A stretch of 15,472 bases of DNA, from the IMG/VR virus record IMGVR_UViG_2703718837_000003, positions 1 through 15,472 of that record; one strand, given 5' to 3'. The notes below the pieces were generated by a model. It was not told the DNA's origin and did not search any database. It saw only the letters and a list, made by a program, of their open reading frames with translations. Numbering within the stretch: position 1 is the stretch's first letter; the number at the start of each line of letters is the position of its first letter. This document shows, in pieces, positions 1 to 15,472 of the stretch. This stretch comes from a virus. Lineage: Duplodnaviria > Heunggongvirae > Uroviricota > Caudoviricetes. Both the position numbers and the translations under genes were made by a program.

Positions 1-2
1 AA

Positions 3-101
3 GGAAACATAAAGAAAAAGTCATGGCTGGATAACAAAGAATTATTACAAACAGCGATATCAGTTCTTAAAGACAACAAAAATTTAAATGGTAAAATGTA
101 A
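3..101 (+). CDS. 3' end of a hypothetical ORF entering from the left window edge (C-terminus ...SWLDNKELLQTAISVLKDNKNLNGKM)
   Basis: Open frame from position 3 to TAA at 99-101 with no start in the window. It sits where a ydfK/ynaE-like gene lies upstream of pin in Qin/Rac-type prophages, but identity is not confirmed. Confidence 0.25.
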   Translation, partial: GNIKKKSWLDNKELLQTAISVLKDNKNLNGKM

Positions 102-419
102 TATAATAAACTTACTTTTTTATCATTTTTCCACTTTAACAACATTTTGCTCCACTTTTCCACGACCAAACAACTTGAAATCTGGTTAAAATAACACGCA
201 ACACTATTCTTCTTCCTTGAGTCCGCCCGGAACTCGAAAAACAAACCGAGTTAAGGCCATTTTTCACAAAATCGATTTTGGGTCTCACCAAAATTACGGG
301 GTTGCATACGCATTCGTTTATTTTCGAACGTGTACATACAAATATGTACAAAAATAATCAAAATTATTTTCTGAGATGCATTATGATATGTACACCAATT
401 TCGTATAGAAGATCTCACT

Positions 420-1010
420 ATGTCTCGAATTTATGCTTACTGTCGGGTATCAACTCTGGAACAGACAACCAAAAATCAACGTCGGGAAATCGAAAGTGCA
501 GGTTTTAACATCAAATCTCAGCAAATAATTGAAGAACAAATTAGCGGCTCAGCAGCAACCAGTGAGCGTCCTGGTTTTAACCAGTTGCTTGATCGACTGA
601 AAAGAGGTGATGCATTGATTGTCACAAAACTGGATCGCCTCGGTTGTAATCCAATGGATATCAGTAAAACGGTGGAACAACTGACCAAAGCAGGTATCAA
701 AGTGCATTGCTTAGCATTGGGGGGCGTTGACCTGACCAGTCCACCTGGAAAAATGATGATGCAAGTAATTTCAGCAGTCGCTGAATTTGAGCGAGACCTT
801 TTACTTGAGCGTACTCATTCAGGGATATTAAGAGCACGGGGCGCAGGAAAGCGATTTGGTCGCCCACCTGTGTTAAATGATGAACAAATACAGAGGGTAC
901 TAGAGCAAATTAAGTCAGGTATAAATATAAGTGACATTGCCCAAGAATTCAAAACCTCGCGGCAAACCATTTTAAGAGCTAAAGCAAAAAATCAGACACC
1001 TGATATATAA
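420..1010 (+). CDS. pinQ: Serine recombinase, Pin/Gin/Hin-family DNA invertase
   Basis: 196-aa [18 protein letters not shown]... with the resolvase/invertase N-terminal catalytic serine motif (YxRVST) and a C-terminal helix-turn-helix. Q versus R suffix is inferred from Qin-like synteny (cspI, cspB, cspF, hok). Confidence 0.9.
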
Positions 1011-1107
1011 AAATAATCTCGGTGTGAGATTCCTTACGTTTTCCAAGCCCCCCTTCCTAGCCTTAAATGGAAAGATACTTCTAATTATAGAATTTATATA
1101 TCTTACC

Positions 1108-1683
1108 CTACGGTAGGGCTGGCCATTCAATATCCGGTGCAGTTGATGTATCAACACGGTTCAGCAACACCCGATACTTTTTCCAGGCTTCCAGCAACAA
1201 GGTTTCTTCCTCCGTTGCGATCTCCAGATCCACAGCATCCTGAAGCGGCGCTATATGCTCACTGGCTACCTGCATCAGGCTGTTTTTTGTTTCTTCCGCC
1301 TCCCGGATCCGGAACAGTTTTTCTGCTTCCGTATCCTTCACCCAGGCTGTGCCGTTCCACTTCTGAAACTCCCCTTCCGGGGATAACCAGGTGACATTTT
1401 CCGGTAATGAGCCGAGTTCAGAAATAAATAACGCGTCGCCGGAAGCCACGTCATAAACCGTTTTACCCCGATGATCTTCAACGAGATGCCACGATGACTC
1501 ATCACTGTTGAAAACAGCCACGAAACCAGCCGGAATATCTGGCGGTGCAATATAGGTACTGTTTGCAGGCAGACCTGTATGAGGTGGAATATATGCGTCA
1601 CCGTCACCAATAAATTCATTAGTTCCGGACAACAGATTATAAATTTTTATGGTCCGTGCTTGTTCACTCATTCTGAATGCCAT
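1108..1683 (-). CDS. tfaQ: Tail fibre assembly protein Tfa (lambda tfa family)
   Basis: The C-terminal 191 aa of the long minus-strand ORF, starting [18 protein letters not shown]...[10 protein letters not shown], is near-identical to remembered lambda Tfa. ATG is at 1681-1683 (minus strand) and the stop at 1108-1110. Confidence 0.85.
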
Positions 1684-4600
1684 TATGCAAGCCTCACAAT
1701 ATAATGCGATGTTTTTGACGGTGTTTTCCGCGTTACCAGCAGCGTTAACGGTGATGGTGTGTCCATGTGAGCCAATCGCAACCGAGTGCGTATGCGCACC
1801 AATACCTACAGTATGTGCATGTGCGCCAGAACTTGCTGCAGTACCAGACAGCGAGTGGGTATGAGCACCTGCTGACTGTGTCTGAATACGTTGATAATAC
1901 GATCTACTGGAAGAAGTCCCCGGGCTTACTTGATACTGTGAATCCTGGACATAAGTGAACCCACCGCCATCATAAAATGCTAACGCAGAACCGCCGCCTC
2001 CTGGCCAACGAATACCATTACCGTGAGTATGAGCACCGGCAGACCCCGTAGAGCCACTCAGACTGTGCGTATGCGCCCCGGTGTTATTCGTGGATTTAGT
2101 GCCGTAATCAAACGACGATGTGGTTTTCGTCCCCAAATCCGTACTGGATGCGCTGGCGCTGTGGGTATGCGATTTAATGCCATCCTGTTCCTGAGACAAT
2201 ACGGCACGACCACTGGCGGGCTTGCCCTTAATCGTCCAGCCACGCATATCAGGGATCACGCCTGACGGATAAGCGGCTGCAAGTTTCGGGTAGGCAGATT
2301 TGTCAAAAGTCTGCCCCTGCATCAGGGCATAACCAGACGGAACGGTATCTGATGGCCACGGGATTGGTGCGCCGACTGGGTAGCTTTCTGGTGGAGGATT
2401 TTTCGAGGTATAAACTTCTGCCCAGTCTTCCTCAAAACCATAGCCATCTCTTGAGGAACGGTAGAACAGACCACCATTTCTGTAATGCGCCTTCATCTGC
2501 AGGGTCCGGCAACTTCCGACTCCGGTATAGAAGTTAACCAGAATATAGCTGTCGCCAGAGCGGGTGACATTGTAAGCGCCTGATTCGGCATTCCAGGGAA
2601 CGCCACCATCCGCATCGGCATATGTATCCGTTGCCCTTCTGGCAAAAGCAGCCACATGCGCGGCGGTTAAAGTAATATCTTTGGAACCATCAAACTCAAC
2701 ACCAGAAACCAGTCTTGGCGTTTGCAGCTTTGTTGCTGTTAATGCATTACCGTTCAGACTTGCGGACAGTTTGGTTCCAATAACCAGCTCGCCGGTTGCG
2801 TTATCAATAGCAAACGGTCTTAATGTATTCCAGCCACCATAAACATCACCTTGATTGGTAAGCAGCAGGTAAGTTTTAGCGCCATCATTACGCCATAATG
2901 CACCATACTCCCCACCTATCATTCGAATCTGATTACCACCACGCGCTACAATTTCGTCTGTGGCAAAAAGTTTTTTGCACGACAAGTTATCGTTAACGAT
3001 TAACGAATGAGACTCATAAAAACCACGCCCACTCTTAAAATCAAGGATAACGTCCGCCGCGATACATTCAGTCGCTGGATTTGTTGCCCCAAACTTATAG
3101 GTCGTATCATTAACAACGAGATCAGCACCAGGTGCGGATATTGACAGGCCATCTTCGATAAACGCAAAAACAGGGAAAGCAGCGCCATCAACATAGAACA
3201 CAGAGCGCAAATCATCGCCCTTATTACTCATCATTATTGAGTGGATGGCTCGTTCATTGTTTTGATATTGCCAGAACATTCCATAAGCATAACGCCCCCT
3301 GTCAGTCCAGCCACCAGGCATAACAAATCCGTTAAACTCGCAGTTATTCATCGGATCGCCTGCGATTCGCGTTGCCGTGGTGATAATGACCCTTGATGCC
3401 AGTTCGCTTACTGAGCCAGCAGAACGCATAACAACAACAGGGTAATATTTTCCAGATGTTGCACCTGCAGGAGCGTTAACCCGCACATAACGCATACCAC
3501 GCTTATCAGCAAAGTCTGTTTTACTGACCGCGTTAATGTTGTTCAGGAAGCGTCCCTTATCGGGTATATCAGCGCCGTTCTGGTTTTTCTGCAGACGTTT
3601 CTCTGCATTGTCATAGGCTGATTTTACTGCCTTTGGCGTTGCCGCCAGCGTTTCAGACGTACTGTTGGTCGCACTGCTGAGCTGTACTATCCCCTTTTTC
3701 GTCGTACTTGCATCCTCAAGCGCCACGGCGGATGCAATATCCTCTGCCCGTTTAGCTGCTGTCTCGGCGCGCGTTGCCGCGGATTCCGCCGTACTTTTGC
3801 TCTGAGCTGCCGCCGTCGCACTGCCAGCTGCCTCTGTCGCCTTCGTGGATGCCGTCGTGGCGCTGCTCTTCGCTGCTGACGCCTGTCTGGTCGCCTCATC
3901 TTTTGAAGCAGACGCCGATGATGCCGATGACGCCGCCGAACTGGCTGACGATGCGGCAGCCGTTTTTGAGGATTCTGCGCTGGTTTCCGACGCTTTCGCG
4001 TTCGTTTCGGATGTCTTCGCTGCGGAAGCAGAACTCGCTGCTGCGCTGGCCTGTTCAGTGGCTTCGCCAGCCTTCGTTGTGGCTGTTGAAGCAGACGATG
4101 CGGCACTTTCTGCCGACTTTCCGGCAGCGGTGGCACTGGCTGAGGCCTGCCCGGCACTTGTTGACGCGGCGCTGGCAGATGATGCAGCCGCTGTTTTTGA
4201 GTCTGCTGCTGCGGAGGCACTCTGTTCCGCTGCCGTCTCAGAAGACCTGGCGTTCGTCTCGGACGTTTTTGCCGCCTTCGCGGAATTTCCTGCCGCCGTT
4301 GCCGAGGAAGCTGCGCTACTGGCGCTCGAGGATGCGTTCGTTTCTGATGATTTCGCTGCCTCTTTTGAGGCCGCCGCATCCCGGGCTGAGGTGGCAGCTT
4401 CTGACGCTTTCGTGGTCGCGGTGGATGCAGAAGTGGCTGCTGATTGTTGTGATGCTGCGGCATTCGTTTCTGACTTTTTCGCCGCACCGGCACTGGTGGC
4501 CGCCGCGCTTTTTGAGGACTCTGCAGCGGCAGCACTTTTTTCCGCTTCAGTGGCCTTTGTTGATGCCGTTCCTGCGCTGGAAGACGCTGACTGATCCGGT

Positions 4601-5403
4601 TCATTACGGTAGCCGGTCATGGCATCCATAGCTGGCTGAAAATATTCACCGCAGTGCGGACATGGCCAGTACCAGCGGCGGCGGTCACCTCGATTGTAAA
4701 GGGAAAGAATACCAGTCGTCGGTGGCGCTTCATGAGGCGACTTACGTCGCCATTTGCTGTCGCAGATGTCACGTCCCGGCGAGCTCTCCACCAGAGTCAT
4801 CCCGGCGGACATAAATGTGGTGGTACGTTTTGAGGCCAGGGAGAAACCATCACCCTCGCTGTCGATATTCTCCGGAAAACGGTCGTAATCGGTTAAGGCG
4901 ACAAACCGGTAATCCGACGACGACATAATGTTGACCGAGGGCCAACCAATTTTAAGGAACGAGCCATCCCTGAACGTCTTATCATGGACATTATTGTCGT
5001 TACGACGTGGACTCATTCTTTTCTTTACCGCCGCACTGCTTCTGAACGTTCTGTCGAGGCGCTTTTTAGAATGCTCGCGGGCCTTATCTTCGGTCATCTG
5101 CACAACGAGCATGTCCGAAGGATCGCAAACGATGGTATAGACAATCCATCCATCGATCAGACCAATGGTCTTCCCTGTTCGCGCAGGACCAACAAAAATC
5201 ACCGCATCGTATTCACGCGATGCCAGGCAGTTCATGGGCTCAATGATGTAGGGTGTCAGTTCAGGATCCCATGGCACCGAGTTACCAGCCCCCTTGGGAA
5301 CACGCATGAATTTTTTAACAGCCTCCGAAATCGGCATGCGACGTGGTGGGGAAAATCCTGCCGATATGTCCCTTCCCAAATTTCGGGCTGATGAAAAACC
5401 CAT
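1684..5403 (-). CDS. Composite ORF: N-terminal ~270 aa of a lambda A-type large terminase fused in frame to a side tail fibre protein (StfR/StfQ-like) lacking its N-terminus
   Basis: The first ~270 aa carry a Walker-A-like VGPARTGKT and a CPHCGEY zinc-finger-like motif, as in lambda gpA. From ~aa 271 the sequence is Ser/Ala-rich repeats ([28 protein letters not shown]...) and the C-terminal domain (GAPIPWPSD..., GAHTHSLSG..., [21 protein letters not shown]) matches remembered lambda/K-12 Stf. A GGAGGA Shine-Dalgarno precedes the ATG at 5401-5403 and overlaps the stop of the upstream small-terminase gene. No stop separates this from tfa. Confidence 0.8.
3750..4595 (-). repeat. GC-rich low-complexity Ser/Ala/Thr-rich coding repeat inside the tail fibre gene
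   Basis: Reiterated motifs ([23 protein letters not shown]) in the Stf frame. The region lacks stop codons in several frames, producing the overlapping track ORFs 3687-4604(-), 3774-4631(+) and 3845-4594(+). Confidence 0.7.
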
Positions 5404-5411
5404 TATTCCTC

Positions 5412-5939
5412 CTAGAGACTCTCTCCTTCCTCATCAGGAATTAATTCAGCAGCACAAGCCTCGTAGGATTTTTCCTGAAGAGTGTATCGCAGGTCATCAA
5501 TGGCCTGCTGTACAACGCCGACGGCCTGAGGAGTCAGAGCGCAATCGCGTTCAAGAACATCCGGAATTGTCTCCAGAACCTGGACGACAGCCTTTCTCAT
5601 GGACGAATAGACGATGACTACTTCATCAACTGGGATGAGTTTTCGCTGCTCCTTTTCCAGCTTGATCCTTTCATTTTCAGACTGGTACCAGTCCTTTCTC
5701 TCTTTCGGCTCCATACGGGATGGATCATGAACAGAGTCTGCTGCCTCATGCTTCACACTAAACAGGGCGGGCCCGACATGCTGCAGGGCGTAAACGGGGT
5801 TCCCCCTGACAGTCGCAGCCACAGGAGTGTTGGCCGCGAGGAGCCGTTTTTTTACTGTGTCCCGGTGAAGCCCAAAGGCCTCGGCGATTTTAAAAACACT
5901 CCAGTAATAAGCATCACCGATCCCGCTCACATTTGACAT
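5412..5939 (-). CDS. Terminase small subunit (Nu1/NohA-like DNA-packaging protein)
   Basis: ~175-aa ORF immediately downstream of the cos-like site and immediately upstream of, and coupled to, the terminase large-subunit start. Preferred start is the second ATG (MSNVSGIGD...) with GGAG 7 nt upstream. Assignment is by position and architecture; the sequence is not a close lambda Nu1 match. Confidence 0.6.
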
Positions 5940-6114
5940 AAGCAACTCCATCTGGCAGGTGAAAATCAGGTTTATTTATATATTTCAATTAATTGCAAAC
6001 TGGTCTAATGACAGGAAGAAAAAAATATTGTACAGGTGAAAAGAGAAATAACTTTTAATTATCAATAAATTACCAAACATGCTGCCGCCGCCATGGAAAT
6101 GCAAAAACTAGCCT

Positions 6115-6140
6115 TTTTCCGCGACGCTCCCGCCCCGTGG
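6115..6140. other. cosN-like cohesive-end site
   Basis: The minus-strand reading ACGGGGCGGGAGCGTCGCGGAAAAAGG resembles the remembered lambda cos junction ...ACGGGGCGGCGACCTCGCGGGTTTTCG. It lies ~180 bp upstream of the small-terminase start, as in lambda. Confidence 0.5.
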
Positions 6141-6315
6141 CAGGGGCCCCCACCGGGAGGACCCGACAGCCTGACAGCCGTGACGAGCATCTGATACAGC
6201 GCTTTACATAATGGCATAGGAATAATTCAGAAGGACATCACAGCATGCCCACACAAATTAGTGTGAGTGTCCTGTTTCTTTCTACGCACAGGACTGACGA
6301 GCATGAGGGGAAAAT

Positions 6316-6483
6316 ATGCGAACCATAAATGCCTCATCTTCAGCAATGCAGCCGGCATTCGAACAGGACGATATTGTAAATTCACCTAATTACGAGGACA
6401 TTGCAGTAGTTGAATTGCAGCTCTGTATTAGCATGACAGTGACAGAATGCGACATTGACTCTGTCACAGGTGAAATAGTTTGA
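6316..6483 (+). CDS. Hypothetical small protein (55 aa)
   Basis: ATG at 6316 preceded by GAGGGG 5 nt upstream, stop TGA at 6481-6483. Acidic product MRTINASSSAMQPAFEQDDIV..., below the ORF-track length cutoff, no recognised homologue. Confidence 0.3.
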   Translation: MRTINASSSAMQPAFEQDDIVNSPNYEDIAVVELQLCISMTVTECDIDSVTGEIV

Positions 6484-6503
6484 ATGATTAGCAGTTATGG
6501 TGC

Positions 6504-6710
6504 TCAGTCAACCACCAGGGAATAATCCTTCGAATTCTTATCGTGCTTCACCAACGCTGCCTCAATTGCCCTGAATGCTTCCAGAGACACCTGATGTTCT
6601 ATACATGCAATTACAACATCCGGGTAACTCATAGAAATGGTGCTATTAAGCATATTTTTTACACGAATCAGATCCAACGAGAGTTCATCAGCAGATTGTT
6701 CTTTATTCAT
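6504..6710 (-). CDS. Hypothetical small protein (68 aa)
   Basis: Track [23 protein letters not shown]... with GGAG 7 nt upstream of the ATG. Convergent with the 55-aa ORF; may correspond to a ynfO-type Qin cargo gene but this is not confirmed. Confidence 0.45.
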
Positions 6711-7010
6711 TTTGTCGCTCCATGCGTTTGCTCGTCATCTAGCGGTTAAAATATTACTTCAAATCTTTCTACATAAAAGAGGAAAAGTATGAAAGTTTGA
6801 GTACATCGACCTTACATACATCTGTCGGTTGCATATCCCTCCTGGATGCCAGCAAGGCTCAACTTTGTTACGCAATCAACACTATTCATTAAAAACAGGC
6901 TTAATATTTGACATAAATCATCAACAAAACACAAAGAGGTCAGACCAGATTGAAACAATAAACACGATAATGCAAACTACGCGCCATCGTATCACATGGA
7001 AGGTTTACCA

Positions 7011-7421
7011 ATGGCTCAGGCTGCCATTTTTAAAGAAATATTCGATCAAGTGCGTAAAGATTTAAACTGTGAATTATTTTATTCTGAGCTAAAACGTCAC
7101 AATGTCTCACTTTATATTTACTATTTAGCCACAGATAATATTCACATTGTGTTAGAAAACGACAACATAGTGTTAGTAAAAGGACTCAAAAAGGTTGTAA
7201 ATGTTAAATTCTCCAGAAACAAACATCTTATAGAGACCTCCTATAATAAGTTGAAATCAAAAGAAATCACATTTCAACAATACAGGGAAAATCTTGCTAA
7301 AGCAGGAGTTTTCCGATGGGTTACAAATATCCAGGAACACCAAAGATATTACTATGCCTTTGATAACTCATTACTATTTACTGAAAGCATCCAGAAAACT
7401 ACACAGATCTTACCACGCTAA
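7011..7421 (+). CDS. ydfO: DUF1398-family protein YdfO
   Basis: [32 protein letters not shown]... matches remembered K-12 YdfO. Start chosen at the second ATG (7011), which has GGAAGG 7 nt upstream; the track ORF starts 15 nt earlier. Confidence 0.8.
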
Positions 7422-7521
7422 ACCATAACGTCCGGCTTCTCTCACTCCTGAGCCGGACTGCATTGGTTTAATAAAAACCATCAACAATTGTGATTTAGAT
7501 ATTCGGAACCATTCAAATATA

Positions 7522-7550
7522 ACAAAACCCCGTAAAAACGAGGTTTATGG
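7522..7550 (-). terminator. Candidate rho-independent terminator downstream of gnsB
   Basis: On the minus strand, a 7-bp stem (one G-U pair) with a short loop followed by TTTTGTT. Confidence 0.35.
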
Positions 7551-7572
7551 ATAAATTTTATTATTGAATACA

Positions 7573-7746
7573 TCAGATTAAATTAATCTTGACATCATAG
7601 CTTTCAAGACCCGTCATTTTTTCCCGTGCGGTAAACTGAATACTGGTAACTTCCTTCCCGGTCTTTTTCTTAAGTTCAATAATTTTTTTTGTTATATATT
7701 CAGAAATATCTGCTTCTGCTTTTGTTTTTAAGTCTTCAATATTCAT
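7573..7746 (-). CDS. gnsB: GnsB (Gns family, 57 aa)
   Basis: Hand translation of the minus strand gives MNIEDLKTKAEADISEYITKKIIELKKKTGKEVTSIQFTAREKMTGLESYDVKINLI, matching the Gns family. Absent from the ORF track because it is under 60 aa. Confidence 0.8.
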   Translation of the reverse strand: MNIEDLKTKAEADISEYITKKIIELKKKTGKEVTSIQFTAREKMTGLESYDVKINLI

Positions 7747-7917
7747 CATTTCCTCTTTTAGTCTGTTATGACTTTCCAGTTACACAGTAAGTCGATTATA
7801 TGGTGCAAACGTGTAAAAGATAAGATGAAACATCGCAATAATCAACATACGATAGTCTAAATTTTACACAAACAGACAAAGAGAATTTTCCTGAATTATC
7901 AATGCAATAGCATCAAA

Positions 7918-8148
7918 TCAACTCAAGAGCCTTATTGCTGCTTCCAGAATTTCTTCTGAAGTAACATGTCGATCCGCGGCTACATAAATGACTTTATGAT
8001 CTCCGGTCAGAGATGGAAACCCTGCGGCCATTACAGTAAGGTGTGTTTTTTCGCCATTTGGATATTCACGCATGATGGTGTTAACTCCAGTCATCGCTGG
8101 CACTACCACTGCTGGTTCAGAGTTAAAAAAAACTATGATTTTTTTCAT
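7918..8148 (-). CDS. ynfN: Small cold-shock-associated protein YnfN
   Basis: The C-terminal 51 aa (MREYPNGEKTHLTVMAAGFPSLTGDHKVIYVAADRHVTSEEILEAAIRLLS) match remembered YnfN. The frame is open upstream to 8190, so the start is uncertain (8073, 8148 or 8190). Confidence 0.6.
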   Translation of the reverse strand: MKKIIVFFNSEPAVVVPAMTGVNTIMREYPNGEKTHLTVMAAGFPSLTGDHKVIYVAADRHVTSEEILEAAIRLLS

Positions 8149-8189
8149 GATGTTACCGTAGTATGTGAGTATCCATCGAATAGACACCA

Positions 8190-8217
8190 AGCAAAAAAGC
8201 TCCCGAAGGAGCCTTCA
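8190..8217 (-). terminator. Rho-independent terminator downstream of cspI
   Basis: Minus-strand GC stem (GCTCC-TTCG-GGAGC) followed by TTTTTT. Confidence 0.55.
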
Positions 8218-8419
8218 TTTTCACTTTTTTAAATCCAACGACAGACGGCTGGCATTTAAGTATTGTGAAATATTATCAAATGTAATCATCATTGATTTAC
8301 AAAAGATACATTTTGCCCCGAAAGGATTCATGTCAGAAACATCAAAAGATGATGTTCTATACTGGGAACCATGACAACACGGGCATCTAAAGTGAATATG
8401 GTTTGTAATATTGTCTACC

Positions 8420-8632
8420 TCAAAGCGCCACTACATGAACAGCGGCAGGACCTTTAGGTCCGTTCTCAATACCAAATTCAACTTCCTGATTCTCAGTTAA
8501 TGTTTTGAAATCGTTGCTCTGAATTGCTGAGAAATGGACAAACACATCTTTGCTGCCATCTTTCGGCGTGATGAAACCAAAACCTTTTTCAGGGTTAAAC
8601 CATTTCACTAAACCAGTCATTTTGTTAGACAT
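8420..8632 (-). CDS. cspI: Cold-shock protein CspI
   Basis: The 70-aa product [70 protein letters not shown] is a full cold-shock domain matching CspI. AAGG lies ~7 nt upstream of the ATG, as in csp genes. Confidence 0.95.
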
Positions 8633-8994
8633 AATTATTACCTTTTGAAGAAATTAGCCCTTGGGCAGAATGGTCCGAAAAAAAATATCAGAGAGAAAAA
8701 CCAACAAGGAAATCTCAAGAGGTACAAATAATAAAATTATAACAATGACTGCTTCAGATAAATTTGTAACAAACCAGAACACCATTAACGCATGATTAAC
8801 CACCCATAGCAAGGATTACTTTTGTAAAGAAAAACACAGCAATGAAAGAATAGCTTTATTTATTAATAAAACGTGTCATTCTGATTAAGACCTTTTATCT
8901 TACCCTTAAGATTTCAGGAATTTTGGCTCATGGAAGAGTCCTTTTTATTTAAATTTTACATTCCGCGATGTAAATGTTCCGATTTAATATTACC

Positions 8995-10018
<1,024 letters not shown>

Positions 10019-10022
<4 letters not shown>

Positions 10023-10330
10023 ATATATTTATGATGAGGACGCTCGTGCTTATTGGCAGGATTTTCAATCTTAAAGGAGTACTGATGCTGCAGATAAGAC
10101 TCAACTTTTTCTGACAATTTTTCTGCTACTTCCAGGAAGACTTGCCGGACGCTCCTTCTGGCTGCTGCCTCATAAAACTCCAGCGCAGCTCCTTCAACAC
10201 GGTCCATGGCGACATCCAAGCCAAAAATTTCACCGTCAAAGCGTTCTTTGTCCTGTAAGGCTACAGTTACCGTAACTTTATTCTCAAAATTACGGACTCC
10301 TTTCACAACCAGTTCATAGTCTTGAGTCAT
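10019..10330 (-). CDS. ydfR: DUF1327-family protein YdfR, between holin and endolysin
   Basis: 103-aa ORF MTQDYELVVKGVRNFENKVTVTVALQDK... with GAGGAG 9 nt upstream of the ATG. Confidence 0.75.
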
Positions 10331-10334
10331 TGGA

Positions 10335-10550
10335 TTACTCTCCTCTCGCAGCCTTACGCCTGTCTTCTTTAATCTTGAAATAAAGATTTGTCAGATACGT
10401 CAGCAGGCCAAAAACCAGGCTACCCAGCACACCGATTGCAGCCCACTGTGACGGAGTTACTTTATCGAGTAACTGCAATGCCCAGAAACCAGCATTACCC
10501 GCCGATGTGCCATAGGCAACACCTGTTGTTAACTTATCCATTGATTTCAT
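10335..10550 (-). CDS. essQ: Class II holin / pinholin (phage 21 S-type)
   Basis: 71 aa from [28 protein letters not shown]... with the dual-start motif (Met1, Met4) and two transmembrane segments, matching S21. The track ORF extends 25 codons upstream; the start is placed at the MKSM Met with GAGGA just upstream. Confidence 0.85.
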
Positions 10551-10769
10551 ATCCTCACCCCGATGTACACGGATGGTGCAATATGTTTGAAAAGATCGGA
10601 GTCTACGGGGTAGTTTTGACAGCACACGTTGTTCTCAACGGCGCTAAAGAAACATACACATTAAAAATGTGAGTAATTATTTTGAAAGAAAGTCATATAT
10701 AAAATAATAATACGAGAAATGTTTTCATATTTAGTGTACTGTATACGGCCATTTATACAGGAAAAGCCT

Positions 10770-10940
10770 ATGTCAGAACGTAAAGACTCAAAATCACGCC
10801 GTAATTATCTCGTTAAATGTTCCTGCCCAAACTGCACCCAAGAGTCAGAACACAGTTTTTCAAGAGTACAAAAAGGTGCCCTTTTGATCTGCCCTCATTG
10901 CAACAAAGTATTCCAGACAAATCTTAAAGCTGTAGCCTGA
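10770..10940 (+). CDS. Zinc-ribbon microprotein (56 aa, CxxC...CxxC), possibly YnfU
   Basis: MSERKDSKSRRNYLVKCSCPNCTQESEHSFSRVQKGALLICPHCNKVFQTNLKAVA with two CxxC pairs and AGGA ~8 nt upstream of the ATG. Length and location fit a Qin zinc-binding microprotein recalled as YnfU, but the name is not certain. Confidence 0.5.
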   Translation: MSERKDSKSRRNYLVKCSCPNCTQESEHSFSRVQKGALLICPHCNKVFQTNLKAVA

Positions 10941-10994
10941 TTGATTTTATTAGTAACAAGTATTTTTATATTTTAATAATATATTTAAAGCAGA

Positions 10995-11022
10995 TAATAA
11001 AAAACCCGCCTGAGCGGGTTTG
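10995..11022 (-). terminator. Rho-independent terminator downstream of cspB
   Basis: Stem CCCGC-CTGA-GCGGG; on the minus strand it is followed by TTTTTTATT. Confidence 0.6.
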
Positions 11023-11302
11023 AGATTGTGGTGCTTTTTGTGGGAGTCATCCACTTACGCACTTTGTTTTGCCATGCCAGCAGTTAGCTTCTGCTGTAAA
11101 ACTATTCATGCAGCAAACCTGCACTTCACCACAATGGTTAGCATACTTTTCCTGATTAAGATTTTGCCAAATATGCTGGCCATTGTTTCATGTATTGGAC
11201 CTCCTTAATTTTTATTAAAGAAATCCAATATTCACTACTCTGTCCGTATCTCTACTCAGGCATCAGCCTTCTTCGTTATCGTATACAGACGAGCGATGAA
11301 TT

Positions 11303-11518
11303 TTAATCAGTAATGATGACATTTGCTGCTGCAGGACCTTTAGCACCACTCTCTATAGAGAAGGTAACCTTTTGACCTTCAAATAAGGTTCGATAATTAT
11401 CATTCTGAATCGCAGAAAAATGCACAAACACATCTTTACTACCATCAACAGGAGAAATAAAGCCGAAACCTTTATCAGCGTTAAACCATTTTACTAAACC
11501 AGTCATTTTATTTGACAT
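11303..11518 (-). CDS. cspB: Cold-shock protein CspB
   Basis: The 71-aa product [71 protein letters not shown] matches CspB. Confidence 0.95.
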
Positions 11519-11828
11519 TCTACATTCCTTAACTTGAGCCTTTCGGCATAAATGGTTTGCATAACAGAAACGACTTCGTACTTAATTGGAGAGACTCAAA
11601 GAAGGAATAAGTGAATAACACCTGAAATGAGAACTGCTTTAGTAAACTACTTCGTATATCGTCTGTTCTTCAAACCGACGCAGTCATTAACTCATAGTTG
11701 AACATATGAAGCAATGTTTATTTTAGACATCCAGCCACCTTCAATCCTATCAAAAAAGTAGTTTTCTCCAGGAACGTGTGTATGGTGCACCAGGTTATCA
11801 GTATTAAGGAGTTTTTCTGTCCCCTAAA

Positions 11829-12019
11829 ATGACAGGAATTGTCAAAAACTTTGACTACAAAAGCAGCAAAGGTCTTATATTCCCATCCGATGGCGTATCG
11901 ATGCCCAGCTTCACGTTTCAGCTCTCAATCTTCGAGATGCAGAAGAAATTACCACAGGATTACGCGTGGAATTTTGCCGGATAAATGGTTCGCGTGGACC
12001 TTCAACTGCCAATGTTTAT
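11829..12019 (+). pseudogene. cspF: cspF-like cold-shock-domain gene, apparently frameshifted
   Basis: The N-terminal half of the cold-shock domain ([22 protein letters not shown]) is in one frame from ATG 11829. The C-terminal half ([42 protein letters not shown]) is in the -1 frame, consistent with a 1-bp deletion near 11893. The C-terminal frame then has no stop until 12355. Confidence 0.5.
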
Positions 12020-12061
12020 CCCGGGATGAGATTCAATATCTCTATTGCCCCATTTAAAGCA

Positions 12062-12100
12062 CAAAAACCCGCTTATAAGCGGGTTTTCTACTTTTTTCTA
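12062..12100. terminator. Bidirectional rho-independent terminator (candidate tR' for the late promoter and terminator for cspF)
   Basis: Stem AAACCCGC-TTATAA-GCGGGTTT flanked by an A-run on the left and a T-run on the right, so it can terminate either strand. Confidence 0.6.
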
Positions 12101-12133
12101 AACGTCGGATACACAAAGCCCATCGTTGAGAAA

Positions 12134-12162
12134 ATCTTATCCATGTTTTTTGAAAAATGCAA
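12134..12162 (-). promoter_or_regulatory. Candidate sigma-70 late promoter (PR'-like) immediately downstream of the Q gene
   Basis: Minus-strand TTGCAT, 17-nt spacer, TAAGAT, ~30 bp downstream of the Q stop and ~40-65 bp upstream of the bidirectional terminator, as for lambdoid PR'/tR'. Confidence 0.35.
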
Positions 12163-12193
12163 ACATCATGTCGCCATCTTCAGCAAAAATCAT

Positions 12194-12946
12194 TTATCTC
12201 GTCACCTTCCTCAATTGCGCTTCCGCGTATGCTTCTTCCTGCCAGCACTTTGTTACCAGTTTACCAATGACGTCCGCATACCCCTTATACCACTGATAAT
12301 CGGTCAGGTCTGGTACCAGCTTCTGGACATGACGTCGTGCCAGCGTGGTCGGTAAACGACTAAACCGGTTTCCATTACAACGCCCACAAATCTTATATAC
12401 CGGTACGCCATGAAACCGGGTTCTTTTTTCATCCAGAACAATCCCTTTACCCTTACACCCTCTGCACGCTGTGCTGACTTCGCCCTTACCATGGCAATGC
12501 TGACATAGTTCCTTCACCCATTCTTCCTTGATTACAGATTCCCCGCGTCTGTAGTGTTTCACCACTTCGCGCAATACATTATAAAATCCCGTACCTGAAC
12601 AATGCTCACAGCGAGCCTTACTTGCCGCAGACCTGGAGTAATCAGCAAAGGCAAAATTCACGAGGTAAGGAATAATCTGTAACCGGATTTCTTCACTCAA
12701 TTTGTTCAATGTCGGGTTATCCAGTGCCATCGCGTAATTTAGCAGGCCTTCAATCGCAAACTGAGCGTCCTGAACACCAACTTTTGCCAGAAATAAGGCC
12801 AACCCAAGTGGTGCTTTCGACTGCACCATCCCCTGCGCTGCCATTACATCCGTAATTGTTAAACAACCGGTGCCTGTCGCTGGAGCGTCATCGCTCAATT
12901 TTGGAGATTTTGGGGAGTAATATTTTGGTAAGGCTTCAAGGTTCAT
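12194..12946 (-). CDS. quuQ: Late-gene antiterminator Q (phage-82-type)
   Basis: 250 aa from [10 protein letters not shown]... with multiple CxxC zinc-binding motifs, matching the remembered QuuQ/82-type Q family. GGAG lies 8 nt upstream of this ATG; the track ORF starts 10 codons earlier. Confidence 0.85.
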
Positions 12947-12959
12947 GCTCGTTCTCCAC

Positions 12960-14009
12960 TTACGCCAGTACGCCAATTGCCAGTGCGCGATCGATAAAAC
13001 GAAATATCAGCTCCAGTTGGGAGCCATACTTCTCTTCAAATGCCACTGTATCCGTATGCAGCTCGTTGTGATGCTTTCTGCACAAAGGCAACACAAAGAG
13101 ATCATGTGCTTTTGTTCCCATTCCGCCCTGCCCGTGACCAATCAGATGATGCGGATCGTCGGCTGGCATACCGCAGCAAGCACACGGCTGTGTCTTAACC
13201 CAACGTGTGTATTTCTCCTTAACCCAGCGGCGACGTTTAGGCAGCTTCATGAAAGATTCCGGAGACTCTGGATCAACGGTGATGCTTACCACCGTCTTTT
13301 CCTGTGGTGGTTTTTGTTGCTGGTGGGCGTAAGGCAACGGTGCAAGATTTTTTGTGCGTTGTTTCAATATGCTGGTGGCGGTCTGCTCTCCCGGTACGAT
13401 GTCGCTCTCGCGGTACACCGAGCAGATTTTTTCCGCTGGTAATCCCAGCGAACGACGTAATACCGCTTCCGGTAGCGCGTCCGCCACCTGATTGCGGACC
13501 GCCCACCAGGATAATTCAGCCAGAGATAATTCACGCTCCTGCGTACCGCTTATTGCGTGACGGATGACGTCAATCACCCATGCTGTCAGATTTTGTTGAG
13601 CAAGCAGCTCCAGTGATTCCGATGTCTGGTCACGTAGCTGGTTGTCGCAGTGCCAGCACAACACCATTGCGCCGGTACCATAACGGTGAATGACGGTTTC
13701 GCTGTGATGATAATCGCCGTGTGGCCACTGGCAGGATTTAATATGGCGCAACAGCCAGTCAGACAATGCACCAGCACCACCAGCAGCACGAATCACCCGT
13801 GCGTTACTGAAAAACGGCAGCAATGTTTTGTCTTCCACCAGCGGCTGGCGAACGGCAGGAACGACCCCGGACGGCAGATTACGCATGCTTTTCGGTTCCG
13901 GTTCCACCAGCACTCGAGGATTATGAAATATCTGTATGGATTCACGGCCCGGCTTAAGGACCACCAGCCCAAGCTCAGGCACCAGAACAGGTCTAAGTAA
14001 TACCCGCAC
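12960..14009 (-). CDS. ydfU: DUF968-family protein YdfU with a C-terminal HNH-like motif
   Basis: The C-terminus carries CACCG...DDPHHL...KAHD...CRKHHNELH. The probable start is the GTG at 14007-14009 with GGAGG 3 nt upstream, giving 349 aa; the track ORF starts at an upstream GTG (14048). Confidence 0.75.
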   Translation of the reverse strand: MRVLLRPVLVPELGLVVLKPGRESIQIFHNPRVLVEPEPKSMRNLPSGVVPAVRQPLVEDKTLLPFFSNARVIRAAGGAGALSDWLLRHIKSCQWPHGDYHHSETVIHRYGTGAMVLCWHCDNQLRDQTSESLELLAQQNLTAWVIDVIRHAISGTQERELSLAELSWWAVRNQVADALPEAVLRRSLGLPAEKICSVYRESDIVPGEQTATSILKQRTKNLAPLPYAHQQQKPPQEKTVVSITVDPESPESFMKLPKRRRWVKEKYTRWVKTQPCACCGMPADDPHHLIGHGQGGMGTKAHDLFVLPLCRKHHNELHTDTVAFEEKYGSQLELIFRFIDRALAIGVLA

Positions 14010-14010
14010 G

Positions 14011-14289
14011 TTACCTCCAGATCCGTTGCTGGAAAGTGCGGGACGCACGTGGTGGGCGTTCGGAATAAGGCAGCCTGACAGAGATTATCCAGTGCCGATA
14101 GTCGAGACTGAGAGCTTTCTTAACCTCGAACCCGCGCCTGCGGTAAGAATGAATCAGCCATTCGGCCTGTTCTGCAGTGCATGGAGGGTGCTGGAACCAT
14201 TCAGACTTGAATGCGTGAGAATACCGCCCGTGCGTGCAGGCAAGAACGGGCGAATTATCAGAATTGTAATATTTTACGTTGCGTGCCAT
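14011..14289 (-). CDS. Hypothetical protein (92 aa), translationally coupled to ydfU
   Basis: ATG with GGAG 8 nt upstream. Its TAA stop is 1 nt from the ydfU GTG start, and its last codons contain the ydfU Shine-Dalgarno. No recognised homologue. Confidence 0.5.
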   Translation of the reverse strand: MARNVKYYNSDNSPVLACTHGRYSHAFKSEWFQHPPCTAEQAEWLIHSYRRRGFEVKKALSLDYRHWIISVRLPYSERPPRASRTFQQRIWR

Positions 14290-14355
14290 CGGTTTTCTCC
14301 GGTGGCACGGTGTTACTCAGCGGGAGTTCAGCCCCGCGCAAGATTGTAGATGAGT

Positions 14356-14607
14356 TTATTCTTCTGCAAAAGCTGAAAAGCCTGCTTTTATTCCGATCTC
14401 TTTCAGTGCCTGTAATGAAGTGACAAACTCACCTTCGCGCAAGATAAATCCGTCTGTCACTCGACCATCCACAAAATTAATTAACGCAGCCCCATTCTTT
14501 CGCAAACACATAATGCGGTAATGACTAACAATATTTCCATTTTCAACGCACACAGCATAGAGGCCATCTTCACAAAAAATTTTACGCAGTTCTTCGATGT
14601 TCATCAT
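14356..14607 (-). CDS. rem: Small prophage protein Rem (83 aa)
   Basis: 83-aa ORF MMNIEELRKIFCEDGLYAVC... with GGAAGGA upstream. Called Rem from its length and position between ydfU and hok in Qin; the sequence itself is not remembered, so this is a synteny call. Confidence 0.55.
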   Translation of the reverse strand: MMNIEELRKIFCEDGLYAVCVENGNIVSHYRIMCLRKNGAALINFVDGRVTDGFILREGEFVTSLQALKEIGIKAGFSAFAEE

Positions 14608-14722
14608 CAGAATCCTTCCGGATAATTAGCTCTCCCCTTTAAGGGACCATCCCTCTTATCCCTGCGCGCTACTTAAGTATTTTTGATTCTATTCCGGCAC
14701 CGTCCAGAACTTCAAACGCGTT

Positions 14723-14757
14723 GAAAATAAAAACAAAAACCCGCCGAAGCGGGTTAA
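14723..14757 (-). terminator. Rho-independent terminator downstream of hok
   Basis: Stem ACCCGC-CGAA-GCGGGT; on the minus strand it is followed by a long T-rich run. Confidence 0.6.
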
Positions 14758-14823
14758 GTGCGGGTGCGTTGAAGATGCCTGCCACATCAGAGGTGGCGAG
14801 GGATTTCTCCCTCGCCGGGTCTC

Positions 14824-14979
14824 TTACTCCTCAGGTTCGTAAGCTGTGAAGACAGCGACCTCCGTCTGGCCGGTTCGGATTCGTACCTCGCAGAGGTCTT
14901 TCCTCGTTACCAGTGCCGTCACTATGACGGTTAAACAGATGACGATCAGGGCGATTAACATCGCCTTTTGCTGCTTCAT
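14824..14979 (-). CDS. hokD: Hok-family membrane toxin (type I toxin)
   Basis: MKQQKAMLIALIVICLTVIVTALVTRKDLCEVRIRTGQTEVAVFTAYEPEE (51 aa) matches the Hok/Gef family. A perfect 9-bp hairpin (GGCGAGGGA-TTTC-TCCCTCGCC, 14794-14816) follows the stop. Confidence 0.85.
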   Translation of the reverse strand: MKQQKAMLIALIVICLTVIVTALVTRKDLCEVRIRTGQTEVAVFTAYEPEE

Positions 14980-15036
14980 AGCCTGCTTCTCCTTGCCTTT
15001 CGGCACGTAAGAGGCTAACCTACATGTGTCTAGCAT
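14824..15036 (-). CDS. Mok-like overlapping reading frame (in-frame N-terminal extension of hok)
   Basis: The 70-aa frame MLDTCRLASYVPKGKEKQAMKQQ... resembles chromosomal Mok proteins (MokC-like N-terminus, from memory). Confidence 0.45.
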   Translation of the reverse strand: MLDTCRLASYVPKGKEKQAMKQQKAMLIALIVICLTVIVTALVTRKDLCEVRIRTGQTEVAVFTAYEPEE

Positions 15037-15456
15037 GAAATTGGCCTCAGATTAATGTTAAGCGTCTTGCAGGACGCGTAATGTTAACTGGGGCTTTTCT
15101 CTATCTGCCTTTGGTGTTCATGCCCGAGGCAGATAGCCTCAAGCACCCACAGCCATTCTACTTAACTACCGTTACCTCGCCAATATGAAATCAGTCAGAA
15201 AGGCGATCCATAAGAACAATAGCAAGACAATAAATCGCCATTACAGCCGTAATAGCCAGCGCACATTTGAGAACCAGCACCACAACCTCCTGTATTGGAC
15301 GTAGACCAGTCCTGATGAATATGAGGCTGTCTCGTCAGTGATTCAATACAACTATTGGGTATAGTTTCTCTGATTTTTTCTGTGGAAATGGGGCACAACC
15401 ACTAGTCACCACCAGCACTTCTTTTAATACGCAAAGTCCGACACAAGCTAACCTTC

Positions 15457-15472
15457 TAGACTGGCCCCCTGA
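15457..15472 (+). mobile_element. Left terminal inverted repeat of IS2, truncated by the window edge
   Basis: The last 16 bp, TAGACTGGCCCCCTGA, match the remembered IS2 left end (TAGACTGGCCCCCTGAATCTCC...). Only 16 bp are visible. Confidence 0.5.

Follow-up and report, generated by a model that had tools for sequence, protein, structure and literature searches.

A 5-bp deletion runs a truncated tail-fibre gene into tfa in a Qin-type cryptic prophage of E. coli: a probable case of private gene decay

The window, by which we mean the whole stretch of 15,472 nucleotides analysed here, is the entire 15.5-kb contig LONZ01000065.1 of a draft E. coli assembly (GCA_001575355.1). The contig's gene calls include lysis, cold-shock, hok/sok, antiterminator, DUF1441 and pin genes, and no capsid/head or tail genes are among the genes called over its 15.5 kb. 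When the gene list is compared with K-12 Qin and with the Qin-type prophages of D72, ET358 and PSS-08-1, the order ydfK-pinQ-tfaQ-stfQ-packaging remnant ... gnsB-ynfN-cspI-rzpQ-rrrQ is found, again with no virion genes, and the ydfK-pinQ synteny is that of K-12 Qin and other Qin-type prophages. The window is thus a Qin-type cryptic lambdoid prophage of E. coli from which the head-and-tail block has been deleted; in sister strains the Qin-type locus has undergone other terminase-to-tail deletions of independent origin.

At one end of the region of interest lies a DUF1441 gene (5412..5951, minus strand; Pfam DUF1441, E=1.7e-44), placed where a small terminase subunit would lie and in the same gene order as in E14, ET358 and PSS-08-1. 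Its stop is 8 nt 5' of the ATG of the chimeric open reading frame described below. At the other end, convergent with tfa, is a pinQ-type serine DNA invertase (420..1010, plus strand; Pfam Resolvase and HTH_7; PGAP homologue label pinQ). An invertible tail-fibre switch of the Pin/Gin/Hin kind was considered and rejected: the invertase is there, but an inverted-repeat search of the window for a partner recombination site gave only weak, chance-like pairs, and neither the window ORFs nor the contig gene calls include a second fibre/tfa set. Between positions 900 and 6600 there are 5 promoter-like sites (5.8 in shuffled sequence) and 10 terminator-like sites (5.6 in shuffled sequence, sd 2.3), numbers near enough to the shuffled ones to carry no information on expression.

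Closer inspection of the region between these genes reveals a single reading frame of 1431 codons and 150.5 kDa (1108..5403), in which a terminase fragment, a fibre remnant, a 7-residue linker and Tfa follow one another. The feature lies on the minus strand, which corrects the sequence-only reading; that reading had also overlooked the start of the frame, some 270 codons of terminase large subunit, and its expectation of a Stf-Tfa product of ~125 kDa must be revised to the above mass, the Stf and Tfa portion by itself weighing in at a calculated 120 kDa. The full list of Pfam domains for the ORF consists of GpA_ATPase (residues 40-274), Gp34_trimer (767-866), Collar (1011-1058), Phage_fiber and Caudo_TAP (1312-1431). 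In RefSeq the protein is WP_432763956.1, 'phage terminase large subunit family protein', a label that hides three gene remnants and should serve as a warning to annotators.

The N-terminal ~270 codons (4593..5403, minus strand) belong to a gpA-type terminase large subunit: nucleotides 1-811 of the ORF correspond, at 99.9% identity, to the equally numbered nucleotides of the terminase gene of E. coli E14, which is intact and 2100 nt long. The GpA_ATPase match (E=1.1e-72) ends at profile position 223 of 247, so the ATPase domain is cut short, and Pfam finds no GpA_nuclease match in the ORF, meaning that the terminase nuclease domain is missing; a complete gpA-type terminase would have ~700 aa and both domains. 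At 4593..4598 (minus strand), where the BLAST segments overlap at ORF nucleotides 806-811, terminase codon ~270 is joined in frame to Stf codon ~165-167. With the three sequences side by side, the microhomology at this apparently older deletion junction is strictly TC, or 6 nt if one mismatch is allowed, and the junction is contiguous in no complete E. coli genome searched.

The Stf remnant that follows (1705..4592, minus strand) represents residues ~167-1129 of the 1137-aa Stf of strain D72, whose Qin-type prophage is more complete. The match to D72 Stf begins only at nucleotide 494 (codon ~165), with terminase sequence upstream, and over its length the remnant is 98.8% identical to D72 stf at the nucleotide level, the sole gap being a 5-bp deletion; it is open across 970 codons and differs from D72 at 25 synonymous and 12 non-synonymous codons. 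The first ~165 Stf residues are missing, including what PGAP names the 'prophage tail fiber N-terminal domain' in intact homologues, and Pfam identifies no N-terminal tail-fibre domain in the ORF. The gp37-like receptor-binding tip with its HxH motifs is retained together with the Collar domain; the tip matches the T4 gp37 tip (PDB 2XGF) with E=2.5e-77 over 229 residues, in an alignment that stops at NIA|F.

The last segment is a complete tfa of 191 codons plus stop (1108..1683, minus strand), readable either alone from its own ATG or as the tail of the chimera. On the 3' side of the deletion D72 tfaQ is matched at 589 of 589 nucleotides, and all 191 codons agree with D72 TfaQ; the Caudo_TAP match (PF02413, E=8.7e-43) covers profile positions 1-130 of 131. 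Tfa in the window is therefore full length (~190 aa) and has a ribosome-binding site and start codon of its own; the C-terminal part of the protein matches Tfa (U) of phage Mu (PDB 5YVQ). The whole-ORF Pfam scan detected no cleavage or peptidase S74-type domain.

How the fibre frame enters tfa can be read from the junction, GCATTATATTGTGAGGCTTGCATAATGGCATTC, which occurs once in the window (1675-1707, minus strand). Translation of 1108..5403 (minus strand) bears out the read-through described from the sequence alone: the stf frame enters tfa with no intervening stop, and the tfa methionine of MAFRMSEQ (1683..1681, minus strand) becomes residue 1241 of the ORF. We aligned the junction with those of lambda, K-12 Qin, K-12 Rac, D72, ET358 and phage Turner (alignment A1). 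The junction reads GCATTTAACTATATTGTGAGGCTTGCATAATGGC in lambda, in five other phages, in K-12 Qin (stfQ/tfaQ) and in K-12 Rac (stfR/tfaR), and likewise in the Qin-type prophages of D72 and ET358, the latter with one base changed (..CTACATT..). In all comparators the TAA that closes stf overlaps the tfa ATG as TAATG and the conserved Stf end NIAFNYIVRLA-stop, absent from the window, is present, and the lambda sequence bears out both as the sequence-only reading gives them for that phage. All intact phages examined keep stf and tfa as two genes, so the contiguous frame is not a normal gene end that the window shares with intact relatives.

By both alignment A1 and the six-phage junction strings, the window is 5 bases shorter at this point than every comparator, which agrees with the small frame-shifting deletion proposed earlier. 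The lost bases are TTAAC or TAACT (one-T placement ambiguity), 19-23 nt upstream of the tfa ATG, and a new TTA (Leu) codon at 1702..1704 (minus strand) spans the site. The deletion has two effects: it moves the stf frame by +2, and it removes the TAA that otherwise closes the tfa frame upstream, the wild-type tfa frame being T-TAA-CTA-TAT-TGT-GAG-GCT-TGC-ATA-ATG. As a result, FNYIVRLA-stop is replaced by seven new codons, LYCEACI (1684..1704, minus strand), which belong to the stretch of the tfa frame that precedes its ATG. The tfa Shine-Dalgarno GAGG (1692..1695, minus strand; 8 nt 5' of the ATG and an invariant column in A1) and the ATG itself are unaffected. As the feature is one specific mutation, chance is not at issue.

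In the collections searched, the allele is confined to this contig. With 96-nt and 55-nt queries it was found in none of 5,809 junction copies from 3,437 complete E. coli genomes, a variable-gap pattern recovered it in none of 30 matching stretches from species-representative genomes, and it was found neither in IMG/VR nor, with two patterns, in metagenome contigs. Among the 158 junction copies of the retrieved loci, 157 have the wild-type 6-nt insert (TTAACT in 152, TTAATT in 5), and the sole short junction is that of the window's own contig. Complete E. coli genomes have a median of 1 and up to 6 stf-tfa junction places. In the finished genome of strain LR-50, a separate 1-bp deletion falls in the same place and is flagged as frameshifted by PGAP.

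Protein databases give the same picture. Exact look-up records the 1431-aa protein from one contig only, and the other members listed in its 90% cluster are Tfa proteins of 184-194 aa. Among the matches listed by HMMER against 1.84 billion cluster representatives, none is an E. coli-type Stf-Tfa spanning this junction; the Stf matches break off 7 residues short of their own C-terminus, and those to free-standing Tfa proteins begin at residue 1. A word-indexed set of 5.8 billion proteins, taken together with HMMER, yields natural E. coli-type Stf-Tfa fusions only as singleton chimeras. Many other E. coli proteins, each the sole member of its cluster, join a prophage piece (Nu1, ClpP, Lom, J, TerL-J or Stf) to Tfa, and sequence databases contain many one-off chimeras that end in Tfa.

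An orphan fibre-Tfa gene is also present in Photorhabdus (CAE14316.1 in P. laumondii TTO1, EYU15089.1 in P. aegyptia). Like the window, it has a Collar-domain fibre running into Caudo_TAP after an indel at the TAATG overlap, at a locus without tail genes. The indel is a different one, a 7-bp tandem duplication (GCAGCAT) that adds a 4-residue linker and keeps the fibre end NIAFNYIVRAA whole, whereas FNYIVRLA is destroyed in the window. The Photorhabdus fusion occurs in 11 sequence variants of 90-99% identity, with the 491-493-aa frame intact in all, and is therefore fixed in its lineage, in contrast to the private allele of the window. It is the only hint of persistence, and a better subject for asking whether Tfa works in cis.

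Taken together, these observations make it highly probable that the window carries a private decay lesion, in which two deletions have produced a terminase-Stf-Tfa pseudogene chimera in a cryptic prophage. The whole head-and-tail block would have been lost from a Qin-type cryptic lambdoid prophage, an earlier deletion joining terminase large subunit codon ~270 in frame to stf codon ~165. A later and very recent 5-bp deletion would then have shifted the stf frame by +2 into that of tfa and taken out the upstream TAA, so that the stf remnant could be read via LYCEACI into full-length tfa, giving the 1431-codon chimera. That the 5-bp deletion came second is what we infer; its recency is argued from the complete identity of the tfa nucleotides to D72 tfaQ. 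If the region is transcribed, the 150-kDa chimera could be translated, and internal initiation could also yield ordinary free 21-kDa Tfa, since the deletion has spared the Shine-Dalgarno and ATG of tfa. The chimera itself is presumably non-functional: with the N-terminal domain part of Stf gone, no tail to join and the conserved C-terminal 8 residues lost, a fibre function is implausible. Of the two outcomes put forward by the sequence-only reading, decay in a dead prophage is accordingly the one favoured by the lack of virion genes, the truncated Stf and the unique allele. Against it, a stf remnant open over so many codons, with mostly synonymous differences from D72, would fit selection, though the same pattern is equally expected from allelic variation inherited from functional phages.

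Less likely than decay is that the 5-bp deletion arose as an artefact when a draft of short contigs was sequenced or assembled, and that the true genome has a normal TAATG. Among the sequences searched, only a single 15.5-kb contig from a single draft assembly shows the allele, and E. coli genomes commonly carry several near-identical stf-tfa copies, which can confuse assemblers. However, the deletion site, GCATTTAACTATATTG, is neither a homopolymer nor a simple repeat in alignment A1, so the usual modes of indel error do not apply; collapse of paralogues would leave mixed bases rather than a clean loss of 5 bp; the flanks match D72 perfectly; and the real 1-bp deletion in finished LR-50 demonstrates that indels do arise here. 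We therefore regard an artefact as unlikely.

Much harder to sustain is the idea that the read-through encodes a working covalent fibre-chaperone, kept by the host, with Tfa as a built-in folding domain or extra adhesin. In its favour, Tfa is complete, the gp37-like tip is otherwise intact, Mu Tfa remains on the fibre tip and other fibres have C-terminal intramolecular chaperones (PMC10579305), and a fibre-Tfa fusion is maintained in Photorhabdus; the tip-bound Mu Tfa (PMC10579305) and the intact Photorhabdus fusion mean, as a point against simple decay, that covalent fusion is not impossible in principle. Set against this, the N-terminus is a terminase fragment that has displaced the N-terminal ~165 residues of Stf, head and tail genes are absent from the contig, the allele is confined to that contig, and the last 8 Stf residues, FNYIVRLA, conserved and common to T4 gp37, have been replaced, where Photorhabdus keeps FNYIVRAA; nor did Pfam detect a cleavage or peptidase S74-type domain. 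For the first four of these reasons, the earlier suggestion that a fibre covalently joined to its assembly chaperone is the product of interest is unsupported. It is likewise very improbable that Tfa, acting in cis, lets the Stf-Tfa portion fold as a stable trimer that binds a receptor. On that view, at which the lineage-fixed Photorhabdus fusion hints, covalent fibre-Tfa fusions would be a recurrent and tolerated condition, retained at times by bacteria from remnants of prophages, and the window allele would be a young example of such a route and not pure decay.

A regulated recoding site or phase-variable switch between separate and fused Stf and Tfa, to which the two independent indels within a few bases of each other in the window and LR-50 might point, is scarcely credible and can be set aside, as alignment A1 shows neither a repeat tract nor a slippery sequence there, 157 of 158 junction copies are wild type, as are all best matches in thousands of genomes, and the pin invertase has no partner site in the window.

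The window allele thus looks like ordinary gene decay and not like a novel type of fibre; it is a further private lesion of a cryptic prophage and has little significance of its own. What it illustrates, modestly, is a consequence of the TAATG overlap between stf and tfa: fibre and chaperone can be welded together by a small indel within the final ~24 nt of stf.

Comparison with known systems places this lesion in context. Fibres and spikes with a C-terminal intramolecular chaperone in one polypeptide include T5 pb1 and the K1F endosialidase, and chaperones of the Tfa family can remain attached at the tip of the fibre, as in phage Mu (PMC10579305). The T5 pb1 and K1F chaperone domains are of another family, autoproteolytically removed and conserved in working phages, whereas the fusion in the window is a frameshift accident in which Pfam identifies no autoproteolytic chaperone domain. 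In T4, gp37 residues 785-1026 align with the last ~230 residues of Stf, including the repeated HxH motifs. Folding of T4 gp37 is aided by gp38/gp57 or by lambda Tfa. The Stf C-terminus whose last 8 residues are replaced here is nearly identical in T4 gp37, which ends in NIAF and 7 further residues; in the window the match ends at NIA, followed by LYCEACI and Tfa.

Lambda stf (orf-401/orf-314) and tfa (orf-194) are ~92% identical in nucleotide sequence over the matching stf 3' end and tfa, and the lambda junction is that of the window bar one base and the missing 5 bp, with Shine-Dalgarno and ATG shared. In lambda the two are separate genes inside a complete tail-gene block. In laboratory lambda, an unrelated frameshift has divided stf between orf-401 and orf-314 (two CDSs in the record); the HK630 record notes 'missing C relative to Ur-lambda'.

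The closest counterpart is K-12 Qin, where stfQ-tfaQ-pinQ (b1547, b1546, b1545) occupy the same ydfK-side locus in the same order, with pin convergent on tfa. In Qin and Rac (stfR-tfaR-pinR), as in the window, deletion of the head and tail genes has left a 5'-truncated stf next to the remnant of a DNA-packaging gene, and the DNA flanking the junction is nearly identical in all three. The end-points of these deletions differ, the packaging remnant being nohA (Nu1-type) in K-12 and DUF1441 plus a gpA fragment in the window. K-12 keeps TAATG, with stfQ (320 aa) and tfaQ (191 aa) as separate genes, and to this arrangement the window adds its private 5-bp deletion.

The longest open reading frame of the window (1108..5403, minus strand, 1431 codons) translates without a stop across the junction between the side tail-fibre gene, stf, and the gene for its assembly chaperone, tfa, so the read-through proposed in the sequence-only reading is real. 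The junction string quoted there stands as written, occurring once, at 1675-1707, but its strand is minus; the tfa start (the Met of MAFRMSEQ) is residue 1241 of the frame, at 1683..1681 (-). We compared this junction with those of phages lambda, 204576, ECO111 5-P, Turner, ev099 and SPF_0923, and with those of K-12 Qin (stfQ/tfaQ), K-12 Rac (stfR/tfaR) and the Qin-type prophages of E. coli strains D72 and ET358. Every comparator reads GCATTTAACTATATTGTGAGGCTTGCATAATGGC, ET358 differing by one base. The sequence-only reading was right on lambda, where ...NIAFNYIVRLA is followed by a TAA that closes stf and overlaps the tfa ATG as TAATG, an arrangement found in all comparators. Alignment bears out the suspected frame-shifting deletion: the window shows a 5-bp gap (GCAT-----TATATTG...), the lost bases being TTAAC or TAACT, with a one-T ambiguity of placement. 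Since the tfa frame is +2 relative to stf, this loss takes stf into the tfa frame. The wild-type tfa frame 5' of the ATG reads T-TAA-CTA-TAT-TGT-GAG-GCT-TGC-ATA-ATG and has a TAA stop eight codons ahead of the ATG; that TAA is within the deleted bases, so that one deletion is enough to change the frame and to clear the way into tfa. A fusion of this kind can arise only from indels in the final ~24 nt of stf. Neither the tfa ribosome-binding site (GAGG, 1695..1692, minus strand), which lies 8 nt from the ATG, nor the start codon is affected. On the opposite strand the deletion converts TATAGT to a perfect TATAAT hexamer (1700-1705, plus strand) within the region's best promoter-like match (10/12); this is probably meaningless, because promoter-like sites are no more numerous than in shuffled sequence.

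The fusion extends further upstream than had been noticed. Pfam places a terminase large-subunit ATPase domain at ORF residues 40-274, Gp34_trimer at 767-866, Collar at 1011-1058 and Caudo_TAP, the chaperone, at 1312-1431, together with a fibre repeat (all minus strand). The first 811 nt of the ORF share 99.9% identity with nt 1-811 of the terminase gene of strain E14, which is intact and 2100 nt long, and from nt 806 to 4296 the ORF agrees at 98.8% identity with nt 494-3989 of stf+tfaQ in the more complete prophage of D72, the sole gap being the 5-bp deletion. The segments join in frame at 4593-4598 (-), with a microhomology of TC, or of 6 nt with one mismatch, placing ~270 gpA-type terminase codons onto Stf at codon ~165. 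The layout is TerL(1-~270)::Stf(~167-1129 of 1137)::LYCEACI::Tfa(1-191), 150.5 kDa in total; the earlier estimate of ~125 kDa is near the 120 kDa of truncated Stf plus Tfa alone but leaves out the terminase piece. The TerL::Stf junction is contiguous in 0 of 5,426 complete E. coli genomes. We infer that it is older than the 5-bp deletion, and the deletion behind it took out all head and tail genes. The final ~230 residues of Stf match the T4 gp37 tip (PDB 2XGF, E=2.5e-77), and this alignment halts at NIA|F, 7 residues before the gp37 C-terminus, exactly where the frameshift starts. Rfam IS009 (RF02111) also matches at full length (221.7 bits, 1142-1340, minus strand), wholly within the 3' half of tfa, so this catalogued 'small RNA' is here prophage tfa coding sequence.

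The window is the entire contig LONZ01000065.1 (15,472 bp) of E. coli assembly GCA_001575355.1. Genes called on it are hok/sok, rem, a DUF968 gene, a Q-type antiterminator, cold-shock genes, holin, lysozyme, Rz, gnsB, a DUF1398 gene, a DUF1441 gene, the chimeric ORF and a Pin-type invertase; none is a capsid or tail gene. Gene order and flanks fit the K-12 Qin cryptic prophage (ydfK-pinQ-tfaQ-stfQ-nohA ... gnsB-cspI-rzpQ-rrrQ) and Qin-type elements of other strains. Sister strains carry independent terminase-to-tail deletions with differing end-points: a terminase remnant adjoins a J/tail-protein remnant in ET358 and PSS-08-1, and an intact terminase adjoins a Lom remnant in E14, while D72 retains J, Lom and full Stf. 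The pinQ-type serine invertase is intact (420-1010, plus strand, with the adjoining 1011-1107). With no second fibre/tfa cassette on the contig and no convincing inverted-repeat partner, this orphan invertase has no obvious segment to act on within the contig. Two cspA-type thermoregulator leaders ahead of the cold-shock genes (8393-8778 and 11287-11679, minus strand) and a sok antitoxin RNA beside hok (14974-15148, minus strand), all gathering-level Rfam matches, are usual Qin-type cargo.

How widespread is the deletion? A 55-nt query centred on it matched 5,809 places in 3,437 complete E. coli genomes, none of them reaching 95% identity, the best full-length matches spanning 59-60 genomic bases; a 96-nt query gave the same outcome in complete E. 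coli genomes. A variable-gap scan covering 185,579 species, each represented by one genome, matched 30 stretches, 30/30 of wild-type length, IMG/VR held at least 119 wild-type junctions and 0 with the deletion, and two exact patterns for it matched no metagenome contig. Among retrieved loci, the 6-nt wild-type insert is present in 157 junction copies and the sole short copy is the window's own contig, the only one from which the 1431-aa protein is recorded. Because tfa downstream is identical to D72 tfaQ (589/589 nt) and the allele is absent elsewhere, the comparison suggests a very recent lesion. In the species scan, exact lambda-type junctions also appeared in assemblies assigned to Chromatiales, Bradyrhizobium, Streptomyces, Enterococcus, Paenibacillus, Shewanella and Pseudomonas, among others. 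Many of these copies sit on short contigs of low coverage, and they look like contamination by lambda/E. coli DNA and not real gene content.

Fusions to Tfa do occur elsewhere. When a 340-aa junction-spanning query was run against 1.84 billion cluster representatives, the matches listed cover one half or the other: Stf matches end 7 residues ahead of their own C-terminus, free-standing Tfa matches begin at residue 1, and longer proteins carry Tfa C-terminally. E. coli has many such proteins: Nu1::Tfa, ClpP::Tfa, Lom::Tfa, J::Tfa and TerL::J::Tfa, and several Stf::Tfa proteins with differing joints. All those checked stand alone in their clusters, and they look like deletion scars. Many one-off proteins in E. 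coli and viral-metagenome data likewise carry the C-terminal part of Tfa behind an unrelated piece of prophage (Nu1, ClpP protease, terminase, Lom, J, minor tail Z), which suggests that deletions in lambdoid prophage remnants often leave tfa as the edge that survives. Strain LR-50 (NZ_AP025551.1; L166 ~1535-1545) has a separate 1-bp deletion (TTTAA-TAT) in the same few bases of a Rac-type stf/tfaR junction; it makes no fusion because the shift goes to the other frame, and PGAP labels the gene a frameshifted phage tail protein.

The sole exception to these one-off fusions is a 491-493-aa Photorhabdus protein (CAE14316.1, EYU15089.1 and others; ...NIAFNYIVRAA-AC(S/G)I-MTEQ...), comprising a fibre with complete C-terminus, a 4-residue linker and full Tfa. 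The 493-aa form of P. laumondii TTO1 (...NIAFNYIVRAA-ACSI-MTEQ...) lies at BX470251.1 2392707-2394188 (L162 8001-9482; also in loci L161 and L163), with a 7-bp tandem duplication of GCAGCAT where the TAATG overlap would be. Two neighbouring fibre genes end normally (NIAFNYIVRAA-stop), the upstream one, whose DNA was read, with the usual GCGGCGTAATG overlap at the stop. The frame is open in 11/11 variants (90-99% identity), and the locus is an orphan set of three Collar-domain genes near uvrC, where no tail genes are found. A fibre-Tfa fusion can thus persist in a lineage, and selection may maintain this one; its conserved fibre end is retained, unlike in the window's allele, where that end is destroyed.

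We therefore regard the 5-bp deletion as very probably a decay lesion, recent and private, of a prophage that had already been gutted; its product, if any, would be a non-functional chimera, with free Tfa still makeable from its own start. This was the fallback of the sequence-only reading, and the private allele and lack of capsid and tail genes favour it. An assembly or sequencing artefact is unlikely, as the site has no homopolymer or repeat and is not error-prone. Much less probable is a working covalent fibre-chaperone protein, the other reading offered: Tfa proteins can remain at fibre tips and other fibres have in-cis chaperones (PMC10579305), but here the N-terminal ~165 residues and conserved C-terminus of Stf are lost, tail genes are absent from the contig and the allele is unique; in every intact phage examined the two genes are separate. 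Phase variation or recoding is scarcely credible at a site with no repeat, slippery motif or invertible segment.

RefSeq lists the chimera as a 'phage terminase large subunit family protein', a lesson for annotation. The event is a fresh instance of indel and deletion scars creating chimeric ORFs in cryptic prophages, not a novel fibre type; the region is a Qin-type cryptic prophage's stfQ-tfaQ-pinQ end, and its characterised homologues are lambda stf/tfa and T4 gp37.

Follow-up and report, generated by a model that had tools for sequence, protein, structure and literature searches.

An in-frame terminase, tail-fibre and Tfa fusion, very probably a non-functional scar in a Qin-type cryptic prophage of Escherichia coli

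Among the closest described counterparts of the locus studied here is the cryptic prophage Qin of E. coli K-12 (nohA'-'stfQ-tfaQ-pinQ, b1545-b1548). It has lost its head and tail genes by deletion, and what is left of a packaging gene borders directly on a remnant of stf, the side tail fibre gene. K-12 Qin retains only 320 aa of Stf, and its nohA'::'stfQ junction is out of frame and lies on a TA dinucleotide. In a second K-12 prophage, DLP12, an N-terminal fragment of the large terminase is joined directly to a gene of the tail-fibre module (aaaD'::'tfaD). There, a lambda-type A gene is broken at nt 308 and joined to nt 147 of tfa through the microhomology TAT; the join adjoins an intact small-terminase gene and cos, and the joined genes are annotated as pseudogenes. 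A third example, in strain AR_0369, occupies the Qin locus and is itself an in-frame fusion of the terminase N-terminus to Stf (WP_249825693.1, 1360 aa, “phage terminase large subunit family protein”), running from about nt 995 of the terminase gene to nt 196 of stf.

The stretch of DNA analyzed here (the window, 15,472 nt) is the entire contig LONZ01000065.1 of the short-read draft assembly GCA_001575355.1 of E. coli, and it contains a cryptic prophage of Qin type, represented by its late region. The window is collinear with K-12 Qin over positions 1-1883 and 6933-14993 at 93-97.6% DNA identity, and it reproduces the Qin right arm, from pinQ to hokD, in both gene content and gene order at high DNA identity. 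The backbone and order common to both run through pinQ, tfa, the stf remnant, the packaging remnant, a ydfO-like gene, gnsB, cspI, the lysis genes, Q, ydfU, rem and hokD. The serine recombinase gene pinQ, of the DNA-invertase family (420-1010, plus strand), is convergent with tfa and marks the prophage end as it does in K-12 Qin. Relatives with the same genes are located at ydfJ; the window contig stops short of the chromosomal flank. The similarity to K-12 is interrupted between 2379 and 6933, where no nucleotide match to K-12 was found in the Qin region: where K-12 Qin has the lambda Nu1-type nohA and ynfO, the window has a DUF1441 small terminase and the stub of a GpA-family large terminase.

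The stub forms the start of a single ORF of 1431 aa that begins with an ATG and occupies 1108-5403 on the minus strand. Pfam searches assigned GpA_ATPase to aa 40-274 (E 1.1e-72, profile positions 2-223 of 247), Gp34_trimer to 767-866, Collar to 1011-1058 and Phage_fiber to the fibre part, and Caudo_TAP to the C-terminus (1312-1431); with this length and these E-values, the frame cannot be a chance ORF. A preliminary description, made from the sequence alone, had proposed a deletion scar in which a terminase N-terminal stub is fused in frame to an N-terminally truncated Stf-like fibre, and both Pfam and our alignments agree with this. It gave the length of the ORF correctly, but counted two parts where there are three: the terminase and stf part spans 1684-5403, and tfa is fused to it within the same ORF (1108-1683) through a 5-bp deletion at 1703/1704. 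The protein is listed at NCBI as WP_432763956.1 under the name “phage terminase large subunit family protein”, its exact sequence occurs on one contig only, and clustering at 90% places it among tail-fibre chaperones.

A Qin-like prophage of strain CFSAN061763 encodes an intact terminase of 699 aa, which the terminase stub of the window (codons 1-270; 4594-5403, minus strand) matches at 270 of 270 residues. The identity stops past ...YRNEPD (D270, window 4593/4594), and DNA-level homology runs to window 4593, corresponding to nt 811 of the 2100-nt gene. Homology to stf begins at 4598-4592; the switch lies near residue 270, as first proposed. In the intact protein, the ATPase domain spans aa 40-303 (PF05876 positions 2-247 are covered) and the nuclease domain (PF20454) spans aa 325-643. 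The stub retains the N-terminal region, the Walker A motif (VGPARTGKT), the motif CPHCGEY and most of the ATPase domain, and it breaks between the two CxxC pairs of a zinc ribbon (CPHC at 248-251 versus CPHC at 282-285). Missing are 429 of 699 aa, made up of the final ~33 residues of the ATPase domain, the entire nuclease domain and the C-terminus, and Pfam found no match to the C-terminal endonuclease domain PF20454 in the fused ORF. Measured against the GpA family (PF05876 plus PF20454), the N-terminal homology is therefore present, and a complete ATPase and a nuclease are missing. Alignment of aa 1-270 to lambda gpA confirmed the similarity to terminases at 24% identity; the original label “lambda A-type” is accordingly apt for the family (E 1.1e-72 to PF05876) and not for any closer kinship, and the stub gene is of the cdtI/Qin-like GpA type.

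The middle part is an Stf-like side tail fibre that lacks ~165 N-terminal residues (1684-4592, minus strand). Its homology begins at ~nt 494-500 of the full-length stf of strain EH01-18-02. In the protein, residue 309 of the ORF aligns to residue 205 of lambda Stf at 75% identity, which makes residue 271 equivalent to residue ~167; segments of the fibre are 75% and 58% identical to lambda orf-401. The Ser/Ala-rich shaft is followed by a Gp34_trimer-like domain, a Collar domain and His-rich fibre repeats. The shaft and the C-terminal Collar and fibre repeats are those of an Stf-like protein, but two further features of such proteins are lacking, namely the attachment domain and a stop codon of its own. 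The tail-attachment domain PF08400 (phage_tail_N), found at aa 1-134 of the full-length EH01 fibre, is absent from the fused ORF by Pfam. At 1703..1704 (minus strand), 8 codons before the normal stf stop, the bases TTAAC, present in K-12 and MB06234, are deleted, and the resulting frameshift lets stf read through into tfa. The latter is full length (191 codons; 1108-1683, minus strand), has its own ATG at 1683..1681 and doubles as the C-terminus of the fused ORF; it is collinear with lambda Tfa and covers positions 1-130 of 131 of the tail fibre assembly domain PF02413 (Caudo_TAP).

The deletion junction lies at 4593..4594 (minus strand), where terminase ...AACCGGATC/CCTTT and stf ...TCGGCTC/AGTCAG are joined as ...AACCGGATCAGTCAG (slashes mark the breakpoints). 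Terminase nt 811 is thereby connected in frame to stf nt ~499, with an exact microhomology of 2 nt (TC), or 5 of 6 if CGGnTC is counted. Intact relatives define what is missing: in the CFSAN061763 prophage, 17 whole genes separate terminase from stf, in an order that phage cdtI shares, and the stretch absent from the window amounts to ~18.3 kb (17,818 nt plus ~499 nt of stf). All 17 genes are gone from the window, in line with the earlier view that the element is morphogenesis-defective. That view had the head genes and “most” tail genes removed; the head genes are indeed gone, and so are all tail genes except stf and tfa. The exact 38-mer of the junction had zero matches in GTDB representative genomes and JGI metagenomes, and the junction was found in one piece in 0 of 5,426 complete E. 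coli genomes; it is known from one contig of one short-read draft assembly only.

The stf side of the join falls at the start of the Ser/Ala-rich stretch, which is open in several frames (ORFs 3687..4604 on the minus strand, 3774..4631 and 3845..4594 on the plus strand). The preliminary description had noted this low-complexity repeat, correctly for the stf side, and suggested that it favoured an in-frame join; the latter is unsupported. The join used a 2-nt microhomology, and a priori one join in 3 would be in frame. Nor is the scar a product of a Pin/Gin invertase, since stf and tfa contain no AAACCNNGGTTT core and no convincing inverted repeats. The junction is a new allele of a known phenomenon, namely Qin scars with differing endpoints.

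Upstream of the fused ORF, the start of the packaging module is preserved. A lambda-type cos has a 12-nt cohesive end at the physical end of the genome, ~190 bp upstream of the small-terminase gene. In the window, the small-terminase gene (5412-5951, minus strand) belongs to the DUF1441 family by Pfam, and phages cdtI and Tritos have it under the annotation small terminase. A cosN-like sequence, GGGCGGGAGCGT, lies 184 bp upstream of its ATG at 5951 (6124..6135, minus strand); 8 of its 12 bases agree with lambda GGGCGGCGACCT, and the CGCGG that comes next is identical in lambda. We located this candidate site through the left ends of phage records, as window position 6135 aligns with base 1 of the cdtI and Tritos records. 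Searching for the lambda cos 12-mer with up to 2 mismatches had returned only a chance match inside pinQ. Of the packaging remnants listed in the preliminary description, the small-terminase gene and an ATPase stub are present, together with a probable cos site. Across the cos region, the small-terminase gene and nt 1-811 of the large-terminase gene, the window is 99.2-99.9% identical to phages cdtI (AB285204) and Tritos (OV696610) and to the CFSAN061763 prophage. Unlike the window, these three have a complete terminase gene and a full head and tail set, and their stf alleles differ from that of the window.

Equivalent direct joins of terminase to stf occur in other strains, complete genomes among them. 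In EH01-18-02, nt 926 of the terminase gene is joined 30 bp upstream of stf, and the terminase endpoint in MB06234 is nt 1099. The AR_0369 terminase gene is ~99.6% identical to that of the window; its fusion keeps 162 more codons, shows ~5 nt of microhomology at the junction compared with 2 nt in the window, and ends in an stf that is followed by a mere tfa fragment, whereas the window stf is fused to the full tfa. DLP12 resembles the window in the direct join of a terminase fragment to the tail-fibre module, but its partner is tfa and not stf. In-frame fusions of a terminase N-terminus are also numerous in the protein collection. Clustering would produce such an excess, as it hides out-of-frame stubs within the clusters of terminases, and we do not read it as a sign of selection.

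Taken together, the fused ORF is very probably a scar without function, left in a cryptic lambdoid prophage of the Qin type. Its ancestor would have had a full late operon, comprising cos, the small and large terminase genes, portal, ClpP/capsid, tail genes, J, lom, stf, tfa and pin. Illegitimate (homology-independent) recombination through the 2-nt microhomology would have joined terminase nt 811 to stf nt ~499, removing ~18.3 kb either in one step or through a second step that erased an older junction, and the in-frame join would be due to chance. The loss of 5 bp close to the stf stop would have followed, merging stf with tfa to give the frame of 1431 codons. We infer that the product is inactive in packaging and adsorption, with no nuclease, an incomplete ATPase, no attachment domain and no heads or tails to act on; any transcription would be as the promoter-distal part of the late, Q-dependent transcript. 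All of this is decay of the ordinary prophage kind.

The preliminary description had assumed a single deletion. The data are as compatible with two steps: the window endpoints (811, ~499) lie outside those of AR_0369 (995, 196) and EH01 (926, -30), and a second, small deletion could have erased an older terminase-stf junction, taking away 486 bp if that junction was of the AR_0369 type or 641 bp if it was of the EH01 type. Beside the junction, AR_0369 and the window have nearly identical stf flanks, and the length difference of 486 nt equals 162 codons, such that both fusions are in frame. We nevertheless regard a two-step origin as the less likely course, although a realistic one, since no intermediate turned up in the same lineage, sites with only 2 nt in common are no likelier to undergo a small deletion than a large one, and a single 18-kb event is more parsimonious. 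An insertion sequence at the breakpoint (IS3 family with IEE, or IS30), lost together with the interval through its excision or through adjacent-deletion chemistry, is an improbable source of the scar. Close relatives do have IS elements exactly in the deleted interval: in CFIAFB20190167, an IS911-like element separates a capsid gene from stf, both of them truncated, and in SI-NP020 the terminase stub is followed by an IS3-family element and IS30. Furthermore, the IS30 and IEE pathways are reported to yield deletions that also remove the IS (PMC9333248; bioRxiv 10.1101/2023.06.07.543989). However, no IS remnant is present at 4593 and the window junction has no TA signature. The IS of CFIAFB20190167 abuts stf ~350 nt upstream of the window breakpoint, a different endpoint, and we therefore rejected an origin from that IS-bounded deletion.

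A misassembly, with terminase and stf fragments of different prophages wrongly joined in the contig, would be a natural concern in a draft assembly, given that both genes are repeated in E. coli genomes (the window has a median of 6 places per genome) and that the junction is unique to one contig. It is very unlikely, as the sequence common to the two sides is just 2 nt long, much shorter than any assembler k-mer, and both sides stand in Qin gene order and orientation; the joins in other strains speak against it as well. Slightly less credible still is domestication, in which the fusion would be expressed and kept because it serves the host, for instance at the cell surface, in exclusion or as a reservoir of fibre sequence. 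An open frame of 4.3 kb is long for a pseudogene, the fusion in AR_0369 arose independently and is likewise in frame, terminase-N fusions abound in the protein collection, and stf/tfa regions of defective prophages recombine into infecting lambda (PMC3945230). Yet a protein confined to a single contig, a fibre deprived of its attachment domain and an ATPase domain cut inside its fold argue against a retained product; the excess of in-frame fusions is what clustering would give, and a sequence reservoir requires no translation. A decayed, non-functional scar remains our preferred reading.

Examining the relatives revealed a separate pattern. At least 13 of their deletion junctions, including those of K-12 Qin and DLP12, lie on TA dinucleotides, and endpoints are re-used in different combinations, with terminase nt 794 and nt 1278 occurring four times each. 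Two recurrent endpoints match the flanks of a natural IS30 hot spot in IS911. The window junction, with its TC microhomology, lacks the TA signature and may fall outside this class. Scans of metagenomes for sequence that departs from terminase after the TA at nt 1278 or nt 794 had zero hits. Chimeras of a terminase flank at either of these sites with an IS30 end, in each of the two orientations, matched 0 complete E. coli genomes at >=80% coverage. Six 19-mer matches to the TA flanks in unrelated genomes were attributed to chance, the motif there encoding LDAMTGY. We likewise rejected the idea that the recurrent endpoints are intron-like (GT...AG), as three of the four junctions at nt 794 have the partner's T at nt 795. 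It is a speculative and rather unlikely idea that Qin-type and related lambdoid prophages lose their head and tail genes to a non-random, undescribed, site-preferring deletion activity and that the scar is one of its products; the TA pattern may instead stem from the known chemistry of IS30 or IEE, or from sampling.

By itself, the window is of small significance, adding one more route by which a Qin prophage decays. A three-part pseudogene annotated as a terminase is nonetheless a warning for automated calls of prophage completeness and for protein-family clustering. More broadly, Qin-type prophages at one chromosomal site have accumulated many independent scars between terminase and the tail-fibre module. 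The subset with TA endpoints could render the mechanism of prophage gene loss directly testable, and a site-preferring activity, if true, would provide a defined molecular route to prophage domestication.

The reading frame that spans the scar in the window is a single ORF of 1431 aa (1108..5403, minus strand), as both the ORF listing and the translation confirmed; judged from its sequence, it is a triple fusion of a terminase stub, a truncated side tail fibre (Stf) and Tfa. What the preliminary description observed is confirmed; its deletion-scar reading was right in outline and needs the corrections given below. The Pfam match to GpA_ATPase spans aa 40-274 (E 1.1e-72) and takes in no more than positions 2-223 of the 247-position profile; further matches are Gp34_trimer, Collar and Phage_fiber, with Caudo_TAP at aa 1312-1431. 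Over its first 270 residues the ORF has the same sequence as the intact 699-aa terminase encoded by the complete Qin-like prophage of E. coli CFSAN061763, and identity ends past ...GYRNEPD. The switch had been placed at about nt 4590, which is correct, as terminase identity stops at 4593. The label "lambda A-type" holds at the family level only, the stub being just 24% identical to lambda gpA. The intact terminase comprises an ATPase domain (40-303) and a nuclease domain (325-643) and carries the CPHC motif twice, at 248-251 and 282-285; the break falls between these two motifs, so that the putative zinc ribbon is split and 429 residues are removed.

From aa 271 onward the ORF is lambda-Stf-like, as proposed: its aa 309-456 are 75% identical to lambda orf-401 (residues 205-352). 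Strain EH01-18-02 (EH01), which has a related Qin copy, carries a full-length stf, and DNA homology to this gene sets in around its nt 494-500. In the full-length fibre, aa 1-134 form the tail-attachment domain PF08400, for which Pfam returned no match in the window ORF. Relative to K-12 and to MB06234, another strain with a related Qin copy, 5 bp (TTAAC) are missing between 1704 and 1703 (minus strand), eight codons ahead of the stf stop, a change affecting 1108-1760. The frame consequently passes the stf stop into the tfa ATG at 1683; tfa itself is full length and keeps this start codon.

The Ser/Ala-rich part of stf (window 3687-4631, both strands; GC 0.57-0.61, AT skew about -0.4) has three more open frames, of 305 aa (minus), 285 aa (plus) and 249 aa (plus), and public gene calls include a 245-aa antisense "gene" within this region (locus L003, 10810-11547). 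These extra frames are most likely composition artefacts. It had been suggested that a repeat open in several frames favoured an in-frame join. The region does read open in other frames, yet this only lengthens out-of-frame products and gives no bias to the position of the DNA join.

The entire 15,472-bp window is LONZ01000065.1, a contig of the E. coli draft assembly GCA_001575355.1. It contains hokD, rem, ydfU, Q (ydfT), cspB, essQ/rrrQ/rzpQ, cspI, gnsB, a DUF1398 gene, a DUF1441 small-terminase gene, the long ORF and pinQ, and is collinear with the K-12 Qin cryptic prophage over 1-1883 and 6933-14993 (93-97.6% identity). The MB06234 Qin matches the window from 4593 to 12018 at 99% identity. 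About 258 bp of K-12 (L005 10059-10316, covering ynfS) are missing at window 12018/12019, as they are in MB06234. The packaging modules differ: K-12 Qin has a lambda Nu1-type nohA plus ynfO (L005 3575-4970), whereas the window (2379-6933) has the DUF1441 small terminase, the GpA stub and a 68-aa ORF. No nucleotide similarity was found between these two intervals, which indicates that the type of packaging module varies among Qin copies through module replacement within Qin.

Among the packaging parts left, the small-terminase gene lies at 5412..5951, and a cos-like site lies upstream of it, in line with the claim that the cos site is kept. In the phage cdtI and Tritos records, base 1 aligns with window position 6135 (99.2-99.8% identity). 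The cosN-like sequence GGGCGGGAGCGT, followed by CGCGG, occupies 6124-6135 (minus strand) and precedes the small-terminase ATG by 184 bp. GGGCGGGAGCGT agrees with the lambda cohesive end in 8 of its 12 bases and the next pentamer, CGCGG, is identical; a direct search with the lambda 12-mer missed the site. In CFSAN061763, 17 genes separate terminase and stf (a W-like gene, portal, a ClpP/capsid fusion, two small head genes, eleven tail genes through J, and lom), and phage cdtI has the same layout. The missing stretch amounts to 17,818 nt and, in addition, roughly 499 nt of stf, some 18.3 kb in total. The head genes are gone, as described, and the loss of "most" tail genes was understated: every tail gene save stf and tfa is absent.

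The junction was located by aligning the window three-way with the intact terminase and with the nearest stf (terminase ...AACCGGATC before CCTTT; stf ...TCGGCTC before AGTCAG; joined sequence ...AACCGGATCAGTCAG), with an exact microhomology of TC. A join of this type is the expected product of homology-independent (illegitimate) recombination. There is neither an IS remnant nor an invertase crossover core, nor any inverted repeat of note. The exact protein occurs on one contig only. The junction in one piece is absent from all 5,426 complete E. coli genomes, and neither GTDB representative genomes nor JGI metagenomes contain a 38-mer spanning it, so the evidence is one draft assembly. An assembly mis-join is nevertheless unlikely, since the two sides share 2 nt and the flanking order is that of Qin.

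A single deletion, as originally proposed, is possible, and so is a secondary one. Equivalent scars in other Qin copies join terminase nt 926 (numbered in the 2100-nt large-terminase gene) to a point 30 bp upstream of the intact stf start (EH01), and terminase nt ~995 to stf nt 196 (numbered in full-length stf) in frame (AR_0369, annotated as a 1360-aa "terminase"). Their endpoints are staggered, so neither is derivable from the other; those of the window enclose both, which fits a single step as well as a secondary deletion. Other scars lie at terminase nt 1099 (MB06234), at about nt 1215 followed by IS elements (SI-NP020) and at nohA'::'stfQ (K-12 Qin). In CFIAFB20190167 terminase and portal are complete, the capsid gene is truncated, and an IS911-like element separates it from a truncated stf; the boundary of this IS and the stf breakpoint of the window are at different positions.

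With aa 1-420 of the long ORF as query, a protein search revealed many E. coli proteins in which this terminase N-terminus is fused to other late proteins, and we mapped the DNA junctions of the resulting fusions. TA is among the shared bases in 13 junctions, some in other Qin-like prophages (loci L009, L012, L014-L020, L031 and L032) and others in K-12 Qin and DLP12 (L005 ~3841 and L030 ~4160). TA makes up 3.5% of dinucleotides here, and four of the five junctions with exactly 2-nt microhomology have TA (p about 6e-7). Endpoints recur: terminase nt 794 (...CCGGCTA) has four partners (portal, J, ClpP/capsid and terminase nt ~1385), nt 1278 (...CAGGTA) is joined to four stf positions, one of these junctions sharing the right endpoint of K-12 nohA'::'stfQ, one stf endpoint pairs with nt 1099 as well as with nt 1278, and one tfa position with nt 817 as well as with nt ~980. 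At the DLP12 aaaD'::'tfaD junction of K-12 the shared bases are TAT. The junctions of the window, EH01, AR_0369 and one capsid fusion (GGTT) do not belong to the TA type.

The natural IS30 hot spot in IS911, with AAAAAAGGCTAC to the left of IS30 and ACCGCGCTC to the right, is occupied in K-12 IS911A (IS30A) and SI-NP020; IS30 copies in IS911-like elements lie at L034 2042-3262, L036 3460-4680 and L022 ~2320-3545, flanked by GGCTAC and ACCGCGCT. The left flank of the hot spot matches the nt 794 site (GGCTACCG) and the right flank the stf endpoint common to K-12 and L020 (ACCGCGCT), these matches being 6-8-mers. IS30 pathways can yield deletions that remove the IS as well (PMC9333248), and microhomology is used in IEE-assisted excision (bioRxiv 10.1101/2023.06.07.543989). 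IS30 was found at terminase nt 794 or nt 1278 in no complete E. coli genome. IS30/IEE chemistry is a candidate lead for the TA pattern.

NCBI names the chimeric ORF (1108-5403) "phage terminase large subunit family protein" (WP_432763956.1), and 90% clustering places it in a cluster of 1,839 tail fibre assembly proteins, mostly of ~190 aa; naming and clustering alike can be misdirected by fusion pseudogenes. The product would be without the nuclease domain of the terminase and the attachment domain of the fibre, and its ATPase fold would be incomplete; the element is morphogenesis-defective, as the preliminary description held, with no virion left to serve. We conclude, on sequence grounds, that the long ORF is a pseudogene; if transcribed, it would be the distal part of a Q-dependent late operon. 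As a whole the fusion is an ordinary scar left by deletion: this kind of prophage decay is well known, the allele is new, and in itself it is of low interest. K-12 Qin and Rac have been shown to serve infecting lambdoid phages as a reservoir for recombination (PMC3945230), and by analogy the stf and tfa DNA of the window may play the same part, a role that needs no translation.

Follow-up and report, generated by a model that had tools for sequence, protein, structure and literature searches.

Can a lambdoid prophage that lacks head genes still carry a working packaging signal, and if it can, what could be done with that signal? The question is raised by a stretch of 15,472 nucleotides of phage DNA (hereafter the window), which is the entire 15.5-kb contig LONZ01000065.1 of assembly GCA_001575355.1 and ends inside prophage DNA. 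Its best whole-window match in complete E. coli genomes has 91% coverage and 97.5% identity. A preliminary description placed a lambda-like cos site at 6100-6150, upstream of a small-terminase gene, in a prophage without head genes, and proposed that the element could be packaged in trans by a co-resident lambdoid helper of matching terminase specificity.

A lambda-like cos site does lie within and adjoining 6100-6150, on the minus strand, with cosN at about 6140..6119. Its cosQ (6158-6164) and the candidate cosB described below (5952-6118) fall outside the range first given. Read on the minus strand, the site runs GGGTCCT (cosQ, 6164..6158), then 22 nt, then CACG/GGGCGGGAGCGT/CGCGG, the slashes bounding the predicted cohesive end. 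Its two core elements are as follows.

6158..6164, minus strand: cosQ, the packaging-termination element, 7 bp, GGGTCCT, 22 nt upstream of the nick (23 nt in lambda)
6119..6140, minus strand: cosN, the nicking site, CCACG/GGGCGGGAGCGT/CGCGG, with a predicted 12-nt 5' cohesive end at 6135..6124

Over the 6100-6170 region the minus strand reads GGCTGTCGGGTCCTCCCGGTGGGGGCCCCTGCCACG/GGGCGGGAGCGT/CGCGGAAAAAGGCTAGTTTTTGCATTTCC, and lambda at equal register reads CGGGTCCTTTCCGGTGATCCGACAGGTTACG/GGGCGGCGACCT/CGCGGGTTTTCGCTATTTATG. The cohesive end GGGCGGGAGCGT is identical to lambda GGGCGGCGACCT at 8 of 12 bases: bases 1-6 are all equal, and the mismatches fall at 7, 8, 9 and 11. The same in-register alignment gives 8/12 with phi80 and 7/12 with N15. 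Window and lambda also have in common the CG dinucleotides at both nick positions and the 7-bp cosQ, which has the same letters in lambda, phi80, N15, Tritos, cdtI, mEp460, mEp213 and VT1-Sakai. These comparisons were made in register from record ends, in place of blastn; in blastn searches against phages the cos core did not align with that of lambda, because the stretch in common is too short. The mEp460 record opens at terS and not at cos, so the mEp460 site was read from the end of the record. As a control, the same extraction applied to mEp213 gives GGGCGGCGCGCT, which a passage of PMC12315714 cites as the mEp213 cos assigned by Feiss.

The pattern of agreement is the one to be expected of a lambda-like cos. 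Among natural sites of this kind, variation within the cohesive end's right half is common, while the nick-flanking CG and cosQ are conserved (PMC4669245), cosQ highly so among lambda-like phages (Feiss 2015, PMC4669245). The Gifsy-1 cohesive end differs from lambda at bases 8, 9 and 11 (PMC4669245), and that of the window has one more mismatch, at base 7. The site in the window thus shows the features by which Feiss recognizes a lambda-like cos, namely the cohesive-end pattern with the conserved left half of a 12-nt 5' end, the nick-flanking CG and the 7-bp cosQ upstream; like members of that class, it has a match to the IHF consensus between cosN and terS. It differs from the class (lambda, 21, phi80, N15, Monarch, Gifsy-1) in carrying none of the R-site sequences of lambda, 21 or N15.

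Could the resemblance to lambda cosN be a chance match in GC-rich DNA, with no packaging role? That just 8 of the 12 cohesive-end bases agree with lambda would leave room for this. However, GGGTCCT-N18-26-CGGGGCGG, the composite of cosQ, spacer and cosN, was found a single time in the window and in none of 200 shuffles, the block upstream of terS is kept in eight phages, and the linear Tritos record and the cdtI record both open exactly at window base 6135. Record starts, eight-phage conservation and shuffles together effectively refute a chance match, whose probability is close to nil. The strongest evidence for cos is positional, the opening of two phage records at 6135, although these starts may reflect the lambda convention instead of mapped ends. 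Cleavage into 12-nt 5' ends at 6135/6124 is a prediction made solely from the record starts, and a literature search found no experimental DNA-end mapping for a cos of the Tritos/cdtI type.

The small terminase gene that had been placed downstream of cos is present and intact, on the minus strand.

5412..5939, minus strand: terS, small terminase subunit, 175 aa (179 aa from an upstream ATG at 5951), Pfam DUF1441, PHROG 141

The annotation of PHROG 141 is 'terminase small subunit', and Tritos, cdtI and HannyBb each have a TerS of 100% identical sequence. It is a DUF1441 protein and not a homologue of Nu1. BLASTP against lambda Nu1 gives no significant similarity (E = 4.6), and Pfam finds DUF1441 only, which places TerS outside the Nu1 homologues with their R-site-binding winged helix-turn-helix. 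A single-sequence AlphaFold model of TerS has a pLDDT of 44.7, too low for use, and a sequence search of the PDB with TerS returned no match.

The intact relatives allow the state of the site to be judged. Tritos (E. coli LF82 prophage 3, OV696610) has cosQ, cosN and cosB identical to those of the window: between 5539 and 6164 there are 0 mismatches, so that cosQ through cosB is 100% identical, and there are 3 over 4593-6135. The sole nearby difference is an 8-bp tandem unit at 6165-6180, outside cosQ, present in 2 copies as against 3 in Tritos. In cdtI (NC_009514), cosB differs from the window at 4 positions. Tritos is spontaneously induced from E. coli LF82, has been imaged as a siphovirus and forms plaques on MG1655 hsdR- (PMC9928086). 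By their identity to this plaque-forming phage, the cis-acting site and terS should be as good as those of a working phage.

Between cosN and terS lies a region whose role as cosB is suggested by its position and by its co-variation with the TerS N-terminus.

5952..6118, minus strand: candidate cosB, the TerS/IHF binding region, 167 bp, between cosN and terS
6060..6072, plus strand: perfect match to the IHF consensus TATCAATAAATTA, at +64 to +76 from the mature left end
6033..6042, plus strand: copy 1 of a 10-bp direct repeat, CAGGTGAAAA (TTTTCACCTG in phage orientation), candidate TerS recognition element
5956..5965, plus strand: copy 2 of CAGGTGAAAA, directly upstream of the terS start

The region is AT-rich, with 34% GC versus 81% for cosN-cosQ. 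It opens with AAAAAGGCTAGTTTTTG (6118..6102), a block conserved in all DUF1441-type cos sites, and in the alignment, the conserved block that comes immediately after cosN in every DUF1441-type phage reads CGCGGAAAAAGGCTAGTTTTTG. A GC-triplet tract at 6080-6092 comes after the conserved block. The IHF consensus WATCAANNNNTTR is matched at 6060-6072 only in the whole 15.5-kb window, and a TTGAT core about 70 nt from the end stands in the same place in mEp460, PhiR40_1, PSTCR8lys and mEp213. In lambda the best IHF-like match, at bp 79-91, has the same strand and a comparable distance. Of the cosB and IHF sites to be looked for here, an IHF consensus is present; R sequences of the lambda type are absent from the candidate cosB, and the repeats are candidates only.

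Which elements might TerS recognize in place of R sites? Nine cos regions were aligned (window, Tritos, cdtI, mEp460, PhiR40_1, mEp213, VT1-Sakai, Providencia PSTCR8lys and lambda), and TTTTCACCTG(N)CAG is common to the window and the Providencia phage PSTCR8lys only. The N-terminal 60 residues of PSTCR8lys TerS are 77% identical to those of the window TerS. In mEp460, PhiR40_1, VT1-Sakai and Gifsy-2, TerS has another N-terminal domain, 17-25% identical, and an inverted repeat, GTGTCGA...TTTTTTGTTCGACAC, replaces the TTTTCACCTG motif. Between these two groups TerL residues 1-50 are 42-58% conserved, versus 76-83% for the next 130. By analogy with lambda versus 21, we infer from this that the DUF1441 terminases may fall into two packaging-specificity classes, with the CACCTG repeats as candidate TerS sites. 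Copy 2 may also belong to the terS translation-initiation region. The 10-bp repeat came from a direct motif search, a repeat-finding program having returned no direct repeats in cosB. With up to one mismatch it is found 3 times window-wide where 1.57 are expected, which is not significant, so that the argument for it comes only from the comparison with PSTCR8lys. All the cosB elements named here are predictions drawn solely from conservation and co-variation over nine sequences.

Beyond terS the window parts company with its working relatives. The head genes (portal, capsid) are gone, as the preliminary description had recognized, and so are most tail genes. The point of loss can be placed precisely: terL breaks off after 270 of its 699 codons and runs on into a tail-fibre gene.

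4594..5403, minus strand: terL', remnant of the large terminase gene, codons 1-270 of 699, with Pfam GpA_ATPase over residues 40-274
4588..4594, no strand: deletion junction, an in-frame fusion of terL codon 270 to the interior of the side-tail-fibre gene
1108..4593, minus strand: stf'-tfa, tail-fibre remnant fused to the tail-fibre assembly gene, with Gp34_trimer, Collar, Phage_fiber and Caudo_TAP domains
420..1010, plus strand: pinQ-like serine invertase, the last prophage gene in the packaging direction on the contig

The product of terL' is 98% identical to the 699-residue TerL of cdtI, the match ending abruptly at residue 270; of its domains, the GpA ATPase is largely preserved and nothing of the endonuclease is left. 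There is little or no microhomology at the junction (4588-4594). The deletion takes out the equivalent of Tritos 1544 to about 19,000, that is, some 17 kb of portal, capsid and tail genes, and the exact terL'::stf junction was found as a single-piece match in 0 of 5,426 complete E. coli genomes. Through a separate deletion, of 5 bp near 1700, the stf stop codon is lost and stf is fused to tfa, and terL' and stf'-tfa together make up one chimeric 1431-aa ORF (5403..1108, minus strand), the next after terS. No invertible-segment repeats were found beside pin.

Apart from the deletion, window and Tritos are collinear. The right arm, window 6136-14306, aligns with Tritos 46360-38180 at 98.6% identity; window 4593-6135 aligns with Tritos 1543-1 at 99.8%, and the pin region, window 1-1218, with Tritos 23914-22699. 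Tritos and cdtI are complete phages, in which an entire TerL and the portal, capsid and tail genes are present. The window is without the equivalent of Tritos 1544 to about 19,000, and its stf alleles are different ones. The lineage of these two phages is marked by 12-nt 5' cohesive ends, DUF1441 TerS, GpA-type TerL and Gifsy-type heads; of its packaging module the window has the cosQ-cosN-cosB and the TerS, and no full-length GpA-type TerL.

What kind of element is left? Outside the packaging module, what remains is the Qin late region: positions 1-2414 and 6933-14993 match K-12 Qin with 93-97.6% identity, and the gene order pinQ-tfaQ-stfQ ... ydfO-gnsB-cspI-rzpQ-rrrQ-ydfR-essQ-cspB-ydfT-ydfU-rem-hokD is common to both. 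The element is therefore a Qin-family defective prophage. In K-12 Qin, as in the window, late and lysis genes, cos and a small terminase are followed directly by stf-tfa-pin, with no head genes. The two differ only in the packaging module at 2415-6932: that of K-12 Qin has a lambda-identical cosQ-cosN, a cosB with lambda-like R sites and NohA, a Nu1 homologue, whereas that of the window has a DUF1441 TerS, another cosB, four cohesive-end mismatches to lambda and the 270-codon terL stump. Tritos uses the same att site as Qin; its attP maps onto both boundaries of K-12 Qin, which makes Tritos the intact counterpart of Qin. In related E. coli strains the element sits at ydfJ-rspB in varied states of decay. 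Some of these loci still have int, xis and exo genes; in K-12 intQ is a pseudogene, in CFIAFB20190167 int is frameshifted, and in MB06234 an IS interrupts the replication region.

These observations show an intact cos and terS of the Tritos/cdtI lineage retained in a Qin-family prophage, and the retained site is probably a relic, passive and still young, rather than a device shaped by adaptation. An illegitimate deletion would have joined terL codon 270 to the side-tail-fibre gene and, by chance, spared cos and terS. The remainder is 98.6-99.8% identical to a live phage, hence the youth of the relic.

Selection could instead have kept the cos-terS-terL' cassette, as a decoy cos and/or as a dominant-negative TerL(1-270) fusion acting against Tritos-type phages, or as a means of redirecting their packaging to the remnant. 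The fusion ORF is in frame and retains both the TerL N-terminus, which in lambda is the TerS-binding region, and the Walker A motif; moreover, several independent terL' truncations spare cos and terS. If true, such selection would account for several independent Qin deletions having ended only a short way into terL. However, an in-frame junction arises by accident one time in three, and the stf-tfa frameshift and the near-identity to a live phage speak of recent decay rather than adaptation. The repeated terL-to-stf deletions were rejected as a sign of selection for cos and terS, since every example came from cos or terS queries and the sample is thereby biased. Retention of the cassette by selection is very improbable.

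If the element is a passive relic, what could still happen at its cos? In lambda, terminase attaches at cosB, makes its nicks at cosN and brings the end that bears cosB into the prohead (PMC4669245). By analogy, TerS from a co-resident or infecting phage of the same class would bind cosB, with IHF bending the DNA at 6060-6072, and nicks would be made at 6136/6135 and 6124/6123. DNA would then be translocated leftwards from the cosB end, taking in terS, terL'-stf-tfa, pin, attL and host DNA. This direction does not suit the idea of an element packaged as a unit from its own cos, for it leaves the greater part of the prophage behind. Lysis and regulatory genes, and any integrase, are on the opposite side of cos, so that packaging of the unit could follow only after excision and replication.

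The identity of the helper also has to be narrowed. A cognate helper could act in principle, as the preliminary description supposed, but likeness to lambda is not compatibility with it. Both TerS and cosB belong to another class, and the helper would therefore have to be of the Tritos/cdtI type; with a TerS that is DUF1441 and not of the Nu1 family, none of lambda, 21, phi80 and N15 is a match. A complete module of this type, with cos, terS and a terL of full length, is present in 631 of 5,426 complete E. coli genomes (about 12%), and cognate helpers are thus common.

Three outcomes of such an encounter can be envisaged. First, cleavage at cos could leave a double-strand break that stimulates recombination and marker rescue with the phage, as for DLP12 and lambda. 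Second, inefficient single-cos 'doc'-type particles could carry the left arm and flanking chromosome. Third, should excision and replication persist, concatemers could be packaged in trans, as for O157 Sp4. The first is the most likely real-world effect, and trans-packaging of the element by a cognate helper is possible but unproven.

The case for recombination draws on DLP12, another defective prophage in which cos and a small terminase gene (nohD/nu1) are retained, there documented as functional and as a hot spot of recombination with lambda (PMC3945230). Owing to the homology that flanks its cos, lambda recombinants arose 100-fold more often than with the other defective prophages that were tested; cos adjoins half of the junctions, and the DLP12 nu1 works in lambda (De Paepe et al., PMC3945230). 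Retention of cos in a defective prophage is thus an idea already known, and K-12 Qin and DLP12 show the same; a literature search on docL particles and on the nohA/Qin cos gave nothing usable.

The second outcome invites a further question: might packaging begin in situ and run into the chromosome? In such polar packaging the unexcised cos would be cut and DNA taken up leftwards, so that pin and attL would be transduced together with some 39 kb of host genes, from ydfJ, ydfI and dcp onwards, a cos-driven analogue of lateral transduction. The layout would permit it: terS lies left of cosN, related loci have attL and ydfJ a further 6-7 kb or so to the left, and entry is from the cosB end (PMC4669245). 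Yet the chromosomal locus is assumed from relatives, the contig being without flanks. A single chromosomal cos has no packaging-termination site, as no cos lies downstream to serve as terminator, and terminases of the lambda type do not make efficient headful cuts. Lambda doc particles, reportedly described by Sternberg and Weisberg in 1975, show that events of this kind can happen. Against this, a recent paper has it that lateral transduction is not carried out by cos phages (PMC12829572), and both the in-situ transfer of host genes and its reading as a counterpart of lateral transduction are improbable.

Taken further, the third outcome would make the whole element a helper-dependent mobile unit, one that excises, replicates, is packaged via its own cos and transfers at meaningful frequency. 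It has an intact cos and terS, cognate terminase and head modules are common in E. coli, and related Qin loci with int, xis and exo still exist. There are also precedents. In O157:H7 Sakai the prophages Sp4, Sp9, Sp13 and Sp15, though defective in head or terminase, are still packaged (PMC2669165), Sp4 probably by the Sp14 terminase via a near-identical cos (Asadulghani et al. 2009, PMC2669165). Like the element in the window, Sp4 is a defective lambdoid prophage without intact terminase and head genes that has retained cos. The two differ in what is known of them, since packaging of Sp4 was shown by DNase-protected DNA and the window element is known here from its sequence alone. For Sp4, amplification by the regional replication of a neighbouring prophage and excision by its own integrase are also known.

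A second precedent is provided by cos-bearing PICIs, which are packaged by lambda and phi80 (PMC6092414). Elements such as EcCICFT073 and SaPIbov5 resemble the window in having helper-type cosN/cosQ without capsid genes and in relying on the capsid of the helper (PMC6092414, PMC9026076). They differ in being dedicated satellites of about 10-15 kb with their own int, replication module and Rpp, and they have no TerS, lysis cassette or Q, all three of which are in the window. With a phage TerS, a holin-lysozyme-Rz cassette and the Q antiterminator, the element is a decayed phage and not a PICI or other satellite.

Several points weigh against whole-element mobility. No int, xis or replication genes were found on this 15.5-kb contig, and in relatives (K-12, CFIAFB20190167, MB06234) integration or replication is often broken. 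Qin-type remnants measure about 20-25 kb as against 46.4 kb for Tritos; under the size rule for lambda packaging, a monomer would fall short and a dimer would be borderline. A terS of its own would, in addition, be superfluous if the TerS of the helper is the same. Transfer of the element as a helper-dependent unit is accordingly unlikely. Mobilisation of the whole is possible but unsupported, and the passive relic is again the reading that fits: an ordinary relic, not a new type of element. Current understanding is not changed, the same situation being known in K-12 Qin, DLP12 and the O157 Sakai prophages.

What the locus does offer is a capsid-less remnant in which a prophage lineage common in E. 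coli has left its packaging signal undamaged. With that signal intact, the remnant could still be cut by, and recombine with, incoming relatives, one route by which lambdoid phages are kept mosaic. As a by-product, the comparison provides a sequence-level anatomy (cosQ, cosN, IHF site, candidate TerS repeats) of the little-studied DUF1441-type cos sites. It also hints at a division into two specificity classes, between which cosB motifs and the N-terminal domain of TerS would change in step.

The cos region of the window differs from that of the plaque-forming phage Tritos, the intact counterpart of Qin, solely in the copy number of an 8-bp tandem unit that adjoins cosQ, which is present twice in the window and three times in the phage.

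6165-6180: tandem unit GACAGCCT, two copies

Comparison of the candidate cosB (5952-6118) with the corresponding loci L010 and L013-L017 showed that in DUF1441-type terminases the N-terminal 60 residues of TerS co-vary with the repeat motif of cosB and with residues 1-50 of TerL. This sequence pattern suggests that these terminases may fall into two packaging-specificity classes, a putative first one comprising Tritos, cdtI and PSTCR8lys and a putative second one comprising mEp460, PhiR40_1, VT1-Sakai and Gifsy-2.

Downstream of terS, a single ORF of 1431 aa (1108-5403, minus strand) is a triple chimera of TerL residues 1-270, a side-tail-fibre remnant and Tfa. It arose through two deletions: one, at 4588-4594, is in frame, and the other, a loss of 5 bp (TTAAC) near 1700, took away the stf stop codon. 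Elements in the E. coli strains MB06234, EH01-18-02, K-12 and MRE162 carry independent deletions, with differing end points, that connect the terminase region with a tail-fibre gene, and every one of them keeps cos and terS. Because all of these examples were obtained through cos or terS queries, selection cannot be inferred from the recurrence of deletions that spare the two.

The window is an entire assembly contig (positions 1 to 15472), with its left end inside the cold-shock gene ydfK and its right end just beyond hokD. K-12 Qin diverges from it over the last ~480 bases (14994-15472), and Tritos matches 14735-15459 at 94%. The assembly probably broke at repeats common to other prophages of the same genome. 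Rfam matches scoring above the gathering threshold placed four RNA elements, all on the minus strand:

1142-1340: IS009 sRNA, within tfa
8393-8778: cspA-type thermoregulator leader, upstream of a prophage cold-shock gene
11287-11679: cspA-type thermoregulator leader, likewise upstream of a prophage cold-shock gene
14974-15148: sok, the antitoxin RNA at the hokD locus

Chi (GCTGGTGG) occurs eight times in the 15.5-kb window, against 0.45 expected from shuffles.

9597-9604, 13777-13784, 13835-13842, 13904-13911, 13961-13968 and 15409-15416: Chi, minus strand
13319-13326 and 13371-13378: Chi, plus strand

The phage 'top' strand carries six of them, most are clustered within a ydfU-like gene, and all lie on the unpackaged, cosQ side of cos. 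The Tritos class has been described as having 'right-end clustered Chi' and no anti-RecBCD function (PMC12315714), and the distribution in the window fits that clustering. Sites so placed would protect the free end that remains after cos is cut.

What the first reader, a model, noticed from the sequence alone, without database searches (positions are those of the whole stretch)
14700..15472. hok/mok toxin locus without relBE, with an IS2 end ~480 bp upstream
A Hok toxin with an in-frame Mok-like extension, a 3' hairpin and a terminator is present. The ~480 bp upstream contains no RelE or RelB ORF, whereas in K-12 hokD lies downstream of relBE as I recall. Instead it holds inverted-repeat structures (for example CTATCTGCC...GGCAGATAG at about 15088-15123) plausible for a hok mRNA leader and Sok target, and it ends at an IS2 terminus. 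Chromosomal hok loci in K-12 are reported to be silenced by nearby insertion sequences, so this copy may be either regulated or IS-disrupted.
Basis: partly seen in the sequence, partly recalled or inferred. Interest (0 to 1): 0.55.

Follow-up and report, generated by a model that had tools for sequence, protein, structure and literature searches.

The report
Intact prophage hok/sok toxin locus
This is an ordinary, complete copy of the well-known hok/sok toxin–antitoxin module, carried by a Qin-like prophage of E. coli, with an IS2 element inserted nearby but outside it; the only mildly new item is a small conserved membrane-peptide gene that always sits just upstream of this type of hok.

Summary
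On the minus strand, 15183..14738 holds a complete hok/mok/sok type I toxin–antitoxin locus. Hok is 100% identical to K-12 HokD. The leader matches Rfam sok (RF01794) over its full length at 118 bits. The locus has its own promoter, an antisense Sok gene, a 12-bp tac–fbi closure, a 3' stem-loop and a terminator.

No RelE or RelB homologue occurs anywhere in the window. In K-12, homology to this locus starts only 14 nt before the hok ATG, so K-12's relBE–hokD is the rearranged form and this copy is the intact one.

The intact form is common: 1516 of 5426 complete E. coli genomes carry it, against 1164 with the K-12 junction. It is 93% identical to the experimentally validated hokW–sokW of prophage Sp5.

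The last 16 nt equal the IS2 left end. IS2 lies 273 nt upstream of the hok promoter and interrupts no element, so "IS-disrupted" is not supported.

The finding is already known and of low interest.

One side observation: a rarely annotated 29–30-aa hydrophobic ORF (15283..15191) is under purifying selection. It is found almost exclusively directly upstream of hokD/hokW-type loci. Its function is unknown.

The parts
15155..15183 (-). hok promoter: -35 TTGGCG (15183-15178), 17-nt spacer, -10 TAGAAT (15160-15155)
   Evidence: Consensus scan, 9/12 matches. Conserved in related loci. It lies 6 nt upstream of the mRNA 5' end defined by Rfam model position 1.
14738..15148 (-). full-length hok (mok-hok) mRNA, 411 nt, from inferred +1 (15148) to the terminator
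   Evidence: MFE -172 kcal/mol against -125.8±5.3 for shuffles, z=-8.8. The 5' end is aligned to R1-type hok and Sp5 hokW (A3).
14974..15148 (-). hok mRNA leader / Sok target region (Rfam RF01794 'sok')
   Evidence: 118.3 bits against a gathering score of 59, E=7.8e-28, model positions 1-157 of 157.
15137..15148 (-). tac element (GGGUGCUUGAGG), the 5' partner of fbi
   Evidence: In the MFE and in the centroid, nt 1-12 pair with 14762-14774. Conserved with R1-type hok and hokW.
   Evidence: Both arms are conserved in R1-type hok.
14993..15021 (+). Sok promoter: -35 TTGCCT (14993-14998), 17-nt spacer, -10 TAACCT (15016-15021)
   Evidence: Direct reading. The hexamers were the same in the eight commonest variants of a pattern-selected set of related loci (the search pattern itself fixed most hexamer bases), while the sequence just downstream varies. 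Too weak for the consensus scan.
15028..15104 (+). Sok antisense RNA gene (~77 nt): 5' tail antisense to the mok start, hairpin 15052-15087, then a U-rich tail
   Evidence: The ends are mapped from the annotated K-12 sokC by alignment. MFE -30.5, z=-5.3.
14824..15036 (-). mok-like ORF, 70 aa, in frame with hok; GAGG Shine-Dalgarno 8 nt upstream of the ATG
   Evidence: phrog_251 'MokW-like host killing', E=7.7e-33. K-12 mokC and hokC share a stop codon, so an in-frame Mok is normal for chromosomal loci.
14824..14979 (-). hok CDS, 51 aa + stop; Shine-Dalgarno AAGGAG at 14994-14989
   Evidence: Pfam HOK_GEF E=3e-23. 100% identical to K-12 HokD.
14795..14816 (-). 3' UTR stem-loop GGCGAGGGA-GAAA-TCCCTCGCC
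   Evidence: Perfect 9-bp inverted repeat. Present in the MFE.
14762..14774 (-). fbi (fold-back inhibition) element; carries a rare C->T at 14773 that gives G·U instead of G-C
   Evidence: Pairs with tac. T allele in 1 of 171 other loci. tac:fbi duplex -18.8 against -21.5 kcal/mol.
14738..14755 (-). intrinsic terminator of hok mRNA (AACCCGCTTCGGCGGGTT followed by a T-run)
15191..15283 (-). conserved small ORF (sORF), 30 aa from GTG 15283 or more likely 29 aa from GTG 15280: M(V)LVLKCALAITAVMAIYCLAIVLMDRLSD. GGAGG Shine-Dalgarno at 15290-15286; the stop codon lies 7 nt before the hok -35.
   Evidence: It is linked to hok in 115 of 116 evaluable IMG/VR hits. dN/dS is 0.11 in frame for one informative pair. 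No family match.
15318..15346 (-). putative sORF promoter: TTGAAT (15346-15341), 17-nt spacer, CATATT (15323-15318)
   Evidence: Both hexamers are kept in phage HannyBb while the spacer and flanks diverge (A2). Only 8/12 matches to consensus, so the scan did not call it. Inferred.
15457..15472 (+). first 16 nt of the IS2 left inverted repeat; the element continues off the window, with its transposase genes pointing away from hok
   Evidence: Identical to the annotated start of K-12 IS2A. None expected by chance. Homology to uninterrupted loci ends here.

Best explanation
The interval holds a complete, autonomous hok/mok/sok type I toxin–antitoxin module. It is the hokD/hokW allele, located in the early-right (replication-to-Q) region of a Qin-like lambdoid prophage.

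Proposed mechanism, by homology to R1 hok/sok and Sp5 hokW–sokW:
1. A sigma-70 promoter (15183-15155) makes a 411-nt mok-hok mRNA.
2. The 5' tac element pairs with the 3' fbi element, locking the mRNA in a closed, untranslatable form that does not bind Sok.
3. Slow 3' trimming removes fbi and refolds the leader. This exposes the mok ribosome-binding site and the Sok target.
4. The short-lived antisense Sok RNA (15028-15104, plus strand) binds there. It blocks mok translation, and therefore the coupled hok translation, and triggers RNase III decay.
5. When Sok supply falls, as on loss of the element or on prophage induction, the stable mRNA pool is translated. The 51-aa Hok peptide then depolarises the inner membrane.

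K-12's relBE–hokD arrangement is the derived form, in which relE replaced everything upstream of the hok Shine-Dalgarno sequence. The IS2 copy is an incidental insertion in the spacer between this module and the next gene. It does not touch any hok/sok element.

Shown here: sequence identity, presence and order of every element, predicted structures, and population frequency. Inferred: transcription, processing, Sok control and toxicity of this particular copy.
For: - Toxin: Pfam HOK_GEF E=3e-23. Hok is 100% identical to K-12 HokD.
- Leader: Rfam RF01794 full-length match, 118 bits against a gathering score of 59.
- Transcription signals: hok promoter and terminator found by scan.
- mRNA structure: 12-bp tac–fbi closure in both the MFE and the centroid, z=-8.8.
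- Sok: ends mapped from annotated K-12 sokC. Strong hairpin plus U-tail, z=-5.3. The Sok -35/-10 hexamers are the same in the commonest related alleles sampled (pattern-constrained search).
- Element-by-element alignment with Sp5 hokW and R1-type hok (A3).
- 93% identity over promoter-to-fbi to VT2-Sakai/Sp5 hokW–sokW. [quoted passage not shown]
- K-12 homology begins 14 nt before the hok ATG, with relE upstream.
- No RelE/RelB in the window.
- 1516 of 5426 complete genomes carry at least 80% of 14650-15472, at up to 99.8% identity.
- Gene context rem–ydfU–ydfT(Q)–cspB–lysis matches Qin.
- IS2: 16/16 nt match, and homology to uninterrupted loci breaks at that point.
Against: - No expression or toxicity data exist for this copy.
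- The Sok -10 (TAACCT) matches the consensus too weakly for the scan to call it.
- The predicted fold of 3'-truncated mRNA did not clearly reproduce the textbook tac–ucb pairing. MFE prediction of such switches is unreliable.
- Within 14650-15459 the copy differs from the best-matching uninterrupted locus at only two positions, and both lie in regulatory elements and are rare. One is T at 15149, position -1 of the transcript (8 of 183 loci). The other is fbi C->T at 14773 (1 of 171 loci). Slightly altered regulation therefore cannot be excluded.
- Only 16 nt of IS2 are visible. Effects of IS2 on read-through transcription from upstream phage genes cannot be assessed.
Confidence: 0.85

Rival explanations
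1. IS-silenced or IS-perturbed hok: the IS2 insertion inactivates or deregulates the locus, as insertion sequences next to hokA, hokC and hokE do in K-12.
For: - An IS2 end lies 477 nt upstream of the hok ATG.
- IS2 separates the module from upstream phage early genes. It could therefore block read-through transcription from the early-right operon (inference).
- IS2 has inserted independently in the same spacer, in the same orientation, in strain DEC9B.
Against: - IS2 is 273 nt upstream of the hok -35 and 110 nt upstream of the putative sORF -35. Every hok/sok element is intact and 99.8% identical to uninterrupted loci.
- The K-12 precedent acts at the 3' end. IS186A ends 20 bp after the hokC stop and is thought to disrupt fbi (PMC3562002). 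Here fbi and the terminator are present.
- The visible IS2 end is the left end, with the transposase genes pointing away from hok. No promoter-like site reading from the IS2 junction towards hok was found.
Confidence: 0.06
2. Point-mutationally decayed locus: the two rare SNPs (position -1 of the transcript, and fbi G-C to G·U) mark a copy drifting towards inactivity or leakiness. K-12 hokB and hokD are said, from my recollection of Pedersen & Gerdes 1999 (not retrieved here), to be inactivated by mutation or rearrangement.
For: Both differences from the best-matching uninterrupted locus within 14650-15459 fall in regulatory elements and are rare: 8 of 183 and 1 of 171 loci. The tac:fbi duplex is weakened by 2.7 kcal/mol.
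Against: - G·U keeps the pair, and the MFE structure is unchanged.
- The Hok, mok and Sok sequences and both promoters are otherwise those of the common allele.
- Two SNPs in 810 nt is ordinary strain-level variation.
Confidence: 0.05
3. Three-gene cassette: the conserved hydrophobic sORF (15283..15191) is a functional partner of this hok subtype. It might be a membrane peptide that modulates Hok. Alternatively, its transcription running into the hok promoter might tune the hok/Sok balance. On this view the unit is sORF + hok/mok/sok, not hok/sok alone.
For: - The sORF motif is followed by the hok leader at a fixed distance in 115 of 116 evaluable IMG/VR hits and 3 of 3 genome hits.
- It is intact in 47 of 80 loci that were selected only by Hok.
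- A Shine-Dalgarno sequence and a start codon are kept in diverged alleles.
- Frame-specific purifying selection: 8 of 11 differences fall at third codon positions, p=0.009, dN/dS 0.11 against 0.87 and 1.49 in the other frames.
- Its stop codon lies 7 nt before the hok -35, with no convincing terminator between them.
Against: - 13 of 80 loci keep only a 3' remnant and about 20 lack it.
- The experimentally functional Sp5 hokW locus has no sORF; homology there starts at the -35. So it is dispensable for hok/sok function.
- It is absent upstream of K-12 hokC and R1-type hok.
- One locus keeps the sORF after losing hok.
- Linkage may simply reflect a shared recombination module.
- Other allele pairs give only weak dN/dS contrast.
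- No homology to any family.
Confidence: 0.15

Closest known systems
hokW–sokW of Sakai prophage 5 (VT2-Sakai / Sp5), Takada et al. 2021 (PMC8621323)
   Same: - Prophage-borne hok/mok/sok with a 51-aa Hok.
- 93% nucleotide identity from the hok -35 to fbi.
- Same tac, Sok hairpin, mok start, ucb-like box, hok Shine-Dalgarno and fbi in alignment A3.
- Same PHROG family, 'MokW-like'.
   Different: - Flanks differ. Sp5 has DUF551/orf75 upstream and no sORF, and a YgiW-like gene downstream.
- The C-terminal Hok residues and the terminator differ.
- Function was tested for hokW only.
E. coli K-12 hokD (relF) in the relB-relE-hokD operon of cryptic prophage Qin
   Same: - Hok protein 100% identical.
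- Near-identical 3' UTR (1-2 SNPs), including fbi and the terminator, and the same downstream genes rem–ydfU–ydfT.
- PGAP names the window-type gene hokD.
   Different: K-12 lacks everything upstream of the hok Shine-Dalgarno sequence: promoter, tac, Sok gene and mok start. relE ends there instead, and homology begins 14 nt before the ATG. The window copy has the full leader and no relBE.
Plasmid R1 hok/sok/mok (parB), the archetype
   Same: Same architecture and regulatory logic. tac, the tac-stem arms, the mok Shine-Dalgarno/ATG region, the ucb-like AGCCTCTTAC box and the hok Shine-Dalgarno/ATG all align. The mechanism is described in PMC9841398.
   Different: - Much lower identity than to hokW; mean column identity of the three-way alignment A3 is 73%.
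- The Sok hairpin is about 18-19 nt longer here.
- mok is in frame with hok here, whereas R1 mok is in the +1 frame (inferred from nucleotide numbering in PMC9841398).
- The element is on a prophage, not a plasmid.
K-12 hokC/mokC/sokC (gef) with IS186A
   Same: Chromosomal hok with an in-frame Mok, an annotated Sok and an adjacent insertion sequence. The leader and Sok align well with the window.
   Different: [quoted passage not shown] Here IS2 is 273 nt upstream of the promoter and removes nothing.

Membership tests
[quoted passage not shown] | ~50-aa Hok/Gef-family membrane toxin ORF | tested here: met
   Pfam PF01848 E=3e-23, 81.6 bits against a cut-off of 22. 100% identical to K-12 HokD.
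[quoted passage not shown] | Upstream overlapping mok reading frame with its own Shine-Dalgarno sequence, covering the hok translation start | tested here: met
   70-aa ORF from ATG 15036, with GAGG 8 nt upstream. phrog_251 'MokW-like', E=7.7e-33. Translational coupling itself was not tested.
[quoted passage not shown] | Conserved, structured hok mRNA leader (Sok target region) | tested here: met
   Rfam RF01794, 118.3 bits against a gathering score of 59, model positions 1-157 of 157.
[quoted passage not shown] | cis-encoded antisense Sok gene with a promoter, a 5' tail complementary to the mok start, and a terminator hairpin | tested here: met
   -35 TTGCCT / -10 TAACCT, the same in the commonest related alleles sampled. 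Ends mapped from annotated sokC. Hairpin -30.5 kcal/mol, z=-5.3. This is sequence-level evidence only.
[quoted passage not shown] | Long-range 5' tac – 3' fbi pairing that closes the full-length mRNA | tested here: met
   12 bp (15148-15137 with 14762-14774) in both the MFE and the centroid. One pair is G·U because of a rare SNP.
[quoted passage not shown] | Refolding of the 3'-processed mRNA (tac–ucb pairing) that activates translation and Sok binding | tested here: inconclusive
   A ucb-like box (TTAGCCTCTTAC, 15018-15007) is conserved with R1. However, MFE folds of truncated RNAs did not show a clear tac–ucb helix.
[quoted passage not shown] | Sok-repressible toxicity / post-segregational killing | not testable with these tools
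   Shown only for the 93%-identical hokW–sokW (PMC8621323).
IS2 (IS3 family) insertion | Terminal inverted-repeat sequence of IS2 | tested here: met
   15457-15472 equals the first 16 nt of K-12 IS2A. None expected by chance.
IS2 (IS3 family) insertion | Homology to uninterrupted target loci breaks exactly at the IS end | tested here: met
   All 30 listed matches (of 1516 genomes with at least 80% coverage) end at 15459. The alignment with SCU-102 confirms this.
IS2 (IS3 family) insertion | Transposase genes, right inverted repeat and 5-bp target duplication | not testable with these tools
   These lie beyond the window end. No complete E. coli genome or species-representative genome has this exact junction. 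A neighbouring IS2 in DEC9B shows a 5-bp duplication, CATTT.
relBE–hokD (relBEF) operon of K-12 | RelB and RelE genes immediately upstream of hokD | tested here: not met
   tblastn with RelE and RelB against the whole window finds no hit. The alignment shows unrelated sequence upstream of 14993.

The most novel reading that the evidence does not exclude
The hokD/hokW-type prophage module may really be a larger cassette. Its first gene would be the conserved 29-34-aa membrane peptide (sORF, 15283..15191). This sORF is transcribed straight into the hok promoter and is essentially never found away from hok. It might act with or on Hok/Sok, for example as a membrane partner or modulator of Hok during prophage induction, or through read-through and transcriptional interference that shifts the hok:Sok ratio. 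That would add an undescribed component to one of the best-studied type I toxin–antitoxin families.
Probability: 0.15. Interest if true: 0.5.

Novelty: already known. Interest (0 to 1): 0.15.

Why it matters
For the finding as given, it matters little. It shows that this strain carries the ancestral, complete form of hokD rather than K-12's truncated relBE-linked form, and that the IS2 next to it is a bystander. This copy is therefore a candidate active toxin–antitoxin module, which may help prophage maintenance or phage release, as shown for hokW–sokW.

The analysis also corrects a K-12-centred expectation. The relBE–hokD junction is found in fewer complete genomes (1164) than the autonomous locus (1516).

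The small conserved ORF upstream is a cheap, testable lead for people who study small membrane proteins or type I toxins.

Tried and rejected
- Source genome and IS2 junction. An exact 34-nt junction scan of genome contigs found nothing. A chimeric query of window plus K-12 IS2 against complete E. coli genomes found no genome with this junction, only IS2 at other sites in the same spacer.
- relBE. tblastn was negative.
- sORF database searches that could not run. The sORF is too short for the search for homologous proteins and the search for related loci, and its alignment is too variable. I used a degenerate DNA motif instead.
- sORF family membership. No match in Pfam, PHROGs, NCBIfam or PADLOC. 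BLASTP against Hok gave no alignment, so it is not a Hok fragment or paralogue.
- sORF in the literature. A string search for the peptide found 0 papers.
- A supposed pattern of unrelated small hydrophobic ORFs upstream of hok. I first thought several such ORFs (for example MTWPEAFTTVGIAMAVALVVYSICRWG) formed a general pattern. That peptide shares a 90%-identity cluster with 121-aa DUF551-domain proteins and is probably a fragment of one, so I dropped the idea.
- The other reading frame. The 67-aa ORF 15398..15195 overlapping the sORF is not conserved in diverged alleles, and codon-position statistics favour the sORF frame.
- The isrK hit (26.6 bits, below the gathering score of 50) is treated as a resemblance only.
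- Pedersen & Gerdes 1999 and the Fozo 2008 review could not be retrieved. Statements about them rest on my own knowledge or on PMC3562002.
Full report
**1. What is there**

The feature lies on the minus strand. ORF listing gives a 70-aa ORF at 15036..14824. Its last 51 codons (ATG 14979) read MKQQKAMLIALIVICLTVIVTALVTRKDLCEVRIRTGQTEVAVFTAYEPEE.
- It matches Pfam HOK_GEF (E=3e-23) and PHROG 251 'MokW-like host killing'.
- It is 100% identical to K-12 HokD.

Rfam's 'sok' model (RF01794) in fact models the hok leader / Sok target. It matches 15148..14974 over its full length at 118 bits, against a gathering score of 59.

A consensus scan finds two signals on the minus strand:
- a sigma-70-like promoter, TTGGCG-17-TAGAAT, at 15183..15155, just upstream of model position 1;
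- an intrinsic terminator at 14755..14738.

It forms the tac-stem hairpin of the leader.

**2. RNA anatomy**

The inferred 411-nt transcript (15148..14738) folds far better than shuffles: -172 against -125.8±5.3 kcal/mol, z=-8.8.
- In both the MFE and the centroid, nt 1-12 (tac, GGGUGCUUGAGG) pair with 14762-14774 (fbi). This is the hallmark 5'–3' closure of hok mRNAs.
- A perfect 9-bp stem-loop lies at 14816..14795.

On the plus strand there is a Sok gene.
- Promoter: -35 TTGCCT (14993-14998), 17-nt spacer, -10 TAACCT (15016-15021).
- Ends: by alignment with the annotated K-12 sokC, Sok maps to about 15028-15104.
- Structure: it folds into a long hairpin plus a U-rich tail, -30.5 kcal/mol, z=-5.3.
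- Conservation: the Sok hexamers are the same in the commonest related alleles sampled (the search pattern itself fixed most hexamer bases). The sequence just downstream, which is the Sok 5' tail and the mok N-terminus, is highly variable.

A three-way alignment with Sp5 hokW and an R1-type IncFII hok lines up tac, the tac-stem arms, the mok Shine-Dalgarno/ATG region, a ucb-like box, and the hok Shine-Dalgarno/ATG (A3).

The in-frame Mok extension is normal for chromosomal loci. K-12 mokC and hokC share a stop codon. R1's mok is in the +1 frame, as inferred from nucleotide numbering in PMC9841398.

MFE folds of 3'-truncated RNA did not clearly reproduce the tac–ucb switch. I treat that step as inferred.

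**3. relBE and K-12**

tblastn with K-12 RelE and RelB finds nothing in the window.

Aligning the window with K-12 and with an uninterrupted E. coli locus (strain SCU-102) shows the following (A1):
- K-12 is identical to the window from 14 nt upstream of the hok ATG through the terminator and beyond.
- Upstream of that point K-12 has relE, where the window and SCU-102 have the leader, Sok and the promoter.

So K-12 hokD is the truncated, rearranged form. This agrees with what I recall of Pedersen & Gerdes 1999, which I could not retrieve. The window holds the intact form.

The surrounding genes (rem, a 92-aa ORF, ydfU, ydfT/Q, then cspB and lysis genes) are those of Qin-like prophages.

The intact form is not rare.
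- 1516 of 5426 complete E. coli genomes carry at least 80% of 14650-15472, at up to 99.8% identity.
- 1164 genomes carry the K-12 relE–hokD junction.
- PGAP already annotates the gene as hokD.

Functional phages (mEp460, Tritos, Evi, HannyBb) carry the module between the replication genes and Q.

The experimentally characterised hokW–sokW of Sp5 is 93% identical from the -35 to fbi (PMC8621323). Enrichment of hok in prophages has been described (bioRxiv 10.1101/2025.08.07.668861).

**4. IS2**

15457-15472 is identical to the first 16 nt of IS2A as annotated in K-12. No such match arose in shuffles.

Homology with uninterrupted loci ends at 15459, because the first three IS2 bases, TAG, coincide with the target sequence.

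Position and orientation:
- The element is oriented with its transposase genes pointing away from hok.
- It lies 273 nt upstream of the hok -35, 173 nt upstream of the sORF start, and 110 nt upstream of the putative sORF -35.

I could not find the same junction in any complete E. coli genome or species-representative genome.

In strain DEC9B an IS2 sits 155 bp further along the same spacer. It has the same orientation and a 5-bp duplication, and the DUF4209 gene follows it. This shows what probably lies beyond the window.

Nothing belonging to hok/sok is interrupted. By contrast, K-12's IS186A ends 20 bp after the hokC stop and is thought to disrupt fbi (PMC3562002). IS2 might reduce read-through from upstream early phage transcription; that is only an inference.

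**5. Small differences of this copy**

Within 14650-15459 the window differs from SCU-102 at two positions.
- T at 15149, position -1 of the transcript, is seen in 8 of 183 loci.
- T at 14773 in fbi is seen in 1 of 171 loci.

The fbi change turns a G-C pair into G·U. It weakens the tac:fbi duplex from -21.5 to -18.8 kcal/mol without changing the predicted structure. I regard these as ordinary polymorphisms, though a small regulatory effect is possible.

**6. Side finding: a conserved small ORF**

The '~480 bp upstream' is not empty. At 15283..15191 (minus strand) there is a 30-aa ORF, M(V)LVLKCALAITAVMAIYCLAIVLMDRLSD.
- It has a GGAGG Shine-Dalgarno sequence.
- The second GTG, at 15280, is the likely start, because some alleles lack the first one.
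- Its stop codon lies 7 nt before the hok -35.

It is unannotated in RefSeq neighbours. It exists sporadically in GenBank as 'hypothetical protein' or 'membrane protein', for example OSK45992.1, EGI50483.1 and a 34-aa form, A0A0J2ETP2. It matches no Pfam, PHROG, NCBIfam or PADLOC family and shows no similarity to Hok.

Among 80 IMG/VR loci selected only by Hok:
- 47 have an intact family member, including a diverged 34-aa form, MSDDISLAMEGALAVIAVVGVYCLVVFLMDRLGN;
- 13 keep only a 3' remnant;
- the rest lack it.

A degenerate motif scan tested linkage in the other direction. The hok leader lies at a fixed distance downstream in 115 of 116 evaluable IMG/VR hits. The same holds for all 3 genome hits: E. 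albertii, E. ruysiae and a probably mis-binned 'Collinsella' MAG.

The single exception has lost hok but keeps an intact sORF. That allele differs from its nearest relative at 11 sites, 8 of them at third codon positions (p=0.009). dN/dS is 0.11 in frame, against 0.87 and 1.49 in the other frames. Other pairs give weaker contrast, 0.2-0.5.

In phage HannyBb, homology upstream of the sORF is lost except for TTGAA(T/G)-17-CATATT and the Shine-Dalgarno sequence, which suggests an own promoter.

The sORF is absent upstream of K-12 hokC, R1-type hok and Sp5 hokW. It is therefore not needed for hok/sok function. I think it is a real small membrane-protein gene (about 0.75). A functional link to hok is possible but unproven (about 0.15).

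**7. Verdict**

It is a complete, probably active hok/mok/sok module of the hokD/hokW type in a Qin-like prophage. The absence of relBE is the ancestral and common state. IS2 is adjacent, not disruptive.

This is already known biology and of low interest. The sORF is the only lead worth a follow-up experiment.

Noticed in passing
window 15191-15283 (-), putative promoter 15318-15346 (-): A conserved 29-30-aa hydrophobic ORF with a GGAGG Shine-Dalgarno sequence lies directly upstream of the hok promoter and is rarely annotated. It is linked to hokD/hokW-type loci in 115 of 116 IMG/VR hits. One informative pair shows purifying selection (dN/dS 0.11). It matches no family and no literature was found.
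   Followed up: partly
window 14734-14815 (-): The hok 3' UTR (stem-loop plus terminator) gives a sub-threshold Rfam hit to Salmonella IsrK: RF01394, 26.6 bits against a gathering score of 50, E=0.003. From my own recollection, IsrK also precedes an antiterminator-Q operon in Gifsy-1. IsrK may therefore derive from a hok 3' end, or the hit may be chance.
   Followed up: no
window 14686-14715 (-): A promoter-like site, TTGAAG-18-TAGAAT, lies immediately after the hok terminator and upstream of rem (14607..14356). It is a possible rem promoter.
   Followed up: no
window 15022-15040 (+/-); loci L006-L212: The Sok 5' tail / mok N-terminal segment is hypervariable between alleles, while the Sok -35 and -10 are the same in the commonest alleles sampled. 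This is consistent with diversification of Sok specificity in genomes that carry up to 10 hok-related copies.
   Followed up: partly
window 14773 and 15149: The only two differences from the best-matching uninterrupted locus within 14650-15459 are rare alleles in hok regulatory elements. One is in fbi, changing G-C to G·U (1 of 171 loci). The other is at position -1 of the transcript (8 of 183 loci).
   Followed up: partly
L064, L065, L071, L072, L079, L082, L085, L206 (between sORF stop and hok -35): The 34-aa sORF alleles are followed by a 22-nt palindrome (perfect in most loci; one mismatch in L085 and L206), CGATATGGGAATTCCCATATCG. The window-type allele lacks it. It could be an operator or a terminator stem.
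   Followed up: no
L089 (E. coli DEC9B) 2970-4293; H99 (A134_1EC): IS2 has inserted independently, in the same orientation, in the same hok–DUF4209 spacer, 155 bp from the window's site, with a 5-bp duplication CATTT. A second genome shows a similar split match that I did not examine. The spacer may be a local IS2 target.
   Followed up: partly
L090 (JAIHTM010000277.1, 'Collinsella sp.' MAG): A 3.3-kb contig binned as Collinsella carries this E. coli phage sORF–hok module almost unchanged. This is probably a binning or contamination error.
   Followed up: no
L091 (Escherichia albertii NBRC 107761): The same sORF and hok leader are followed by a different sequence at the hok Shine-Dalgarno/start (AAGGAGATGTATGGGT...). 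This suggests modular exchange of the toxin part behind a shared leader.
   Followed up: no
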